Shown here piece after piece: positions 1-64,000 of a stretch of DNA of 64,000 nt. Source of the DNA: Deltaproteobacteria bacterium (GTDB taxonomy: Bacteria; Desulfobacterota; Syntrophia; Syntrophales; JAFGHS01). The stretch is from positions 676 through 64,675 of the forward strand of contig JAFGHS010000140.1 of the NCBI GenBank assembly GCA_016930075.1. The letters are read 5' to 3'. Every line of letters begins with the position of its first letter. Within the stretch, counting starts at the first letter, position 1. The position numbers and the translations under genes were made by a program. Under the pieces are notes generated by a model. It ran no database searches. It saw only the letters and a program-made list of their open reading frames with translations, and had not been told where the DNA came from.

Positions 1-18
1 GTCAAGAAAAAATTTTAA

Positions 19-1305
19 TTATTTTACATTTATTACTAAATGCTTCTTTTTCCCTTTTCTCAGGCGTATTTCGCCCCTGTCGTTGATATGCTTTAACCCG
101 ATCGGTTCATCATAATTTTGTATCTGTTCATCGTTGACGTACCCGCCTCCCTGAGCAATAAGACGCTTGGCTTCACTCAAGGACGCACAAAGATTCGTTT
201 CATAATATAACTTGAACGCGGGAATCGTTGCTGCGAACAAACTTCTCGGTTTTTCAACCGACGGGATAGCTGCAGCATTTTCCTCAAATCCACCTCGGGA
301 AATCGTACTGGACGGCATGAGCAGCGCATCCACCGGTTTGATATGGAACGCCTCAACAGCCGCCTGCCAGGCCGCAATAGCAGCCTCCTCGCCATGGGTT
401 ATTTTCGTCGCTTCATAAGCCAGGATCGTTTTTGCCATGTTGAGTTCCTGATCCTTCAGTTTTTTCACCTGCCAGATCTCTTCCATGGGCAGAAAGGTAA
501 ATATGGCGAGAAACCGCTCTACGTCCGCATCGTCTGTATTAATCCAGTACTGATAATATTCATAGGGACTGGTCAGGTTCGCATCGAGCCACACCGTCCC
601 TTTTTCCGTCTTGCCCATTTTACTCCCCGTTGAGGTCGTCATCAAAGGGAATGTCATGCAGTAGGCCTGTTTACCTTCGATTCTGCGGATCAGATCAATG
701 CCCGACACCATGTTGCCCCACTGATCGTTGCCGCCCATCTGCAGGATGCAATCATGGCTCTGAAACAGGTACAGGAAGTCATAGGACTGGAGCAACATAT
801 AGTTGAATTCAATAAAGCTCAGCCCCTTCTCGAGGCGCATTTTGTAACTCTCGGCAGACAGCATCTTGTTGACGCTGAAATGCCGGCCGATATCCCGCAA
901 AAAATCAATGTAGTTGAGCCGGGTCAACCATGTTGCATTATTCAGCAAAACAGCCTTCCCTTCGCCGAAGTCAATATATCGTGAAAGTTGTTTCTGCAGG
1001 CAGTGGGCATTATATTCTATTTGTTCATACGTCAGACTTTGTCTCATTTCCGTCTTGCCGCTGGGATCGCCGATTAAACCCGTACCGCCTCCAACAAGGG
1101 CGATAGGAAAATGTCCGCCTCGCTGCATATGGGCCAGTGACATAATGGGAACGAGACTTCCGATATGGAGGCTCGTCGCCGTCGGATCGAAGCCGATGTA
1201 GCCGGTCACCGGGCCTTTCCCAAGCAATTCCCTGAGCGCCGCCTCATCAGACACCTGTTCTAAAAAGCCTCTTTCCCAAAAAGTGTCGTATACGTTTTCC
1301 GTCAA
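19..1305 (-). CDS. tyrS: tyrosine--tRNA ligase
   Basis: 428-aa ORF with class I aaRS signatures HIGS (HIGH) and KMGKT (KMSKS) and a C-terminal S4-like tail. TTG start lies 8 nt after GGGGAGA. Confidence 0.95.
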   Translation of the reverse strand: MTENVYDTFWERGFLEQVSDEAALRELLGKGPVTGYIGFDPTATSLHIGSLVPIMSLAHMQRGGHFPIALVGGGTGLIGDPSGKTEMRQSLTYEQIEYNAHCLQKQLSRYIDFGEGKAVLLNNATWLTRLNYIDFLRDIGRHFSVNKMLSAESYKMRLEKGLSFIEFNYMLLQSYDFLYLFQSHDCILQMGGNDQWGNMVSGIDLIRRIEGKQAYCMTFPLMTTSTGSKMGKTEKGTVWLDANLTSPYEYYQYWINTDDADVERFLAIFTFLPMEEIWQVKKLKDQELNMAKTILAYEATKITHGEEAAIAAWQAAVEAFHIKPVDALLMPSSTISRGGFEENAAAIPSVEKPRSLFAATIPAFKLYYETNLCASLSEAKRLIAQGGGYVNDEQIQNYDEPIGLKHINDRGEIRLRKGKKKHLVINVK

Positions 1306-1322
1306 CTTTGTTTATCTCCCCA

Positions 1323-2108
1323 TCAATTCATCATTTTTATATTGATTCTTTCAATGCTTAAACTTTTACCGCTTATTTCGTCGATCTTTATGACGACGCC
1401 CTGCATCCGGACATTGTCTTTGGCAACATCATATTTCATCGGCACTTGACTCAAAAAGCGCTTTAGAATCGTCTCTTTATTTATGCCGATGACAGAATCA
1501 AAAGGCCCCGTCATGCCTGCATCGGTGATATAGGCTGTGCCGCCCGGCAGAATGCCTTCATCGGCTGTCTGGACGTGTGTGTGGGTCCCTAAAACGGCGC
1601 TGACGCGACCGTCCAGATACCACGCGAGGGCCTGCTTTTCCGATGTCGCTTCTGCATGTATATCAACGATAACCACCTTGGTTTTTTGATTCAACTTAGC
1701 CAGTTCTTTATCGGCCGTACGAAAGGGACATTCAAGGGGAAGCATAAAAACGCGCCCCATGAGATTCATCACGCCCAGATCGGCAGCGAAGGACGTGGGC
1801 ATAACAACACTGCCCCGCCCCCGCACGGTTGCCGGATAATTGGCCGGTCGCAGCAGCGATCCGTAATCATCGATAAAATCCTCAATTTCTTTTTTGTCCC
1901 AGATATGGTTGCCCGATGTCAACACGTCTATACGACTGGCAAATAATTCCTCAACCACATCTTTCGTAACACCAAAACCGGCAGCGGCATTTTCGGCATT
2001 GGCGATGACAAAATGAATCCCATAGTCCTCAATGACCTTGGGAAGCAGGGCAGCAACAGCCCTCCGGCCCGGTTTGCCGATAATATCGCCGATAAAAAAA
2101 ATTTTCAT
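1323..2108 (-). CDS. ymdB: YmdB-family metallophosphoesterase (2',3'-cyclic-nucleotide 2'-phosphodiesterase-like)
   Basis: 261 aa with calcineurin-like motifs (FIGDIIGKPGR, GNHIWD, DIHAEATSEK, GTHTHVQTAD). Conserved rny-ymdB neighbourhood. Confidence 0.85.
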   Translation of the reverse strand: MKIFFIGDIIGKPGRRAVAALLPKVIEDYGIHFVIANAENAAAGFGVTKDVVEELFASRIDVLTSGNHIWDKKEIEDFIDDYGSLLRPANYPATVRGRGSVVMPTSFAADLGVMNLMGRVFMLPLECPFRTADKELAKLNQKTKVVIVDIHAEATSEKQALAWYLDGRVSAVLGTHTHVQTADEGILPGGTAYITDAGMTGPFDSVIGINKETILKRFLSQVPMKYDVAKDNVRMQGVVIKIDEISGKSLSIERINIKMMN

Positions 2109-2120
2109 TATTCAGACTTT

Positions 2121-3689
2121 CTATCTGGCAAAATCCGAAAACCGGGTTTCCCGAATCACAGTGACCTTGATTTGACCAGGATAAGTCATTTCCGCTTCAA
2201 TCTTCTTTACGATATCCTTGCAAAGCATAACGGCATCGTTGTCCGAGATCTTTTCATTCTCCACAAGGATTCTGATTTCACGGCCGGCCTGAATGGCAAA
2301 ACACTTATCCACGCCCTTAAAGGAGTTAGCAATGGTTTCGAGCCCTTCCAGGCGCTTCACATAAGTCTCAAGCATCTCTCTGCGGGCACCGGGACGGGCA
2401 GCGGACAGCGTGTCGGCCGTCTGCACCAAAACCCCCAAAAGGGAATTTGTCCGGCTGTCCTCATGGTGCGTCTGGATGGCCTGGACAATCCTCGGCGATT
2501 CACCAAAACGACGGGCATAATCGGCGCCGATCTCCGCATGGGTTCCCTCAATCTTAAAATCGACGGCCTTTCCGATATCATGAAGCAGCCCCGCCCTCTT
2601 GGCTTCCTTGATGTTCATCTTCAATTCCGCAGCCATGATACCCATGAGATGCGCCACTTCTATGGAGTGTTGCAGGACATTCTGGGAAAAACTCGTTCGG
2701 AATTTCAAACTGCCTATAAGGGTGATGATTTCCGGATGAATGTCATGAACCCCCAGATCGAAAGAGACTCGCTCACCCGTTTCCCGGATGATGGTATCAA
2801 CTTCCTCTTTGGCCTTTTTGACTATTTCTTCGATACGCCCCGGATGGATCCTCCCGTCCGTTATCAATCGCTCCATGGAGATTCTTGCCACTTCCCGTCT
2901 GATGGGATCGAAACTGGACAGGACAACCGCTTCCGGCGTGTCGTCGACAATCAGGTCTATTCCTGTCGCAGCCTCAATGGCCCGGATGTTCCTGCCTTCC
3001 CGGCCGATAATCCGGCCTTTCATTTCATCGCTGGGCAGATTGACGACCGATACCGTATTTTCCACGACGAAATCGCCTGCATAGCGCTGAATAGCATAGG
3101 CAATAATCTCCTGGGATTTTTTATCCGCCGTCCGTTTGGCTTCATCCTCGATCTTGCGTATGGTAAGCGCCGCGTCATGCTTTGCGGCCGTTTCCATGGT
3201 TGCCATCAGCTGCGCCTTTGCTTCCTCCTGAGACATGCCGGCAACCCTTTCCAGCAGTTCTTTTTGTTCTTCAATCATCCGGTTTATCTTGTCATTTTTT
3301 TCGTTAAGTTGATTTTCCTTGTTGATGAGGCCTTTTTCTCTATTGTCAAAAGCCGCCTCTTTCTGAGACAATACTTCACTTCTTTTTTCCAGATTTTCCT
3401 CTTTTGAGCGAATTCTTTTTTCTATAGCATCAAATTCCTGTTTTTTATCGGCCGAGTCTTTTTCAAACTCTGTTTTTATCTTGAGAAGACTTTCCTTTGC
3501 TTGAAGCATGGCTTCTTTTTTGATGGTTTCCGCTTCCTTTTTGGATTCATCAATGATCCTCGCAGAGAGGCTTTCCGACGACTCCAATTTCTTTCTCGAC
3601 ACTCTCTGTTTGATAATGTAACCTAACACCACACCAATAACCATGGAACCCATGATCATCCAGATGGTCATCATTATTGTATATGTCAA
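2121..3689 (-). CDS. rny: ribonuclease Y
   Basis: 522 aa: N-terminal TM helix, E/K coiled coil, KH motif [14 protein letters not shown] motif LLHDIGK. TTG start after GGGGG. Confidence 0.95.
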
Positions 3690-3928
3690 AGTCTTTACAC
3701 CCCCTTAATCATTTATATTAAAGCTTAATCATAAAGAACAGCTTCATTATAAGAACCTGTTTGATAAATGGTGAAAAAACGGAAAGCTGCTGGAAGGAAA
3801 AAGGTCCAAGTCACCGGAGATAACATGTCCGGTGAAATAAGAGTCCTGCAATCAACATAATCGCATCGGCATCATCAACGAACGATTACCGCGTACATTT
3901 GCAGGGAACTGTATAATTAACTTATCTC

Positions 3929-4222
3929 TTAACTTATATCTTTAATAAGGTTAATTAATCGTTCCGATCTACTCTCTAATTGACTACAAAGTTCTTCTTC
4001 GACCTGTTTAGCCTTGAAATATTCATCGGCAATGTTCAGCGCAACTAATATAGCAATATTCAAAGTCGTCATATTTCCAGATTCTTTACCGATCCCTTCC
4101 GCCTTTTCATTAATATAATCTACAACCTTTCTTACATGCTCATCCCCTGAATCGCTTAAGACCGAAATTTCCTGTCCCAATATGTTGATACAAAAGCGTT
4201 CTTTCAAAGGCAAATCCTTCAA
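3929..4222 (-). CDS. zapA: cell division protein ZapA
   Basis: 97-aa ORF with ZapA-like pattern (INILGQEISVLSDSGDEHVRKV...NIAILVALNIADEY) and a C-terminal coiled coil. Confidence 0.75.
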   Translation of the reverse strand: MKDLPLKERFCINILGQEISVLSDSGDEHVRKVVDYINEKAEGIGKESGNMTTLNIAILVALNIADEYFKAKQVEEELCSQLESRSERLINLIKDIS

Positions 4223-4225
4223 GCA

Positions 4226-4456
4226 TTATTGCGCTGTATTAACATCCTGCAACAGGATGAGCAACCTGTCCACCTTTGTGCTTACAGCATCCCTTTCTTC
4301 CATCAGTTCTTTTATTTTATTATTGATCTCCTCTAATTCCCCAGTTTTCTTTTTCAATTGTTCTTCTAAGTCATGATTCCTTTTTTTTATCACAGAATAT
4401 TCATGGACCATGCTGTTAATTTTATCTTCTAATTCTTTAAATTGCGTCAATTCCAC
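4226..4456 (-). CDS. ZapB-like coiled-coil protein
   Basis: 76-aa all-helical E/K/L heptad ORF ending 3 nt upstream of zapA. Assignment rests on position and composition only. Confidence 0.45.
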   Translation of the reverse strand: MELTQFKELEDKINSMVHEYSVIKKRNHDLEEQLKKKTGELEEINNKIKELMEERDAVSTKVDRLLILLQDVNTAQ

Positions 4457-4625
4457 GGGGCACCCATTCTTTCTCTTATGATATTAATCAATTTTACGGT
4501 TTATGTATGCGATACTTTGAGATTTTTCCATTTACCACAAGTCACCCTGCAAATGTCAAGTTCTTATTTTTCTTTGCCGTTTTACAGCATGAGAACGAGC
4601 AGTAAAATCCTCCTCCTTATACAGG

Positions 4626-5984
4626 CTAAAACAGGCTGGGTTGATCGGCTGCCTGAAGCTTTTCTATATCTTCCTGTTTCAGACAGTTGCTGCCCGGCAG
4701 GGCTTTTGCGCGTTCTTTTAACTCCGCCGCTTTCTCAGCCATATCGAGAGGGTTGTTAAAACGCGACCCATCATCGCTGACGATGGCAATGGTAATCGTA
4801 ATTAACGGAAATTTTTGTTGTATGCCTTGCCTGTCCTTTCCGACAATAAATCCTTTTTGCCGGTCTTTTTCGTTGTAAAATTGATTGATTCGCTGATCAA
4901 AATCCTTCACAACCTGTTGACATATTTTTTCTGCGCGATCCGGTGTTGATGCGAGGATGAAATCATCCCCGCCGATATGGCCGACAAAGTCATCACCCTT
5001 GCCCCATATTCTTATTTTGTCCATAATAATATTGCCCACTTCTTTGATCACTTCGCTGCCCCAGGCATAACCATACCGATCGGCAAAAGGCTTAAAATTA
5101 TCAAGATCGACATGACACAGAGAAAACATGCGGCGAGTTGAAAGGCGCTTTTCTATCTCCAGCTGTATGGCCAGATTGCCGGGAAGACCCGTCAGGGGAC
5201 TTGCGTCCAGATTCAGGGCTTCCAGTTCCTTGAGGCGGTCGGTCATGACGCTGAAGGCGCCGGCCAGGGAACCTATTTCATCGCGCCTCCTGATATTGAG
5301 ATCATGATCAAACTGACCCTGGGCAATAAGACCTGTCGCTTTTTCAAGCTTCTTAAGGGGTTTGGAAATATCGTAGGTAATCAACAATGCCAGTCCGAAA
5401 CCGGTCAGAAGACTGATGACGCTCAGTATCGCGGTCATGCGGGACGCCCTGAGTCCGCGAACCTTTATTAAATTCATGTTCGCATCGATGTCTTTTTCCG
5501 CTTGCTGTTGAATGGCGCGCAATAAAAATATAGTCGCCTCAATCAGTTTTTTCCCCTCTGTATCGGACTTGACGGTCGCATCTTGAACCAGACCTTCTTT
5601 AATCAATGAAGTTTCTTCAGTAAAAAGGACATTATATTGATCATGTTTTTTGGATATCTCGACAATCTTATCCTTCACTGCAGGAACATGAATCCCTTTG
5701 AGTCCTTCTAACCCCTTGTTAAACTCACCGCTTCTCGTCCAGAAAATATCGGCGATAGACGGATCTTTCAGAATCAAATATTTTTTTTCAGCGCTTTCCT
5801 GGGAAAACAGGCCGTCAATCATCTTCCGGCTGGTTTCCAGGACAAAAAAATCCCTGTTGATGATCGTGTAAGCCAATCCATTTAATTCTTGCAGGCTGAT
5901 TGCGGCATACGCGCTGGCTAAAATGGTTAAAAGCGCCATGGCCAGATAGCTCAGTATTAATTTTCTGCTTATGGTCAGCTTCAT
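4626..5984 (-). CDS. membrane sensor with HAMP and non-canonical GGDEF-family (GGDDF) cyclase domain
   Basis: Two TM segments flank a ~150-aa extracytoplasmic region, followed by HAMP and then DLDNFKPFADRYGYAWGSEV...GHIGGDDFIL. ATG at 5984 preferred over the track's TTG at 6002. Confidence 0.8.
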   Translation of the reverse strand: MKLTISRKLILSYLAMALLTILASAYAAISLQELNGLAYTIINRDFFVLETSRKMIDGLFSQESAEKKYLILKDPSIADIFWTRSGEFNKGLEGLKGIHVPAVKDKIVEISKKHDQYNVLFTEETSLIKEGLVQDATVKSDTEGKKLIEATIFLLRAIQQQAEKDIDANMNLIKVRGLRASRMTAILSVISLLTGFGLALLITYDISKPLKKLEKATGLIAQGQFDHDLNIRRRDEIGSLAGAFSVMTDRLKELEALNLDASPLTGLPGNLAIQLEIEKRLSTRRMFSLCHVDLDNFKPFADRYGYAWGSEVIKEVGNIIMDKIRIWGKGDDFVGHIGGDDFILASTPDRAEKICQQVVKDFDQRINQFYNEKDRQKGFIVGKDRQGIQQKFPLITITIAIVSDDGSRFNNPLDMAEKAAELKERAKALPGSNCLKQEDIEKLQAADQPSLF

Positions 5985-6094
5985 GATTCTCGTCCGGTGC
6001 AATCTGTTAAAATATTATTGATGTAAATCTGCTAACATATTCGGTCGATTTCCGCAAAAGAGAAATTTCATTTGTTCCGACGCGCTCATCCATA

Positions 6095-6123
6095 TTGCCC
6101 TTATGATAATCTTTTGATATACT
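6095..6123 (+). promoter_or_regulatory. candidate sigma70-type promoter for paaK
   Basis: TTGCCC (6095-6100), 17-nt spacer, TATACT (6118-6123), about 27 nt upstream of the paaK ATG. Confidence 0.4.
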
Positions 6124-6149
6124 CACAACAAAAAAGGGAGGCATTATCC

Positions 6150-7457
6150 ATGATCTATAATGAGGATTTCGAGACACTACCCCGTGAAGTACTGGAAACC
6201 TTGCAGGTCAGACGGTTGCAGCAGGTTTTGCAACGGGCTTATCACACCGTGGGTTTTTATAAAAAGACCTTCGATAAAGCGGGCATCCGGCCGGATGACA
6301 TTAAGAGCCTTGCCGACATTGGCCGTGTCCCTTTTACAACAAAACAGGATATTGTGGATAATTACCCCTTCGGTCTGTTCGCCGTGCCCATGAGCAATAT
6401 CGTCAGGCTCCACGCCTCATCCGGGATGAAAGGCCGCGCCACGGTTGTGGGATACACGAAGCGCGACATCGAAACCTGGTCAGAACTCATGACAAGATGC
6501 TTTGTCGCCGCCGGTTTGACGAAGAACGACATCATCCTTAATGCCTTCAGCTACGGCCTTTTTACGGGCGGCCTCGGCGTCCATTACGGCGCTGAAAAAC
6601 TGGGAGCCAGCGTCATACCCACATCAGGCGGAAATACCAAGCGGCAACTGATGATTCTCCAGGATTTCGGGCCGACAGCCATTTGCTGCACTCCATCCTA
6701 TGCTCTCACTCTGGCCGCGCAAGGTCGGGAAATGGGCGTCGATCTCAAAGCCCTGAAACTGCGAGTCGGCATCTTCGGCGGGGAGCCGTGGTCCGACAAG
6801 ATACGCCAGGCAATTGAAGACGCCTTCGGCATCAAGGCATTAGACCTCTATGGCATGACGGAAGTCATGGGCCCCGGCGTCTCCATCGAGTGCATCGAAG
6901 GCCGCAAGGGAATGCATGTTTTCGAAGATCACTTCATTGTCGAGATGGTTCATCCGGAAACAGGCGCCATTCTGCCCCCCGGCGAACAAGGCGAACTGGT
7001 TTTCACAACATTGACGAAAGAGGCTTTCCCCCTCATCCGTTACAGAACGAGGGACCTGTCGCGTTTCATTATAGAGCCCTGCCGATGCGGCCGGAGCCAC
7101 ATCCGCATTGACCGCATCAAGGGCCGCAGCGACGACGCCATCAGCATCCGGGGCGTAAACGTCTTCCCTGCCCAGATCGAGTCCGTGCTCACAGGCATAA
7201 AAGAACTTGAACCCAAATACCGGCTCATCGTAGACAGGGCAGGCACCATGGATACCCTGGAAATCCAGGTAGAAGTGAATGAAAAAATCTTTTCCGACTC
7301 CGGCGAGGTTAGGGTTCTGCAGAATATCGAACGGCGGATCGCCAAGGACATGAAGGACTACCTCGGCATTTCCGCAAAGATCAAACTGGTGGAGCCGAAT
7401 TCGCTTCCGCTTGCCGAAGGGAAAACAGCCCAGGTTCTCGATAAAAGACAAATCTGA
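6150..7457 (+). CDS. paaK: phenylacetate--CoA ligase family protein
   Basis: 435 aa from the ATG after AAGGGAGG. PaaK/F390-synthetase-like adenylate-forming enzyme ([19 protein letters not shown]...). Confidence 0.9.
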
Positions 7458-7494
7458 CAGACGGATCATGATATGAAAGGGAGGAAACGACCAT

Positions 7495-7926
7495 ATGAAA
7501 GTTGAACAGTTATCGATATTCCTGGAAAATAAGCCGGGAACCCTTGAGCACGCAACCAGAATCCTCAAAGATGCAGGCATCAATATCCGAACATTATCTC
7601 TTGCCGACACATCGGATTTCGGCATTTTGCGCCTCATCGTTAATGACGTTGAGGCCGCGAAAGCGATTCTCAAACAAAACGGCTTTACCGTCAGCCGCAC
7701 GACCGTCGTCGCCGTTGAGGTTCCCGATCGGCCGGGCGGACTCCACAGCATTATGGAGGTTATCGCCAAACAGAACATTAATGTCGATTATCTATACGCC
7801 TTCGTGGAAAAAAGCGGAGAAAATGCCGTCATCATCTTTCGATTCAGCGATCCCGATGCCGCCATCGATGTCCTGCAAAAAAATAACTTCACCGTCATCT
7901 CCGGCGAAAAGTTGTATTCGTTTTGA
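7495..7926 (+). CDS. ACT domain-containing protein
   Basis: 143 aa with two ACT repeats ([12 protein letters not shown]..., [12 protein letters not shown]...). Typical partner gene downstream of paaK. Confidence 0.85.
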
Positions 7927-7992
7927 TCGAGCGCTCGATTTGCAAGATGTAAAAAATTCCGTTAAGGACTTTTTCTTTTACGAATTTTCAGA

Positions 7993-8021
7993 TTGACATT
8001 ATCTTAAAAGAAAATTAATAA
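7993..8021 (+). promoter_or_regulatory. candidate sigma70-type promoter of the Phe leader transcript
   Basis: TTGACA (7993-7998), 17-nt spacer, TAATAA (8016-8021). Confidence 0.45.
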
Positions 8022-8073
8022 GGTTCCTCAAGATAAACCGGTTGTGAAAGAATAAACCGTCAGAAAGAACGTC

Positions 8074-8184
8074 ATGGGAAAAGGATACTCTGAAATTATG
8101 TCAGGCGGACACAAGCAAAGCAGCTTGGCAAAAGACAAAGGTTTTTTTGGCTTTTTCTTTTTTAGAAGCAGTCCGCCTGGATAG
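8074..8184 (+). CDS. Phe-rich leader peptide (pheL-like), 36 aa
   Basis: Encodes MGKGYSEIMSGGHKQSSLAKDKGFFGFFFFRSSPPG, with 6 Phe codons in 7 at 8143-8163. Alternative ATG at 8098. A terminator lies between it and the DAHPS-PDT gene. Confidence 0.5.
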   Translation: MGKGYSEIMSGGHKQSSLAKDKGFFGFFFFRSSPPG

Positions 8185-8246
8185 CTGATCGTTTTAAAAA
8201 GCAATCCCGGGTGGACGCAGACGCCGCCCGGGGTGAAGAATGTTTG

Positions 8247-8282
8247 AAACCCCGAGGAAATCACCTTGGGGTTTTTTATTTT
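8247..8282 (+). terminator. intrinsic terminator (attenuator) upstream of DAHPS-PDT gene
   Basis: AAACCCCGAGG (8247-8257) pairs with CCTTGGGGTTT (8264-8274, one G-U), followed by a T-run at 8272-8277. It lies 30 nt before the GTG at 8312. Confidence 0.6.
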
Positions 8283-8311
8283 GTAAATGAAACAATGAAG
8301 GAGGATGTGTC

Positions 8312-10210
8312 GTGATTCTTGTTTTGAAGCAGGGGATCAGCCCCGACGAGAAAGAGCAATTAATGGACTTGCTGCGTTCGGAAAACTGCCGGATCAAAGA
8401 GATCGAAGGCGTTGAGGAAACCATTCTCGGCATCGTGGGAACAATTCAAAAAGATATCCGCTACTTTGAAACCCTTCCCGGGGTGGCCAAGGTGCTCCCT
8501 GTATCCAAGGGCTACAAGCTGGTGAGCCGTGAAATGCACCCGTCCGACTCGGTGATCAGGGTGGGGGATGTGTCCATCGGCGGCGACCGGCTCGTCGTGA
8601 TTGCCGGGCCCTGTGGCGTGGAAGACCGGAAGCGAACCCTCGACATTGCCCGGGTCGTGCGTCGTTATGGGGCCGTCCTTTTCCGGGGCGGCGCCTTTAA
8701 GCCCCGGACGTCTCCTTACGCTTTCCAGGGTTTGGGCGAAGACGGGCTCAAAATCCTTTCGGAGGTCCGGGAAGAAACGGGCATGGGAATCGTCACCGAA
8801 ATGACTTCAACCGGCCAGGCGGACTTGATGATGAAGTATGTGGACGTCGTTCAAATCGGGGCTCGCAACATGCAGAATTTTGAACTGCTCAAATGCGTGG
8901 GACGCATCGGCAAACCCGTCCTTCTCAAGCGGGGCCTTTCGGCCACCATCGAGGAATGGCTCATGTCCGCCGAATACATTCTTTCCGAAGGAAATGACCA
9001 GGTCATTCTGTGCGAGCGGGGCATTCGCACCTTTGAGCGTTACACCCGGAACACCCTCGATCTCACCGCCGTTCCCGTCATTAAGAAGCTCACACACCTT
9101 CCCATCATCGTTGACCCGAGCCATGCAACGGGCATTCGCGAAAAAGTGAGCCCCATGGCCCGTGCATCCATCGCTGCCGGCGCCGACGGGCTTATTATCG
9201 AAGTCCACACAGAACCCGATAAGGCGCTCTCCGACGGCCCTCAAAGCCTCTACCCGGAACAATTTGAAAAGCTCATGCGGGACCTCTATGTCATCGCTCC
9301 CGTTGTCGGCAAGCAACTTGATTACACCTACCTGGAAAAGGCTGCCGTTATGAAGAAGCGCGGCGGGGCAACCAGGCTTCCGCCCAGGGTCGTCTATACG
9401 GGTGTTTCCGGTTCATTCAGCCACAAAGCCTCCGAACAATTCTTCGGCACCGACATTCCCTGCCGGACATGCTCATCCTCCAGAGAAATATTTGATGCCG
9501 TTCAAAACGAAGAGGGCGCCCTGGGGATCATTCCCGTTGAAAACAGCCTGACGGGGAGCTTTCATGAGAACTACGATCTCCTGCTGGAATACGATCTCAA
9601 GATTGTGGGTGAACTGACTTTGAAGAGCGTTCACAACCTCATTGGATTCAAAGGCGCCGCCATGAACAGCATTCAAAAAGTCTATGCTCATCCGCAGGTC
9701 TTTCAGCAATGCAGAGAATTTCTGGCCAAATACCCTCAGTGGGATGTCGTGGCGGTTCAGGATTCCGCAACGGCCGTCCGGAGGGTCAAGGAAAACAATG
9801 ACCCCGTTGAAGCGGCCATTGCAGGAAAAGACATGGCGGAACTGTATCAAATGACCCTGCTCAAGGAAGGTATTGAAACCAACCCCCGGAATTTCAACCG
9901 CTTCGTCGTCATTTCCAGGACGCCTTTTCTGGACGGTCCAAACAACAAATCATCGCTGATCTATTCCGTCGGCAACAAACCAGGATCTCTATACGCAACA
10001 TTGAAGATATTTGCCGAAAACAACATCAATCTGGTCAAGCTGGAATCCCGCCCCCGGCAGGACAAGCCTTGGGAATATCTCTTCTATGCAGACGTAGAGA
10101 TAGACATCTGCCATAACGAGCATCGACACATCCTGGAGGGCCTGAAAGAAAAAACCGAATTTTTCAAACTGCTGGGCTGTTATCGACGGGGGTTTGAACT
10201 GGATTCCTGA
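8312..10210 (+). CDS. fusion protein: regulatory FL domain + type I-beta 3-deoxy-7-phosphoheptulonate synthase + prephenate dehydratase/ACT
   Basis: 632 aa. N-terminal ~70-aa ferredoxin-like domain, DAHPS core ([30 protein letters not shown]), then PDT ([10 protein letters not shown]...) and ACT ([10 protein letters not shown]...LESRP). GTG start after AAGGAGG. Confidence 0.9.
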
Positions 10211-10422
10211 CCACCTTCTGGCGCCCGTAATTCGTCCGCGTTTCCTTCTTGACAAGGCCAAAATCAAGGCGATTGCCGACGACGCCGGGGGTAACGCCTC
10301 CGAAATTGGGACGGTTCTATTTAATTCTGTGGAAAAAACAGACCCAGGCCCAATACGGATCCATTACCGATCCTACCTATCCCCTTAACGATTTCCTGCC
10401 TGATGCGCGCGTATCGGCAAGT

Positions 10423-11202
10423 CTACCTTTTAAGCGGCCCCCCCGACATAAAGCGCGCTTGAAATCGCCGCATTCCCTGAAGCCAGCGATCATAATCGGC
10501 CGTCTTTCTCTGCATGTAAGTCTTTACCTCCGGATGGGGCAATATCAGGAATTCTTCCTTTCTTAACCCCTCGATCACGGCCTCGGCCAGTTGCTCCGGT
10601 TCCATCAGGCCGTCAACGGCGGCCACGCCGCCGTCCGGTCCGGCCATGGCTGTGCGAACGGCCTGGGGGCACAGGGCGAACACCTTGATGCCCTCATCAC
10701 CGTATGTGATCGAGAGATTTTCAGCCAATCCCACGGCGGCATGTTTGGTCACGGAATAGGGTAAAGAGCCGATCTGGCTCAAGAGTCCTGCCGCGGATGA
10801 TGTAATCATAATCGCCCCGCCGCCCCGCTTGATCATTCCCGGAATCGCCGCCCTGCCGACAAAGACATGGGCCAGAACGTTGACTTCCCAGATGCGCTGC
10901 CACTCGTCATTCGGACATTCCACGCCGCCGACGGCAATGATGCCGGCATTGGAGCAGATGAGATCGACGGCACCATAGGTCTCTTCCGTAAAGCGGACCA
11001 GCCGGATCACATCCTCTTCCCTGCTGACATCACATAAGAGAGCCGCACCCTTAATTTCTTCAGCAACGGCCTTGGCCGCAACCTCATTAATATCCGCTAC
11101 CACAACGGCTTTAGCGCCTTCTTTGGCGAACCGCCGACATAAAGCCGCGCCGATTCCCAGGGCGCCGCCTGTTACAACCACTACTTTACCCGCAATATCC
11201 AT
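10423..11202 (-). CDS. SDR family oxidoreductase
   Basis: TGGALGIG NAD(P)-binding motif and YSVTKHA catalytic motif. ATG at 11202 preceded by AAGGAGA (the track start at 11220 is GTG inside the RBS region). Confidence 0.9.
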   Translation of the reverse strand: MDIAGKVVVVTGGALGIGAALCRRFAKEGAKAVVVADINEVAAKAVAEEIKGAALLCDVSREEDVIRLVRFTEETYGAVDLICSNAGIIAVGGVECPNDEWQRIWEVNVLAHVFVGRAAIPGMIKRGGGAIMITSSAAGLLSQIGSLPYSVTKHAAVGLAENLSITYGDEGIKVFALCPQAVRTAMAGPDGGVAAVDGLMEPEQLAEAVIEGLRKEEFLILPHPEVKTYMQRKTADYDRWLQGMRRFQARFMSGGPLKR

Positions 11203-11363
11203 CGTCTTCTCCTTCTGCACGATATATTTGACGGGGCACTATATCTTTTTTCTATACTGCCTTTCAAGGGTTTGATTAGAAAATGGATATATTACGGTAT
11301 TGTCCAAATCACATAAATCAGCTATGATGCATTTACATAAAAGATGGAAAGGAGAAATATCTC

Positions 11364-11822
11364 ATGTCTGTAGCATCGGTAATAAAAGATATGGAACCGT
11401 TCATCGGGAAAGAAATTTTTCTCTCCGACTGGACACAGGTAACGCAGGAACAGATTAATCAGTTTGCCGACAGTACGAAAGATCATCAGTGGATTCATGT
11501 GGATGTGGAAAAAGCCGCCCAGGGACCGTTCGGTCAAACCATTGCCCACGGGTACCTGACCCTCTCCCATTTGCCGTTTTTCAGTTACCAGGCTCCGCTG
11601 AAAATGGAAGGCGCCACAATGGGCATCAACTACGGTCTGGACAGGGTCCGCTTTATCAATCCTGTGGTTTCCGGCGCGAGAATACGCGACCGGATTGTGC
11701 TTACGGCCGTGGAAGAAAAACCGGGCAACCGGATCCTCGTGACGCAAACCCACACCATCGAGATAGAGGGTCAGGAAAAACCGGCCTGCATTGCCCAGGC
11801 CCTGTCCATGACGTTTTTCTAA
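11364..11822 (+). CDS. MaoC-like (R)-specific enoyl-CoA hydratase/dehydratase
   Basis: 152-aa hot-dog fold with the typical ...DSTKDHQWIHVDVEKA...FGQTIAHGY pattern. RBS AAAGGAG. Confidence 0.9.
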   Translation: MSVASVIKDMEPFIGKEIFLSDWTQVTQEQINQFADSTKDHQWIHVDVEKAAQGPFGQTIAHGYLTLSHLPFFSYQAPLKMEGATMGINYGLDRVRFINPVVSGARIRDRIVLTAVEEKPGNRILVTQTHTIEIEGQEKPACIAQALSMTFF

Positions 11823-11838
11823 GGATGTGTCTGTTGCT

Positions 11839-11866
11839 CAAACAGGCGGGATTGCCCGCCTGTTTG
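11839..11866. terminator. strong GC hairpin between convergent genes (possible bidirectional terminator)
   Basis: CAAACAGGCGGG (11839-11850), loop ATTG, CCCGCCTGTTTG (11855-11866): a 12-bp perfect stem. No clear U-tract. Confidence 0.45.
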
Positions 11867-11991
11867 ACAATGAAGCCTCGATGCGCCCATATCGACAGCG
11901 CACAGGTTATTCCTTGCAAAACCCATTAACCGGTTAACATATTAATATAAATAACGAAAAAGTCTCCATCAGAATAATCTTGTCTGTCAGG

Positions 11992-12378
11992 TCATGAGCC
12001 GGTTTTGGGAATATTCAAGGATATAAGGCAGATGCCCCACCGGCCGTTGACTTTGGTCACGACCCAGAGCGCCTCGTGCGTCACGTATTTGGTGCCGTCG
12101 GCTTTGTAACGGCTGTAAGCCAGCTTGAAATGGACCTTATTGTCCCATACCTGCACCGCTTCGATATAATCAAAGACACTATGATGCCAGCCCTCGGTCT
12201 CGACCAGTGTTTTTACGGGAGATTCAAAATCAGCGGCTGTGGCAACAGGCCGCACGCGGGTGTTAATAATCCAACTGAACGGGAAATGAAAATGGTTGCG
12301 GATCGCTTCCTCATCCTGCGCGTTAAAAGCGGCAAAGTAATCTTCCATGGCCTTTTTGGCCTCTTCAACTGCGGACAT
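11992..12378 (-). CDS. NTF2-like/SnoaL-like small protein
   Basis: 128 aa from the ATG after AAGGAGGG. Pattern AMEDYFAAFNAQDEEAI...W..VTKVNGRWGI is typical of the NTF2-like fold. Confidence 0.6.
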   Translation of the reverse strand: MSAVEEAKKAMEDYFAAFNAQDEEAIRNHFHFPFSWIINTRVRPVATAADFESPVKTLVETEGWHHSVFDYIEAVQVWDNKVHFKLAYSRYKADGTKYVTHEALWVVTKVNGRWGICLISLNIPKTGS

Positions 12379-12413
12379 GACAACCCTCCTTATCAGAATT
12401 ATTTTTTGCGATT

Positions 12414-13457
12414 TTACCACCAGTTTAGCACATCTTCCGCAAATCCAAGAAAATTCTTGATTTGCAGCGTCGTTCCATCGTCAAGCACCGCCTTGCCCGT
12501 AAACGTCCCGAAAACCTGATGCTGGATGCTTTTTATAAACAGGACAGCCGTTTCGCTGCGGCGATCGATGAGGGGACGAAAGTCCATTTCAAATCGCCCG
12601 TCGCTGCTGGTAAACTGCCAGGGGGCCAGGTAGTCGTCCGTATTCAGGTGAAAAGTAACATCCTCCAGCTTGTGGGCCTTATTTTTATAAAACAGCATGT
12701 TTTCCGTGGCCGGTGTCCGATCACTGAAACCGTAGCCGATATTCCAGCCGAACGGATGGCCGTCGAGCAAACTGGAGGCTGATCCCCAGTACCATCTGTT
12801 TTTATAGGTCCAATATCCGCGTCCCCAGTCCAGGACGCCGAAACACGATTTTGGATCAAACTCGTATCTCTTATTACCCAGGGTGATCAATCCCCGCGCG
12901 GGCATGCAATTCGTCTTTTGATTATAATAAAAGGCCCGGCGATTCTCCGCCCACGAGGTGGCGATGACCATGCTGTCCATGACCGGGTCCTGGAAGAGAA
13001 CCAGTTCCCCCTTCAGCCCCCGTTCTCCCTGAAGCCCCGTATATCCGGGAACGTCGACCTGAATGACCCTCTCCGGACCGGATTTGCTGTATTTGAGGCT
13101 TAGTTTCTTATCCTTGAAGGATACGCCGCCCAGATCGGGGGTCGAGGGAAAGCCGAGTTTCCCTTTCGGCAGGATCGACATCGTATCGACCTGCCGGCAG
13201 CTTTTTTCTTTGAAATCAAGCCAACAGACGGCAGCCATCCCGATATAACCAAGATCCGCCACGGTAAAAGTTATGCCGAAGCCGCCTTCCGGCGCGAGGA
13301 TCGCATAGTAATCCCATTCCTTAATGCGATGCCAACCCGCTTTTATTTTGTTTCGGTCATATCGCCAGAAGGCCTGTGTGGCGTAGCCCGGCGTGGTGAG
13401 CAGCCCGTTATCATCGAGCAGTTCGCATGGTTCAGTGATTCTCTGTTGAATGCGCAT
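12414..13457 (-). CDS. DUF2804-family protein
   Basis: 347 aa. The N-terminus ...LLDDNGLLTTPGYA...WHRIKEWDYYAI matches my recollection of DUF2804 proteins. Confidence 0.7.
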   Translation of the reverse strand: MRIQQRITEPCELLDDNGLLTTPGYATQAFWRYDRNKIKAGWHRIKEWDYYAILAPEGGFGITFTVADLGYIGMAAVCWLDFKEKSCRQVDTMSILPKGKLGFPSTPDLGGVSFKDKKLSLKYSKSGPERVIQVDVPGYTGLQGERGLKGELVLFQDPVMDSMVIATSWAENRRAFYYNQKTNCMPARGLITLGNKRYEFDPKSCFGVLDWGRGYWTYKNRWYWGSASSLLDGHPFGWNIGYGFSDRTPATENMLFYKNKAHKLEDVTFHLNTDDYLAPWQFTSSDGRFEMDFRPLIDRRSETAVLFIKSIQHQVFGTFTGKAVLDDGTTLQIKNFLGFAEDVLNWW

Positions 13458-13515
13458 ACCAGCCTCTCTAACCCCATATTTTATGGACCCGGTTGACGGC
13501 TTTTTCTACATTTCT

Positions 13516-15738
13516 TCATGTCGCCTCCACCCGGCACGGGACATAGCGGTGCATGGGGGTTCCGACGAAGTCCCGGTTGGTGTTTTTTGTTAACCGGTTG
13601 ACATTGACGCCGTATGTAACGCCGTTATAGACCAGACCGAAGCCGTGCGGCATGACGACATGGCCTTTTCGGGCATGAGGCGTCACTTCGGCCTCGATGG
13701 TTTCCTCACCCGCTTCCGTGACGACCCTGACCGTCTGTTTGTCGACGATGCCGAGCGCTTCCGCATCCGCGGGGTGGATGGCCAGGGTGCACGTTCTTCT
13801 GCCTTTGTTCCACGCGGGGTCTCTCATGCCGGTGTTGGCGTTCGTGTCGATGTGCCTGCCCGCCATCAGAATCAGCGGGAAATCAGGATCGGGTTTGAGT
13901 TGTTCTTCTTCATCGGCGGCGTTTATTTTTTTAATCCAGTCGTCGACTTCCGGATTATGAAGTTGAATTTTCTTGTTCTTGATTGAGATATTTGCCTCAA
14001 GGTTCTTATCAGGATCGCGCATGCCGACCAATACCCCTTCCGGATGGTTCATGATGGCCTGATACAGGGACAGGCCCTGGTCCGGCCCTACAGGAAACCC
14101 CGCCTTTGCCGCTTCCTCCTGGCGGGATTTGGGTAGTTGCAGGAATAAGGGGACAATGCTCGCCAAATGGGTCGAGCCCAACGCAGGACCCAGTGTTTTC
14201 GCAATGATAAAGTGCGCGGCGCCGGCATTTTCCGGGGAAGCCATCATAAACTCCGCCAGCTTCTGACCGTATGCATTGAGGTCTGCGCTTCGTGCCGCCT
14301 CGTACAGGGATTCAGGAATGGGGGGAATGAGGCCCATCGCGTCGGCCAGGAGGGTGAAGATCTCGGCATTTTCTTTTTGCTCTCCTTCTGCTTCCACCAC
14401 GGGAGACCTCATCCGGGCGTAAACTTTCGAGAAGCCCTGACCGGGGTTTCCATCCCATGACTCAAAAGCCGTTTTACAGGGAAGAACATAATGGGCCAGG
14501 GTGGCCGTCTCGCTCATGACGATGTCGGCCACGACCAAGAGATCAAGCTTCTGAAAGGCTTTTTCATAGGCTGTCGTATCGGCGTATGAACGCAAGGGAT
14601 TTGCGGCGTAACACAGGACGGCACGCAACCGGTCCGGATGGTCATTCATGATTTCTTCCGGCAAAACGTTGGGCGGGAACATGCCGCTGATGGCGGGAAT
14701 GTTCGTCGCCAAGGTTCTCCATACCTTTGGATCTCTGGGGTCCGACCCGCCTCCGCCGCCCTGCAAAAAATTCCCGCCCGGCACGCCGATCCGCCCGCAA
14801 AGTGTCAGCAGCAAAACGAGGAGATAGGATACGAGCGCGCTGTGCCGGTTCATCAGGATTCCGAGGTCATCCAGAATGCTGGAACGCCGCGTGGCCAATT
14901 CACGGCAGACCCTGGCCACCGGATCATAATCAAGCTCACAGACCTTTAGGGCGGCTTTTGCGTCAAATCCGGCAAACCAGGGCAGGATTGCGTCGAACCC
15001 GTCGGCATGTTCGGCGATATATTCCTTATGATAAAGGCCTTCATTGAGAATGATGGAAATCATCGACTTGATGAGGAGGGAATCCGTTCCGGGGAGGATC
15101 GCCAGGTGAATATCGGCGATTCGGGCGGTTTCGGAAACTCGCGGGTCCACGACGACCAGCAGCCGATCCGGGTCTTTGGACATCTTCTGCAATCTGCGCG
15201 GCGCCTGGGGAAAATGATGGCTCATCATGGGATTCTTCCCGATGAGCATCAGCATGTCGCAATGCTCGAAATCCGATTCCATCTGGATGCTTTGACTTCC
15301 CAACGTCAGGCCGTGGGCCCAATACCGGCCGGAAAACTCCTGATTCGCAGCGGAATAGTTCCACCGTGAACCAAGCCGCCGTACGAGGCGAATAGGGAAA
15401 CCCATGCTTAGAAAACTGAACTCCCCGCCGCCGACGAGCGATGCCAGCGAGCGCGGCCCATGCTGACCGAGGATACCCTTCAGTTTTTCAGAAATCTCAC
15501 TGATGGCCTGGTCCCAGGAGACCCGCTGAAATCCATTTCCTACTTTCTTAAGCGGAAAGAGCACCCTGTCTTTATTGTGCTGATGGTAGGCTACGTTCAT
15601 CCCTTTCCTGCATATATATCCTTCACTTATCGCGCAGTCCTTGTCTCCGCGAACTTTGACGATACGATTGTTTTCCACCTGCACTTCCAGTCCGCAACCA
15701 TTGGCGCACAATACGCAAGCTGTTTTCTTCCACGACAT
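13516..15738 (-). CDS. molybdopterin (bis-MGD) oxidoreductase family protein
   Basis: N-terminal 4Fe-4S motif CVLCANGCG...CRKG, molybdopterin oxidoreductase core and C-terminal dinucleotide-binding domain. Start MSWKK at 15738 follows AAAGGAG (alternative 15744); the track's upstream extension runs into a repeat. Confidence 0.85.
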   Translation of the reverse strand: MSWKKTACVLCANGCGLEVQVENNRIVKVRGDKDCAISEGYICRKGMNVAYHQHNKDRVLFPLKKVGNGFQRVSWDQAISEISEKLKGILGQHGPRSLASLVGGGEFSFLSMGFPIRLVRRLGSRWNYSAANQEFSGRYWAHGLTLGSQSIQMESDFEHCDMLMLIGKNPMMSHHFPQAPRRLQKMSKDPDRLLVVVDPRVSETARIADIHLAILPGTDSLLIKSMISIILNEGLYHKEYIAEHADGFDAILPWFAGFDAKAALKVCELDYDPVARVCRELATRRSSILDDLGILMNRHSALVSYLLVLLLTLCGRIGVPGGNFLQGGGGGSDPRDPKVWRTLATNIPAISGMFPPNVLPEEIMNDHPDRLRAVLCYAANPLRSYADTTAYEKAFQKLDLLVVADIVMSETATLAHYVLPCKTAFESWDGNPGQGFSKVYARMRSPVVEAEGEQKENAEIFTLLADAMGLIPPIPESLYEAARSADLNAYGQKLAEFMMASPENAGAAHFIIAKTLGPALGSTHLASIVPLFLQLPKSRQEEAAKAGFPVGPDQGLSLYQAIMNHPEGVLVGMRDPDKNLEANISIKNKKIQLHNPEVDDWIKKINAADEEEQLKPDPDFPLILMAGRHIDTNANTGMRDPAWNKGRRTCTLAIHPADAEALGIVDKQTVRVVTEAGEETIEAEVTPHARKGHVVMPHGFGLVYNGVTYGVNVNRLTKNTNRDFVGTPMHRYVPCRVEAT

Positions 15739-15760
15739 ATTCATTTCTCCTTTCAATAGT

Positions 15761-15906
15761 TGACGACCTCGTAAAAAGTCGTCACCCCGGCGAAAGCCGG
15801 GGTCCAGTGCTATTGTAAACACTTGATCCCGCCGTGGCGGGACTGGATACCGGCTTTCGCCGGTATGACGTGGCCGGTGACTTATTGACTTTTTACGAGT
15901 TCATCA
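15761..15906 (+). repeat. 146-bp MITE-like palindromic element, copy 1
   Basis: 136/146 identical by my hand count to 28091-28236. 17-bp imperfect terminal inverted repeats (TGACGACCTCGTAAAAA / TTTTTACGAGTTCATCA). Four internal hairpins, including inward-facing 28-nt units at 15780-15807 and 15843-15870. Confidence 0.8.
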
Positions 15907-15978
15907 GATTTCTCACTTCGTTCCAAATGACAATACGTTACCGAAATTTTATACCCCTGGACTTGGGCCGTTTCCTTG

Positions 15979-17367
15979 TCATCCGGCCCTGCCTGCCGAC
16001 ACTTTCCGGGGACGCCATGCCCCCAGCCATAATGAACCGGCGGTAATCAGTCCGTAGGCGGCCATTCCCGCAGCGATGCAGGCATAGATATGATTGAGTC
16101 CGAAACCCAACCACTTTACGCCGATCACGGCGATGATTCCGGCAATGCCGAAACGCACAAAAGTAGCCGTTACGGGCCAGAAGACTCTGCCCGCACCCTG
16201 GGCGGCAAAGTAAAGCGACAGTCCCAGCCCCTGGAATAGAAACACGGGCCCGACGATTCTCAGGTAGGCCGCCCCCGTCTCATAGACGGCAGGGTCGGCG
16301 GTAAAAATGTTGATCCACATTCCGGGATAGAAGGCCAGGCAAAGACCGACGATACCGGTCAGAAATGCGGCGCAACCGCCTCCCACCCATCCGATACGTT
16401 CCGCCCGGATCAGGTTTCCCGCCCCCGTATTCATGCCGACAAGGGCCGTCATGGCCGCGCCCAGGCCGAAGACCATGGGTATCAGCAAAAATTCCAGACG
16501 AGCAACGATGCCGTATCCGGCGACAGCCGACGGCCCCAGGGCGCTGATCAATCCGTTTATCAAGCTGATGGTCAGGACGGAAAATACGGGAGATAAGGAA
16601 GCCAATGCGCCGACGCGGAGAATATCCTTAATTAAAAGCCACTGAATCTGGAATCTGGCAAGGCGCAAAGGAACAGACACCTTTCCGGCGCTTAGCATGA
16701 TCAACAGGATCACGGTGTTTACCCCGGAAGTAAAAATTGATGCGATAGCCGCCCCGCTGATCCCCATTTTGGAAAAACCGAACCAGCCCAGGATCAATGC
16801 GCCTGCCGTCAACACATGTATCATTGCGCCAAACGCCATGAGCATTGACGGGAACCGCATATTGCCCATTCCGCGAAAAACAGAACTCAGAATTTGCGCA
16901 AGCCAGATCAGGACGCATCCTGTGAAAAGGACATTGCCGTAAGCCGTCGCTTCCGTGAGCACCGGGCCGCGGGCGCCAAGCCAGGTAAGGAGCTCAATGC
17001 CAAAGAGCCAGTAGGCGGTGAAGAAAAAAGCCCCGCCCGCCAGGGCGAGGATAATTGCATGCCAAATCAGCCGCTCAGCCCTTGCCATGTCGTGACTACC
17101 GATGGCCCTGGCAACAGCGCTGGAGACAGCCCCGCCGATTGATCCGGCGGCAAGCATCTGCATCAGCATCAGACCGGGAAACATGAGGGCAATCGCGGCA
17201 AGCGAAATCGTGCCTAACTGAGCAATGTACCATATTTCCGTCATGCTCACGCAGGCCTGTATGAAAAAGGCGAGGGCGTTGGGACTGGCCATGCGCAGCA
17301 ACAGCGGCAACACAGCGCCGCTGAGGATGTCCTGCGTACGGTTATCCATATTCCCTCGATTCATCAA
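15979..17367 (-). CDS. MATE family efflux transporter
   Basis: 462 aa, about 12 TM segments, MATE/NorM-like sequence pattern. Confidence 0.9.
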   Translation of the reverse strand: MMNRGNMDNRTQDILSGAVLPLLLRMASPNALAFFIQACVSMTEIWYIAQLGTISLAAIALMFPGLMLMQMLAAGSIGGAVSSAVARAIGSHDMARAERLIWHAIILALAGGAFFFTAYWLFGIELLTWLGARGPVLTEATAYGNVLFTGCVLIWLAQILSSVFRGMGNMRFPSMLMAFGAMIHVLTAGALILGWFGFSKMGISGAAIASIFTSGVNTVILLIMLSAGKVSVPLRLARFQIQWLLIKDILRVGALASLSPVFSVLTISLINGLISALGPSAVAGYGIVARLEFLLIPMVFGLGAAMTALVGMNTGAGNLIRAERIGWVGGGCAAFLTGIVGLCLAFYPGMWINIFTADPAVYETGAAYLRIVGPVFLFQGLGLSLYFAAQGAGRVFWPVTATFVRFGIAGIIAVIGVKWLGFGLNHIYACIAAGMAAYGLITAGSLWLGAWRPRKVSAGRAG

Positions 17368-17376
17368 TCAGCTCCG

Positions 17377-18045
17377 TTAACCCCGCGCGTTTTCCGTGTT
17401 TAGGATGCCGAAAATCTTCATGAACTCATCGACTTTCTCCGGCGAGCCGGTAATCTGTATGTTCCTCGTAAGGCGGCTTCGTTCGGTCCGGGGGGCCGTC
17501 ATGAGAGCAGCCCAGGTTTCCGGCGTCGTTGTGACGGACACATCCGCGTTGGGGTCTTCTTCCCCCCGGCGGCTCAGCCAGGATTCATTGTCGTAAGACA
17601 GGGCATAGGTTGCCTGGGGAAAATGCAAGTTCCAGGTTATCTTATGCGCCGGATACCGGTTTTTTTTGTTGAGCGAAAAGGTCAGGCCCCGCATCATCAG
17701 ATCGGGATGGACGACCTCACCCGGAACGGGGGGCCGCATGGCATAGCGAAAACCCCAGACCGTCAGGGCCTCCACGACCGGTCCGAGATCGCGACCGGCC
17801 GACGTCAGGCTGTACCATACTGCACGATGCCCCGATTGATTGTTGCGCTGGACAATGCCGGCTTCCTCCAGATCCCGGAGGCGCCGGGTGAGCCATTTAG
17901 GAGTGATGTTGCTGAGAGAGCCGATCAAGTCGGTGAATCGCTGCGGCCCGGAGAGGAGATCGCGGATAATGAGCAGCGACCACTTGTCGCCGATTTTTTC
18001 CACGGCCCGTGCAACAGGGCAGAAATGCCGGAAAGATTGCGTCAT
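17377..18045 (-). CDS. HxlR-family transcriptional regulator with extra C-terminal (SCP2-like) domain
   Basis: FCPVARAVEKIGDKWSLLIIRDLL...RFTDL is the HxlR wHTH signature, followed by a ~110-aa extension. ATG at 18045 preferred (track start is TTG at 18105). Confidence 0.8.
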   Translation of the reverse strand: MTQSFRHFCPVARAVEKIGDKWSLLIIRDLLSGPQRFTDLIGSLSNITPKWLTRRLRDLEEAGIVQRNNQSGHRAVWYSLTSAGRDLGPVVEALTVWGFRYAMRPPVPGEVVHPDLMMRGLTFSLNKKNRYPAHKITWNLHFPQATYALSYDNESWLSRRGEEDPNADVSVTTTPETWAALMTAPRTERSRLTRNIQITGSPEKVDEFMKIFGILNTENARG

Positions 18046-18276
18046 GAACAATGCCTTTACAAAAGATAGTATCCTTTGGATAGCATTATCCCTGAGATCT
18101 GTCAAAAAATTTTCGGACGACGATACAAAGTATCATTATTTATGTACCTTCGGCCGTCCCGACACTTGCAAGCAGGGTAAGACATAATGATTGACAAACA
18201 ATGATGAATAATAATATCTTTTCAGCCGTATATGCCGAATTTTGTCGGCATCTTTGGGAAAGGGGGCGTAACGATC

Positions 18277-19251
18277 ATGATCATTGTCACCGGCGGCGCC
18301 GGATTTATCGGGAGCGCCTTTGTCGCTAAGCTCAACAGCGAAGGGATTACGGATATCGTCATCGTCGATGAACTGGGCGAGTCGGATAAATGGAAGAACC
18401 TCGTCAATCGCCGCTACGTCGATTACATTCACAAAGACCATTTCATCGAGATGATCGGGGAGGATGACCTGCCCTTCGACGGGATCGAGGCGATGATTCA
18501 CATGGGCGCCTGTTCTTCCACGACAGAGCGGAACGCCGATTATCTCATGGAGAACAACTTCCATTACACCTGCTGCCTGGCAGACTGGGCGGTGGAACAG
18601 AAGATTCGTTTCATATACGCCAGCTCTGCCGCGACTTACGGCGACGGCGCCCGGGGCTTTTCGGACGCCGATGATGTGACGCCGACCCTGCACCCCATTA
18701 ACATGTACGGCTATTCCAAACAGCTCTTCGACCTGCGGATTCTCCGGCAAGGCGTTGCGGATAAAATGGCGGGGATCAAGTTCTTCAACGTCTTCGGCCC
18801 TAACGAATATCACAAGGGGGACATGGCGAGCGTCATTTTCAAGGCCTTTCACCAGATCCGCGAAACCGGCAAGGTCATGCTTTTCAAATCTTACAAGCCC
18901 GAATATCCAGACGGCGGCCAGATGCGAGATTTTGTCTATGTCAAGGATTGCGTGGAGATTCTCTGGTGGATCCTCAATCATCCACAGGTAAACGGCATCT
19001 TCAATCTCGGCACCGGCAGAGCCCGGACATGGAACGACCTGATCCAGGCCGTTTTTGCCGCCATGATGATCCCGAAACAGATCGAATATATCGAAATGCC
19101 CGTTGCCATCCGGGATCAATACCAGTATTTTACGGAGGCGAAGATGGATAAGCTTAAAAAAACGAGCTGTCCCGCAGCATTCCGATCTCTGGAAGACGCC
19201 GTTTACGACTATGTCGTGAACTATCTGCAGAAGGCGAATTCCTATCTCTAA
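18277..19251 (+). CDS. hldD: ADP-glyceromanno-heptose 6-epimerase
   Basis: MIIVTGGAGFIGS..., GACSSTTE, ASSAATYG: close to E. coli HldD/RfaD as I recall it. ATG after AAGGGGG. Confidence 0.9.
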   Translation: MIIVTGGAGFIGSAFVAKLNSEGITDIVIVDELGESDKWKNLVNRRYVDYIHKDHFIEMIGEDDLPFDGIEAMIHMGACSSTTERNADYLMENNFHYTCCLADWAVEQKIRFIYASSAATYGDGARGFSDADDVTPTLHPINMYGYSKQLFDLRILRQGVADKMAGIKFFNVFGPNEYHKGDMASVIFKAFHQIRETGKVMLFKSYKPEYPDGGQMRDFVYVKDCVEILWWILNHPQVNGIFNLGTGRARTWNDLIQAVFAAMMIPKQIEYIEMPVAIRDQYQYFTEAKMDKLKKTSCPAAFRSLEDAVYDYVVNYLQKANSYL

Positions 19252-19394
19252 CACGCATGCCCGTCGCGGGCACAACAAAGCATGAGAATACGGGAGCCAG
19301 GAGTCAGGAGCCGGAATAACCATGATATTGTTTTTCTTCTGTATTCTGACTTCTGCATTATTATATGAAAATTAAAAAAGGTTGCATTGAAGCC

Positions 19395-20141
19395 ATGAAA
19401 TGCGTTTGCATCATTCCATCGCGGTATCCTTCCTCACGTTTTCCGGGGAAGCCCCTGGCCGATATTTTGGGAAAGCCTATGATTCAACATGTTTATGAGC
19501 GCGTCATGCGGGCAAAGACGGTGTCTTACTGCGCCGTAGCGACGGACGACGAACGCATCGCCGCCGCCGTGCGGCAATTCGGCGGGAACGCGATTATGAC
19601 CTCGGAGCGTCACCGGTCGGGAACGGATCGGATTGCCGAGGCCGTCTCCGGTCTTAAGCTTATTGATTCGGACATCGTCGTCAACATCCAGGGAGATCAG
19701 CCTGTCTTTGATCCCTCCCAGATCGATGAGGTGGCGGCCCCCTTGCTGCAAGATCCTTCCATTCCTATGTCCACCCTCATTTACAAAATCGTACGCGAAG
19801 AGGAGATCACCCATCCCAACGCCGTCAAGGTCGTCTTTGATCATGACCACTTTGCCCTCTATTTTTCCCGCGCCACGATTCCCTTCGTCCGGGACGGGGA
19901 AAACACCACCGACTACTACAAACATCACGGCATCTATGCTTATCGAAAGGATTTTCTCGACGCCTTCACCCGCTTGCCTGAGGGCATCCTCGAAAAGCTG
20001 GAGGCCCTGGAACAGCTTCGGGCCCTGGAATACGGTTATAAAATCAAGGTTGTCGAAACGATTCACGACTCCATTGAAGTGGATACACCCCAGGAACTGG
20101 CGCGGGTGAGGGAGTTTATCCTGCAGGGAAAAGCGCTTTAA
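19395..20141 (+). CDS. kdsB: 3-deoxy-manno-octulosonate cytidylyltransferase
   Basis: IIPSRYPSSRFPGKPL, GTDRIAEA, NIQGDQP motifs. Alternative upstream ATG at 19365. Confidence 0.9.
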   Translation: MKCVCIIPSRYPSSRFPGKPLADILGKPMIQHVYERVMRAKTVSYCAVATDDERIAAAVRQFGGNAIMTSERHRSGTDRIAEAVSGLKLIDSDIVVNIQGDQPVFDPSQIDEVAAPLLQDPSIPMSTLIYKIVREEEITHPNAVKVVFDHDHFALYFSRATIPFVRDGENTTDYYKHHGIYAYRKDFLDAFTRLPEGILEKLEALEQLRALEYGYKIKVVETIHDSIEVDTPQELARVREFILQGKAL

Positions 20142-20230
20142 ATGGCGTTTTTTTCACAGAAGGAAGGTTGCTTTGCCGTATCAAGCTGCAGATGACCGGC
20201 AACGCATTGGGTCGGCAAGAGAGATTAAAC

Positions 20231-20260
20231 TTGACGAAAAACCATCAGCAATCCTATAAT
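20231..20260 (+). promoter_or_regulatory. candidate sigma70-type promoter for pdxS
   Basis: TTGACG (20231-20236), 18-nt spacer, TATAAT (20255-20260). Confidence 0.45.
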
Positions 20261-20311
20261 GCCGGTCTTCATTCTTAAGGGAGATTTAATCCATCCTGGA
20301 GGTAATATATA

Positions 20312-21193
20312 GTGGACGCAAAAAGGTATGAACTCAATGTCCAGTTGGCGCAGATGCTGAAAGGCGGCGTCATCATGGATGTTACAAACGTCGAGCAGGC
20401 AAAGATTGCCGAAGATGCCGGGGCGGTTGCCGTCATGGCCCTGGAGAGGGTTCCGGCGGATATCCGGAAGGACGGCGGCGTTGCCCGCATGTCTGATCCC
20501 GCCATGATCGCCGCCATCAAAAAGGCCGTTTCCATTCCCGTTATGGCGAAGGCGAGAATCGGTCATTTCGTGGAAGCCCAGGTCCTGGAAGCCCTGAAGA
20601 TTGATTATATCGATGAGAGTGAAGTGTTGACGCCGGCCGATGAAGAATGCCATATCGATAAGACAAAATTTTCCATTCCCTTTGTCTGCGGGGCGCGGAA
20701 CCTGGGCGAAGCCCTGCGACGCATTGCCGAAGGCGCCGCCATGATCCGGACGAAGGGCGAGGCGGGAACGGGAAACGTCGTGGAAGCGGTGCGCCATATG
20801 CGAACAATGAATCGCGAGATACGACAGCTTATCAATATGCCTCTCGAAGAGGTCACCGGTTTTACCAAAGTCAATGGCATGCCTTATGAGATTGCCCTGC
20901 AGGTGCGCAAACTGGAACGCCTGCCCGTTGTAAATTTTGCCGCCGGAGGCATTGCGACGCCTGCGGATGCGGCGCTCATGATGCAACTCGGCTGCGACGG
21001 CATCTTTGTCGGTTCGGGTGTTTTTAAATCTTCCGACCCGGCGCTCAGGGCCAAAGCAATTGTCAAAGCCACCGCATATTTCAACGACCCGGCAAAGATT
21101 CTGGAAGCCTCCGTGGGACTGGGCGATGCGATGGCGGGACTTGAAATATCCTCCATCCCTGAAGGACAGCTTCTTGCGGGGCGCGGCTGGTAA
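20312..21193 (+). CDS. pdxS: pyridoxal 5'-phosphate synthase lyase subunit PdxS
   Basis: 293 aa; the highly conserved [13 protein letters not shown]...[13 protein letters not shown]... pattern. GTG start after GGAGG. Confidence 0.95.
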
Positions 21194-21213
21194 TTATCCC
21201 GGCGGTATAATGA

Positions 21214-21912
21214 ATGATGATGATGAACAGCGAATCGCCGGAACTAAATGGTGCGATAACGTCTGCTATTGGCGTTCTTGATCTTCAGGGCGGCGTGTCG
21301 GAACATATCGATCACCTGGAGCGTCTCGGAATCCGGGGCATCCGAGTCAAGAAAGCTGACGATTTTCAAAATCTTGCAGGCTTGATCCTCCCCGGCGGAG
21401 AAAGCACATGCATGTCGCGCCTTTTAAGCATTTTCAATCTTGATGAAATGATCGAGAGGCACTTTCGCCGGGGAATGAAAATTTGGGGGACTTGCGCGGG
21501 GGCCATTCTGCTTGCGTCGAGCGTCGTCGGTGAATCCCCCTGTCTCCGTTTAATCGACATCGAGATCGAACGAAACAGTTTCGGCAGCCAGATGGACAGT
21601 TTTACACGCAAAGCCCATATTCCCGGCATGATGTCGGAGGCGGCATCCTTAACCTTTATCAGGGCGCCGAAAATAAAAAAAGTGGGGCCGGATGTGAGCA
21701 TATTGCTGCAAATCGACGATTACATCGCCGCCGCCGAAAGCCCCGAGATACTGGTCACCATATTTCACCCCGAACTGACGGGATGTCTCGATTTTCACCG
21801 GTACTTTACCCGAAAATGCCATCTAAAACCTCGTAATGAACTTAAAACGACAATTGACCCGTCCTGGAACAATACGAGCTGGACCCGCCTTGCCCGCATC
21901 GGGCGTGGCTGA
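21214..21912 (+). CDS. pdxT: pyridoxal 5'-phosphate synthase glutaminase subunit PdxT
   Basis: GVLDLQGG, LILPGGESTCM, GTCAG, FHPELT class I glutaminase motifs. About 25-aa C-terminal extension relative to typical PdxT. Confidence 0.88.
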   Translation: MMMMNSESPELNGAITSAIGVLDLQGGVSEHIDHLERLGIRGIRVKKADDFQNLAGLILPGGESTCMSRLLSIFNLDEMIERHFRRGMKIWGTCAGAILLASSVVGESPCLRLIDIEIERNSFGSQMDSFTRKAHIPGMMSEAASLTFIRAPKIKKVGPDVSILLQIDDYIAAAESPEILVTIFHPELTGCLDFHRYFTRKCHLKPRNELKTTIDPSWNNTSWTRLARIGRG

Positions 21913-21989
21913 GTCCAATATGCAAAAAGACAGGCTGCCGAATACCGTCAGCCGCCGATATATAAACTACGGAAATAGGAGGATGTGAC

Positions 21990-24074
21990 ATGGCCAAAAT
22001 AACAGAAGTTGTCGACATGGAAAAACAGGGAGGGGTTGCCGTCATTATGATCAACAATCCGCCTGTGAACGCGCTCAGCGTGGGCGTGCGCAAGGGAATG
22101 GTTGACGGGATGAAGGCGGCGGGCGGAGACGATTCCGTGAAAGCCGTCGTAATTGCCTGTGGGGGCCGCACATTTATTGCGGGAGCGGATATAACGGAAT
22201 TCGGCAAAGCACCGCAGGAGCCTGGGCTGGATGTTGCCTTTGATCTGATAGAGAACAGTGCAAAACCGGTGATTGCCGCTATGCACGGCACGGCGCTGGG
22301 CGGCGGTTTGGAGACGGCGATGGTTTGTCATTACCGCGTATCGACGCCGAGCGCGAAATTCGGCCAGCCCGAAGTCAACCTTGGCCTGATCCCCGGCGCG
22401 GGCGGCACCCAGCGGTTGCCCCGCATTGTCGGCGTGCAGAAAGCCATTGACCTGTGCGCTGGCGGCGGTCAAATCGGCGTCGAGGAGGCCCTGAAGGAAG
22501 GCCTCATTGATGAGATGATCGAAGGCGATCTTGTGGCCGGCGCCGTCGCTTTTGCGAAGAAAGTTATTGCCGAAGGAAGGCCTCTGCGCAAAATACGCGA
22601 CCGAAATGAAAAGATCGAAGCGGCAAAGGGAAAGGCGGAAATCTTTGCTGAAGCGAGAAAAGCATACGGGAAATCCAAAAGGGGCTTCGAAGCGCCGCAG
22701 GCAAACATCGATGCCGTCGAGGCTGCCGTGAATCAGTCTTTTGAGGACGGGATCAAAAAAGAGCGGGAACTTTTCATGAAATTAATGACCGGTTCCCAGT
22801 CTGCGGCACAACGGCATGTGTTCTTTGCGGAAAGGGAATGTGCAAAAATTCCCGATGTGCCTGCCGATACGCCGCAACTGCCGGTCAATAAGGTCGGAAT
22901 TATTGGTGCGGGAACGATGGGCGGCGGCATCGCCATGAATTGCGCCAACGTGGGAATCCCCGTAAAAATCATGGAAGTAAACCAGCAGCTTTTGGACAAA
23001 GGGCTGGGAGTCTGCCGCCGGAATTACGAAAATACGGCATCCCGGGGCCGCATTACGATGGATGATGTGGAAAAGCGCATGTCTCTCATCAAGGGAACCT
23101 TAACGCTCGATGACTTTGCCGATGTGGATATGGTCATCGAGGCCGTTTATGAAAATATGGACCTCAAAAAGGAGATCTTCGCCAAACTCGACAAGATCTG
23201 CAAGCCCGGCGCTATCCTTGGCTCAAATACATCCGGATTGAATATCAACGAAATCGCCTCGGCCACGTCGAGACCCGAAAGCGTTATCGGTTTGCACTTC
23301 TTCAGCCCCGCCAATGTCATGCGTTTGCTGGAAGTTGTGCGCGGCGAAAAGACGGCAAAGAATGTTATTGCCACCTCCATGGCCTTCGGAAGAAGAATCC
23401 AGAAAATACCGGCGCTGGTGGGGGTCTGCCAAGGTTTTGTGGGTAATCGCATGCTGCGTCAGCGGGGCCGGGAAACGCAGAAAATGATCCTGGAAGGCGC
23501 TCTTCCCCAGCAGATCGATAAAGTTATTTTTGATTTTGGTTTCGCCATGGGACCTTTTGCCATGAGCGATCTGTCCGGTCTTGATATCGGCTGGAAAAGA
23601 GGAGAATCGAAAGGAGAGACCCTTCGTGACCGCCTTTGCGAGGCAGGAAGGCTCGGTCAAAAGACCAATGCCGGCTACTACGATTATCAGCCGGGCAGCC
23701 GGACGCCGATTCCCTCGCCGTTAGTGGAAAAAATGATTAAAGACTATGCGGCGGAAAAGAATATCCCCCAGCGGGCCATCACGGATGATGAGATTCTGGA
23801 AAAGAGCCTCTATCCCATGATTAACGAGGGCGCCCAGATACTGGAAGAAGGCATTGCCATCCGGCCTTCCGACATCGATGTTATCTGGATTTACGGCTAT
23901 AACTGGCCCATTTACCGGGGCGGACCCATGTTTTACGCGGATCTTGTCGGTCTGAAGAAGATTTACGACAAGATGCTGGAATTTCAGGCACGGGAAGGCG
24001 ACATCTGGAAGCCTTCGGCGCTTTTGGAAAAACTGGCAAAAGAAGGGAAAGGGTTTAAGGATTTCAGGAGATAA
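21990..24074 (+). CDS. bifunctional enoyl-CoA hydratase / 3-hydroxyacyl-CoA dehydrogenase (FadB/FadJ-like)
   Basis: 694 aa: N-terminal crotonase fold ([13 protein letters not shown]), then NAD-binding [13 protein letters not shown] and the 3-HCDH C-terminal domain. Confidence 0.9.
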
Positions 24075-24088
24075 TCCTGTATGAAAAA

Positions 24089-24138
24089 CATCCCCTGTGG
24101 ATCGCAATATATTTGTGATTTGCAGGGGATTTTTTTTA
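24089..24138. terminator. bidirectional intrinsic terminator
   Basis: ATCCCCTG (24090-24097) pairs with CAGGGGAT (24123-24130). T-run at 24131-24137 on the plus strand and an A-run before the stem. Lies between convergent genes. Confidence 0.55.
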
Positions 24139-24807
24139 ATTCTTGATGGCTTTTATTTTCTGCCGGATTTTTGAAGCCTTTGCTTTCTCATTCGTTGCTT
24201 CATAATATTGCTCAAGTTTTCCGAGGTGTGCCAGGAGGGGTTTTTGCCAGCCGTTTGCGGACGCCGTGTTTACAGCCGTCTGCAACGTTTCTTCATTATA
24301 GAGATTCTTTTTTACGGTGATTCCGATAGCGATCAGACATGAAAGGGAATCGTCGATTTTAGAGACGGCATCATTGACTTCCCGTTCTTTTCCACCCAGG
24401 GCCGCTTTCAGAAAAGGGCCGTACTGCGCGGGCAGTAGCTTCGCATCGACGATGGACAGGTTGCCTTGAAGAAAAACAAAAAAATTCCGGTTTTCTTTAT
24501 CGGGTTCAATGACGTCCATATCGAGATAATCGCTGTCCGCAACATCTTCAAGGACAGCCGCCTTGAGGGCGTATTTTGTTAAATAAACTTTGGCAATGAG
24601 CTTCAGATCACCGCTTCGTTTCACTTCTTCGAGGGTTTTCCGATAATGGAACTCTGCAACCTGGTCCTTGCTCTTCAAATAGTTGATTTTATAATTTTCC
24701 AGTTGGCCGAAACTTTCATATCGCCACTCGGGGATGGGCTTTGAAGCGCATCCGGCGATGATGCAGGCAACAAAAAAGAAAGGCAAGGCAGATACATATT
24801 TTTTCAT
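24136..24807 (-). CDS. helical lipoprotein of unknown function (last gene of Mla-like operon)
   Basis: 223 aa with signal peptide and lipobox (FVACIIAGC|AS). ATGA overlap with the mlaD-like gene. Confidence 0.6.
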   Translation of the reverse strand: MKKYVSALPFFFVACIIAGCASKPIPEWRYESFGQLENYKINYLKSKDQVAEFHYRKTLEEVKRSGDLKLIAKVYLTKYALKAAVLEDVADSDYLDMDVIEPDKENRNFFVFLQGNLSIVDAKLLPAQYGPFLKAALGGKEREVNDAVSKIDDSLSCLIAIGITVKKNLYNEETLQTAVNTASANGWQKPLLAHLGKLEQYYEATNEKAKASKIRQKIKAIKN

Positions 24808-25757
24808 GGCAGTTTTATATCCGGTTCTTTTTTAAAGGGTACCAAGTCATCCACTTTCTTGACCAGTTCTTTGATGGAATAGATAGTGCCGTCGATTTCC
24901 TCCCGGAGCAGTTTGAAATCTTTTGTCGAATCAGCCGCATCCTTGCTGATGGTATTGACATTGGCCAATGTGGCGTCCAGGTTTTGCAGCTTGATGATCA
25001 AATCTTTAAGAATATTGTTTACTAGAGACAGCGATCCTTCACGGCCGTAAACTTTTTCATCCGTTTTGACCGCCATGGCATCGACTTTCTTGAGGGTATC
25101 TTCAATTTGAGAGGTAATGACTTTTGTGCTTTTCATGGCCGAATAAAGGGCGTTAATGCTTTCCCGGTCGTCCACGGCCATATCGAGCAGGGAAGGCTTG
25201 CCGGATAGATTGGACGTCAGTTTTTCCGCATTCCGCAGGATTTTGTTGACATCACCCCGGGGATTGGCCAGATTGACGCTGATCGTTTCGATATTGGCGG
25301 CGATCCGGTTGACCATCTCCAGGATGGGATTGACCCTTTTTATGATTTCATTGATGTCGTTGGCGGTGCCGATTTCGACGATCGCTTCAGGAGATAGGGG
25401 GGGGCTGTTTAGGTTTTCCGTTATGACGGTTATTTTCGGCGCACCGATGAGGGGCTTGTCGAGAGAAAAGACGCTGTTGGATCTGATCCACTTGATGTGG
25501 CGTTTCGGAACCTTTATCGTAATGAGGACAACGCCCTCCTCATTGAGCTCCAGGACGTCAACCTTGCCGATCGTAAAGCCGGAAAACACAACGGGCATTC
25601 CCAGCGTTAGGTTTTCACCCGATTTTGAAGAAAGGGTATAGGTATAAACCTTCTCGAATACACCTTTCTTATAAACCATAAAACCAATAGTCATAACGAC
25701 AAGGAAGGTTGTAATGACGACAAACAGGCCGACTTTAAAAGCATTCTTATTCAGCAT
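24804..25757 (-). CDS. MlaD/MCE-domain protein with long C-terminal helical extension
   Basis: 317 aa: N-terminal TM, MCE domain (...GMPVVFSGFTIGKVDVLEL...), then about 190 aa of coiled coil. Confidence 0.85.
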   Translation of the reverse strand: MLNKNAFKVGLFVVITTFLVVMTIGFMVYKKGVFEKVYTYTLSSKSGENLTLGMPVVFSGFTIGKVDVLELNEEGVVLITIKVPKRHIKWIRSNSVFSLDKPLIGAPKITVITENLNSPPLSPEAIVEIGTANDINEIIKRVNPILEMVNRIAANIETISVNLANPRGDVNKILRNAEKLTSNLSGKPSLLDMAVDDRESINALYSAMKSTKVITSQIEDTLKKVDAMAVKTDEKVYGREGSLSLVNNILKDLIIKLQNLDATLANVNTISKDAADSTKDFKLLREEIDGTIYSIKELVKKVDDLVPFKKEPDIKLP

Positions 25758-26187
25758 CGTTATTTATATACCTGCTCTTATTCCAAATATATTCCAGAAT
25801 GTGACATTGTTTATACAGATCGTCAATTTTCTCCAGTGCGTCTTCCATAAAGCGGCTGTCTTTGGAGTTGTGCAATATAATGAAGGGTCTGTCAATAACT
25901 ATTATGGCTTCATGAACCATGGCCGCCCGCAAGAGCATGACGCAAAATTTCTGCTCTTCTGTCAAACTTGTGCTTCTTTTATAGGCGATGTCTTCAAGAT
26001 GATATCGATGAAGAAGTTTCAGCACCAGTTTTCTAGCCTCTCGTTTCGGCATATTTTCTTTATACAGTTTTATAAGAGCAATATTGTTCCAGACGTCAAG
26101 ATTGGAGATCAGCGGGATGTCGAGAGAAATCAAGCCGGAGTAATGCTGATGCTCCATCATTAACGCATCAAGATTTTTGATAAGCAA
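25747..26187 (-). CDS. truncated, motif-degenerate ABC ATPase-like protein (MlaF-like remnant)
   Basis: 146 aa aligning by eye to the Q-loop-to-D-loop part of an NBD. No Walker A; signature LSGGQ replaced by LTEEQ; Walker B hhhhDEP replaced by IIVIDRP. Confidence 0.55.
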   Translation of the reverse strand: MLIKNLDALMMEHQHYSGLISLDIPLISNLDVWNNIALIKLYKENMPKREARKLVLKLLHRYHLEDIAYKRSTSLTEEQKFCVMLLRAAMVHEAIIVIDRPFIILHNSKDSRFMEDALEKIDDLYKQCHILEYIWNKSRYINNDAE

Positions 26188-26207
26188 ATCCTCGCTTTCG
26201 AAATAGA

Positions 26208-27035
26208 TTACATTAATTTTATTATTAATGACAGCACCTCAATAATGACAATAGCGATGAAAACCTTGACCATGCCGTTTAAAACGGATACGGGAATGCT
26301 GGTCAGCTCGTTTGTTGCTCGCAATCCATAAAGAATAGGGATGAGCGTGATAAAAACGCCGTATGTGATGCATTTCAAAAGCAGGATGAGAAGATCGGAA
26401 AAATATATGGAGTTCAACAAAACATCCGCATACAGGTTGAAACTCATTCCGAATATAAGTTTTGAAAATAATAAGCCCGTTGCCAATACAACAATGGAAA
26501 AAAGGCAATTCATTAAAACAACCGATATGACCCCATTGATGATTCTCGGCAGAAAAAGATAGTTAATGGTGTCGATATGAAATACTTCAAGTGTTTTGAT
26601 TTCCTGATTCACTTTCATGACGGCGATTTCCGTATTGATGGCGGCACTCGATCGAAGGGCGATGAGCAGCACTGTAATAAAAGGCGACAGCTCGTTTACC
26701 ATAAAGCCGATCATAAAACGTCCGATATATTGAACCATTCCCAGTTCTTTGACCATGAGCATGAGTATGACGACGAGGACGGAGCCGAATATGGCAGCGA
26801 CGGTCAGAAACAGAGGCAGTATTTGAACAGAGGTAAAATAGATCTGGTCTGTCAGGACCATCCTGACAGCGGAATTATAGGCATTTTTATCCAATATCCG
26901 AGAAACGACCTTAAAGGCAAATAACAGGGTTTCTTTAAGCGATTGAGTCGTGTGAAGAAAAGACAGGCCAATGTGTTCGACAAGAATTTTCATAGGTATA
27001 TATATGTGTTGCCGATCGTTTATCTTTAAAATCAA
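26208..27035 (-). CDS. MlaE-family ABC transporter permease
   Basis: 275 aa. MlaE pattern NELSPFITVLLIALRSSAAINTEIAVMKVNQEI..L with multiple TM segments. Start uncertain (TTG 27035 or ATG 26993). Confidence 0.85.
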   Translation of the reverse strand: MILKINDRQHIYIPMKILVEHIGLSFLHTTQSLKETLLFAFKVVSRILDKNAYNSAVRMVLTDQIYFTSVQILPLFLTVAAIFGSVLVVILMLMVKELGMVQYIGRFMIGFMVNELSPFITVLLIALRSSAAINTEIAVMKVNQEIKTLEVFHIDTINYLFLPRIINGVISVVLMNCLFSIVVLATGLLFSKLIFGMSFNLYADVLLNSIYFSDLLILLLKCITYGVFITLIPILYGLRATNELTSIPVSVLNGMVKVFIAIVIIEVLSLIIKLM

Positions 27036-27139
27036 TATAGGATAAACCGCTTATTAAAGCGGAATTATAACACATTGACGCTTTCATGCTACCATAAATA
27101 GTGCTATAACACGTAACAAAAAAACACGGAAGTGACAAA

Positions 27140-27967
27140 ATGAAACTGATTCGATTTAAAACGGAGGACAATCGGATTCTTTATGGTCGCTATACAACTG
27201 ATCATCCGACTGATGCAGCAATTCTTTCCGGGGATCCCTTTTCTCGTATAGAAACGACGTCAGACAGGGCCCCGATCAAACAAATCCTGTCACCAATTTC
27301 CCCGTGCAATATTATGGCTTTAGGCCTTAACTACCGACGACATGCAGATGAAACGAAAATGCCGCATCCCGAGATGCCCATCATTTTCAGCAAGGCGACA
27401 ACCAGCGTCATCGGGCATCAGGCATCCATCGTGCTTCCCAGGGCAGGCGCAAAAATGGTTGATTACGAAGGTGAACTGGCGGTGATCATCGGTAAGAAGG
27501 GAAAGAACATCGAACCGGAAAATGCCATGGACTACGTATTCGGTTATACCTGTGCAAACGATGTCAGTGCAAGAGACTGGCAGATTGAAAAGCAGCAGGG
27601 GCAGTGGTTTCGCGGCAAGAGTTTTGACACCTTTTGCCCCCTGGGGCCTTATATCGTGACGAAAGATGACATATCAGAGCCCAACAATCTAAACATAAAG
27701 ACGCAATTGAACGGCAAAACCGTCCAGGATTCCAATACATCCGATATGATATGTCATGTTCCGGAAATGATTAGTTTTATCAGCAGATCGATGACGCTTC
27801 TCCCCGGCACAGTCATTCTGACGGGTACGCCGGAAGGCGTCGGCTTTACAAGAAAACCCCCTTTATTCCTGTCCGAGGGCGATGTGGTCAGCGTGGCCAT
27901 CGAAAAAATAGGCGAATTAACAAATGATGTGACAGCGGAAGGGCTATCGCCGTTGTTTCCGGCATAA
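27140..27967 (+). CDS. fumarylacetoacetate hydrolase family protein
   Basis: 275 aa with FAH-fold motifs (GLNYRRHA, DYEGELAVIIGK, GTPEGVG). Confidence 0.9.
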   Translation: MKLIRFKTEDNRILYGRYTTDHPTDAAILSGDPFSRIETTSDRAPIKQILSPISPCNIMALGLNYRRHADETKMPHPEMPIIFSKATTSVIGHQASIVLPRAGAKMVDYEGELAVIIGKKGKNIEPENAMDYVFGYTCANDVSARDWQIEKQQGQWFRGKSFDTFCPLGPYIVTKDDISEPNNLNIKTQLNGKTVQDSNTSDMICHVPEMISFISRSMTLLPGTVILTGTPEGVGFTRKPPLFLSEGDVVSVAIEKIGELTNDVTAEGLSPLFPA

Positions 27968-28090
27968 GCCCTTTGATGCGGTATTGACAAAGAAAAAACA
28001 ATGGTTAATATTTCCTGGAAGATGAAAACTGATGGATTTAATGAGGTTTAGAGAAACGTTCTGTCATATTGAATGTCGATGATCAATAAA

Positions 28091-28236
28091 TGACGAGATC
28101 GTAAAAAGTCGTCACCCCGGCAAAAGCCGGGGTCCAGTGCTTTTGTAAGCACTTGATCCCGCCGTGGCGGGACTGGATACCGGCTTTCGCCGGTATGACG
28201 TGGCCTGTGAGTAATTGAATTTTTACGAGATCATCA
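28091..28236 (+). repeat. 146-bp MITE-like palindromic element, copy 2
   Basis: Same orientation and architecture as 15761-15906. Flanked by ATAAA on both sides (28086-28090 and 28237-28241). Confidence 0.8.
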
Positions 28237-28318
28237 ATAAATATTGAAAGAGATTAAAGATTGTGCTATTTCAGCGGCAATTTTAAAAGGATAGCAACAT
28301 ATAATTCCCGGAGGTGCC

Positions 28319-29812
28319 ATGAAGAAAGAAAGTAACCGCAAAAATACGTTCATCATGTTTTTGCTGGCGTTTTTAATTGGTTTTTTTGTTGTTTCATTAA
28401 TTGAGGTGTTAAGGTCGTCTTTTGCCCCAATTCCGGATATGCAAACGGCATCGGCCGTTTCAACCGTAGAGATGGGACGAACCCCAAGTTCTTTTGCCGA
28501 TCTTGCGGACAGATTGAAGCCCGTTGTTGTCAATATCAGCACAACAAAAACCGTTCAGCCGGGAAGAGGCGGGGCATTCAGGTCTCCCTTCGGCGAAAAC
28601 TCGCCTTTTGAAAGATATTTCGGGAGAGACGATTTTTTTGACAGGTTCTTCGGCGACATGCCGCGCAGGGAGTTTAAGCAGAGAAGTCTCGGGTCGGGAT
28701 TTATCATTACCAAGGATGGGTATATCTTTACCAATAACCATGTCGTTGAGCAGGCGGACAAGATCTTGGTTAAACTCTCGGACGGCAAGGAATATGAAGC
28801 AAAGATTATCGGCAAGGATGCAAAAACGGATATTGCCCTGATAAAAATCAAACCGGATCATGATCTTCCCGTGGCGGAGCTGGGCGATTCGGATAAATTG
28901 CGCGTCGGTGAATGGGTCATGGCCATCGGCAATCCCTTCGGTCTGGAGCAGACGGTGACGGCAGGCATTGTGAGTGCGAAAGGTCGCGTTATCGGCGCAG
29001 GACCGTACGACAATTTTATTCAAACGGATGCGTCCATTAATCCGGGCAACAGCGGCGGTCCCCTTTTTAATATGGAAGGAAAGGTAATCGGCATCAATAC
29101 GGCCATTGTTGCCCAGGGTCAGGGCATCGGTTTTGCCATTCCCGTCGGTATGGCCAAAGATATTCTGCCGGCGTTAAAATCAAAAGGCAAGGTAGCGCGC
29201 GCCTGGCTGGGTGTTTCCATACAGGACATCACGGAGGATATTGCCAATAACCTAAATAAAAAGGATAGAAACGGCGCCCTTGTCAGTGAAGTATTTAAAG
29301 GCGATCCCGCCGATAAAGCCGGCATCAAGACAGGCGATATCATCACGGAAATAAACGGCAAGGCCGTCAAGGATACCCATGAATTACTGTTAACCATCGC
29401 CTCGCTTCGTGTCGGGGATAAGATCAATGTAAAGGTTTTGCGGGACGGGACGGAAAAAACCTTTCAGATTGTCGCAACGGAAAGAGGTGATGAGCAACGA
29501 CTGGCGCAGGATAACGGGGGTGGAAAGGGGAGCGATGCTTTAGGCCTGACGGTTCAGGAAATCACACCGGAAATCGCACGATATTTAGGGGTGACGGCGA
29601 AAAAAGGCGTCATTGTTATGGACATAGCAGAAGGAAGCCTTGCGGAAGACGTTGGAATTGAACAACAAGACATCATTTTGGAAATCAACAAAGTTAAAAT
29701 ATCAAACGTCAAGGAATATTTGAGAGAAGCAGAAAAACTGAATCAGAAGAAAGGCCTGATGCTGTTAATTAAACGGGGAAGGGCGACATTCTTTGTTTCC
29801 ATCCGCAAATAG
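28319..29812 (+). CDS. DegP/HtrA-family periplasmic serine endoprotease (two PDZ domains)
   Basis: 497 aa: signal/TM, trypsin-like catalytic triad context (TNNHV, DIALIK, GNSGGPL), two PDZ regions. Confidence 0.92.
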   Translation: MKKESNRKNTFIMFLLAFLIGFFVVSLIEVLRSSFAPIPDMQTASAVSTVEMGRTPSSFADLADRLKPVVVNISTTKTVQPGRGGAFRSPFGENSPFERYFGRDDFFDRFFGDMPRREFKQRSLGSGFIITKDGYIFTNNHVVEQADKILVKLSDGKEYEAKIIGKDAKTDIALIKIKPDHDLPVAELGDSDKLRVGEWVMAIGNPFGLEQTVTAGIVSAKGRVIGAGPYDNFIQTDASINPGNSGGPLFNMEGKVIGINTAIVAQGQGIGFAIPVGMAKDILPALKSKGKVARAWLGVSIQDITEDIANNLNKKDRNGALVSEVFKGDPADKAGIKTGDIITEINGKAVKDTHELLLTIASLRVGDKINVKVLRDGTEKTFQIVATERGDEQRLAQDNGGGKGSDALGLTVQEITPEIARYLGVTAKKGVIVMDIAEGSLAEDVGIEQQDIILEINKVKISNVKEYLREAEKLNQKKGLMLLIKRGRATFFVSIRK

Positions 29813-29815
29813 CTG

Positions 29816-30460
29816 ATGCAACACGCTAAGAAATTATGGACGATCTACCATGCGCTGAATGATCATTTCGGCGATCTCCACTGGTGGCCCGGCGAATCAC
29901 AAATCGAGATCATCATCGGCGCCATCCTGACGCAGAATACGGCCTGGCGGAATGTCGAAGTCGCTATCGACAGGCTGAGATCCCACAGATTGCTTGATCA
30001 GCATAAGCTGCTTCGCATCGGTGATGAGGAGCTGGAGGCACTGATCAGGCCGTCGGGGTATTACCGTATCAAAACCCAGCGATTAAAAAACTTTATTCAA
30101 TTCCTCTTCACCTATTATGATGGGCGGCTGGATAAGCTTTTTAGCGGGGATGTCGCGTTGCTCAGAAAGCAATTATTGCAAGTCAAGGGAATCGGTGAAG
30201 AAACGGCGGACAGCATCATCCTGTATGCGGGAGATAAACCCATTTTTGTGGTGGATGCCTATACGAGAAGGATTTTGGAAAGGCATTTTCTGATCGACAA
30301 AAGGGCGACTTATGGAGACATGCAGGCCTATTTCATGGACCATCTGCTTCGCGATATTGCCGTGTTCAAGCAGTATCATGCCTTAATCGTCAACACGGGC
30401 AAGCATTTCTGCACGAAAAACGCCAGATGCGAGACATGCCCTTTACAAAAACTAAAGTAA
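29816..30460 (+). CDS. endonuclease III domain (HhH-GPD) protein
   Basis: 214 aa. HhH motif LLQVKGIGEETADSIILYA, then VVDAYTRR and a C-terminal Cys cluster. Confidence 0.8.
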   Translation: MQHAKKLWTIYHALNDHFGDLHWWPGESQIEIIIGAILTQNTAWRNVEVAIDRLRSHRLLDQHKLLRIGDEELEALIRPSGYYRIKTQRLKNFIQFLFTYYDGRLDKLFSGDVALLRKQLLQVKGIGEETADSIILYAGDKPIFVVDAYTRRILERHFLIDKRATYGDMQAYFMDHLLRDIAVFKQYHALIVNTGKHFCTKNARCETCPLQKLK

Positions 30461-30777
30461 TGTTTCACGTGAAACATGATCTTTCTTCCCGGCCAAATTC
30501 AGAAAGAGCTTTCATTTCGTTTGAAAAGTCATCATGACGGCGTGGATGTCATCTGTATGATGTACGGACATTTGCCGTTGATTTTTCTTTATTGGTAAAC
30601 AAGGAGATGTTTGCTTCGCGTCTTTGAATCGGGGGAAACGGAAATTTTTTTCATTTGGGAGAATAATGGCCCCGTAAAACCGTCCGTAAGCGATTATTTT
30701 TTATATCGAGGGAAAGAAGGCCCCTGAAAATATCAGGCGCTTATAGGCCGTATAAAACGGGCGTTGCTTCATAAAGG

Positions 30778-32109
30778 CTATTCCTGTTTACCTGCCGTTA
30801 ACATATCGGACAGGATGGATGAAAATTTTTCCGCCAATCCGCAAAGCAGCGTCGTATCCATATCGGGGCTGTAGCGGCGACTGTCGGAATCACCGAAATT
30901 CAGGCTGCCAATTACTGTGCTGTTTAGAACGATGGGGGCAACGGCGAGAGACTTGAGAAAATATTTACTATTTTTTGGCAGAAGCGTGTAAAAAGGTCTG
31001 AGATTGTCATTGGCCAGCCGGGGCTTGAGATCGTTTTTTATTAAGCCCTCAAGAACCGAAGTCTCGACGCTGTTTAAGCGGCTGCTGAGCAGTTCTGAGG
31101 ATTCGAGCTGTTTCATCCAATCGCCTGTATCGGGGTTGTCGACAAAGGAAAACCAGATGTACGGGATTTCGAATTCTTCTGATGTAAGCAACAAGAGTGT
31201 TTCATAAAGCTCCCTTGGGTCCTTTGACGATGCGATGCCCTTTTCGATACTGGAAAATTTTCGCTCGATGCTTTTGTTGATATTTGTTATGGCCATCTTC
31301 TCATCCATTTTTTTGATATCCTCCATCATTGAATATTCAGCGAGCAATATGGTGTGATCCGACGGTTTATCGGACAATCGTGGTTTCAGGTCAATCGAAC
31401 AGCCGATGGATTTTTCGGCGAGTGCCGGCGTCGCCAGAATGTGGTCGATCCGCCAGCCCAGCTTCCTGTCCACCGATTTGGGCACGCGATAATCGAAGAA
31501 GGTGTACTGATCAGGCACTCCCGGATAGTGCTTACGGAATATATCGGTAAGTCCCCAGGCTTTTACCGAGGCAAAGGCATCCCACACCTCCGGGTTGAAG
31601 CAAACATGCCCCAGAAGTCTTTTAGGATCGTGGACGTCGATGGATTCCGGGGCGACATTCAGATCACCGCACCAGATCAAAGGATTGCTAACGGAGTACT
31701 TTTTTTCCAGAAGCAATTTTAAACGTTTGTACCATTCAAGCTTATAAACGAAGTGTTCCGTCTCACGGTCGCGCCCCTGGGGGACATAACTGTTTAAGAC
31801 GGTGATGCCTGAATAAACAGCCCGGATCAGGCGATCGCCGTCCGGCGGCCCCGCATCATCCAGGCCGAAGTGAACGGACGCGGGCTTCTCGAGAGACGCA
31901 ACCGCCACGCCGTTGTAGCGTTTGTCGCCACGATACGCCACATGATAGCCGATCTCTTCGAACGGGGGAAGGGGGAATTCGGCGTCGCTGACCTTGGTCT
32001 CCTGCATGCAAAGGACGTCCGGCCTGTTTTCCCGAAGCCACGGAATCACGATGTGGAGCCGCGAGCGGATGGAATTGACGTTGTATGTGGCAATCCTGAA
32101 TGTCTTCAT
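30778..32109 (-). CDS. xth: exodeoxyribonuclease III fused to a C-terminal DUF484/GAF-like domain
   Basis: Residues 1 to ~260 are ExoIII ([31 protein letters not shown]). Residues ~275-443 are GAF-like ([35 protein letters not shown]). Confidence 0.85.
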
Positions 32110-32145
32110 CGTCGATGCTTCCCGTTTACGTGAACCTTAATTCAC

Positions 32146-32970
32146 TCACATCTGCCCGTTTTTTGCCAGTGCGTAGAGTCTGGCGACATTAATTTTCTGA
32201 AGCTCCGGCCCGAAAGCCTCCATGCCCTGGCCCATGGGAAAACGATCGAGGAAGGATATGCGCTGTTGCGCCTCCTCGAGGGACCAACCCTTTTTGACGG
32301 CGTCTTTGACGGCGGCGATCCAGTCTTTGATGAAAGCCGCCTGCTTATCAATGTAGTCCACCGTGCATACTTCCCCATGGCCGGGGATAAAATAATCGAC
32401 GGCCAATGTCTTTAATAACCGCAGGGATTCAAGCCATTCATTGGGCAATGCCTCTTGAAGAAAGGTCTGCACCTCAAAGAAAATATTGTCTCCGGTGAAA
32501 ACGATTCTTTCCTCCGGTACGAAGACAGCGGTTTCGCTCGCCGTGTGGCCCGGCTGATGAAATATCTGGAACGTGTGACTGCCCAGATGGATCGTCATGG
32601 CCTTATTGAAGGTAATGGTTGGGGGCTTGATTTTATAATCCGCCAGATAAGGCCCGGCGCCGGGATCCATCATCTTGATTCTTTCCTTAAGCGGCTCCAG
32701 CTGGGCCTGCATAATGGCGCTTCGCGTTCCCTCATGGGCGATGCCGACGGCATCGAAAAAGTAATTGCCGATATAATGATCGCCGTGAGGCTCCGTGTTG
32801 ATGAGATAGATGATTTTGCCGTGTCTCTCCACTTCCTTCCGATAGGCTACGGCATCGCCGAAAAGCTGCGGCGTGTCGATCATGACCACGCCCTCCGAAG
32901 TGACGACAAAACCCGGATTGCATCCCCGATAACCCGTTTCCACATAGACATTGCTCGTGACCTTATTCAT
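32146..32970 (-). CDS. MBL-fold metallo-hydrolase
   Basis: 274 aa with a TEPHGDHYIG (HxHxDH-like) motif and later conserved His/Asp residues. Confidence 0.85.
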   Translation of the reverse strand: MNKVTSNVYVETGYRGCNPGFVVTSEGVVMIDTPQLFGDAVAYRKEVERHGKIIYLINTEPHGDHYIGNYFFDAVGIAHEGTRSAIMQAQLEPLKERIKMMDPGAGPYLADYKIKPPTITFNKAMTIHLGSHTFQIFHQPGHTASETAVFVPEERIVFTGDNIFFEVQTFLQEALPNEWLESLRLLKTLAVDYFIPGHGEVCTVDYIDKQAAFIKDWIAAVKDAVKKGWSLEEAQQRISFLDRFPMGQGMEAFGPELQKINVARLYALAKNGQM

Positions 32971-33189
32971 TTTATCATCCTTTCATCGTGTCGTTGACTT
33001 GACTCAAAAAGAACATTTAAAAAGAAAAAATCGAAACGGCTATTTACAGATATTATTTTTCCTGGCCGGAAGTCAAGACGCTTTTCTATGAATAACCGAT
33101 AAATAATCAACACCAACAAGAAATATTTTGCTTGATATTCAACCCCGTCTTCTTTATCTTCTCCTAAAACGTTTTGAATAAGGCTCACA

Positions 33190-33633
33190 ATGAACAGCAT
33201 CATTTCCCACGAGGAACAGAACACCCGAACAGCCATCCAATACCTTCAGCACATCGTGGACGGCAGCGGCAAATACGGCAAGGCATCTTTCGATAAAGCC
33301 TTTGCGCTTGTTTCCGACGATTTTGAGATCGAGGTCCTGCCAAGCACGGTACAGATGCCCAAAATGCAGCTTGCCCGGTACCGGAAATGGCTGGAACCCA
33401 TGGTTGCCGGTCTGTTCGATGACTTTACCATGAAGATCCTGGAAACGACGGCCCAGGACAACCGGGTGGCCATTGAGGCGACATCATCGTCCAAAACAAA
33501 AGACGGCCGCCCTTACGGGATGGAATATCGAATATCTTTCATGTTTAATGATCGGGGCCAGATTACCCGCGTCAAAGAATATGTAGACAGTCTGTTCACC
33601 GCCCGATTCTATGGCCTGATTCAAGAAAAATAG
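33190..33633 (+). CDS. NTF2-like/ketosteroid isomerase-like protein
   Basis: 147 aa; composition and pattern (…RVAIEATSSSKTKDGRPYGMEYRISFMFNDRGQITRVKEYVD) typical of SnoaL/NTF2-like proteins. Confidence 0.55.
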   Translation: MNSIISHEEQNTRTAIQYLQHIVDGSGKYGKASFDKAFALVSDDFEIEVLPSTVQMPKMQLARYRKWLEPMVAGLFDDFTMKILETTAQDNRVAIEATSSSKTKDGRPYGMEYRISFMFNDRGQITRVKEYVDSLFTARFYGLIQEK

Positions 33634-33751
33634 ATCATTTTCGTGGGACCGATTTCCAAATCTGTTCCCGTCGCACGGCATGATGCGCGTGATGATCTTA
33701 CGCGCCCCAATACATTATATCTGCCCAACTTAAGAAAGGAGTTACACTTAC

Positions 33752-34825
33752 ATGAAAACAAGGATGACGGAACTGTTCGGAATCAAGTACCCGATTATGT
33801 TGTCGGGCATGAATTGGCTCACAACGCCTAAATTGGTGGCGGCCGTATCCAATGCCGGCGGCCTCGGCGTTCTGGCCGGCAGCCAGTACGGCAAAACCCG
33901 CATCAAAGACGCCATTAAAGAAATCCGCGACCTGACGGACAAGCCTTTCGGCATCAATATGACCCTCGGCATCGGGGCCCGCGAGGCCGTACCGATGGTC
34001 ATCGAAGAGAAAGTACCGGTTTTCAACTACGCTCTGGGCCGGCCGCCGGAGATCGAAAAGATCATCCAGGATGTGCATGCTTACGGGGGCAAAGTCATCG
34101 GCACGGTCGCCATGCTCAAACATGCGCTTCGCTCCCAGCAGATGGGTGCTGATATACTGATTGTTACCGGTTATGAGGCTGCATCGCATTCCGGAAATGT
34201 CGGTGCTCTCGTCCTCTTGCCGACCATCGCCGGCGCCCTGAAGATCCCTGTCATCGGCGCGGGTGGCTATGTGGATGGGAAAAGCCTCGCCGCCGCCCTG
34301 GCTTTGGGCGCCGACGGCATCGCCATGGGAAGCCGCCTGGCGGCAACGAAGGAGGCCGAGGCAGCCGACAGCATCAAGCAAATCTGGGTTAATATGACGG
34401 AAGAGGATACCGTCATCGATCCCACGTTCGACGGCATCAATTGCCGAGTTTTGCGCAACAAAAAGGCGGACGAGCTGATGACCAAGCGACTGCCGCTTTT
34501 TGATGTCATGTGGGCCGGACTGGCCATGAAAGAAGAATTGAAGCTGACTTATCCCGAAATGATACGGACGGCCCTGAATATGAGAAATATGCAGGCAGGC
34601 GTTGGCGGCGGTAAGCGAAAATGGGCCGACGTCATGCGTTTTGCCATCGGCGGAAGCCTCTTCCGCAAGGCGACCGTGGGTGGCGATCCTGTTGAGGGCT
34701 TGCTCATGGCCGGGCAGGGCGCCGGACGGATCAAGGATATCCCCACAGTCAAGGAACTCCTCGACAGGACAATGGTTGAAGCCGAACAGATTATCAGCGA
34801 GATGAAACAAAAAGCGGATGGGTAG
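33752..34825 (+). CDS. nitronate monooxygenase / FabK-like FMN oxidoreductase
   Basis: 357-aa TIM-barrel NMO pattern (GIKYPIMLSGMNW, GYEAASHSG, GAGGYVDG, LALGADGIAMGSR). Confidence 0.88.
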   Translation: MKTRMTELFGIKYPIMLSGMNWLTTPKLVAAVSNAGGLGVLAGSQYGKTRIKDAIKEIRDLTDKPFGINMTLGIGAREAVPMVIEEKVPVFNYALGRPPEIEKIIQDVHAYGGKVIGTVAMLKHALRSQQMGADILIVTGYEAASHSGNVGALVLLPTIAGALKIPVIGAGGYVDGKSLAAALALGADGIAMGSRLAATKEAEAADSIKQIWVNMTEEDTVIDPTFDGINCRVLRNKKADELMTKRLPLFDVMWAGLAMKEELKLTYPEMIRTALNMRNMQAGVGGGKRKWADVMRFAIGGSLFRKATVGGDPVEGLLMAGQGAGRIKDIPTVKELLDRTMVEAEQIISEMKQKADG

Positions 34826-34864
34826 AGACGTCTTTTACGCATGGCATGAGAACCGGGGGGTAAT

Positions 34865-35260
34865 ATGACCATGAAACAATTTTCTGTCAGATCGCACTCT
34901 CAATTCGAGATGATCGATATTACGGATGCCGTCAGATCGATCCTGAAGGAAGAAAAAATCCAAAGCGGCATCTGTCATGTCTTCGTACCGCACACGACGG
35001 CGGCGGTCACCATCAATGAAAACGCCGATCCCGATGTCCCTGCCGATATTATGATGGGGCTGGATAATTTGATACCCTTGAAAGACCGCTACAGACATAT
35101 GGAGGGAAACTCTGCTGCCCACATTAAGGCGTCGCTCGTGGGCGCTTCGGAGATGGTCTTTGTCGAAAACGGCGAACTGGTTCTTGGAACCTGGCAGTCC
35201 CTGTTTTTTTGTGAATTTGACGGACCGCGGACGAGACAGGTTTACGTGAACTGCTTATAG
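34865..35260 (+). CDS. YjbQ/UPF0047 family protein (secondary thiamine-phosphate synthase-like)
   Basis: 131 aa with VPHTTAAVTINENADPDV and GNSAAHIKASL motifs. Confidence 0.85.
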   Translation: MTMKQFSVRSHSQFEMIDITDAVRSILKEEKIQSGICHVFVPHTTAAVTINENADPDVPADIMMGLDNLIPLKDRYRHMEGNSAAHIKASLVGASEMVFVENGELVLGTWQSLFFCEFDGPRTRQVYVNCL

Positions 35261-35281
35261 ACATTGTACTCAAGCAATAGT

Positions 35282-35369
35282 GTCATACCGGCACGTCACC
35301 CCGGTGGAAACCGGAGCGGTATCCCGTTTATAAACATTTATCTCCAGATTCCTTTTTTCACCGGAATGA
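35282..35369. repeat. degenerate pair of the 29-nt hairpin unit
   Basis: GTCATACCGGCACGTCACCCCGGTGGAAACCGGAGCGGTATCCC ... CCAGATTCC...CACCGGAATGA. Eroded copies of the CGTCA-CCGG-loop-CCGG-TCCAG unit. Confidence 0.4.
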
Positions 35370-35383
35370 AAAATTCTAAAAAT

Positions 35384-35428
35384 AAGGCCGCTTCCCCGTT
35401 ATCACACGGCAAGCGGCCTTATTTTTTT
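35384..35428. terminator. bidirectional intrinsic terminator
   Basis: AAGGCCGCTT (35384-35393) pairs with AAGCGGCCTT (35411-35420). A-run upstream and T-run (35422-35428) downstream. Confidence 0.6.
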
Positions 35429-35470
35429 AAATTACCCCATGGTAAGCGCTTTGAATTTCCGTTTTTCCTT

Positions 35471-35551
35471 TCATTGCGAAGCACGGAGCACCATAACAAT
35501 TTTTTATATTATCGGACGCTTATGAGATTGCTTCGCTTCGCTCACAATGAC
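35471..35551. repeat. second hairpin-repeat family (GTCATTG[CT]GAGCGAAGCGAAGCAATC-type), inverted pair
   Basis: Left arm TCATTGCGAAGCA (35471-35483); right arm GATTGCTTCGCTTCGCTCACAATGAC (35526-35551). Confidence 0.4.
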
Positions 35552-35595
35552 AAAAGAGACTTTTTTAAACGGTCTTATAACCTGGGTTCCGGTTG

Positions 35596-36105
35596 TTACA
35601 CCGCTTTGATGGGAATCTTTGTTCCCTTGACCTTGGCTTCTTCCGTTTTTGGAAGTGTAATGGTCAAAACGCCGTTTTTATAGACCGCTTCCGCTTTCTT
35701 CGTATCTACTCGTTCCGGCAGGGCAATGACGCGGTTAAAAGAGCCGTAGCTGCTTTCCATGTGGTAATAGTCGCCGCTCTTGTTTTCTTTTTCCTCCTTT
35801 TTTTCACCTTTGATGGTCAGCCGGTCTTCCAACAGATTAATTTCCACATCCTTTTCGTCCATGCCGGGAAGTTCCGCTTTTATCAGAATCTCGTTGTCGT
35901 TTTCTTTTATGTCAATTGAAGGTGAGAAGGTTTTAAAGCGGTCGCTTCCAAAGCCGAACGGCGCCACATCGAAATCCCGGAAAAAATCATCAAACAACTG
36001 ATTCACTTCCCGCTGGAGAGAATGATAAGGCGGCTCCTCCTCGCGGTTGATGGGCAACCCCGTTCTTCTCCAGATTGAGGGTACAAGATCTGTAATATTC
36101 ATCAT
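35596..36105 (-). CDS. Hsp20/alpha-crystallin family small heat-shock protein
   Basis: 169 aa; alpha-crystallin domain (...PSIDIKENDNEILIKAELPGMDEKDVEI...GVLTITLPK). Confidence 0.9.
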   Translation of the reverse strand: MMNITDLVPSIWRRTGLPINREEEPPYHSLQREVNQLFDDFFRDFDVAPFGFGSDRFKTFSPSIDIKENDNEILIKAELPGMDEKDVEINLLEDRLTIKGEKKEEKENKSGDYYHMESSYGSFNRVIALPERVDTKKAEAVYKNGVLTITLPKTEEAKVKGTKIPIKAV

Positions 36106-36125
36106 CTCATCCTCCTTCCTTGCAG

Positions 36126-36530
36126 TTATTCCTTTGTTATCTGGATCTTTTTTGCTTTGGCTTGTTTTGCCTTATGTAAAACCAATTTCAAAACGCCGTT
36201 TTTCACGGAGGCCTCGATTTTGTCCTTATCCACTTCATCGGACAGCGTGAAGGCCCGATGATAATCGCCCCAATCGTATTCGTAGTAGGCAATTGACTTA
36301 TTTTTGTAGGTTTCCGGTATCGCATTTCCCTGAATGGTGAGAACTCCCTTTTCCAGCGTTACATTTGCCGATTGTTCGTCGATGCCGGGCATATCCGCCA
36401 ACATGACGATGGCATCCTTCGTTTCATATATGTCCACTTTCGGTGTGTATACCTGACGGCTTCTTGTCCATTCCGTTTCCTGCGCTGCGCTTGCCGGCTG
36501 CTTCTGTATATCTTTTTTGATCTCGGCCAT
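36126..36530 (-). CDS. Hsp20/alpha-crystallin family small heat-shock protein
   Basis: 134 aa (…PKVDIYETKDAIVMLADMPGIDEQSANV...GVLKLVLHK). Confidence 0.9.
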   Translation of the reverse strand: MAEIKKDIQKQPASAAQETEWTRSRQVYTPKVDIYETKDAIVMLADMPGIDEQSANVTLEKGVLTIQGNAIPETYKNKSIAYYEYDWGDYHRAFTLSDEVDKDKIEASVKNGVLKLVLHKAKQAKAKKIQITKE

Positions 36531-36548
36531 AATTAACCCTCCTTTCTT

Positions 36549-36992
36549 TTATTCCGATTTAATGGCAATTTTTTTCGGTTTGTCCTCTTCTGCCCTGGGA
36601 AGCGTGATGGTCAAAATGCCTTTGTCGTATTTGGCATCGACCTTGGTTGCATTAACGTTAAAGGGCAGTTGCAGGGTTCTGGAAAAGGGTCCATAGTTTC
36701 TTTCCTGACGATGATAGCTTTCACCCTCCTTCAGAGATATGATCTCCCGATACCCGTTCAGGGTCAGCCGATCGCCGATGACCGATATATCAATGTTTTC
36801 TACCTTTACACCGGGTATCTCGGCCGTAACGATCAAGTCATCCTGTCCCATCCAGATATTAATGGGAGGGTAATCCTGACCAACGGCTTGACTCGCTCCG
36901 GAGAAAAGGCGGTTAACTTCGTTTTGCAACCGCTGCATTTCCCGCCAGGGCTGTGCCGTTCTTCCAAATCTCCAAATTGTCGGTTCAAACAT
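36549..36992 (-). CDS. Hsp20/alpha-crystallin family small heat-shock protein
   Basis: 147 aa (…PPINIWMGQDDLIVTAEIPGVKVENIDI...GILTITLPR). Confidence 0.9.
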   Translation of the reverse strand: MFEPTIWRFGRTAQPWREMQRLQNEVNRLFSGASQAVGQDYPPINIWMGQDDLIVTAEIPGVKVENIDISVIGDRLTLNGYREIISLKEGESYHRQERNYGPFSRTLQLPFNVNATKVDAKYDKGILTITLPRAEEDKPKKIAIKSE

Positions 36993-37075
36993 GATTCGTA
37001 CCTCCTTTAATTATTTATGATTGAGACGATCTTTTAACTTACTAATATCATTAAGAACATTGTCGTTTCGAGCAT

Positions 37076-37103
37076 AATATAGTCACAAATTTTAAGTTGT
37101 CAA
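37076..37103 (-). promoter_or_regulatory. candidate sigma70-type promoter of the sHSP operon
   Basis: On the minus strand: TTGACA (37103-37098), 16-nt spacer, TATATT (37081-37076). About 75-nt 5' UTR before AAAGGAGG. Confidence 0.4.
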
Positions 37104-37232
37104 GGGCGGACAAAATGATGATACCGATTGGCATTAGGTCATTGTAGAGAGGGTATTGAGAGTGAACTGGCTGTCCAAAAAGTCGGCAGTAAATTGCATG
37201 CAAGACAGAAGGCAAATCTGCTGTTTTGAATC

Positions 37233-37261
37233 TTGCAATTATAACGGATTATCGTTAATAT
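37233..37261 (+). promoter_or_regulatory. candidate sigma70-type promoter of BMP lipoprotein gene
   Basis: TTGCAA (37233-37238), 17-nt spacer, TAATAT (37256-37261). Confidence 0.4.
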
Positions 37262-37338
37262 CCGCGCGTTTCTAGAGAAATGCCGATCTCCGCAGCTCGG
37301 ACGACCGCTTGGATTGAAATAAAAAAGGGGGAAAAATC

Positions 37339-38484
37339 ATGAATAACGCCCTGAAAAATCTCCTTATCGTGCCGGTTCTCTGCCTGATTTTTGCTCTGTC
37401 TGCCTGTAGTGCTCAAGATGCCACCGGTCTAAATATCGTCATTGTGACCAGCCATTCCGGCGTCGACGACGGCTCCTTCAACCAGGATAATTACAACGGT
37501 ATCCTTGCCTTCATTGAGTCCCGCGGGAACATCGACACCGTAACCACCGTTCGGGAACCCACCGGCGATATTACCGCAGCCATTCAGGCTGTGGCTGATG
37601 TCGCAGCCGACTATGACGTCATCGTCACCCCGGGCTATCCGTTCGCCGCCATCGGTGACATCGCCGCTGCGAACCCGGACAAATACTTCATCCTTATCGA
37701 TTGTTTCCCGACCGATGCGGACGGCAACACCGTCGAACTGGATAACGTCTATGCCATGACCTTTGCGGAACAGGAAAGCGGCTTCTTCGCCGGCATTGCT
37801 GCTGCCATGGAAACCCATACCGGTAAGATTGCCGTCGTCAACGGCATCGCCTATCCTACCAATGTCAACTTTCAGTGGGGCTTCGAATCGGGCGTCAACT
37901 ACGCAAACGCCCATTTCGGCGCCGGCGCTCAGATTCTTGAGATTGCCGCATATGCCGGTACCGATGTGACCGGGAAAAACGTCGGAGGCAACTACATCGG
38001 CAGCTTCGCCGATATAGTTGCAGGCAAAGCCGTTGGCGAAGCCCTGATCGCAGAAGGTTGCGACATCATCTTCGTAGCGGCCGGCGATTCCGGCAACGGT
38101 GTCTTTGCCGCCGTCAAGGATGCCGGCATCTATGTGATCGGCGTCGATGTCGATCAGTACGATGACGGCGTGAGCGGCGATTCCAATATCATTCTTACGA
38201 GCGCCCTGAAGAACATGGCTGTCAATGTGGAACGTCAGTTGAACAAAATCGCCGATGGAACCTTTAGCGGCGGAAACTATCTGCTGAAGGCCGATACTGA
38301 TTCCACCGGTTACGTCTCCGCAGAAGGCCGCCAGCAGCTATCCGATAAGACGCTGGCCACCCTCTCCGAAGTTTACGAACGGGTCAAGAATGGCGCCATT
38401 ATTCCTTCGGCAAACTTCAATGGCTATACCCCTGAGAATTTCCCGGGACTTTACGCTGTGCTGAGAAAAGAAGAAATTAAATGA
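37339..38484 (+). CDS. BMP-family (PnrA/Med-like) ABC transporter substrate-binding lipoprotein
   Basis: 381 aa with lipobox LSAC|S. BMP pattern (DDGSFNQ, GYPF, FAEQESGFFAG, GVDVDQ). Confidence 0.88.
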   Translation: MNNALKNLLIVPVLCLIFALSACSAQDATGLNIVIVTSHSGVDDGSFNQDNYNGILAFIESRGNIDTVTTVREPTGDITAAIQAVADVAADYDVIVTPGYPFAAIGDIAAANPDKYFILIDCFPTDADGNTVELDNVYAMTFAEQESGFFAGIAAAMETHTGKIAVVNGIAYPTNVNFQWGFESGVNYANAHFGAGAQILEIAAYAGTDVTGKNVGGNYIGSFADIVAGKAVGEALIAEGCDIIFVAAGDSGNGVFAAVKDAGIYVIGVDVDQYDDGVSGDSNIILTSALKNMAVNVERQLNKIADGTFSGGNYLLKADTDSTGYVSAEGRQQLSDKTLATLSEVYERVKNGAIIPSANFNGYTPENFPGLYAVLRKEEIK

Positions 38485-38826
38485 ATTGATTGATGATATT
38501 TTACCGTACATTGATTAAGCGATAGAGTAAGACAGCTTTTTTAATAAACTGCCGATTATTTTGTTGACTTTACCACCATAAAAGACATTTTCAGCGGTTT
38601 TCAGACAGACCTATCCGTTACGCTTCATCTTGATTTCCAAAGCGTCATGATCGGATATGATCGTCCTATGAGTATTTTGGACCGTGATAGAGATAATCGT
38701 CGTTGAGGGGCGCTTGAGAGTGTTCATCCATCGTGTGTGGTGTGGAATACCGGCCTGTGCCGTACATGCAGGAAGGCGGATCAAGGATTTTCGGCGGCCT
38801 ATGGATCGGACGACGAGCCGCAATCT

Positions 38827-39600
38827 TCAGGCTTTCTCAAGCGTGGACAGCATATCTCTGTGAATCAATCCGTTTGAAGCGAGGATATGTGGGGTATCGA
38901 GAGAATAGGGCGCCCCGAACAGATTCGTCACCGTGCCGCCCGCTTCCGTTACGAGCAGCCACCCCGCCGCCGTGTCCCAGGGATTGAGTTTCAGTTCCCA
39001 GAATCCGTCGAAACGTCCGGCAGCGACATCAGCCAGGTCGAGGGCCGCCGACCCGGGCCGGCGAACGGCCTGGGCTTTCAGGATCATTGCTGCAAAGTAA
39101 TTGAGGTTGTTATTTTTATTGTGCCGGACGTCGTAGGGGAAGCCCGTGGCGAGCAGGCATTTTGACAGGTCCGTCGTTTTCGATACGGAAATCTTTTGAT
39201 CGTTTAAAAAAGCACCCTTCCCAATTTCAGCCACAAATAATTCATCCAGCATGGGATTGTAGATGACGCCCAAAATAATTTGTCCATCCAGTTCCAGGGC
39301 GATGGACACGCAATACACAGGATAGCGATGGGAGTAATTGGTTGTTCCGTCCAGGGGATCAATGATCCAGCGATAGGGCGACGGGTTCTCCACCCTACCC
39401 GCCTCTTCGGAAAGGATGGCATGGCTGGGAAACCGTTTTTGAATGTTTCCGATCAACAGGGCCTCCGATGCCTTGTCCGCTTCGGTGACGATGTCGATTT
39501 CGCCCTTATATTCAATGGTGTGAATGTCATTGAATTTGTTTTTGAGTAACGTTCCCGCTTCACGGGCCATGGCAACGGCAAATTCTCTGTAGTCGCTCAT
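38827..39600 (-). CDS. inositol monophosphatase family protein (SuhB-like)
   Basis: 257 aa with motifs EEAG, WIIDPLDGTTNY and WDTAAG. Confidence 0.9.
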   Translation of the reverse strand: MSDYREFAVAMAREAGTLLKNKFNDIHTIEYKGEIDIVTEADKASEALLIGNIQKRFPSHAILSEEAGRVENPSPYRWIIDPLDGTTNYSHRYPVYCVSIALELDGQIILGVIYNPMLDELFVAEIGKGAFLNDQKISVSKTTDLSKCLLATGFPYDVRHNKNNNLNYFAAMILKAQAVRRPGSAALDLADVAAGRFDGFWELKLNPWDTAAGWLLVTEAGGTVTNLFGAPYSLDTPHILASNGLIHRDMLSTLEKA

Positions 39601-39620
39601 CAGTCTATATCTCCAGGGGA

Positions 39621-42122
39621 TCAGAAATTATTGAATACCGTATCGGTCTTTATCATACGGAATATTTTTGCCGTATCGCTGTCCAGGCCGAGAACCTCCG
39701 TGAGGATATCAACCGGCCGCACCGCGCCGCCGCCTTCGCCGAGCATGGCCGCAAGCTTGATGGCGCGGCTTTGCTGATCGAGGGATAAGGTTTTTACCAG
39801 GGGCCGGATATTTTTCACGACCGCTTTGCCCTTCACCTCTCTGATAATGGTGAATTCTTCTGCCTTTAGAAAATGGGTGACTTTATCATCAAGAGCGGCG
39901 ACAGCGGCGTCGGGGATAGCATCGGGAATCTCCAACCGGTATTCAAATCCCTTTACGAGGTCAAATAACGTTTTCCCGTAAGACGGTATTTCTTCAATGG
40001 CGGTGATGTTAATGCCGGCGGGCAGGGCGGCATTGATTTTTTCCATCAGTTGCGGCAGACCGTAGCCTTTTCGGTCGGTGAAATTCTTAACATGTATTTC
40101 GCAATATTCGCCGAGGCTTTCCATGCCGACAGGCGTTGCTGAGGCGAAAGATATCTTGGGATGGGGGTGAAACCCCTGAGAGTACATGAATTCCAACCCA
40201 CTGCGATTGATCGCCCTGATTAAAAGGGTTGAAATCTCCAGATGGGCAAGAAACCGGGCCTTACCCCGTTTGGCAAATTGCATCCGCAGGCGTTTTTCTC
40301 CGGCCACGGAGCCGCCTGTCGCCGGGATTTGGGCCTTCGCCTCTTCCTGAGGCGCCTCTTCTGTGTCGGCGGTGATGATGCCGATATTTGTCTGATTGCA
40401 GACGCCGCAATCACTGCATGAGTCGGTACGGCAATCCGCCGTTAATTCGCCGTTCAGCGATTTTTGCGCTTCATCTCTCAAAAAATCAGGGGTGACGCCG
40501 CAGTCGATGTTTGCCCAGGGCAGGACCTCGGAAAATGGTCTTTCTCTCAGGCAGTCCTCGATCATAAGGCCTGTTTCATGGATGGCCTTCTCCCACAAAT
40601 CGAAGCGGAAGCGGTCGGACCAGCCGTCGAAACGGCAGCCCAGGCGATAGGCCCTTTCGATCAGCGCACCCATCCGCTCATCCCCACGGGCGAAAATCCC
40701 CTCAAGGAGGCTCATCCGGCTGTCATGCCATTTCACGCTGAGATTTCGATGTCGCAGGCGCTTTTTAAAATACGCCTGCTTTTCCAAGGTTTCTTCCATA
40801 CCGATCTGACGCTGCCACTGGAACGGCGTGTGCGACTTTGGCACAAAGGTGGACACGCTGACCGTCACCTGACCTCTATTCTTCCCTTCCCGGAGGCATT
40901 TATAACCGAGATCGACAATGCCTTCCAGGTCTTCTTCCGTTTCGCCGGGGAGCCCCAGCATGAAATAGAGTTTGACGGATTTCCAGCCCGCCTCGAAGAC
41001 CCTTCTCGTTGTAGCGAGGAGGTCCTCCTCCGTGTTTCCTTTATTGATCATATTTCTCAGGCGCTGGGTTCCGGCCTCCGGGGCGAGGGTAAAGCTGGTC
41101 TTGCGAACCCGCTTGATTTCTTCGATCAATCCGGCCGTCAGGGTCTCGACTCTCATGGAGGGGAGGGATAACGCCACTTTCTGTTCTGCATAACGATTTG
41201 CCAGCCGGATAAACAGGGGTTCAATCAAGCTGTAATCACCCGTGCTGAGGGATAAAAGGGACAACTCGTCGCAACCCGTGGCCTTCAACATGTCATCGGC
41301 CATTGTTTCGAGAACGCCTAAACGCCTCTCCCGGACGGGCCGCCAGGTCATTCCGGCCTGACAGAAACGGCAGCCCCGAGTGCATCCCCGGGCGATCTCG
41401 AGGGTGATCCGGTCATGGATCGTCCTCATCAGGGGCACGACGGGCAATATGGGGAAGGGCGCTTGATTGAGATCGGCGACAAGTCTTTTCCGGATGATTT
41501 CGCCGTGGGTGTGAATCTGCGGCACATAAACACCGGAAATACGGGCAAGGGCGTTAAGGAGGTTTTTTCGATCATGTCCTTTTTCTTTTTCCGCTATGAC
41601 GGTGCGGGCAATTTCCAAAATTACATCTTCTCCCTCGCCGATCACGAAGGCGTCGATGAAAGGCGACATGGGCGCCGGGTTGAAGCAGCAGGGGCCGCCG
41701 GCAATAACGATGGGATGGCCGTCCTGCCGGTCGCGGCTCCGGACGGGAATACCGCCCAAATCCAGCATATTCAATACATTCGTATAGGATAATTCATACT
41801 GGAGGGAAAAACCGACCATATCGAATTGATGGAGAGGGGTGTGCGATTCCAGGGTACTAAGCGGGACGTTGTGTTTCCTCAGATGCTGTTCCATATCCGG
41901 CCATGGCGCATAACACCTCTCTGCGGCCGCTTCCGGGATGCCGTTTAATATGGCGTAAAGAATTTGCAGGCCGAGATGAGACATGCCGACCTCGTACGTG
42001 TCGGGAAAGGCGAGGGCAAAGCTCAACTTGCATGCCGCCCGGTCTTTCTTGACAGCATTGACCTCCGCGCCGATATAGCGGCTCGGCTTTTCAACAAAAT
42101 AGAGGATGTCTTCTAAGTTCAT
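39621..42122 (-). CDS. B12-binding-domain radical SAM protein fused to DUF2344-like C-terminal domain (TIGR03960/TIGR03936-type, from memory)
   Basis: About 833 aa from MNLEDILYFVEKPSRYIG. Radical SAM cluster motif CTRGCRFCQAG. C-terminal ~230 aa resemble the stand-alone DUF2344 family. Confidence 0.85.
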   Translation of the reverse strand: MNLEDILYFVEKPSRYIGAEVNAVKKDRAACKLSFALAFPDTYEVGMSHLGLQILYAILNGIPEAAAERCYAPWPDMEQHLRKHNVPLSTLESHTPLHQFDMVGFSLQYELSYTNVLNMLDLGGIPVRSRDRQDGHPIVIAGGPCCFNPAPMSPFIDAFVIGEGEDVILEIARTVIAEKEKGHDRKNLLNALARISGVYVPQIHTHGEIIRKRLVADLNQAPFPILPVVPLMRTIHDRITLEIARGCTRGCRFCQAGMTWRPVRERRLGVLETMADDMLKATGCDELSLLSLSTGDYSLIEPLFIRLANRYAEQKVALSLPSMRVETLTAGLIEEIKRVRKTSFTLAPEAGTQRLRNMINKGNTEEDLLATTRRVFEAGWKSVKLYFMLGLPGETEEDLEGIVDLGYKCLREGKNRGQVTVSVSTFVPKSHTPFQWQRQIGMEETLEKQAYFKKRLRHRNLSVKWHDSRMSLLEGIFARGDERMGALIERAYRLGCRFDGWSDRFRFDLWEKAIHETGLMIEDCLRERPFSEVLPWANIDCGVTPDFLRDEAQKSLNGELTADCRTDSCSDCGVCNQTNIGIITADTEEAPQEEAKAQIPATGGSVAGEKRLRMQFAKRGKARFLAHLEISTLLIRAINRSGLEFMYSQGFHPHPKISFASATPVGMESLGEYCEIHVKNFTDRKGYGLPQLMEKINAALPAGINITAIEEIPSYGKTLFDLVKGFEYRLEIPDAIPDAAVAALDDKVTHFLKAEEFTIIREVKGKAVVKNIRPLVKTLSLDQQSRAIKLAAMLGEGGGAVRPVDILTEVLGLDSDTAKIFRMIKTDTVFNNF

Positions 42123-42124
42123 CG

Positions 42125-42505
42125 CTACGACGGCCTCTGATATTTGTACGGATTTTTTACAATGTCCGAATACTTGGACAGGCAAAACCGGCGAGCGAAG
42201 TCCGTATGGGAAAGGTACGGCAGGGAATCTTTTTTAAATGACGCAAGCAGATCATTTAATACAGTGTCTTTTTCTATGCTATTTACAAAAGTCCGCTCCA
42301 TGTGGTGTTCGTAAAACACCACATCGCCGAAGATCTTGCGGGTCAAATCGAATTGTTCCCGATTGCTGAAGAAAGATTCCTCCGGCTTGATTTCGATCTT
42401 AATAAGCAATTCCACTTTCGTCGTATCCGCCGCGATCTGCCGCGACAGATCATACACTTCCATGATCAGGCCGTTGGGCAGGGGTATTTTATCAACGCAG
42501 TTCAT
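42125..42505 (-). CDS. hypothetical protein (126 aa), translationally coupled to the radical SAM gene
   Basis: Clean ORF whose TAG stop lies 2 nt before the radical SAM ATG. No recognisable motifs. Confidence 0.5.
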   Translation of the reverse strand: MNCVDKIPLPNGLIMEVYDLSRQIAADTTKVELLIKIEIKPEESFFSNREQFDLTRKIFGDVVFYEHHMERTFVNSIEKDTVLNDLLASFKKDSLPYLSHTDFARRFCLSKYSDIVKNPYKYQRPS

Positions 42506-42574
42506 TTTTCACACTCGATTATTATAAGATTTTTCGATTGATGTTTACTTCTGATTTAACATGGAAAGCAAGAC

Positions 42575-42844
42575 TTATATTCGATCTTTCCCTAACGTCG
42601 TCAGGGATGGGGCATGCTTGCCGGCAGATTCCAGGCGGGAAACCGCGTTTTTTGTCGTCCCCATCAATTCCGCAACAGCCTCTTGCGTGAGGCCGGACTT
42701 TGATCGCGCCGACAGCATTTCACGAACAAGGTTATATTCTTCTTCCAGGGCTTTGTAGGCGTTTCGGAATCCCTCGCGTTCCCGAGCTTCTTTCAGAAAT
42801 GCCTTATGGTCATGTAAAACAGGTTCATATTTCATTTCAGTCAT
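42575..42844 (-). CDS. XRE-family HTH antitoxin (HigA-like), possibly C-terminally truncated
   Basis: 89 aa; ...SGLTQEAVAELMGTTKNAVSRLESAGKHAPSLTTL is the HTH typical of antitoxins paired with Gp49/HigB-type toxins. It ends abruptly after SLTTLGKDRI. Confidence 0.7.
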   Translation of the reverse strand: MTEMKYEPVLHDHKAFLKEAREREGFRNAYKALEEEYNLVREMLSARSKSGLTQEAVAELMGTTKNAVSRLESAGKHAPSLTTLGKDRI

Positions 42845-42947
42845 TTTGTATCTCCTTCATTCTTTTACGGGCTATTCTCAATTCCTGATCCGGAGTATCT
42901 TGCGTTTTCTTGATAAATGCGTGAGTGAAAGCAAGCGATGGAGTAAC
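42837..42947 (-). pseudogene. 3' fragment of a Gp49/HigB-like (RelE/ParE superfamily) toxin gene
   Basis: 36 codons (VTPSLAFTHAFIKKTQDTPDQELRIARKRMKEIQND) match the conserved C-terminus of this toxin family. In-frame TGA immediately upstream and no start codon. The stop overlaps the antitoxin ATG. Confidence 0.5.
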
Positions 42948-43009
42948 TCATGGGGGCTGGTTAGCACATTTGCTAACCAGCTTCAAATATCTTTTTGTTT
43001 CTTTTTGGC

Positions 43010-44152
43010 TTATTTTGATGCCACAGCAATCCAATTGTATGCTGTACCCTGATTGAGAACATCTCTTGGCGGGAGTCTCAGGGGAACGCCTGGATGGCTG
43101 TGTCCCATTATCTCCGAAGGCAAGGTATCGACACCATAGAGTTGTTTAGCCGATAGGTTTTCTTTTCCGGGGTATTGTGTATCACTGTAAATAACGATGT
43201 CTTTAAAACCAGCGCGAACCAGCAAACTCCGCAGCCCTTCCTCCGACCGACAATTAAGGCTCCAACCCGCGAAAGGATCATCCTTTGATCCGATATGCTG
43301 TATAAGAAAACTGGCCAGAGGGTCATGGCAATGCATATTGACATTTGATGAAGAAACTATGAGCTTGCCGCCTTCCGACAACTGTTCATAATCCATCATC
43401 AGTAGCGGCTCAGCGGCGAAGTCCTGAAGGCCGCAAATCACACCGATCTTGATGATCAGATCTGCTTTTTCTGTGCTCCTGACAAGACTCCTAGTAATAA
43501 ATCTGACCGTTTCCGGTCGAATCTTCCCCTGTTGCTCCAGATGTTTTGTCATCTTTTCACCCAATGAAATCGCTATAGTGTTTGTGTCATAATTTAGAAT
43601 CTGGGCAATTCTACCGTCACTGTATTGGGCGGCATTGAGCGTATCGAGACCGGTCCCCGCCCCAAGGTTCTTGATGATCAACGGTCTGCCCAAAGATTGA
43701 TAGAGATCATTAATCACCATAGGAATAACGGCATGCGATAGACATAGATGACGTCGACGGAGGGAGTCACACATGTCGAGAGAGAGAATGATCATATCCG
43801 TTTCTGAAATGTGGTTTGAAATGGGAGGCGAAAAATTGAGATCGTGTGTGTAAACCAGAAAAGGGAAACCAAAACCGAAATGGGCTGACTGGATTTCATT
43901 CAAAATGATGCTTCGGGATGCCAGTTCTTTTTGAGCCGCATGCACTTTCCCTCGATGTTTTGACGTCAAAAGCCGAATATCAACACCGGATGCGTCCTGA
44001 AATTCCATGAAATCGTTCCGGTTCAAGTATGATCCCGGATCATTGTCAAACCAAGATGTATCTAAAGGGACAAATATATCGTCCTGAGCTACCGATCCTG
44101 TTTGATCTGTTTTTGTCGATGTTGCCGGACGTCCGTCGGAGAATGCCGTCAT
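43010..44152 (-). CDS. hypothetical protein with class I SAM-dependent methyltransferase-like core
   Basis: 380 aa from the ATG after AAGGAGG. Motif I-like IIKNLGAGTGLD and post-I/II-like segments. The N-terminal ~160 aa are unassigned. Confidence 0.6.
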   Translation of the reverse strand: MTAFSDGRPATSTKTDQTGSVAQDDIFVPLDTSWFDNDPGSYLNRNDFMEFQDASGVDIRLLTSKHRGKVHAAQKELASRSIILNEIQSAHFGFGFPFLVYTHDLNFSPPISNHISETDMIILSLDMCDSLRRRHLCLSHAVIPMVINDLYQSLGRPLIIKNLGAGTGLDTLNAAQYSDGRIAQILNYDTNTIAISLGEKMTKHLEQQGKIRPETVRFITRSLVRSTEKADLIIKIGVICGLQDFAAEPLLMMDYEQLSEGGKLIVSSSNVNMHCHDPLASFLIQHIGSKDDPFAGWSLNCRSEEGLRSLLVRAGFKDIVIYSDTQYPGKENLSAKQLYGVDTLPSEIMGHSHPGVPLRLPPRDVLNQGTAYNWIAVASK

Positions 44153-44380
44153 ATACTTGCCTCCTTTTTTATGCATTGTTTGACTAAAAGAAATTTTTTC
44201 TTACAGTGGGTGCATCGATGAAATACTTCGATTACGCATTAGATAAAGCAGCACCATTGTAATGGCCACGTATCTAAGTCTAATGCATTGAATATGTCAA
44301 GTATATTCTGTGTAATGGATAGTTATTCCCCCATTAATTTTCTGTCACGATAGAAAAAATTTTAATTGGGGGATCAGGCA

Positions 44381-44698
44381 TTGAATGTTAAGCAAATGAT
44401 CGGCGCCAGGATTGGAGAAATGCGAAGGAAAAAAGGGATGACGCAAGAGGAATTGTCAGGAAAAATGGGCATCGGACCAAAATACTTGAGCAGTATTGAA
44501 CGGGGAAAGGAAAATCCCACGTTGAGTACATTGATCAATCTCGCGGATTCCTTAGGCGTTGATCTTGCTGAAATATTTATGTTTATTGAAATAGAAGATG
44601 TAACAAAACGGAAATCTCTAATAAACAAGCTATTGAATGAGGCAGACGGAGAACAACTGAAACTTGCCGTCAAAGTTTTATCTGCCATCATGCACTAA
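44381..44698 (+). CDS. XRE-family HTH transcriptional regulator
   Basis: IGARIGEMRRKKGMTQEELSGKMGIGPKYLSSIERGKENPTLSTLINLADSLGV. Start is TTG 44381 (after GGGGGA) or ATG 44396; the track start is TTG 44366. Confidence 0.75.
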   Translation: MNVKQMIGARIGEMRRKKGMTQEELSGKMGIGPKYLSSIERGKENPTLSTLINLADSLGVDLAEIFMFIEIEDVTKRKSLINKLLNEADGEQLKLAVKVLSAIMH

Positions 44699-44828
44699 AT
44701 AAATTCACAAATTGGACCATTTATGTTTATCTATAGTCAGCGTCCACCGTACGTATTGTAGAATCCTACAAGGCAAGGTTTATCCGGCAAATCGGGATAT
44801 ATTATCCATAGTTTCTCAGAAGAAATAA

Positions 44829-44857
44829 TTGACAAAGATCAAGGACTTCCCTATAGT
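44829..44857 (+). promoter_or_regulatory. candidate sigma70-type promoter of vapB-like gene
   Basis: TTGACA (44829-44834), 17-nt spacer, TATAGT (44852-44857). Confidence 0.5.
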
Positions 44858-44946
44858 TTAACTGTCCGAAGCAAAGGTATTGTCAAATAATAACGGGCAC
44901 TGGAATATCGGTGAAAAGCAATAATTTCATCGGTCGAGGAGGCTTT

Positions 44947-45198
44947 ATGGAAGCGATTCGTATTAAAGAAAAAATGAAGAGAGATGGAGAAATTCAATTA
45001 ACGGGGCTTCCCTTTAAAAAAGGCCAGCTTATCGAAATGATCGTCATGTCGGAAACAGCAGGTAAACGCACGAAGCCTTCAACGGCCCGGCAACTGCTTG
45101 AATCCGGGATTGTCGGCATGTGGAAGGATCGAAAGATCAGGGACAGCGCGGCTTATGCCCATACTTTACGGGAAAAAGCGCAAAACAGGATTATCTGA
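44947..45198 (+). CDS. type II antitoxin (VapB-like)
   Basis: 83 aa from the ATG after GAGGAGG. The C-terminal ...GMWKDRKIRDSAAYAHTLREKAQNR pattern is seen in antitoxins of PIN toxins. The stop overlaps the ATG of a PIN-gene stub (TGATG). Confidence 0.55.
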   Translation: MEAIRIKEKMKRDGEIQLTGLPFKKGQLIEMIVMSETAGKRTKPSTARQLLESGIVGMWKDRKIRDSAAYAHTLREKAQNRII

Positions 45199-45260
45199 TG
45201 ATTCTTCTTGATACGGATATTATGATCGACATCCTGAGTATCTTTTGGAACAACCGCTGA
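45198..45260 (+). pseudogene. 5' stub of a PIN-domain VapC toxin gene
   Basis: Encodes MILLDTDIMIDILSIFWNNR*. The first 13 residues are the canonical PIN N-terminus (first acidic residue in LDT-D); the rest of the gene is missing. Confidence 0.5.
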
Positions 45261-45333
45261 TTACCCTGCCTTATCCTTTATTTCGGCTGTCCTCCCCGCT
45301 TTGCCTCTCTTGAGGATATTTAAACCGAGCTTG

Positions 45334-46398
45334 TTATTTATCCCCGCCTTGTTTTCTTGCCTGCTCGCCGAGCAGTTGCTGGAGATTGGCTATCGTTTTG
45401 GAGCTTGACGCCCCTTCTACTGTTTTAACCGCGATATCCTGCACCTTTTGGTAAGCCGCTTCAAGCTGCTGCGACAGGAAGGTCAGACGCTCATTTTGTT
45501 CCTTAACGGTCTTTTCGAGCGATTCGATGCGCGCTTTGAAAACATTACTCTCACCTTCATATTGCTTTTTCAGGAGTTCTTCCCGGGATTTCGCCTCAAG
45601 GGAAATACGTTCCGTCGCTTCTTTAACAGCTTTGCTAACGGCGGCTTCGAGTTCTTTGGGGAAGTTGCTTGTCCGTTTGCGAAGCTCGTCAAATTCTTCC
45701 TCTTTTTCCGCAACGTTCTCCTCCCGGCTTCTCAATTCATTTTCCAGGGTTTCTTTTTTATCTTTCAGTTCTTTTTCCAACTTGGCTTTTTCATAAGCAA
45801 ACCGGTCTGCAGCGAGCTGCTGTTCCCTCTTGAAGGTATAGTCGAATTCATCCTTGATGCGGGTTTGCCTCTTTTTTTCAGATTCGTCACGTTCCTTGAT
45901 GGCGGCCTCGTAGTCTTCCTTTTCCTTTTCCCATTGATCACGGGTCGATTCTATCTCTTTTGCCAATGCGGCTTTTTTCTCTTCCATGTCGGCGGTAAAT
46001 TCCTGGCGCTTCTGATTCTGCGCCTCGATGAGGGCCGCCAGGGCAACAGCCGACTTTTCGATTTCGTACAGCTCCTGGATTTCTCTATCCTTTGCGGAGA
46101 TTGCCTGTTGTATGGTCTCCAGGCGGATGACTTCCGCTTCAATTTTAGCCGATATGCCGCTCAAAGCGTTGCCGATCTCGATTTTCAAATCGCCGATCTG
46201 TCGGACGACACCGTCGGCGGTAACGGATTCGGCTGTTTTGACGGCTTCTTTTGCCTTCTTTTCTTCCAATTTCTTCTCCGGCCGCAATTCGGCTTCGCGC
46301 TTTTCCTGCAGTTGCTTCACAAGGGCGCCGTATGCCTCCAGCATTTCCTGTTTCGTGCTGCTCATCGACAATTTTTTCGCGTCTTTTTTCTCGTCCAT
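45334..46398 (-). CDS. E/K-rich coiled-coil protein of unknown function
   Basis: 354-aa uninterrupted ORF, almost entirely heptad-like helical sequence. The antisense ORFs here are compositional artefacts. Confidence 0.6.
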   Translation of the reverse strand: MDEKKDAKKLSMSSTKQEMLEAYGALVKQLQEKREAELRPEKKLEEKKAKEAVKTAESVTADGVVRQIGDLKIEIGNALSGISAKIEAEVIRLETIQQAISAKDREIQELYEIEKSAVALAALIEAQNQKRQEFTADMEEKKAALAKEIESTRDQWEKEKEDYEAAIKERDESEKKRQTRIKDEFDYTFKREQQLAADRFAYEKAKLEKELKDKKETLENELRSREENVAEKEEEFDELRKRTSNFPKELEAAVSKAVKEATERISLEAKSREELLKKQYEGESNVFKARIESLEKTVKEQNERLTFLSQQLEAAYQKVQDIAVKTVEGASSSKTIANLQQLLGEQARKQGGDK

Positions 46399-46798
46399 TG
46401 CCTTATCCTTTCGCGCATCATTTAAGTCATGAAAAAATGACAGAATGCAAAATGGTGGTCGCTATTCTCCTATCTTGCCCAATATGGTTTCAAGACAAAT
46501 CCGTCGTCATTATAGTCAACGCGCCGTTTATCGCAAGAATAATCTGCTATATTTGCGACGATTATCGGGCAGATTAATTTCTTGAAAATTAAATAGGGCT
46601 GACGTATCTTCTACGTCCATATCGTAAGATTAAAATTATCATGCGTGAATTCCTTCTTGTATTGAGTTAAACGAAAATGAAGTCCCCTGCCGTGTGCATC
46701 GACTGGGACCTCTGCTAAAAATGCATGGCTTGCCGTCTGATTTTGCGTCTGCCTACTGACGCCGCAACGTGGTTTTCAAACATCCATCAGGAGGGTCT

Positions 46799-47656
46799 AT
46801 GAAACGTTTTGTCCTTTTGCTGTCGATTCTCGCCGTTTTTGTTGTCGGTTCTTGCGCGACAGGTCCCCAAAGGTCCGTCGCGCCGCCGGAAAAAGTATCC
46901 ATTACGGCAGATGTGGTTTACGGCCATAAAGAAGGCATGGCTTTGTTCTACGACGTGTTCCGTCCGGTGAATGCCGACGGCGCTGCCGTTTTGTACATGG
47001 TTTCGGGCGGCTGGTTCTCCCGGTGGCTGCCGCCGCAGACGCGCATTGCGGGTTTCACGCCGTTACTGGATAAAGGCATCACCGTCATTGCCGTGCATCA
47101 TGGATCAGCTCCGCGGTTCAAAGTGCCTGAGGCCGTTGCGGATGTGCGCCGTGCCGTGCGGCATGTGCGGCTGAATGCGGCGGCTTTGCGGATCAATCCC
47201 GATCGCCTGGGTGTGTTTGGCGGCAGCGCCGGCGGGCATTTGGCCTTAATGCTCGGTCTCGCTAGCGATGCCGGCAATCCAAGCGCTTCAGACCCTGTCG
47301 AGCGCGTGTCGAACAGCGTTAAAGCCGTGGTTGCGTTCTATCCGCCCGTGGATCTGCGTCGATGGAGCGTATTTAAGGATCGATTTCCCGCCCTTGACTT
47401 CAACCAAAATCTGGCCGCCGATGTTTCTCCCCTCCTGTTTGTGGACAAGGGTGATCCGCCGACGCTCATTGTTCACGGCAGCGCCGATAAACTTGTGCCG
47501 GTAAGACTCGGCCAGTCGATCTACGAAGCCCTGAAGGCGGCAGGCGTGCCGACGAACTTTATCATGATTGACGGCGGGGAACACGGCTTTCCGAAAGCCG
47601 AACATCGTGCGCAAGCCATGAAGGCAGCGGCCGATTGGTTTGCCGAAAAGCTCTGA
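46799..47656 (+). CDS. alpha/beta hydrolase (esterase/lipase-like) lipoprotein
   Basis: Signal peptide plus lipobox (VVGSC|A), nucleophile elbow GGSAGGH, C-terminal HG..D and GGEHGF. Confidence 0.85.
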   Translation: MKRFVLLLSILAVFVVGSCATGPQRSVAPPEKVSITADVVYGHKEGMALFYDVFRPVNADGAAVLYMVSGGWFSRWLPPQTRIAGFTPLLDKGITVIAVHHGSAPRFKVPEAVADVRRAVRHVRLNAAALRINPDRLGVFGGSAGGHLALMLGLASDAGNPSASDPVERVSNSVKAVVAFYPPVDLRRWSVFKDRFPALDFNQNLAADVSPLLFVDKGDPPTLIVHGSADKLVPVRLGQSIYEALKAAGVPTNFIMIDGGEHGFPKAEHRAQAMKAAADWFAEKL

Positions 47657-47745
47657 CGGAATGCAGTTAGGAACGTCCTTGAAATTCCAAGAAGGGACTT
47701 GGATGGTGCGCTAATCGCGAGAAGAAGGAGATCATCATTATTTTC

Positions 47746-48627
47746 TCAGCGACTTTCGGTTTCAATCTCCCAGAAGGCGCGAATCAGCGGTGAATTCATT
47801 TTTCTTTTTTGAACGCAAATGCCGACGGTGTACGGATCGAGCAGCGAATCCAGAGCCAAAATCAAAACACTGTTTTTTAACGGACTTTTTTCAACAACCA
47901 GTTTCGGGACAATCCCGATGCCGCATCCGAGACTGACCATGGACATGATGGCTTCGTTTCCGGACACCTGGGCATAAATATTCGGTTGAATCCGCTGCTT
48001 CTTAAACCACGCATCAATCTTCTTGCGCGCCAAACCCCTTTCGGACAATATCATCGGAATATCCTTCCATATCATATTCTCCTTCAAGGCATGAGAGAAG
48101 GCCCACGGTATTTTCGGCGCAATAAAGACCAGGGATGTTTCCGTCAATATTTTAAAATTCAAGACGCCGGGAATTTTTTCCGGCAGGGCGGACACGGCAA
48201 TATCGGTCTCCCCGTCGAGAACCTTTCGGATGGCGACGGCGGCATCCCCCGTCTGCAGGCGGATATGCACATCCGGATAAGACGACCTGAATGCCGTCAA
48301 AAGGCCGGGCAGGACGCTGAGGCTGGCCGTCACGGAACAGTAAATGCTGATTTCCCCCTTCAAAACGCTTTTATCATCCATGAGTTTATTCATGAGGTTT
48401 TGCCAACCGGCCAGGACGGATCGGGCATAATCCCGGAACAGCAGACCCGCCTCGGTCAGCATAACCTTCCGGTTGTTGCGCTCAAGGAGTTTTTGGCCGA
48501 CCTCATCTTCCATGCGCTGAATCTGCCTGCTTAAGGCCGACGGGCTGATGTTGCAGGCCCGGCTTGTTTTGCCGAAATGCAGGGTTTCCGTCAGGTGCAG
48601 GAAAAGCCTTAAGGCATCATGGTCCAT
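47746..48627 (-). CDS. LysR-family transcriptional regulator
   Basis: 293 aa: N-terminal HTH (FLHLTETLHFGKTSRACNISPSALSRQIQRME) and a LysR substrate-binding domain. Divergent from the leuC-like gene. Confidence 0.9.
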   Translation of the reverse strand: MDHDALRLFLHLTETLHFGKTSRACNISPSALSRQIQRMEDEVGQKLLERNNRKVMLTEAGLLFRDYARSVLAGWQNLMNKLMDDKSVLKGEISIYCSVTASLSVLPGLLTAFRSSYPDVHIRLQTGDAAVAIRKVLDGETDIAVSALPEKIPGVLNFKILTETSLVFIAPKIPWAFSHALKENMIWKDIPMILSERGLARKKIDAWFKKQRIQPNIYAQVSGNEAIMSMVSLGCGIGIVPKLVVEKSPLKNSVLILALDSLLDPYTVGICVQKRKMNSPLIRAFWEIETESR

Positions 48628-48747
48628 CAGGATGTTCCTTTTGTTGATGTTGCATTATTTGCATCATTATAGTGAAAATATATCATTTTACGCAACAGTA
48701 TTTTTTATATATCCTTGTTCTCGCAAAAAAAAAGGAGGTCATTGAGC

Positions 48748-49980
48748 ATGGGCAAAACGATCATAGAAAAAATTCTTAACCATGCCGGCGGCGGAAACGC
48801 GTCGGCCGGCGATATTGTCACCGTCGGGTTATCGTATCTCATGACCAACGATGCGGTGGCAGAGCTGACAATCCAGGCATTCGAAAAACTCGGGAAACCG
48901 CCCTGGAGAAAGGATCGGATCGTCTTTATCTTGGATCACTACATCCCGGCGACGACGGAAAACGCGGCAAGAACCCATAAACTGATGCGGGACTTTGCCG
49001 GAAAACACGGCTTGCCCATCTTCGATCAGCAGGGCGTCTGCCACCAGTTGATGCTGGAGCAGTTCGTCTTGCCCGGCGACGTGGTGATCGGCACCGATTC
49101 GCATACCTGTACCTATGGCGGCATCGGCGCATTTTCAACGGGCGTGGGATCGACCGACGGCGCCGTCGCCATGGCCACGGGCAATATTTGGCTGAAAATT
49201 CCGGAGACCATTCGGATTGAGTTAACGGGCGCCCTCCCGGATCATGTCCACCCGAAGGACGTCATTCTCAAGATTATCAGCGACCTGGGCGCCGACGGGG
49301 CGACATACAAAGTGCTGCAATTCACAGGCAGCGGCGCGGCAGGCATCGGGAACGCCGGACGTTTCACCATGTGCAACATGGCCGTCGAAGCGGGGGCCAA
49401 AGCCGGCATCTTCGAGCCCGACAAAGTTACGGAAGATTTTGTGCGTGACCGTAAGCGGAAGGGCATCTTTTTCCAAAGCGATCCCGACGCCGAGTATTGC
49501 ATGAACATGACCGTGGATCTCGACCGGCTGAGTCCGCAGATTTCCTGTCCCTGGTCGGTCGATCAGGTCGTCCCCGTTGACGAAGCGGCAGGAATCCGCA
49601 TCGATCAGGCCTTCATCGGATCCTGCACAAACGGCAGAATCGAGGATTTGCGGGTGGCGGCCCATACACTCAAAGGAAAAAAGGTCCATCCGCAGGTGCG
49701 GCTTTTGGTTGCGCCGGCGTCGCAAAGCATTTATCGCCAGGCCGCGGCAGAGGGCCTGATTGAAATATTGATCGACGCCGGGGCCGTCATCTGCAATCCG
49801 GGCTGTTCGGCATGCTTCGGCGGACAGGGCATGTTGTGGGACGGCGAAGTCTGCATCGGCACCCACAACCGGAACTTCAGGGGCCGGATGGGCCATAAGG
49901 ATGCCAGGGTCTATCTGGCATCGCCGGAGACCGTAGCGGTTTCCGCTGTTGCCGGTTATATCAAAAATCCGGGACAATAA
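48748..49980 (+). CDS. aconitase-family dehydratase large subunit (LeuC/HacA-type 3-isopropylmalate dehydratase-like)
   Basis: 410 aa from MGKTIIEKIL after AAGGAGG. Motifs GTDSHT, GSCTNGR, CSAC..., NRNFRGR. Confidence 0.9.
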   Translation: MGKTIIEKILNHAGGGNASAGDIVTVGLSYLMTNDAVAELTIQAFEKLGKPPWRKDRIVFILDHYIPATTENAARTHKLMRDFAGKHGLPIFDQQGVCHQLMLEQFVLPGDVVIGTDSHTCTYGGIGAFSTGVGSTDGAVAMATGNIWLKIPETIRIELTGALPDHVHPKDVILKIISDLGADGATYKVLQFTGSGAAGIGNAGRFTMCNMAVEAGAKAGIFEPDKVTEDFVRDRKRKGIFFQSDPDAEYCMNMTVDLDRLSPQISCPWSVDQVVPVDEAAGIRIDQAFIGSCTNGRIEDLRVAAHTLKGKKVHPQVRLLVAPASQSIYRQAAAEGLIEILIDAGAVICNPGCSACFGGQGMLWDGEVCIGTHNRNFRGRMGHKDARVYLASPETVAVSAVAGYIKNPGQ

Positions 49981-50004
49981 ATAAGGGAAGACAGGAGCAA
50001 AACC

Positions 50005-50499
50005 ATGTTGACGATAAAAGGAAGCGTATGGAAATTCGGCGACGGCATAGACACGGATATCATCATACCCGCACGGTATCTGATCCAGCCGATGGAAGAT
50101 ATGAAGTGGAAGGCCATGGAGCCGATCCGCCCCGAATTTGCCTCTCTGGTCAAAGAGGGCGACGTGATCGTGGGCGGCCTTAATTTCGGCTGCGGTTCGA
50201 GCCGGGAGCAGGCCCCCGCCGTGCTTGCCGCATTGGGCATCCGTGCCATCGTGGCGGTCAGCTTTGCCAGAATCTTTTTTCGCAATGCCGTCAATCTCGG
50301 CATTCCCGTTATCGAATGCCGGGATGTTTACGAACAGGCCAACGAGGGCGACACCGTGGAAATGCACCCTTCTTCCGGTAAAATACGCCTGGAAGAAAAA
50401 GGAATGGAATTCACCGGCTCCAGACTTCCGGATTTCCTTTTGGCGATTATCGAAAGAGGAGGTCTCATTCCCCGTGTCGCCAAAGATGGGGGAAAATAG
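50005..50499 (+). CDS. aconitase-family dehydratase small subunit (LeuD/HacB-type)
   Basis: 164 aa with DTDIIIPARYL and GCGSSREQAP motifs. Confidence 0.9.
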   Translation: MLTIKGSVWKFGDGIDTDIIIPARYLIQPMEDMKWKAMEPIRPEFASLVKEGDVIVGGLNFGCGSSREQAPAVLAALGIRAIVAVSFARIFFRNAVNLGIPVIECRDVYEQANEGDTVEMHPSSGKIRLEEKGMEFTGSRLPDFLLAIIERGGLIPRVAKDGGK

Positions 50500-50598
50500 A
50501 CGGAGAGGCGCGACGTTCATAGGAATTACCCATGTTTCTTGGGGCGCCACGAGGTATGAAAACCAACCTCCCCCTGCACCCCCTCCAGCGGGGGACAA

Positions 50599-50671
50599 CG
50601 TCATTCCGACGAAGTCCGAAATACAGGCATTTTATTAAACTGGATCCAGGATCGGGGTCCGGGATGACAGG
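50599..50671. repeat. degenerate inward-facing pair of the 29-nt hairpin unit
   Basis: CGTCATTCCGACGAAGTCCGAAATACAGG (50599-50627) and CTGGATCCAGGATCGGGGTCCGGGATGACAGG (50640-50671). Confidence 0.4.
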
Positions 50672-50727
50672 AACTAATTTCGTAATAATGAACACATGAA
50701 TGCTTTTGGAAAAGGAGGAACCGTATC

Positions 50728-51450
50728 ATGACGACAAATGAACAAACAAAAAAATGGTTCGGCGATTGGGCCAATGAATATGACAGCACCCTGGGCAAGG
50801 TGAGGCGGCACCATAAATTGCTGGATCTGGTCGTCGCCCGGTCGAAAGTCCGCAAAAACGACCAGGTTCTCGACATCGGCTGCGGCACGGGATTGATGAC
50901 CCTGAAATTTCTCAGGAAGGCTGATTGCCAGGTTACCGGCGTGGACAATTCGGATGCCATGCTTGCCATTTTCAAAAAGAAGATTACGGAATTGGGATTA
51001 CAGGATAAAACCGCCTGCAAGGCGGGAGATGCAGCAGACCTTGAATTCGAAGAAGACACATTCGACATCTGCGCATCAACCGTGACGCTTCACCATCTTA
51101 AGAACAAACTGCCCGCGTTGAAAAAAATCCACAGCATTTTGAAGCCCGGCGGCAGGCTGGTCATTGGAGATATCGATGTGGATACAACGGGGAGGCTGAC
51201 GGACCCAAAACGCATGTTGAGAATATTGGATTTTCTAAGGCAGGAATATGCCCTGGCCCTCAAAGAGGGAGGCATCCCCGCCTTCAGCCGGATGTACGAC
51301 AACGGGAAAAAACATATCTTAAATGACGGTGAATATTGCATCAGTTTTCCCCAATGGGAAGACCTCTGCAGAAAAGCCCGGTTCAAAAACATTGCAACCC
51401 GGCCGCTCCCCGGTTTTGAATGGTTTAAGGTACTGGACGCCGTGAAATAA
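50728..51450 (+). CDS. class I SAM-dependent methyltransferase
   Basis: 240 aa with motif I VLDIGCGTGLMT and post-I/II motifs. RBS AAGGAGG. Confidence 0.85.
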   Translation: MTTNEQTKKWFGDWANEYDSTLGKVRRHHKLLDLVVARSKVRKNDQVLDIGCGTGLMTLKFLRKADCQVTGVDNSDAMLAIFKKKITELGLQDKTACKAGDAADLEFEEDTFDICASTVTLHHLKNKLPALKKIHSILKPGGRLVIGDIDVDTTGRLTDPKRMLRILDFLRQEYALALKEGGIPAFSRMYDNGKKHILNDGEYCISFPQWEDLCRKARFKNIATRPLPGFEWFKVLDAVK

Positions 51451-51630
51451 TACGATATATTCCTGTCCGGCTTTTGGTCAGATCGGCCCACTGTTTGGCA
51501 TCGTCGGGTAAAAAAGGGCTGTCGATATAAACCAGTCCTCGTGAAGTGGCAATGCAGCTTACGTTGGCCCCTAAATACTCCGTTTCATCCGGTATCCTTG
51601 ACTTAATGGTCTGTATTGTTCTTCCCTTTG
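51449..51630 (-). pseudogene. 5' fragment of an MBL-fold hydrolase gene (paralogue of 32146-32970)
   Basis: Frame reads ...IKSRIPDETEYLGANVSCIATSRGLVYIDSPFLPDDAKQWADLTKSRTGIY..., parallel to ...VETGYRGCNPGFVVTSEGVVMIDTPQLFGDAVAYRKEVERHGKIIY of the intact gene. No start codon; similarity stops at the methyltransferase stop codon. Confidence 0.35.
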
Positions 51631-51636
51631 AGATAA

Positions 51637-52032
51637 TTAAATGGAGATTAATATAATCTTGACGCCCTTTTTCTTATATACAGCCATATGCGCGTCCGTC
51701 GTGTAAATGCTGTCTGCATTATGTTTAACGAAGGCGGCCAGAATTTGAGCATCAACTGCGGGGATGCCCAAACCGTAGGACAATTTGACAGCCGTTTCAA
51801 GACTGTTAAGATTGTCAATCCAGACAACGCGGCAAATCGCCATGATGGCCTCAACTAATGTGTTCGTATCATTTCTGCTGATCGTTCCTTTCAGGCCGAG
51901 TTTTTTCAATTCAAATATAGACATACACGAAACAACGGCGTCATTGCCGTCTAAAATATCCTGCCATACCTTGATGAGGTCGGGATTGCCTCTGAGAAGT
52001 TCTACAAAAAAGCCCGTATCAAGACCGATCAT
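51637..52032 (-). CDS. vapC: PIN-domain toxin VapC
   Basis: 131 aa; MIGLDTGFFV... N-terminal acidic residue, and later D/E residues typical of PIN. Overlaps the upstream antitoxin gene. Confidence 0.85.
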   Translation of the reverse strand: MIGLDTGFFVELLRGNPDLIKVWQDILDGNDAVVSCMSIFELKKLGLKGTISRNDTNTLVEAIMAICRVVWIDNLNSLETAVKLSYGLGIPAVDAQILAAFVKHNADSIYTTDAHMAVYKKKGVKIILISI

Positions 52033-52255
52033 CAGTACTCATTCTCCCGGATTCGATTTCCTTATGTACGTCGTCTGAAATTTTTATTTTGCCGGCCATT
52101 TCCAACACTTTCGTGCCGAGATATCTCTTGCGTTTTTCTGATATGTAATGCTGAACCGCATCCGCTACAACGGAAGAGACCGACTTATGCTCGTTATCCG
52201 CAAAAACCTTAATCTCATTGGCAATGTTATCGGGTATGTGTGTTGTAATCCTCAT
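52019..52255 (-). CDS. vapB: RHH/CopG-like antitoxin VapB
   Basis: 78 aa; MRITTHIPDNIANEIKVFADNEHKSVSSVVADAVQHYI is a ribbon-helix-helix pattern. 14-nt overlap with vapC. Confidence 0.75.
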   Translation of the reverse strand: MRITTHIPDNIANEIKVFADNEHKSVSSVVADAVQHYISEKRKRYLGTKVLEMAGKIKISDDVHKEIESGRMSTDDRS

Positions 52256-52393
52256 TAAATCATCCCCTCACTTAAAGTTATTATGCGCTTACATTATGAG
52301 CTTAGCGGTGGGATGAAGCAAAGTCAAGTTAAAAAACAATTTTGGAATAAATTCCGAGCAATCCTTAAGGGCATATAGAGTGTTTGAATTTAT

Positions 52394-52435
52394 GAAAAAA
52401 ATCCGGCCGGCGCACTCACATGCCGACCGGCCGGG
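52394..52435 (-). terminator. intrinsic terminator of alaS
   Basis: On the minus strand, CCGGCCGG (52434-52427) pairs with CCGGCCGG (52410-52403), followed by a T-run (A-run 52394-52401 on the plus strand). Confidence 0.6.
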
Positions 52436-52460
52436 CATTGATTTTCCGTGTTGGTTACTT

Positions 52461-55091
52461 TCAGATCATCTCCGGCAATTTATTCAGAGATGCCGTAAGA
52501 TTTTCCGGTTTTGTACCGCCGGCCTGGGCCATATCGGGGCGGCCGCCGCCGCTTCCCCCCACGATGGGGGCAATGGCCTTGATGATGTTGCCTGCGTGAT
52601 AGCGGTCCGTCAGGTCCTTCGTGACGATGCACAGGAGCATGGCCTTGCCTTCGTTCTTGCTTCCCAGAAGGATGATGCCGGAGCGGATGCGGTCGCGCAT
52701 CTTGTCGCCGAAATCACGAAGGGTCTTGGTGTCCATCCCTTCCACTTCCGTAGCGAGGACACGAACGCCCTTGATCTCCCGGGCCTTATCCATCAGGTCG
52801 GAAGAATCCTTGGCGGCCAGCTTTCCCTTCAGGGCTTCGATCTCCTTCTCCTGGGTCTTCTGGTGGGCGAGCATCTTTTCCATGCGGTCGGTCAGCTCAA
52901 ATACATTGGCCTTAACAAGACTTGCCGCATTTTTCAGTTCCCCTTCCAGCTTACGGACATATTTGACGGCCTCCCGGCCCGTCAGAGCCTCGATGCGCCG
53001 GACGCCTGCCGCAATGGCCGATTCGTGGACGATTTTCAACAGGCCGATGTCGCCCGTCCGGCTGACGTGGGTGCCGCCGCAGAGCTCCATGCTCACATCA
53101 CCCATCTTGACGACGCGCACGACATCGCCGTATTTCTCGTCAAAAACGGCGGTGGCGCCCGTCTTCACGGCTTCGTCAATGGGCATGACCGTCGTGACGA
53201 CAGGGATGTTCCGCTGGATAGTGCGGTTTGCCAGAGTTTCGATCTGCTCCAGTTCTTCATCGGTTATCTTGGAGAAGTGCGTAAAGTCGAAGCGGAGCCG
53301 CTCCGCATTGACGAGGGAACCGGACTGCTTGATGTGGTCACCGAGCACCGCCTTGAGCGCCGCCTGAAGGACATGGGTCCCCGAATGGTTGGCCTCGATG
53401 GCCCTTCGCTCTTCGTCGTCGACCGTGAGTTTGACCGCGTCATCAATCCTGAGCGTTCCCTTGACGAGTTTGCCCACATGGCTGATGATCGTATCGACAG
53501 GGCGCCGCGCGTCCGTCACCTCGAAGCGGAATCCCTCCCCTTCAATAACGCCCGTGTCGCCGACCTGGCCGCCGACCTCCCCGTAAAAAGGCGTTTCCCG
53601 GAGAATGATTTCCGCTTCTTCGCCCTCGCCCAGCATATCGACCGGGACACCTTCCTTCAGGATGGCCGCCACCTGCGACGACGCTTCCGTGACACCCTCA
53701 TAACCGACGAAGGTCGTCTGGACGCCATCGACGGAAAGTTTCTGATAAATTGCCGAGACCGCCTCTTCGCCGCTTCCCTTCCAGGATTCCCGCGCTTTTT
53801 CGCGCTGGGCCTCCATAGCCGCGTCAAATCCCGCCTGATCAATGGTGAAATGGTCCCTGCGGACGATGTCTGCCGTCAGGTCCGTGGGAAAACCATAGGT
53901 GTCATAAAGTTTAAATACAATATCGCCGGGGATGACGGTTTCACCCGATTTTTTCAGCATCTCCACCTCATCGCGGAGGATCTTCAAACCCGTGTCGAGG
54001 GTTTCGATGAAGCGCTGTTCTTCGTTGACGATGACTTTCCGGATGTAGGCGGCCTTGTCCATAAGATCAGGGTAGGCGTCCTTCATTTCGGCGACGACCG
54101 CGCCGGAAACCTCATGAAGGAAAGGTTTATTCATGCCGAGAAGCTTGCCGTGACGGGCCGCTCGCCTGAGAATGCGCCTCAGGACGTAGCCCCGGCCCTC
54201 GTTGCTGGGGAGGACGCCGTCGCCGATGAGAAACGTCACCGACCGGCTGTGGTCGGCAATGACGCGGATGGAGATGTTGTCTTCCTCGTTTTTCCCGTAA
54301 GGTTTGCCGCTGATTTTCTCGATGAAACGGATGATGCCCTGGAAAATGTCGGAATCGTAGTTGCTCGTGACGCCTTGGGCAACGGCGGCGAGGCGCTCCA
54401 GGCCCATGCCTGTATCGATGTTCGGATTGGGCAGGGGATTGAGCTTGCCTGTGGCGTCGCGGTCAAACTGGGTAAAGACGAGGTTCCAGATTTCCAGGTG
54501 GCGGTCGCAGTCGCAGTGGATATCGCACTCCGGCCGGCCGCAGCCTGTGCCCTCCCCCTGATCATAAATAATTTCGGAGCAGGGACCGCAGGGGCCCGTA
54601 TCGCCCATCATCCAGAAGTTGCTCTTTTCTCCCATGCGGACAATGCGTTCCGCCGGGACGCCCATTTTTTTGTTCCAGATGTCGAATGCTTCATCATCGT
54701 CCTGAAAGATCGTGACGAAGAGCTTTTCGACGGGAAGCTTCATTTCAACCGTGAGGAATTCCCAGGCCCAGGCAATGGCTTCCTCCTTGAAATAGTCGCC
54801 GAAGGAAAAGTTCCCCAGCATTTCAAAGAAGGTGTGGTGCCGCGCCGTGACGCCGACGTTTTCCAGGTCGTTGTGCTTGCCCCCCGCGCGGACGCACTTC
54901 TGGGATGAGGCAGCCCGTTTATAGCCCCGGTCCTCCAGTCCCAGAAAGCAGTTTTTGAACTGCACCATTCCCGCGTTGGTGAAAAGCAGGGTCGGGTCGT
55001 CCTTGGGGATGAGACCTGAACTCGCCACACGGGTATGGCCGTTTTTTTCAAAATATTTGAGGAAACTTTCCCTGATTTCGCTGCCTGTCAT
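52461..55091 (-). CDS. alaS: alanine--tRNA ligase
   Basis: 876 aa with class II AlaRS core (FTNAGM, RAGGKHNDLENVG), editing-domain HxxxH/CxxxH motifs and a C-terminal DHHA1 domain. Confidence 0.97.
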   Translation of the reverse strand: MTGSEIRESFLKYFEKNGHTRVASSGLIPKDDPTLLFTNAGMVQFKNCFLGLEDRGYKRAASSQKCVRAGGKHNDLENVGVTARHHTFFEMLGNFSFGDYFKEEAIAWAWEFLTVEMKLPVEKLFVTIFQDDDEAFDIWNKKMGVPAERIVRMGEKSNFWMMGDTGPCGPCSEIIYDQGEGTGCGRPECDIHCDCDRHLEIWNLVFTQFDRDATGKLNPLPNPNIDTGMGLERLAAVAQGVTSNYDSDIFQGIIRFIEKISGKPYGKNEEDNISIRVIADHSRSVTFLIGDGVLPSNEGRGYVLRRILRRAARHGKLLGMNKPFLHEVSGAVVAEMKDAYPDLMDKAAYIRKVIVNEEQRFIETLDTGLKILRDEVEMLKKSGETVIPGDIVFKLYDTYGFPTDLTADIVRRDHFTIDQAGFDAAMEAQREKARESWKGSGEEAVSAIYQKLSVDGVQTTFVGYEGVTEASSQVAAILKEGVPVDMLGEGEEAEIILRETPFYGEVGGQVGDTGVIEGEGFRFEVTDARRPVDTIISHVGKLVKGTLRIDDAVKLTVDDEERRAIEANHSGTHVLQAALKAVLGDHIKQSGSLVNAERLRFDFTHFSKITDEELEQIETLANRTIQRNIPVVTTVMPIDEAVKTGATAVFDEKYGDVVRVVKMGDVSMELCGGTHVSRTGDIGLLKIVHESAIAAGVRRIEALTGREAVKYVRKLEGELKNAASLVKANVFELTDRMEKMLAHQKTQEKEIEALKGKLAAKDSSDLMDKAREIKGVRVLATEVEGMDTKTLRDFGDKMRDRIRSGIILLGSKNEGKAMLLCIVTKDLTDRYHAGNIIKAIAPIVGGSGGGRPDMAQAGGTKPENLTASLNKLPEMI

Positions 55092-55102
55092 AAATCGTTT
55101 TT

Positions 55103-55399
55103 TTACTCCTTTTTTCCCTTTTTTCTGCTTTTTTTATGCCTTGCAAAAGACCTATTGACCAGACCTTCTTTGTCATAGGTGGACCAGAACGCCGCATCGG
55201 GCCTGCCGTCATCGATTTTCAATTCCATCTGCGCCGCCAGGTCCTTGACGGCCGGTCTCAGGACATTCTGAATGCATTCCGGAAGGTGACGCCCATTTAC
55301 CAGATGATTCTGAATACAGAGGACACAGTTGCCGCGGATAGGACATTCCTGCTGAGTACACGGACAATGCTGGTTCAGCGATATGCCATAATCTTTCAT
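55103..55399 (-). CDS. small Cys-rich protein (C-x-C...C...G-x-C-x2-C...H...LP-x-C pattern; DUF6485-like, number from memory)
   Basis: 98 aa from ATG 55399 (alternative TTG 55423 overlapping the recX stop). CPCTQQECPIRGNCVLCIQNHLVNGRHLPEC, with a K-rich tail. Confidence 0.6.
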   Translation of the reverse strand: MKDYGISLNQHCPCTQQECPIRGNCVLCIQNHLVNGRHLPECIQNVLRPAVKDLAAQMELKIDDGRPDAAFWSTYDKEGLVNRSFARHKKSRKKGKKE

Positions 55400-55419
55400 T
55401 TCGTACGCCACACCTTTTT

Positions 55420-55890
55420 TCAAAGATCCTTCAATCTCTCAAAGATAACATCTGCGGGAAAACCCCTGCCAACGAGCCATTGGTACAAACGGTGTTTCTC
55501 CCGGATATCTGTTTCTGTGCTTTTCCTGCGGCCGATTTTTTTTTGGATCAGTTTTTCCACAGCCGCCTTTTCGCTCAACTCCAAACGCGCTTCTTCTATG
55601 GCCCGGTCAATCGCCCCAGGAAGGATGCCCTTTTCCCGGAGACTGATTTCTATCCGCCGGTTTCCATACAATCTGTTTACGGCAAGGTTTCTTGCCCATT
55701 GTCCGGCAAAGGCGCCGTCGTCGAGATACTGTAGCTCGGCAAGTTTTTCTATGACTTGATGGATGACCTGTTCGGGAATCCCTTTTTCCCGCAGCTTATC
55801 GCGCAACTCTTTTTCGCTCCGCGCCCGGAGGGCAAGGAAGCGATAGGCTTTGTTCAAGGCTTTACCGACAGCCTCATCCGCCTCCGTCAT
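55420..55890 (-). CDS. recX: recombination regulator RecX
   Basis: 156 aa of repeated helical RecX modules, immediately downstream of recA. Confidence 0.9.
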   Translation of the reverse strand: MTEADEAVGKALNKAYRFLALRARSEKELRDKLREKGIPEQVIHQVIEKLAELQYLDDGAFAGQWARNLAVNRLYGNRRIEISLREKGILPGAIDRAIEEARLELSEKAAVEKLIQKKIGRRKSTETDIREKHRLYQWLVGRGFPADVIFERLKDL

Positions 55891-55892
55891 GG

Positions 55893-56909
55893 CTACTCTT
55901 CCTGCTTTCCCTTTTTAACCCCCAGCTTTTCCCGCACCTCTCCTTCGACCTGATTGAGAATGTCAGGATTTTCCTTCAGAAACGCCTTCGTGTTGTCCCG
56001 GCCCTGGCCGAGCCGGTCGCCCTTGTAGGAATACCAGGCGCCGCTCTTTTCGATGATGCCCCTGTCTGCCGCCAGATCAAGGATGTCGCCTTCTCTGGAG
56101 ATGCCTTCACCGAAGATGATGTCGAATTCCGTTTCCCGGAAGGGCGGAGCCACCTTGTTTTTGACGACCTTGACCCTTGTTCTCATACCGATGGTTTCCT
56201 GACCCTGCTTGAGGGCCGTCGTTTTCCGGATGTCGAGGCGCAGGGAAGAGTAGAATTTCAGGGCCTGGCCGCCCGTCGTTGTTTCCGGATTGCCGAAAAA
56301 GACGCCGATCTTCATGCGCAACTGGTTAATGAAGATGACCGTCGTATTGGATTTACTGATGCTGCCTGTGAGCTTGCGCAATGCCTGCGACATGAGACGG
56401 GCCTGGAGGCCCATCTGGGCATCTCCCATTTCTCCTTCCAGTTCCGCCTTGGGTACAAGGGCGGCGACAGAATCGACGACGAGGACGTCAAGGGCGCCGC
56501 TGCGGACGAGGGTTTCGGCGATCTCCAGGGCCTGTTCTCCTGAGTCGGGTTGTGAAATGAGCAGGTCGTCGGTGTTCACGCCGATGTTCCGCGCATATCC
56601 GACGTCGAGGGCGTGTTCGGCATCGATGAAGGCTGCCAGGCCGCCCGTTTTCTGCGCTTCAGCGACGATATGAAGGGCCAGGGTCGTTTTACCGCCCGAT
56701 TCGGGACCGAAGATCTCTACGATCCTGCCACGGGGAACACCGCCCGTGCCGAGGGCGATGTCGAGGCTGAGAGAGCCTGTTGATATGACTGCGACATCGG
56801 GAAGCTTCTCGCCGCCGCCCAGCCGCATGATGGAACCCTTTCCGAATTGCCGTTCGATTTGCGTTATCGCCAAATCCACTGCCTTTTCCCTATCCATCTC
56901 CGCCGCCAT
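55893..56909 (-). CDS. recA: recombinase RecA
   Basis: 338 aa with Walker [10 protein letters not shown] and canonical RecA sequence throughout. Confidence 0.98.
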
Positions 56910-56957
56910 AGTGACCTCCTCCTAAATCATTTATATTGATTGGTTCTTCCCTTTTTT

Positions 56958-56988
56958 ACGCCATACCGGCAAAAGCCGGTATCGAAAA
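56958..56988. repeat. solo copy of the 29-nt hairpin unit
   Basis: ACGCCATACCGGCAAAAGCCGGTATCGAAAA. Confidence 0.5.
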
Positions 56989-57079
56989 TACAAATGTCCT
57001 TAAAAATCTGGACACTGGTTCTCACTGGTGTGACAACAAGTTTTATATCTATTGTCCTTTAATCTTTATCTTTCCCACA

Positions 57080-57460
57080 CGTCATACCGGCGAAAGCCGG
57101 TATCCAGGAAATATAAATACTTACAACTTATATCATCGTATTATACAAATCCTGCCAATCAGGATTAACGGCTTCTATCAATTCGAGTTTCCGTGCTCTC
57201 TTCCATTCTTTCAGATTCTTTTCCCGTTCGATGGCGGATTGCATATTTTCATGCACTTCATACCAAACCAGATGATGTACGCAATAGCGTTTTGCAAATC
57301 CATCTACCAGATCGTTTTTGTGCTCCCATACCCGTTTTACGAGATCGGATGTCATACCAATGTATAGAGTGCCGTTGAGATTACTTGCCATAATATATAC
57401 GGCAGGGTTTTTGTCGAGCATTTATTTTTCCCCTGGATTCCGGCTTTCGCCGGAATGACG
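57080..57460 (-). mobile_element. putative small mobile cassette: GIY-YIG gene bracketed by inverted 29-nt hairpin units
   Basis: CGTCATACCGGCGAAAGCCGGTATCCAGG (57080-57108) and CCTGGATTCCGGCTTTCGCCGGAATGACG (57432-57460) are inverted copies lying 19 and 10 nt from the CDS ends. They interrupt the thpR-recA run. Confidence 0.4.
57128..57421 (-). CDS. GIY-YIG (URI domain, UPF0213/COG2827-like) nuclease family protein
   Basis: 97 aa; AVYIMASNLNGTLYIGMTSDLVKRVWEHKN... has the GIY...YIG spacing plus a conserved R/E and a C-terminal ...REKNLKEWKR. Confidence 0.85.
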   Translation of the reverse strand: MLDKNPAVYIMASNLNGTLYIGMTSDLVKRVWEHKNDLVDGFAKRYCVHHLVWYEVHENMQSAIEREKNLKEWKRARKLELIEAVNPDWQDLYNTMI

Positions 57461-57552
57461 ACCTTGATGGCACTTTTTAGTGTGATAAGACCGTTTCCCA
57501 ACTAGAATAACTGCAATTTTTCATGCTTCGTCGTGCCTCGCAGGCATGAGCG

Positions 57553-58134
57553 TTAGAAAGGAAAAACCTTCAGCTTTGTATACACCGCCCCGTCCGGTTT
57601 GAGATCGCTTTTGAAGAGAATGAGTTCTGATGCCTGAAATTCCCCGGCAGCGGCATTGCCTTCTTCGATAACCTTTCCGAGGCCGGCCATTCCCTGAGGC
57701 GACTTCACCCTCCCCAGCGTCAGATGGGGGCTGAAAGCACGGTCTTCCTTATCAAACCCGCATATCTGAAGACCCGCGTCGATTTTCTTCTGCAAGGCAA
57801 CCAGCCGCCCTACGTCGCCGGTGATGCCCAGCCAGATCACCCGCGGCCTGCCGGCATTGGGGAAAACCCCGATTTTTTGCACCTGCAAAGACAGGGAACT
57901 CAGGCCCCGCACCTGTTCATGAACCACGCCGCCGATGGTTTCCACAGCGTTCATGGGAATATCGCCGAAAAATTTCAGGGTAAGGTGGATGCCTTCGGGC
58001 CTTACCCAGCGGACGGCGCTGCCGAACTGCTTCTTCAGCCGGTTCTGTATGGCGGCGATGCCCCGCCTCACCTCTTCCGGCGGGTCGCAGGCGAGAAACG
58101 CGCGGACCGTCGCCGATTTGCTTGCCTCATTCAT
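57553..58134 (-). CDS. thpR: RNA 2',3'-cyclic phosphodiesterase (2H family, LigT/ThpR)
   Basis: 193 aa with two H-x-T-x motifs (HLTLKF, HLTLGR). Confidence 0.88.
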   Translation of the reverse strand: MNEASKSATVRAFLACDPPEEVRRGIAAIQNRLKKQFGSAVRWVRPEGIHLTLKFFGDIPMNAVETIGGVVHEQVRGLSSLSLQVQKIGVFPNAGRPRVIWLGITGDVGRLVALQKKIDAGLQICGFDKEDRAFSPHLTLGRVKSPQGMAGLGKVIEEGNAAAGEFQASELILFKSDLKPDGAVYTKLKVFPF

Positions 58135-59383
58135 CCGTCAACTCACCCGTGAGATACCGTTTGAGCATCAGAAGCAGGGCCTGGGTCGTGATCATTTTGA
58201 TCCGCCGCCGGTCCCAGCGGTACCCATATTGGCGGCAGTAGGTTTTGTCTTTGTCCGCAAGGGCTATAAAGACCGTTCCGACGGGTTTCTTCTCCGTGCC
58301 GCCTGTGGGGCCCGCGATCCCCGTTGTCGAAATGCCGATGTCCGTCTTTCCCAGTTTCCGCACCCCTTCCGCCATGAGGCGGGCCGTCTCGGCGCTCACA
58401 GCCCCGAATTCATTGATGATCTCTGCGGGAACGCCGAGGAGGTCCGTTTTGGACGCATTGCTGTATGTGACAACGCCGCGTTCCAGGTAAACCGAACTGC
58501 CCGGAATGTCCGTCAAGCGGTCTGTTAGAAATCCTCCCGTCAACGATTCGGCGACAGCAAGGGTCCGCTTCTTTTCCGTAAGCAGAGCAGCGCAGACCCC
58601 TTCGAGGGTGTCCTGGTCGTAGCCGAAGATATGGTCTTTGAGCCGGGAAACAACCTGGTCTTCGGCTTGTTTGAGGTTTTTCTTCGCCTTCGCTTCATCC
58701 GCATCGCGGATGGTCAAAACCACCTGGATTTCCGGAAAGTTCGGGTAGAAGCCGATGCCGACGCCGAGGCTTGCCAGGTCAATGTCGGCTACCTTTTGAT
58801 CAACGGCCGCTTCGGCAAGACCGAAAGTTTTAATAATACGCCGCTCCAGATGATGCGGCTCTTCCGGGAAGGCCTTAATCAGAACGGGGATGACGCCTTC
58901 TGTCAGCATCCGCCGGGCCTCCATAGGGACGCCGGGAATGACGGTGATCAGTTTGTCGCCGACTTTCAGGGCAAATCCCGCTGCCGTTCCGGCGGGATTG
59001 GGAATCACCTCCGCTCCTTCCGGGAATTCGGCCTGCTTGGCATTATTGTTTGTCCAGTTGAGCTTTGCCCGTTCGAAGCGCTCTTTGATGTGATTGAGGG
59101 TTGCCTCATCCGTAAAAAGCTTTCGGTTATAGGCCCGTGCGATAGCTGCGGTGGTGATGTCGTCCACCGTCGGACCCAGACCGCCCGTTACGATCACGGC
59201 ATCAGCGCGGGAAAGGATGTAGTCGAGGCCGTCCTTGATGGCCTCATCATCATCGCCGACGGACAGGGTTCCCGCCATCTGCCAGCCCCGCTGCACCAGT
59301 TCGCGGGCAATGTAGGACGAGTTCGTGTCCTGCGTCTTGCCGCTCGTCAATTCGTTGCCGATGGTTAGTATGCCGACTTTCAT
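58127..59383 (-). CDS. cinA: CinA family protein (MoCF-binding domain + nicotinamide-nucleotide amidohydrolase PncC domain)
   Basis: 418 aa; MKVGILTIGNELTSGKTQDTNS... and a C-terminal ...AVAESLTGG...ISTTGIAGP. Confidence 0.92.
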   Translation of the reverse strand: MKVGILTIGNELTSGKTQDTNSSYIARELVQRGWQMAGTLSVGDDDEAIKDGLDYILSRADAVIVTGGLGPTVDDITTAAIARAYNRKLFTDEATLNHIKERFERAKLNWTNNNAKQAEFPEGAEVIPNPAGTAAGFALKVGDKLITVIPGVPMEARRMLTEGVIPVLIKAFPEEPHHLERRIIKTFGLAEAAVDQKVADIDLASLGVGIGFYPNFPEIQVVLTIRDADEAKAKKNLKQAEDQVVSRLKDHIFGYDQDTLEGVCAALLTEKKRTLAVAESLTGGFLTDRLTDIPGSSVYLERGVVTYSNASKTDLLGVPAEIINEFGAVSAETARLMAEGVRKLGKTDIGISTTGIAGPTGGTEKKPVGTVFIALADKDKTYCRQYGYRWDRRRIKMITTQALLLMLKRYLTGELTDE

Positions 59384-59411
59384 TTTCTTAAATCCTCAGG
59401 GTGGAAAAATC

Positions 59412-59813
59412 TCAGATATTAAACAGCTTGATCGCGATCAGAAGCAGGATATTGCCGTAAACGCCCGCTGCCCAGTCATCCGCCACAACGCCGTAACCGC
59501 CAGGGAGTTTTCTCTGAAAGTAATCGGCGGGAAAGATTTTCACAATGTCGAAAAACCGAAAAAGTAAAAAGCCTATGGCGCAATGCAAGACCGTCGGCGT
59601 GATCAAAAACATGGTCCACAAAAAGCCTGCGATCTCGTCGATAACGATGGGCTGCGCATCTTTTTGCCCGTAAATTTTCTCCGCTTCCTGGGAGACGTAA
59701 ACAGCCAGGAAGGTAAACGCCAGCACTGTCATGAGATATAGCGGCCAGGCAAGCGGTGCAATCAGCAGATATACCGGCACGGCGATGGCCGTCCCCGCCG
59801 TCCCCGGCGCCAC
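59412..59813 (-). CDS. pgpA: phosphatidylglycerophosphatase A
   Basis: PgpA pattern APGTAGTA...VIDEIAG...FRFFDI(V)KI(F)P. The conserved N-terminal ILATGFGSGLCP motif lies in frame upstream of this GTG, so the true start is probably further 5' (possibly CTG 59870). Confidence 0.8.
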   Translation of the reverse strand: MAPGTAGTAIAVPVYLLIAPLAWPLYLMTVLAFTFLAVYVSQEAEKIYGQKDAQPIVIDEIAGFLWTMFLITPTVLHCAIGFLLFRFFDIVKIFPADYFQRKLPGGYGVVADDWAAGVYGNILLLIAIKLFNI

Positions 59814-59969
59814 CGGGCAAAGGCCGCTGCCGAAACCCGTTGCCAGAATCTTGATGAATTTTTCGTTCAGGGAACACCTCTTTTTCGCAGGCGGGCGTCT
59901 TTGTACGTGGAACGTTACCTATCCTTTTTCCTGAGGTCTGTCAAGGATTTGGTAAGTCATTACATTGGT

Positions 59970-61205
59970 CTAACTTTTTTGCTGCCGGATCATCTCCATG
60001 AAGGCATCGATGCGGGTTTCGATCTGGCTTTCAGAAAAGTGGCGTTCGTCCACCATATCGGCTTCGATGATGAGGGTCGGGATGTCTCTTTTTTCCCGCA
60101 CAAATCTCTGGATGTCGTACTGGCCGAAAGAGTAGGGCTTGCAGCTCCGGTTCGAATGCATGACCATGCCGTCGGCGCTGTATTTATCGACGAGTTTGAC
60201 CACCTGTCCGGCCATTTCGTCCACGCCGATGTTAAGATAGATGCGTGTGTAGCCCGCGGGCATGCTTGCCAGAAAATTGTTTTCATCCAGGTGCTTGAGA
60301 GAACCGCACCAGGCGGATGTGTAGGTGTCGGCTACGAGGCAGGCGTCGTGGGCGGCAAAGGTCTCGGAGAGCCATTTCATCCGGTACCAGATGGGGATAT
60401 TGTCCCATAAGAGCCGGTAGCGCTCACGCGGTACGGCGCCGATCCCCTGGGCGATGCGGTCCTTCATTTCCGCAAGCATCAGGGTGTAGTAGTCGATGGC
60501 CTGCTGCGTGCCCCGGAGCGTGACGATGAGGGCCATGTGGATGAAGGCGTCGATGGCGGAAAGGGGCGCCGGCCTGTGAATTGCCGTGTCGAGGACGTCC
60601 TGCCAGAGGCGCTGTCCCGCAACGGACAGACGGCCCACCTCTTCCAAACGGTCATAGTCGAATTTTTTGCCGCATTCATGCTCCAGAAAAGCAATGTATT
60701 CGCCGATCTGCCGTTTGACGTATTTTTCCACTTCTTCCGAATAACCGGTATGGCAGAAGGGCGTATCGAAGATGAACAGGGGACAGTTGTAATAGCGCGC
60801 CTGGATTTCATACCACTTGAGGACGGTGCCGCAGATGTTGTTGCCGCAGATGAGCATGTCCGGCCTGGGGAGCCCGCCGATGGGTCCGCCGTTTACGGGA
60901 GAGCAGGCGATGTCCGACCGGGCGTAGGAGCAAAGATCGATGGAATACCCCATCTCCTCTGCCTTTTCGCACAGATCGACGCCCATCTTGCTCGCCCCGA
61001 TCATGGCGCCGTGGTTCTCCGGGTAGACCGGGATGATGTCCATGACGACAAGGGGCTCGACGGGTCCGCCGCTCGTGATCCAGGCCACTTTTTTGCCCGC
61101 ATCGGCGGCCGTCTTGGCCTCCATGTAGTAATTCGTCATGATCTCCTGCATCCTGGCCGTCGATTTGATTTTCCGCTTTTCCTTTTCCGGGTCTTTTTCG
61201 GTCAT
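59970..61205 (-). CDS. 2-hydroxyacyl-CoA dehydratase family protein (HgdA/BcrB/DCCP-like)
   Basis: 411 aa of the HGD-D family pattern (VAWITSGGPVEP, LCSYARSD, NICGTVLKWYE, HSNRSCKPYS). Confidence 0.85.
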   Translation of the reverse strand: MTEKDPEKEKRKIKSTARMQEIMTNYYMEAKTAADAGKKVAWITSGGPVEPLVVMDIIPVYPENHGAMIGASKMGVDLCEKAEEMGYSIDLCSYARSDIACSPVNGGPIGGLPRPDMLICGNNICGTVLKWYEIQARYYNCPLFIFDTPFCHTGYSEEVEKYVKRQIGEYIAFLEHECGKKFDYDRLEEVGRLSVAGQRLWQDVLDTAIHRPAPLSAIDAFIHMALIVTLRGTQQAIDYYTLMLAEMKDRIAQGIGAVPRERYRLLWDNIPIWYRMKWLSETFAAHDACLVADTYTSAWCGSLKHLDENNFLASMPAGYTRIYLNIGVDEMAGQVVKLVDKYSADGMVMHSNRSCKPYSFGQYDIQRFVREKRDIPTLIIEADMVDERHFSESQIETRIDAFMEMIRQQKS

Positions 61206-61214
61206 GATTTTTCC

Positions 61215-62336
61215 TTACAGCATTTCAATAAAGGCCTCGAAGCGTGTTTTCAACTGCCCCAGGGCAGGAAGCTGGTCGCTCACTTCGATCAACAGGTTCG
61301 GAAGGCCTTCCCGGTCCAGGGCCGCTTTGAGGTACGGATAATCGAAGGCGTGGGGGTCGCAATATTTCAAAAGGACAAAGACCACACCGTCGGCCTTCTT
61401 TTGCCGGGCAAGAGACACAAGATGGTCGGCCCGGTCCGTCAGGCCGCTGTGTTTGGCCGGGCAGGCGACGCGCCGGATATACCGGTCCGTGATGGCGGCC
61501 AGGGGTTCGGCGGTTTCGTCGATGAGGCCGTCGAAGTATCGGGCGCCGGAGCAGAAATCATCCCAGACGACATGCCCTCCGGCCTCCTCGATGATGGGGT
61601 AGATGTCCGGGTGTTCGCAGACGCTGCCGGCCAAAAGGAGCCGCTTGCCCTTCCCCGCCGGCTTTCCTGCAGGTCGCCCGTTAAAAAGCTCGATCAGTTG
61701 CGGCAGATCAGCCAGAAGATCGTCCCGGTCCATGATCATGGAGGCCCGCATAATCGTGAAGAGTTCGTGACCCGTCGGTGCGGCGGGATTTTTCTCGTGG
61801 AGTTCGTAGAGCTTCTTCAACAGGATTTTGATCTGATTCGTCTTTTTGATGGCCTGCCTGAGGTCTGCATCGAAGATGGGGCTTCCCAGATGTTTTACAA
61901 GATCAGCTTTTAACTGTTTCAAGGCGTCCGTATAGTAATCACGCGCGCTTGCCGTGTCCAGTTTCACCGGCAGGACAATGTCGCAATGGAAAGGGATTGC
62001 AACGTTGATGCGCCAGATGTCGGAAAGACGCTGGATGGAATCGCACGTATGGGGAAAGATGGTCCCGGCCAGGAAGCTGAGATTGCCGTTGAGGGCATCC
62101 TCAAGGGTGCTTCTGACGACGGCGCAGCTATAGGTTTGAATGTGCTCGTCCGCAAGGCGGATATTGCGGCTGCTCCCGAACAGGCGGAAGGGATGCGTGC
62201 CCGCCGCTAAAATGAGTTCTTCCGGCGTGTAAGAACAGAAATATCCGATAATCGGTTTTGGGCTTTCCGCATGGCATCGCCAGCCGTAAGCCAAGGGATC
62301 ATCGACGATTTTTGTATAAGTCTCAAGATTTATCAT
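61215..62336 (-). CDS. 2-hydroxyacyl-CoA dehydratase family protein (HgdB/BcrC-like)
   Basis: 373 aa (IGYFCSYTPEELILAAG, FPHTCDS, LLKYCDPHAFDYP). Confidence 0.85.
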   Translation of the reverse strand: MINLETYTKIVDDPLAYGWRCHAESPKPIIGYFCSYTPEELILAAGTHPFRLFGSSRNIRLADEHIQTYSCAVVRSTLEDALNGNLSFLAGTIFPHTCDSIQRLSDIWRINVAIPFHCDIVLPVKLDTASARDYYTDALKQLKADLVKHLGSPIFDADLRQAIKKTNQIKILLKKLYELHEKNPAAPTGHELFTIMRASMIMDRDDLLADLPQLIELFNGRPAGKPAGKGKRLLLAGSVCEHPDIYPIIEEAGGHVVWDDFCSGARYFDGLIDETAEPLAAITDRYIRRVACPAKHSGLTDRADHLVSLARQKKADGVVFVLLKYCDPHAFDYPYLKAALDREGLPNLLIEVSDQLPALGQLKTRFEAFIEML

Positions 62337-62489
62337 GGCATGTCCTTAAACGGGTTTTCTCATGGTCGCATAGCTTTGATTGTTTCATGATAAGGTCGTT
62401 ATTTACCTGCTTAATGCAATAATAGGCGCTGACAGATTTGAAGTCAATGAAAATTAAACCGAGTAATTATAAGTATTATCAACATATAT

Positions 62490-62518
62490 TTGACTAAGGC
62501 ATTGGTTCGTCATATACT
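62490..62518 (+). promoter_or_regulatory. candidate sigma70-type promoter of FKBP gene
   Basis: TTGACT (62490-62495), 17-nt spacer, TATACT (62513-62518). Confidence 0.4.
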
Positions 62519-62560
62519 CCGCTCCGCAAATGGAAAAAATAATTTTTGAAAGGATTTTTT

Positions 62561-63247
62561 ATGCGCAAACTCTTTATTGCCCTGCTTATCGTGGGGATCA
62601 TGCCGGCCATATCGGCATGCACCAAATCGGAACCCAAAACGGACGACCAAAAGGCTCTGTATGCCATAGGCGCCATGATGTCCAAACAGATGCAGATTTT
62701 GTCTCTTACGCCGGAAGAACTTGAATTTGTAAAAAGAGGCCTTACCGACTCGGTTACGGGGAAGAAATTGATTGTTGAACCGGAGGCTTATCAACAGAAA
62801 GTGACGGAGTTCGCTCAGGCGCGCATCAAAGCAACGACGGAGAAGCAAACGGCAAAATCAAAGGCCTATCTGGAAGGCGCCGCCAAGGAAAAAGACGCCC
62901 AGAAAACGGAATCCGGCCTGGTTTATATTCCGGTCAAAGAGGGGACGGGCAAACAGCCTCAGGAGACGGACCGTGTCAAGGTACATTACGAGGGCAAATT
63001 AATTGACGGAACCGTTTTCGACAGTTCCGTCAAGCGCGGGCAGCCGGCGGAATTTCCGCTTAACGGGGTTATCAAATGCTGGGGCGAAGGCTTAACGAAA
63101 ATGAAAGTCGGCGGCAAGGCCAAGATCATCTGTCCGGCGGAGCTTGCCTATGGCGAGCAGGGGCGGCCTCCCATTATTCCGGGCGGCTCGGCCCTGATAT
63201 TTGATGTCGAACTTCTCGATATCGTGAATCCTCCGGCAAATAAATAG
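62561..63247 (+). CDS. FKBP-type peptidyl-prolyl cis-trans isomerase lipoprotein (FkpA/FklB-like)
   Basis: Lipobox AISAC|T, N-terminal dimerisation helices, and a C-terminal FKBP domain (VHYEGKLIDGTVFDSS...LIFDVELL). Confidence 0.9.
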   Translation: MRKLFIALLIVGIMPAISACTKSEPKTDDQKALYAIGAMMSKQMQILSLTPEELEFVKRGLTDSVTGKKLIVEPEAYQQKVTEFAQARIKATTEKQTAKSKAYLEGAAKEKDAQKTESGLVYIPVKEGTGKQPQETDRVKVHYEGKLIDGTVFDSSVKRGQPAEFPLNGVIKCWGEGLTKMKVGGKAKIICPAELAYGEQGRPPIIPGGSALIFDVELLDIVNPPANK

Positions 63248-63267
63248 AGTTTCTTTAAACAACAAAC

Positions 63268-63699
63268 ATGCCGATGAAAAATATTGTCTTTAAAGACCGA
63301 ATCGATGCCATGGATTTCAAGAAAGTTACGGAAATGCTTTCCCATGCTTTTTGGAGTCCCGGCATCGGCATGGCGGAAATCAAAAAGGGCGCCGTCAATT
63401 CATCCCTTGTTGTCGGCGCCTTTTTACCGAATCATACACAAATCGGCTATGCCAGAGTCATTTCCGACAAAACAAGATTTGCTTACATCCTCGATGTCTA
63501 TGTCGATGAAAACTTTCGGAAGCAAGGCGTCGGCCAGGGCATGATAAACTATATTCTGACACATGACGCATTGAAAGATGTTTATCAATGGCTCCTTATT
63601 ACGAAAGACGCCCACGGCGTTTACGGCAAATCGGGCTTCAAAGTCGTTTCCCGCCCGCTGGACTGGATGGAGATCAGAAAAGAAAGACCTGTCCGCTGA
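63268..63699 (+). CDS. GNAT family N-acetyltransferase
   Basis: 143 aa with acetyl-CoA motif A (VDENFRKQGVGQGMI). Confidence 0.85.
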   Translation: MPMKNIVFKDRIDAMDFKKVTEMLSHAFWSPGIGMAEIKKGAVNSSLVVGAFLPNHTQIGYARVISDKTRFAYILDVYVDENFRKQGVGQGMINYILTHDALKDVYQWLLITKDAHGVYGKSGFKVVSRPLDWMEIRKERPVR

Positions 63700-63705
63700 C
63701 CGGCA

Positions 63706-64000
63706 CTAAACCCGAAATTGCCCTTCGGCGATCGTTATGGCCCTGCCGCCGACGGACACGCTGATCTTCCCGCCTTTTTTGCCTGCCTTCAGATACAGAA
63801 GCGACGGCCTGCCGATTTCATAGCCCTGTTCGCTCCGGATGTCGATGCTTCTTTGGCCCCAATAGCGGTGCTTCACCAGATAGGCGGCAAGACAGCCGTT
63901 GCCGCTTCCCGTCGCGGGATCTTCCGGAACGCCGTAATAATCGGCAAACATCCGGACGCTGATATCGTTTTGTTTTACGTGGGTTTCCGGGCAGAAGATC
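63706..64000 (-). CDS. PhzF-family isomerase, C-terminal part (5' end beyond the window)
   Basis: ...RMFADYYGVPEDPATGSGNGCLAAYL... is the conserved PhzF C-terminal half. The frame stays open to the window edge. Confidence 0.8.
   Translation of the reverse strand, partial: IFCPETHVKQNDISVRMFADYYGVPEDPATGSGNGCLAAYLVKHRYWGQRSIDIRSEQGYEIGRPSLLYLKAGKKGGKISVSVGGRAITIAEGQFRV

Follow-up and report, generated by a model that had tools for sequence, protein, structure and literature searches.

To our knowledge, nearly all that is established about leader-peptide attenuation comes from Gammaproteobacteria, together with a few Actinobacteria. Among the described systems, the pheL-pheA and pheM-pheST leaders of Escherichia coli give transcriptional read-through when the ribosome stalls at low Phe-tRNA (PMC11802643, PMC3082878), and the his leader sets a termination topology with the pairings AB, CD and EF against a read-through topology with BC and DE (PMC10989985). 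In Corynebacterium glutamicum, a leader peptide with Phe-Tyr-Phe controls the aroR-aroF DAHP synthase operon in response to limiting Phe (Neshat et al. 2014, as summarized in PMC11802643). For deltaproteobacterial-type genomes, the preliminary description of the DNA studied here had called this mode of control little documented, which is fair, except that the text of Gurvich et al. (2011) has a preceding one-line mention of a possible pheL in Desulfobacterium autotrophicum, given there without structure, conservation or mechanism. Judging from that line, this pheL very likely belongs to the leader family described below. Beyond it, our literature search found no earlier report of the element; Rodionov et al. 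(2004), on delta-proteobacterial regulons, contained nothing on aromatic-gene attenuators, and Naville and Gautheret (2010) and Korolev et al. (2016) nothing specific on the element.

A phenylalanine leader upstream of a DAHP synthase-prephenate dehydratase gene

The window, that is, the whole 64-kb stretch of DNA that was analysed, carries upstream of a gene for a DAHP synthase-prephenate dehydratase fusion a region that is highly probably a ribosome-mediated transcription attenuator, which would sense charged tRNA-Phe and control this gene as a monocistronic unit. The same reading had been proposed in the preliminary description, and it is strengthened here by a conserved aromatic-codon ORF, a fixed stop-codon geometry, compensatory changes in both of two alternative folds, and a sister leader with Trp codons before trpE. 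The features of the locus, with six pairing segments named A to F, are as follows.

7993..8021, + strand: putative sigma-70-type promoter, with -35 TTGACA at 7993-7998, a 17-nt spacer and a weak -10 TAATAA at 8016-8021; function proposed from the sequence
8083..8087, + strand: Shine-Dalgarno-like AAGGA, 10 nt before ATG 8098, as read from the sequence
8098..8184, + strand: leader ORF of 28 aa, MSGGHKQSSLAKDKGFFGFFFFRSSPPG, with stop codon TAG at 8182-8184; from the ORF list
8101..8110, + strand: segment A, pairing with B when the ribosome is absent; a 10-bp helix in the MFE fold
8143..8163, + strand: regulatory codons TTT TTT GGC TTT TTC TTT TTT, 6 Phe in 7
8152..8283, + strand: match to covariance model R1, 100.5 bits, E = 3e-21; the sole match in the 64-kb window
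8171..8180, + strand: segment B, the last codons of the leader ORF; partner A or C; covered by a ribosome at the stop codon
8204..8217, + strand: segment C, with B (first antiterminating helix) or D as partner
8222..8234, + strand: segment D, with C (GC hairpin, -23.8 kcal/mol) or E as partner; T run absent after D
8246..8257, + strand: segment E, the 5′ arm of the terminator; 8249-8257 alternatively pairs with D at 8227-8234, A8255 being bulged
8264..8282, + strand: segment F and T tract, with the 3′ arm at 8264-8275 and the T tract at 8272-8282; from the terminator scan
8300..10210, + strand: regulated gene and its RBS, GGAGGA at 8300-8305, start codon GTG at 8312, 632 aa

The locus resembles E. 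coli pheL-pheA in having a short ORF with a Phe run before a prephenate dehydratase gene and an intrinsic terminator between the two. It had been assigned the enterobacterial pheA/pheST-type architecture, and the kind of mechanism is very probably the same; however, six pairing segments are present, as in his leaders, rather than the four of the E. coli pheA leader, and the Rfam Phe_leader model gave no match at E values up to 10 in the interval 7000-11000 of the window. The leader peptide also differs from PheL in its length (28 aa, not 15), in a 6-codon tail that constitutes segment B, and in lacking the CCC_UGA ending, and the enzyme, unlike that of E. coli pheA, includes DAHP synthase and is without chorismate mutase. 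The six-segment domino logic is shared with hisL of Salmonella and E. coli, and the Rfam His_leader model (RF00514) aligned to 8173-8281, the C:D and E:F hairpins, with 21.7 bits (E = 2.2) against a gathering score of 49. Differences from hisL are that the regulatory codons are Phe, not His, that segment A does not overlap them in the window, and that two thirds of the relatives have a T run after C:D, giving tandem terminators. The likeness to aroR-aroF is one of function alone, an aromatic-codon leader peptide over DAHP synthase; that system belongs to a different phylum, and its regulatory run, as summarized in the source cited above, is much shorter. A permissive Rfam scan returned only sub-threshold matches at chance level (mir-1231, His_leader, anti-hemB), and assignment to a known Rfam family was rejected. 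Judged by sequence and structure, the element is a separate, clade-specific family and not a member of Rfam Phe_leader or His_leader.

Putative promoter, leader ORF and downstream gene

The promoter-like TTGACA-17 nt-TAATAA at 7993-8021 was confirmed in letters and coordinates, with a poor -10 element that lacks T at position 6. For want of this T, a promoter consensus scan passed over the sequence, and it made no call in the window. In 24 of the 27 orthologous loci described below, TTGAC[AGT] stands no more than 160 nt ahead of the leader start, mostly followed by TAnnnT 17 nt further on. As the scan was empty, it is the conserved TTGACA that supports the putative promoter.

An ORF had been placed at 8074-8184 with an alternative in-frame ATG at 8098. 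The ORF is present, and its start is more likely at 8098 than at 8074, because ATG 8098 aligns with the leader start in a close relative (L203). The leader therefore most likely begins at ATG 8098, with AAGGA 10 nt upstream, and would encode 28 aa. The in-frame ATG at 8074, as an alternative start, would give a peptide of 36 aa.

The 6 Phe codons in 7 at 8143-8163 could be verified in the sequence. In none of the six frames of the 64 kb does another stretch reach 6 Phe codons in 7, and a first-order Markov simulation leads to an expectation of 0.03 such stretches. The Phe codons are cognate to the downstream gene, which combines DAHP synthase with prephenate dehydratase. Three other stretches, at 35785, 45751 and 55111, have 5 Phe codons in 7; being inside or antisense to long ORFs and without a terminator, they were set aside as unrelated. 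Two antisense ORFs (8028-8264 and 8194-8433) had been regarded as artefacts, which fits our results: they overlie the conserved element and have no Pfam match, and the element accounts for both spurious calls. No Pfam match was obtained for the ORF at 8211-8315 either.

According to Pfam, the gene at 8312-10210 encodes a fusion with the domains DAHP_snth_FXD, DAHP_synth_1, PDT and ACT, and its homologues (73-88% identity) are found in Syntrophobacteraceae, Desulfomonile, Desulforhabdus and other deltaproteobacterial MAGs. Upstream on the same strand lie genes for a PaaK-like AMP-forming ligase (6072-7457) and an ACT-pair protein (7495-7926). Downstream, the first ORF of at least 120 aa runs on the opposite strand, and the DAHPS-PDT gene therefore seems to form a monocistronic regulated unit by itself.

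The gene start is 128 nt away from the leader stop codon and a strong terminator intervenes, so translational reinitiation at the gene is implausible. This bears on the proposal that the main role of the locus lies elsewhere, with the terminated transcript of ~250 nt acting as a trans-acting sRNA, a functional small peptide being made, or the leader ORF boosting reinitiation. Precedents are available, as the trpL attenuator RNA and leader peptide of Sinorhizobium are reported to act in trans (PMC7298713), and PMC4833913 proposed that leader ORFs may act by reinitiation. Further points against such a main role are that the N-terminal part of the leader peptide is not conserved and that a role in trans would supplement attenuation rather than replace it. 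Of all the explanations considered here, a main role outside attenuation is the least probable.

Six pairing segments in the leader RNA

The 9-bp inverted repeat reported earlier, CAGGCGGAC at 8102-8110 and GTCCGCCTG at 8171-8179, is exact and grows to 10 bp through U8101-G8180; these are segments A and B, and their duplex has a predicted energy of -20.4 kcal/mol (z = -5.1 against composition-matched shuffles). The GC hairpin of 8206-8214 with 8224-8232 was likewise verified, its full stem joining 8204-8217 to 8222-8234, and the terminator scan called the intrinsic terminator between the leader ORF and the gene, at 8246-8275 with the T tract at 8272-8282. A pairing of CGGGG (8229-8233) with CCCCG (8250-8254) had been suggested as a candidate antiterminator. 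This complementarity is present as part of D:E (fold of -12.3 kcal/mol in the window, duplex z = -2.9), but because the B:C pairing had been missed, it had no trigger. The core of B:C joins 8171-8180 to 8207-8216 in 10 bp, including two G-U pairs, and is accompanied by 8168-8169 with 8217-8218 (duplex -21.3 kcal/mol, z = -4.0 against composition-matched shuffles). This pairing, absent from the earlier scheme, is what links the position of the ribosome to the downstream hairpins. In the resulting model, A:B, C:D and E:F would make up the terminating fold, and B:C and D:E the read-through fold. Segment A is also complementary to D.

The fold of 8029-8290 has an energy of -91.1 kcal/mol (z = -5.8), a value that 0 of 200 shuffles equalled, and all five pairings surpass composition-matched shuffles, with z from -2.9 to -5.8. 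Jointly, the listed features are far beyond chance. That the region folds this strongly unaided, and that its -10 element and Shine-Dalgarno sequence are only moderate, would also suit constitutive attenuation, or attenuation under the control of a protein or a small molecule, in which the Phe-rich ORF would be an untranslated, U-rich by-product. Against such control, Rfam models of riboswitches, T-boxes and protein-binding leaders gave no match; in particular, T-box and metabolite riboswitch models found nothing in this region of the window.

Conservation of the leader in orthologous loci

A protein-based search with one genome per species yielded 80 loci, which were fetched together with the DNA upstream of the gene. 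The joint occurrence of an F-run ORF and a terminator before orthologous DAHPS/PDT genes, on which the preliminary description had made its proposal depend, was found in 27 loci including the window. Of about 34 deltaproteobacterial-type loci, 27 have the leader ORF in front of the orthologous gene, with an aromatic run that ends in ...FFFF-R-S-x-x-P-x-x-stop, and none of the Spirochaete or Firmicute loci among the 80 has it. In 16 orthologous loci lacking the leader, Rfam searches identified no known RNA family or regulator in its place. The conserved element comprises a run of Phe or other aromatic codons, a tail of 6-7 codons, the stop codon, two GC hairpins and the terminator; example runs are GFFFFFFRSVHPGH, GRFFFFFRSVHPAV and FFGFFCFFSLDPPG, with the same hairpins after them. 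In three loci (L015, L026 and L073), 200-340 nt are inserted between leader and gene.

Leader ORFs that begin with ATG and encode 20-63 aa are present in 26 of the 27 loci, the run holds 4-8 aromatic codons in every one of them, and the tail past the last aromatic codon measures 6-7 codons in 22. Across the 27 loci, Phe codons number 156 in the ORF frame compared with 59 and 59 in the other two frames, a 2.6-fold excess. Some lineages have TGG or TAT/TAC instead of TTY (FFWFYWF, FFCFWWF, FYFSYF, FFAFWRFF), and since Trp and Tyr codons replace Phe codons, it is aromatic identity that is kept, not U-richness. By these sequence signatures, the leader ORF behaves as a translated frame. An untranslated by-product is at odds with them, as conservation extends to the frame, to the start codon and to the spacing between run and stop, cognate codons are favoured in one frame, and Trp or Tyr codons stand in for Phe, up to a WWW version before trpE. 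The conservation of RNA segments B to F over that of the N-terminal peptide is a point in favour of constitutive or ligand-dependent control.

The closest relatives give a finer picture. In L203, whose protein is 86% identical, the leader is MMTGGQNLNGFKQDKTFFCFYFFSSSLPG; a stop codon immediately precedes its ATG, AGGA lies upstream with a spacing similar to that in the window, and the A arm follows right after. A:B is kept in this relative through G-U-compatible changes. The leader of L201 (88%) ends in ...GFFSFFAFRTCPPG, and for L202 (87% identical) no terminator was seen in the 98 nt of upstream sequence that were at hand, which makes this relative uninformative. In more distant loci, and between clades, the position of A:B is not conserved. 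The most conserved sequence of the whole element is CCCGGRTGGA in segment C.

The tail of the peptide is strikingly alike across orders (RSVHPxx, RSSPPG, SLDPPG) and has Pro near the C terminus, features that would accord with a nascent arrest peptide that, like TnaC, senses free phenylalanine within the ribosome and not tRNA charging (tail R-S-V/S-H/P-P...). However, replacements in the tail are frequent (H to R, P to L, V to I or A), and almost all of them keep the B:C pairs by G-U or compensatory changes. Because the replacements preserve B:C pairing and not the peptide, the conservation of the tail is best read as an RNA constraint, and the arrest-peptide reading was rejected as extremely unlikely. 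It is opposed as well by the 5-8 cognate codons in a run, a hallmark of charge sensing. If arrest took place at the stop codon, B would stay covered and termination would be favoured, making Phe a repressor by another route.

Covariation in both alternative folds

Covariance model R1 was built from the 27 orthologous leaders. In these 27 sequences, an unbiased set, 87.9% of the cells in C:D plus E:F are paired, compared with 64% in slid controls, and 13 pairs changed on both sides; for B:C plus D:E, the values are 83.9%, 55-59% and 8 pairs. In a larger, model-based set of 98 distinct sequences (A3), C:D plus E:F are paired in 92.4% (slid controls 61-63%), with 17/24 double-sided changes. For B:C plus D:E in this set, the values are 88.2% (slid 52-56%) and 6/19 double-sided changes, where the B:C counts lean to pairing, as the search pattern partly imposed B and C on 73 metagenome sequences. 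Both D:E and the 27-sequence set are free of this selection bias. E:F taken by itself is paired in 94.6% of the 98 sequences, with 12 of 12 pairs changed on both sides.

The individual columns are consistent with these totals. The B:C column pair 28-78 reads CG in 24 sequences, UA in 24 and UG in 50, with zero mismatches, and the C:D pair 78-101 reads GC in 72 and AU in 24; in the alignment, B, C and D covary three ways at one position. In D:E, columns 102-147 of A3 read CG in 44 and UA in 21. From these alignments, the compensatory changes support the terminating and the anti-terminating folds alike, and the B:C/D:E pairing, which is mutually exclusive with the terminator and overlaps it, has the covariation predicted of an antiterminator.

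Hairpin energies and ribosome position

Across the 27 loci, the hairpin energies are balanced. Median values, followed by those of the window, are:

A:B: -23.5 and -32.8 kcal/mol
B:C: -23.4 and -22.8 kcal/mol
C:D: -24.7 and -23.8 kcal/mol
D:E: -14.3 and -12.3 kcal/mol
E:F: -19.9 and -17.3 kcal/mol

In the window, D:E is thus weaker than E:F. The effect of the ribosome was modelled in all 27 loci by folding a transcript that ends with C while the ribosomal footprint was masked. In 27/27 loci, B:C forms when the A site holds any of most aromatic codons of the run; some loci lose it, but only for the final one or two of these codons. When the A site is placed at the stop codon instead, 21 of 27 loci have zero B:C pairs. 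The model therefore predicts that a ribosome at the stop codon masks B and that one stalled on the run leaves B free. This placement of the stop codon is a further argument against constitutive or ligand-dependent control, which we judge very unlikely.

Mutually exclusive folds had been anticipated in the preliminary description, and the expectation is borne out in part: masks on partial transcripts change B:C, but the complete transcript keeps its fold at equilibrium. When the full transcript was folded at equilibrium with ribosome masks, no flip to the read-through fold occurred in most loci. The terminator fold is the minimum in most loci even with a ribosome on the Phe codons, and the argument for a thermodynamic switch was dropped in favour of the partial-transcript folds and the covariation. 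Since equilibrium favours the terminator fold, the switch would have to be kinetic.

The equilibrium result counts against the model, as do the complementarity of A to D, the shifting position of A:B between clades, the poor -10 element, the weakness of D:E relative to E:F in the window, and the placement of segment A. With 33 nt between A and the Phe run downstream, A is beyond the cover of one stalled ribosome, and in a two-dimensional model A:B can still close round the ribosome-masked stretch. That a second, queued ribosome could mask A is speculation.

Proposed mechanism

The ORF, its codons and the five helices were shown by computation, along with how these are conserved, how they covary and how the ribosome fits on them; the promoter, the folding order and the response to Phe are inferred, and the model runs as follows. 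Transcription would start near 8028, and a ribosome would translate the 28-aa leader at 8098-8184, the sequel being set by the Phe supply. When Phe is plentiful, the ribosome would reach the TAG codon and cover B, C:D and E:F would form, and transcription would terminate at the T tract at 8272-8282. Without translation, A:B would sequester B, with termination likewise. When Phe-tRNA is scarce, the ribosome would stall at 8143-8163, upstream of B, leaving B free as C emerges. B:C would then form before D is made, and D, left unpaired, would take E before F is made. E:F would come too late, and the polymerase would continue into the gene.

A wider family of leaders and tandem terminators

A gene-blind search of metagenomes was performed with an RNA pattern that consists of the ORF tail and segment C only. 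At least 120 stretches matched, and at least 82 of them are further, genuine leaders. Where the gene after a metagenome leader is readable, it is the DAHPS-PDT fusion, a stand-alone DAHP synthase, or an operon of ACT-pair protein, DAHP synthase and CM-PDT (pheA). Among the fetched loci, L028 has a divergent sister leader with three Trp codons (…SWWWRTALEVCPTG) and the same two-hairpin layout before trpE, and L140 has a second leader copy, with a mix of W, Y and F, before aroQ.

With more than 100 examples, the element represents a conserved RNA family absent from Rfam 15, present in anaerobic sulfate reducers and syntrophs, which would place under control both the entry into aromatic amino-acid synthesis and the Phe branch. 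A covariance model for databases becomes possible, and the element supplies an annotation rule for small ORFs and premature terminators in genomes of sulfate reducers and syntrophs. The mechanism itself is classic and leaves the understanding of attenuation unchanged.

A T run follows F in 94 of the 98 leaders and also follows C:D in 66 of them, which gives these leaders two tandem terminators. According to our model, D:E would serve in such leaders as the antiterminator of the second terminator, in a double-lock relay in which B:C frees D and D:E then blocks the second terminator. It is plausible, and on balance probable, that the leaders form a large, uncatalogued family of "domino" attenuators across the aromatic pathway of Desulfobacterota (DAHPS-PDT, ACT-DAHPS-pheA, aroQ, and WWW-trpE), in about two thirds of which one stalled ribosome disarms two successive terminators. 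If true, such a double lock would go beyond what is described of the classical enterobacterial leaders, and the relatives with tandem terminators offer a natural test of one sensing event relayed through several helices. The terminator scan calls both terminators in L028, and the window is one of 21 leaders without a T run after D.

Related leaders at other loci

Among the comparison loci, L028 carries a second leader beside its Phe leader, and L140 carries two leader copies on the same strand. The features concerned are as follows.

L028:2400-2534, minus strand: second leader, divergent from the Phe leader
L028:897-2372, minus strand: trpE (domains Chorismate_bind and Anth_synt_I_N), downstream of the second leader
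L140:2557-2694, plus strand: leader copy 1, peptide MNITHNTNWYFSFGRFYFSFRGVHPVL, before aroQ
L140:2737-3324, plus strand: aroQ, a type II 3-dehydroquinase gene, downstream of copy 1
L140:3398-3535, plus strand: leader copy 2, before an ACT-DAHPS-pheA operon

The peptide of the second L028 leader contains three tandem Trp codons (ending …SWWWRTALEVCPTG), and its ORF is followed on the 3′ side by two hairpins with T-run terminators. This Trp-codon leader is scored at 37 bits by the Phe-leader model, a covariance model built from 27 orthologous leaders.

In Spirochaete and Firmicute loci (L031-L066, L068-L072 and L076-L080), a Phe-rich leader ORF was absent before all orthologues of the DAHPS-PDT fusion gene. 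An Rfam scan of nine of the Spirochaete and Firmicute loci found no family at gathering score except one tRNA (L063).

Candidate features in the window

The window contains further features that overlap the leader or share its Phe-rich composition.

8028-8264 and 8194-8433, minus strand: two antisense ORFs of 78 and 79 aa
35785, 45751 and 55111, plus strand: three further stretches with five Phe codons in seven

The antisense ORFs, which the preliminary description had dismissed as artefacts, are indeed most likely spurious, because their positions overlap with those of the conserved leader and the DAHPS gene start; a Pfam search of both returned no match. The three Phe-rich stretches were considered as attenuators and appear unrelated, since they lie within or antisense to long ORFs and no terminator was found at any of them.

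Alternative pairing and the surroundings of the leader

Segment A of the window leader (8101-8110) is complementary not only to B but also to segment D (8222-8234), because D resembles B. When B:C pairing was forced, the predicted fold paired A with D, displacing the D:E helix of the read-through fold.

At three loci (L015, L026 and L073), 200-340 nt are inserted between the leader terminator and the gene start. Inverted repeats within the L015 insert, such as GTCATTCCGGCGAAGGCCGGAAT, suggest from sequence that it is a small mobile element.

Directly upstream of the window leader lies a gene for an ACT-pair protein (Pfam ACT_8), itself preceded by a PaaK-like ligase gene (6072-7926 for the pair, plus strand). 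In Desulfobacterales loci (L137:3298-5672), the operon under leader control begins with a homologue of the ACT-pair gene, and the DAHP synthase encoded behind it in these operons is without an FXD domain. One possibility is that the ACT-pair protein is a regulatory subunit detached from DAHP synthase.

Follow-up and report, generated by a model that had tools for sequence, protein, structure and literature searches.

The 97-residue nuclease gene that lies between thpR and recA in this Deltaproteobacteria genome, together with the two inverted hairpins that enclose it, most likely forms an Ssn-type module, in which a single-domain GIY-YIG gene is flanked by its cognate SRM hairpins. Reading the locus from its sequence, we place the probability of this assignment at roughly 0.78. 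Ssn nucleases, a family described by Chenal et al. (2025, Nat Commun 16:2388; PMC11893778), are GIY-YIG proteins of about 94 residues that bind NTS/SRM hairpins when the DNA is single-stranded; SsnA of Neisseria meningitidis belongs to this family, whose CDD entry is cd10448. The gene and hairpins studied here are a further example of this published system and not a new kind. The original prediction, which knew of no description of such a role for small stand-alone GIY-YIG proteins, was thus overtaken by that paper.

The 94-residue SsnA binds NTS solely as single-stranded DNA and nicks one strand just 5' of each hairpin; it is inactive on double-stranded DNA, RNA and the reverse strand, and no strand-transfer activity is known for it (PMC11893778). 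The genes are typically hairpin-flanked, with an SRM near 71% of the homologues and on both sides of 42% (PMC11893778). Literature searches for a link between GIY-YIG proteins and MITE, REP, REPIN, RAYT or YhbQ returned nothing relevant, and no later study of SsnA turned up.

A single-domain GIY-YIG nuclease gene bracketed by inverted hairpins

The ssn-type gene occupies positions 57128–57421 on the minus strand of the window, a 64,000-nucleotide stretch of contig JAFGHS010000140.1, and was characterised from the open reading frame list, Pfam and a family alignment. The sole Pfam match of its product is PF01541 (GIY-YIG; E = 5e-15, residues 7–78), and Y9, Y20, R30, H34 and E67 are all intact, at columns that are invariant in an alignment of 18 family sequences. 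Compared by spacing between proteins of 97 and 94 residues, Y9/Y20/E67 are placed as Y6/Y17/E64 of the meningococcal SsnA with an offset of +3; the latter three are the residues mutated in that enzyme (PMC11893778). Its homologues form at least 7991 clusters at E ≤ 1e-8. Searches of solved structures and NCBIfam gave no informative match.

Two inverted copies of a 29-nt unit enclose the gene, CGTCATACCGGCGAAAGCCGGTATCCAGG at 57080–57108 (+) and CGTCATTCCGGCGAAAGCCGGAATCCAGG at 57432–57460 (−). Both were recognised by an exact match to the unit pattern (0 mismatches; 0 matches are expected from shuffles), by the published degenerate SRM motif and by their fold as DNA. The units lie 19 nt and 10 nt from the ends of the open reading frame, correct to the base as originally described, while the SRM motif itself matches at 57080–57107 (+) and 57433–57460 (−), 20 and 11 nt away. 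As single-stranded DNA, each unit folds into an 8-bp stem with a GAAA loop, at −8.7 kcal/mol (z = −4.4) for the left and −9.0 kcal/mol (z = −3.2) for the right copy. The two differ by a compensatory T/A stem pair, again as claimed, and the right unit of the sister genome, G001, carries an alternative compensatory pair (ATACCGG..CCGGTAT). The CCAGG tail of the right unit adjoins the ribosome-binding site of ssn, GGGGA.

Pattern search, folding and comparison with the sister genome were also applied to a solo unit at 56958–56988 (+), TACCGGCAAAAGCCGGTA. It is present as reported, with a perfect 8-bp hairpin, though its flanking motifs have decayed (CGCC for CGTC and CGAA for CCAG) and the SRM motif is unmatched; the unit is missing from G001.

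The neighbours of ssn, identified from the open reading frame list and Pfam, are recA downstream (55893–56909, −) and thpR upstream (57553–58134, −), the latter encoding a LigT-type 2',3'-cyclic phosphodiesterase. The ssn and recA genes are co-oriented, a terminator scan revealed no terminator-like site between them, and promoter or terminator signals in the thpR–recA spacer did not rise above chance. The ssn gene is probably co-transcribed with thpR and recA. No expression of ssn was found in metatranscriptome contigs, which match the repeat units only.

Recurrence of the gene–hairpin pair among homologues

The partnership of gene and hairpins, which the original prediction had proposed, recurs both in relatives and in many phyla. 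Among 22 homologue loci of order-level relatives, about 12 have inverted GTCA-stem-loop-stem-TCCAG units on both sides, with stems that vary from genome to genome. A multi-phylum set of 79 loci gave inverted units on both sides in 27 and at least one unit in 44, and homologues of 54–73% identity from at least 15 phyla show the equivalent bracket. The strict Neisseria NTS core flanks 12 of these loci, where the homologues are at 55–66% identity. At the unit density of the genome, a bracket on both sides would arise by chance with a probability of ~1e-5.

The window module agrees with the published description of the family in size (a single GIY-YIG domain of at most 150 residues, here 97), in the presence of an SRM less than 500 bp from the gene on either side and in the genomic enrichment of SRM over the shuffled expectation. 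The assignment to Ssn is drawn from architecture, SRM motif and residue spacing, and not from an alignment to a validated Ssn (CAX49033.1) or to cd10448. Six DUS-rich Neisseriaceae genomes, picked by DUS counts among 401 genomes of their order, yielded no ssn homologue; the small GIY-YIG genes that they do carry resemble YhbQ and lack SRM.

The suggested check of co-variation between gene and units was positive: ssn is present in 10 of 15 unit-rich relatives versus 4 of 26 others (Fisher p = 0.0017). In a census of small GIY-YIG paralogues, also suggested at the outset, the genome gave one ssn gene, which is unit-bracketed. A second small GIY-YIG gene, on contig C102, is of another family and without units, and was set aside as irrelevant to the hairpins. 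The expectation that units should not abound where the gene family is missing did not hold, as four unit-rich relatives carry UvrC but no small GIY-YIG gene: G003 (114 units), G028 (67), G037 (49) and the closed genome G008 (14).

Further observations bear on whether the gene is mobile. The protein tree strongly mixes phyla (29 label changes versus a minimum of 14), with well-supported cross-phylum pairs. One MAG carries two 95%-identical ssn copies at different loci, and the left unit is exactly where their homology begins. The complete genome OZ245366.1 has, at two loci, an array of doublets in which one contains ssn and the others, identical apart from this, are empty; filled and empty doublets have both inner flanks, CCAGTATT and CCAGTTGAATACTGG, in common, and the open reading frame occupies exactly the doublet spacer. 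The pattern at locus L102 looks similar. At L073, L053 and L066, ssn is placed between complete doublets and not inside one.

Insertion of the cassette at the thpR|recA junction

The proposed comparison of the thpR–recA spacer across related genomes bore out that ssn interrupts this gene pair. Among 29 order-level relatives, thpR and recA are adjacent in 28, and the junction is compact and empty in 26, where the spacer measures 34–301 bp and is free of units. With the cassette it measures 646 bp in the window genome and 504 bp in G001, the same-genus sister, and the cassette is common to these two only. In an ancestor of the genus, a cassette of ~380 bp entered the otherwise compact space between thpR and recA by a single insertion and was afterwards inherited vertically; it is intact in the window genome and its ssn copy is frameshifted in the sister. 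Because of this frameshift, either selection for ssn function at the site is weak or the G001 sequence contains an assembly error.

No target-site duplication was seen at the cassette. Apparent joints between 57107 and 57433 were considered as excision products and rejected, since all carry 6–26 extra letters and come from other doublets in the community. Public assembler contigs contained no excised form or empty site of the window locus. In one groundwater run, a contig is 95.5% identical to the cassette, and recA with the spacer is found on another contig, which breaks off at the left unit.

Hairpin units across the genome and the MITE-like elements

The genome contains about 100–130 copies of the unit (93 close copies; 132 with the 8/4/8 geometry) and 120 matches to SRM, compared with 15–24 in five first-order Markov simulated genomes. 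Conservation of the hairpin itself, which had been claimed from the two bracketing copies, extends to compensatory changes across 88 distinct genomic copies: pairing is kept in 93% of stem cells, and both sides are changed in 102 cells versus 33 in shuffles, none of 500 of which reached the observed value. Also present are about 25 units of the ATTCCCGC/ATTCCCGT type with a TGTCA prefix, which may go unrecognised by one sequence-specific Ssn.

Nineteen inward-facing doublets account for 38 of the 93 close copies (about 40 of the units with 8/4/8 geometry). Most of these doublets have outer inverted repeats of their own, and their spread therefore need not rely on Ssn. Two copies of a 146-bp type A MITE-like element hold the inward-facing pair, 35 nt apart as claimed: one at 15761–15906 (+), with SRM units at 15780–15807 (+) and 15843–15870 (−), and one at 28091–28236 (+), with SRM units at 28110–28137 (+) and 28173–28200 (−). 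The former consists of an outer inverted repeat, TGACG..TCGTAAAAAGTC, the two inward SRM units and a small central hairpin. As single-stranded DNA, the 146-nt element folds into a single long hairpin (−46 kcal/mol, z = −8.3). The pairs that had been called eroded are recognisable, but degenerate. The first lies at 35282–35369; in the second, at 50599–50671, the stretch 50640–50669 (−) still matches the SRM motif.

Composite MITE-like elements measure about 135, 146 and 155 bp. The 146-bp elements are part of a larger MITE superfamily: their outer inverted repeat, TGAYG..TCGTAAAAAGTC, has 206 matches genome-wide and recurs in other MITE subfamilies with different inner hairpins. The cassette does not have the common terminal inverted repeats by which IS and MITE are classically matched. 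Its left flank reaches a score of 5 against TCGTAAAAAGTC, equalled by 1886 of 2000 shuffles and not significant, and its right flank contains an 8-nt match, equalled by 77 to 375 of 2000 shuffles. Cassette and MITE interior have only the 28-nt units in common, apart from a resemblance on the inner left, where the 19 nt from the left unit to the ssn stop codon match the type-B doublet spacer at 15 of 19 positions (equalled by 13 of 2000 shuffles).

In the search for a full-length IS bounded by the MITE outer repeats, one pair of repeats was plausibly oriented, at C171:15890–17904 (+ then −, 2003 bp apart). It was rejected, as it encloses no recognisable transposase. Judged from translations alone, the contents are a cupin and a barnase/barstar-like pair.

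Predicted activity and putative role

By analogy with its family, the window protein is predicted to bind the GTCA-stem-loop-stem-TCCAG hairpin only in single-stranded DNA and to nick the strand that bears it, a few nucleotides to its 5' side. If it cuts as SsnA does, the left nick would fall ~3 nt 5' of the left unit, near 57077 on the plus strand, and the right nick near 57463 on the minus strand, so that each strand would be cut once, immediately beyond one end of the cassette. The ~100–130 units in the genome would be its recognition sites. The putative role is most likely the cutting of hairpin-bearing single-stranded DNA, incoming or replicative, which would modulate recombination.

The only role demonstrated in vivo is the control of transformation, linked to competence, in Neisseria (PMC11893778). 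A profile search of the window genome, which is 92% complete, detected neither ComEC (PF03772) nor DprA (PF02481). Control of transformation may therefore not apply to this Ssn, which would have no obvious substrate for it, and would not be the whole story.

Do the hairpins and the nuclease spread together?

We consider it possible, although doubtful, that hairpin-ssn-hairpin cassettes propagate themselves, which would make them a kind of element that has yet to be demonstrated. A purely hydrolytic GIY-YIG enzyme specific for single-stranded DNA would nick just outside each inward-facing hairpin, and host replication or recombination would copy the cassette, or the open reading frame alone, into intergenic sites or other doublets. 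Empty doublets, which are abundant, would then be targets or remnants. The thpR|recA insertion, the OZ245366.1 doublets, the unit-bounded paralogues, the mixing of phyla in the tree and the failure to detect ComEC and DprA in this host would fit such propagation.

On the original prediction, the cassette could be the autonomous element, with a nuclease that also mobilises or multiplies the short doublets, as RAYT does for REP/REPIN. The partnership on which it was built stands, but we regard the full proposal as unlikely. It draws on the insertion at a site where 26 relatives have an empty junction, the spacer resemblance to type-B doublets, the intermixed phyla, the near-identical copies within one MAG whose homology runs from the left unit onward, the filled doublets of OZ245366.1 and the co-occurrence of gene and units among relatives. 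Against it, one gene copy faces about 100 or more units, and the cassette and the 146-bp elements have no common outer ends, the repeat of the latter recurring in MITE subfamilies with other inner hairpins. No target-site duplication was seen, four unit-rich relatives have no ssn, and metagenome contigs gave other doublets but no excised form of the window locus. The sister species has the gene at the identical site, which fits vertical inheritance. The published enzyme nicks one strand and is not known to transfer strands (PMC11893778), and a cut-and-rejoin mechanism is therefore not to be assumed.

GIY-YIG nucleases include classical homing enzymes, which makes a homing-like process conceivable. 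An empty doublet nicked beside its hairpins would be repaired from a filled one, copying the open reading frame into the spacer, and doublets would be targets and not derivatives. The filled and empty doublets of OZ245366.1, with the reading frame exactly in the spacer, and the similar L102 suit this account, as does the like inward-facing geometry of the window cassette and the short doublets. We nevertheless judge it improbable: only 1 of about 19 doublets in the window genome is filled, L073, L053 and L066 have ssn between complete doublets, the predicted nicks would fall outside the doublet and not in the spacer, and deletion of the reading frame by microhomology would leave an equal pattern of filled and empty doublets. 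I-TevI-type homing endonucleases have an extra DNA-binding domain and reside in introns, inteins or phage intergenic regions, whereas the window protein is a single 97-residue domain; it scores 22 bits against TIGR01453, for which the cut-off is 56.

A reading of the hairpins as common transcription terminators or regulatory palindromes, functionally unconnected with the small nuclease gene beside them, is effectively refuted. They are intergenic and form stable stem-loops, but no T-run comes after their stems and the terminator scan gives nothing at the units; a bracket that chance would hardly produce recurs at homologues across many phyla, its GTCA and TCCAG flanks being conserved and not palindromic; and binding and cleavage data tie the protein family to the motif (PMC11893778).

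Relation to known systems

The window module shares with Ssn/SRM a single GIY-YIG domain of ~95 residues, an inverted bracket of SRM-fitting GTCA-stem-loop-stem-TCCAG units, about a hundred motif copies in the genome, the identical spacing of the catalytic Tyr/Tyr/Glu and a very wide, patchy phylogenetic distribution. It differs in its stem, ATACCGGC/ATTCCGGC and not ATTCCCGC, and in its host, an uncultured anaerobe that its nearest homologues place in the Syntrophales/Smithella neighbourhood and in which ComEC and DprA were not detected; moreover, many of its units sit in MITEs with their own outer repeats.

RAYT proteins are IS200/IS605-like Y1 transposases that use HUH/Y1 chemistry with a covalent intermediate. 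As in REP/RAYT systems, a single-copy nuclease gene lies between inverted short hairpin repeats, the repeat is dispersed and often forms inverted doublets that fold as one long single-stranded hairpin, and the nuclease, to go by its family, would act on single-stranded hairpins. Unlike RAYT, the window protein has a hydrolytic GIY-YIG fold, no Y1/HUH domain being found, and ssn is strongly horizontally distributed. The module is REP/RAYT-like in layout and not a REP/RAYT member.

The hairpin core serves as a module within larger composite intergenic repeats, as in Neisseria dRS3/NIMEs, but the composites of this genome resemble MITEs, and TGAYG..TCGTAAAAAGTC is their defined outer inverted repeat. 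YhbQ/UPF0213 proteins (cd10456) are likewise stand-alone GIY-YIG domains of roughly 90–110 residues; their similarity to the window protein is undetectable at E ≤ 1e-3, and the Neisseriaceae loci L153–L155 have no SRM flanks.

Significance

Already known are the pairing of a GIY-YIG gene with hairpins and the REP/RAYT analogy, which the published Discussion raises together with an IS-like NTS-ssnA-NTS architecture (PMC11893778). New locally are the cassette insertion at thpR|recA, the single ssn gene, the MITE superfamily ends and the four unit-rich relatives without ssn. The module adds to the known Ssn/SRM pairs one from an uncultured anaerobe whose stem is of the CCGGC type. Its value is modest and lies mainly in the candidate new specificity that it offers to tools for single-stranded DNA. 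It also bears on the question left open in 2025, whether Ssn spreads its own hairpins and is hence selfish or is a host device (PMC11893778). To that question the locus brings a dated insertion, a decayed orthologue in a sister species, unit-rich genomes that are ssn-less, SRM units within MITEs that have independent ends, and a host apparently without DNA-uptake machinery.

The ssn-type gene and its flanking hairpins

The window contains a 97-aa ORF (57128–57421, minus strand) whose sole Pfam match is GIY-YIG (PF01541; E = 5e-15, residues 7–78). The ORF is bracketed by inverted copies of one hairpin unit, CGTCATACCGGCGAAAGCCGGTATCCAGG on the left (57080–57108, plus strand; 19 nt from the ORF) and CGTCATTCCGGCGAAAGCCGGAATCCAGG on the right (57432–57460, minus strand; 10 nt from the ORF), with 0 expected by chance in each case. 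Folded as single-stranded DNA, each unit forms an 8-bp stem with a GAAA loop, and one compensatory pair separates the two. A solo hairpin at 56958–56988 has a perfect stem and decayed flanks. The original prediction had described this arrangement, and its coordinates, the compensatory pair and the third hairpin are all present in the sequence. Also found were the inward-facing unit pair, 35 nt apart, proposed for both 146-bp elements (type A; 15761–15906 and 28091–28236), and the two proposed ‘eroded pairs’ are recognisable. Elsewhere in the window, a small cysteine-rich ORF of 106 aa (55103–55423, minus strand) separates alaS from recX; its match to DUF6485 is below threshold (22.7 bits; cut-off 24).

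The prediction had stated that no such role was described for small GIY-YIG proteins. This is outdated: the Neisseria NTS (CGTCATTCCCGCGMAVGCGGGAATCYRG) and a degenerate SRM motif have been defined and are spatially tied to a single gene family, ssnA (cd10448), whose homologues have an SRM nearby in 71% and on both sides in 42% of cases (Chenal et al., 2025; PMC11893778). Four purified Ssn proteins bound the hairpin only as single-stranded DNA, cleaved a few nucleotides upstream of it, on that strand only, and were inactive on double-stranded DNA and RNA. Deletion of ssnA increased transformation with NTS-bearing DNA about five-fold, and the IS-like appearance of NTS-ssnA-NTS, the comparison with REP/RAYT and domestication were all raised in the Discussion of the same study (PMC11893778). 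We found no later paper on the Ssn system. The gene–hairpin partnership is supported but was published before, so that the prediction's central idea is a re-discovery.

The window protein resembles the Ssn family in size and in its single domain. Its residues Y9, Y20 and E67 are spaced like the mutated N. meningitidis residues Y6, Y17 and E64; the family alignment shows no variation at these three positions or at R30 and H34. The units on both sides of the gene match the published SRM motif. As judged from sequence, the window gene and its hairpins would represent a further example of the known Ssn/SRM system. Assignment to the YhbQ-like small GIY-YIG proteins was rejected, because the DUS-rich genomes in which we sought Neisseria ssnA yielded only YhbQ-like genes, without SRM.

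Unit copies and GIY-YIG genes in the draft genome

The draft genome (3.8 Mb, 192 contigs, 92% complete; the window is C20:676–64675) holds 93 close copies of the unit and 132 copies with 8/4/8 geometry, and the published SRM motif has 120 matches, against 15–24 in simulations. Among the stem types are ATACCGGC (24 copies), ATTCCGGC (14), ATTCCCGC (14), ACCCCGGC (8) and ATTCCCGT (6). Across 88 distinct unit copies, 93% of stem cells pair, dropping to 19–43% in slid registers; both-side changes occur in 102 stem cells compared with 33 in shuffles, and none of 500 shuffles reached this value.

The draft encodes one ssn-family gene. Nevertheless, about 25 units of the ATTCCCGC/ATTCCCGT type, prefixed by TGTCA (the Neisseria-like core), occur alongside the CCGGC type (for example, C15:22181–22207, C68:35–111, C100:26896–26972 and C105:63947–64023); a second Ssn that was lost or failed to assemble may have left them as orphans. 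The remaining GIY-YIG matches are UvrC and an 88-aa protein, unrelated to ssn, whose gene (C102:139–405; locus L002, C102:1–470) lies directly behind tRNA-Asn(GTT) at 11–86. The 3′ end of this gene enters a partial duplicate of the tRNA D-arm and 3′ half (~372–466), and no SRM units are present at it; the arrangement resembles that of a GIY-YIG insertion that targeted the tRNA and restored it. Another recA-like stretch, partial (residues 163–333, 83% identity), occurs at C99:2672–3184 and could represent either a variant strain or a contaminant of the bin.

Association of units and ssn in other genomes

We found an ssn homologue in 17 of 41 genomes of the same order. Approximately 12 of 22 inspected loci in these relatives are bracketed, within 10–110 bp, by GTCA-stem-loop-stem-TCCAG and an inverted counterpart across the gene, with stems that vary by genome (ATTCCCGC, ATACCGGC, ATTCCTGC, ATTGTCCAA and ATCCTGAA). 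A public-genome set comprised 79 homologue loci from at least 15 phyla (54–73% protein identity). A full bracket with perfect stems was present at 27 of these and at least one unit at 44; by the published SRM motif, 17 were bracketed and 39 had at least one match. The background SRM density more than 700 bp from the homologue genes was 0.06 per kb, and the strict Neisseria NTS core occurred at 12 loci. The bracketing of homologues by unit pairs is therefore systematic.

The number of units, counted with a fixed-geometry pattern, ranged from 0 to 114 per genome in the 41 relatives. A strong ssn match was found in 10 of 15 genomes with at least 14 units versus 4 of 26 with fewer (Fisher p = 0.0017). 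However, no GIY-YIG other than UvrC was found in the unit-rich relatives G003 (114 units), G028 (67), G037 (49) and G008 (14; a closed genome). Abundant units without the gene family, which the prediction itself had named as counter-evidence to its proposal, are thus partly observed. The published survey likewise found ssn in 81%, not all, of SRM-rich genomes (PMC11893778).

History of the thpR–recA junction

The gene thpR adjoins recA in 28 of 29 order-level relatives, and in 26 of the 29 the spacer is 34–301 bp long, with neither ssn nor SRM. The spacer measures 646 bp in our genome and 504 bp in the same-genus genome G001, and both contain the cassette (inverted unit, ssn-type gene, inverted unit). 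The two cassettes share ~78% identity from unit to unit, while their outer flanks differ by indels; in G001, the gene has a 1-nt frameshift and the right unit an alternative compensatory pair. A groundwater metagenome contains a cassette contig at 95.5% identity, with recA and the spacer on another contig, the end of which coincides with the left unit. The contrast between empty and occupied spacers, which the prediction had proposed to examine, thus identifies the cassette as an insertion older than the genus and vertically inherited since.

The relative G016 carries another insertion at the same junction (L131:2560–3065), a 127-aa ORF (2611–2994, minus strand) with a signal-peptide-like N-terminus, flanked on both sides by SRM-like hairpins. 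Such a second case points to a hotspot of repeated insertion, formed either by the junction or by hairpin-bracketed cargo in general.

Possible mobility of cassettes and short elements

Several observations are compatible with a selfish, homing-like or RAYT-like behaviour of ssn cassettes but do not prove it. Phyla are intermingled in the protein tree (29 label changes versus a minimum of 14); supported pairs include Bacilli with Legionella and Calditrichota with Chloroflexota. The window protein groups with Syntrophaceae and Smithella sequences. One MAG has two cassettes, 95% identical and at different loci, with homology from exactly the left unit to ~45 nt past the right unit. In the complete 1.48-Mb chromosome OZ245366.1, two ssn copies ~124 kb apart (loci L047 and L050) are identical but for 1 nt. 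Each occupies one doublet (two inward-facing units) in a long tandem array whose other doublets are empty, with the spacer CCAGTATTnnTTAnCCAGTTGAATACTGG; filled doublets share both inner flanks with the empty ones and additionally contain the ORF. In other genomes, complete doublets flank ssn on both sides. The known chemistry, in which each hairpin is nicked hydrolytically on its 5′ side and the two nicks fall on opposite strands, does not account for transposition on its own.

The 146-bp elements had been proposed as derivatives of the gene-bearing element, which is not shown and is partly contradicted by their independent ends. The 146-nt element folds as a single long hairpin (single-stranded DNA), and the outer inverted repeat TGAYG..TCGTAAAAAGTC is common to 11 type A copies and at least 5 copies of a further doublet subfamily, type B. 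The 12-mer TCGTAAAAAGTC has 206 genome-wide matches at up to one mismatch and is found at many contig ends, with many contigs beginning inside it. At least three MITE subfamilies are delimited by it; their 12-mer pairs are ~107, 118 (type A) or ~126 bp apart, and their inner hairpin modules differ; those of the ~107- and ~126-bp subfamilies include ATTCCCGY-type SRMs and a GTCATTTCGA-type palindrome. The outer repeat is absent from the ssn cassette, whose only extra likeness is in the 19 nt to the left of the stop codon, which match the type B spacer at 15/19 positions (13 of 2000 shuffles as good). The short elements thus do not appear to have arisen from the cassette by simple deletion. No transposase bounded by TCGTAAAAAGTC repeats was found in the genome; the short elements may be moved by another enzyme, with SRMs as modules.

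Possible role of Ssn in this host

The ssn gene, thpR and recA have the same orientation, and neither a promoter nor a terminator signal exceeded chance in the thpR–recA spacer. Co-transcription of ssn with recA is plausible; no evidence of ssn expression was obtained. A search of the assembly, which is 92% complete, detected neither ComEC (PF03772) nor DprA (PF02481), with positive controls; such a result is unusual for a bacterium. A transformation role of the Neisseria type would therefore be without an obvious substrate here, and the non-detection of ComEC and DprA bears on the possible substrates of Ssn in this host.
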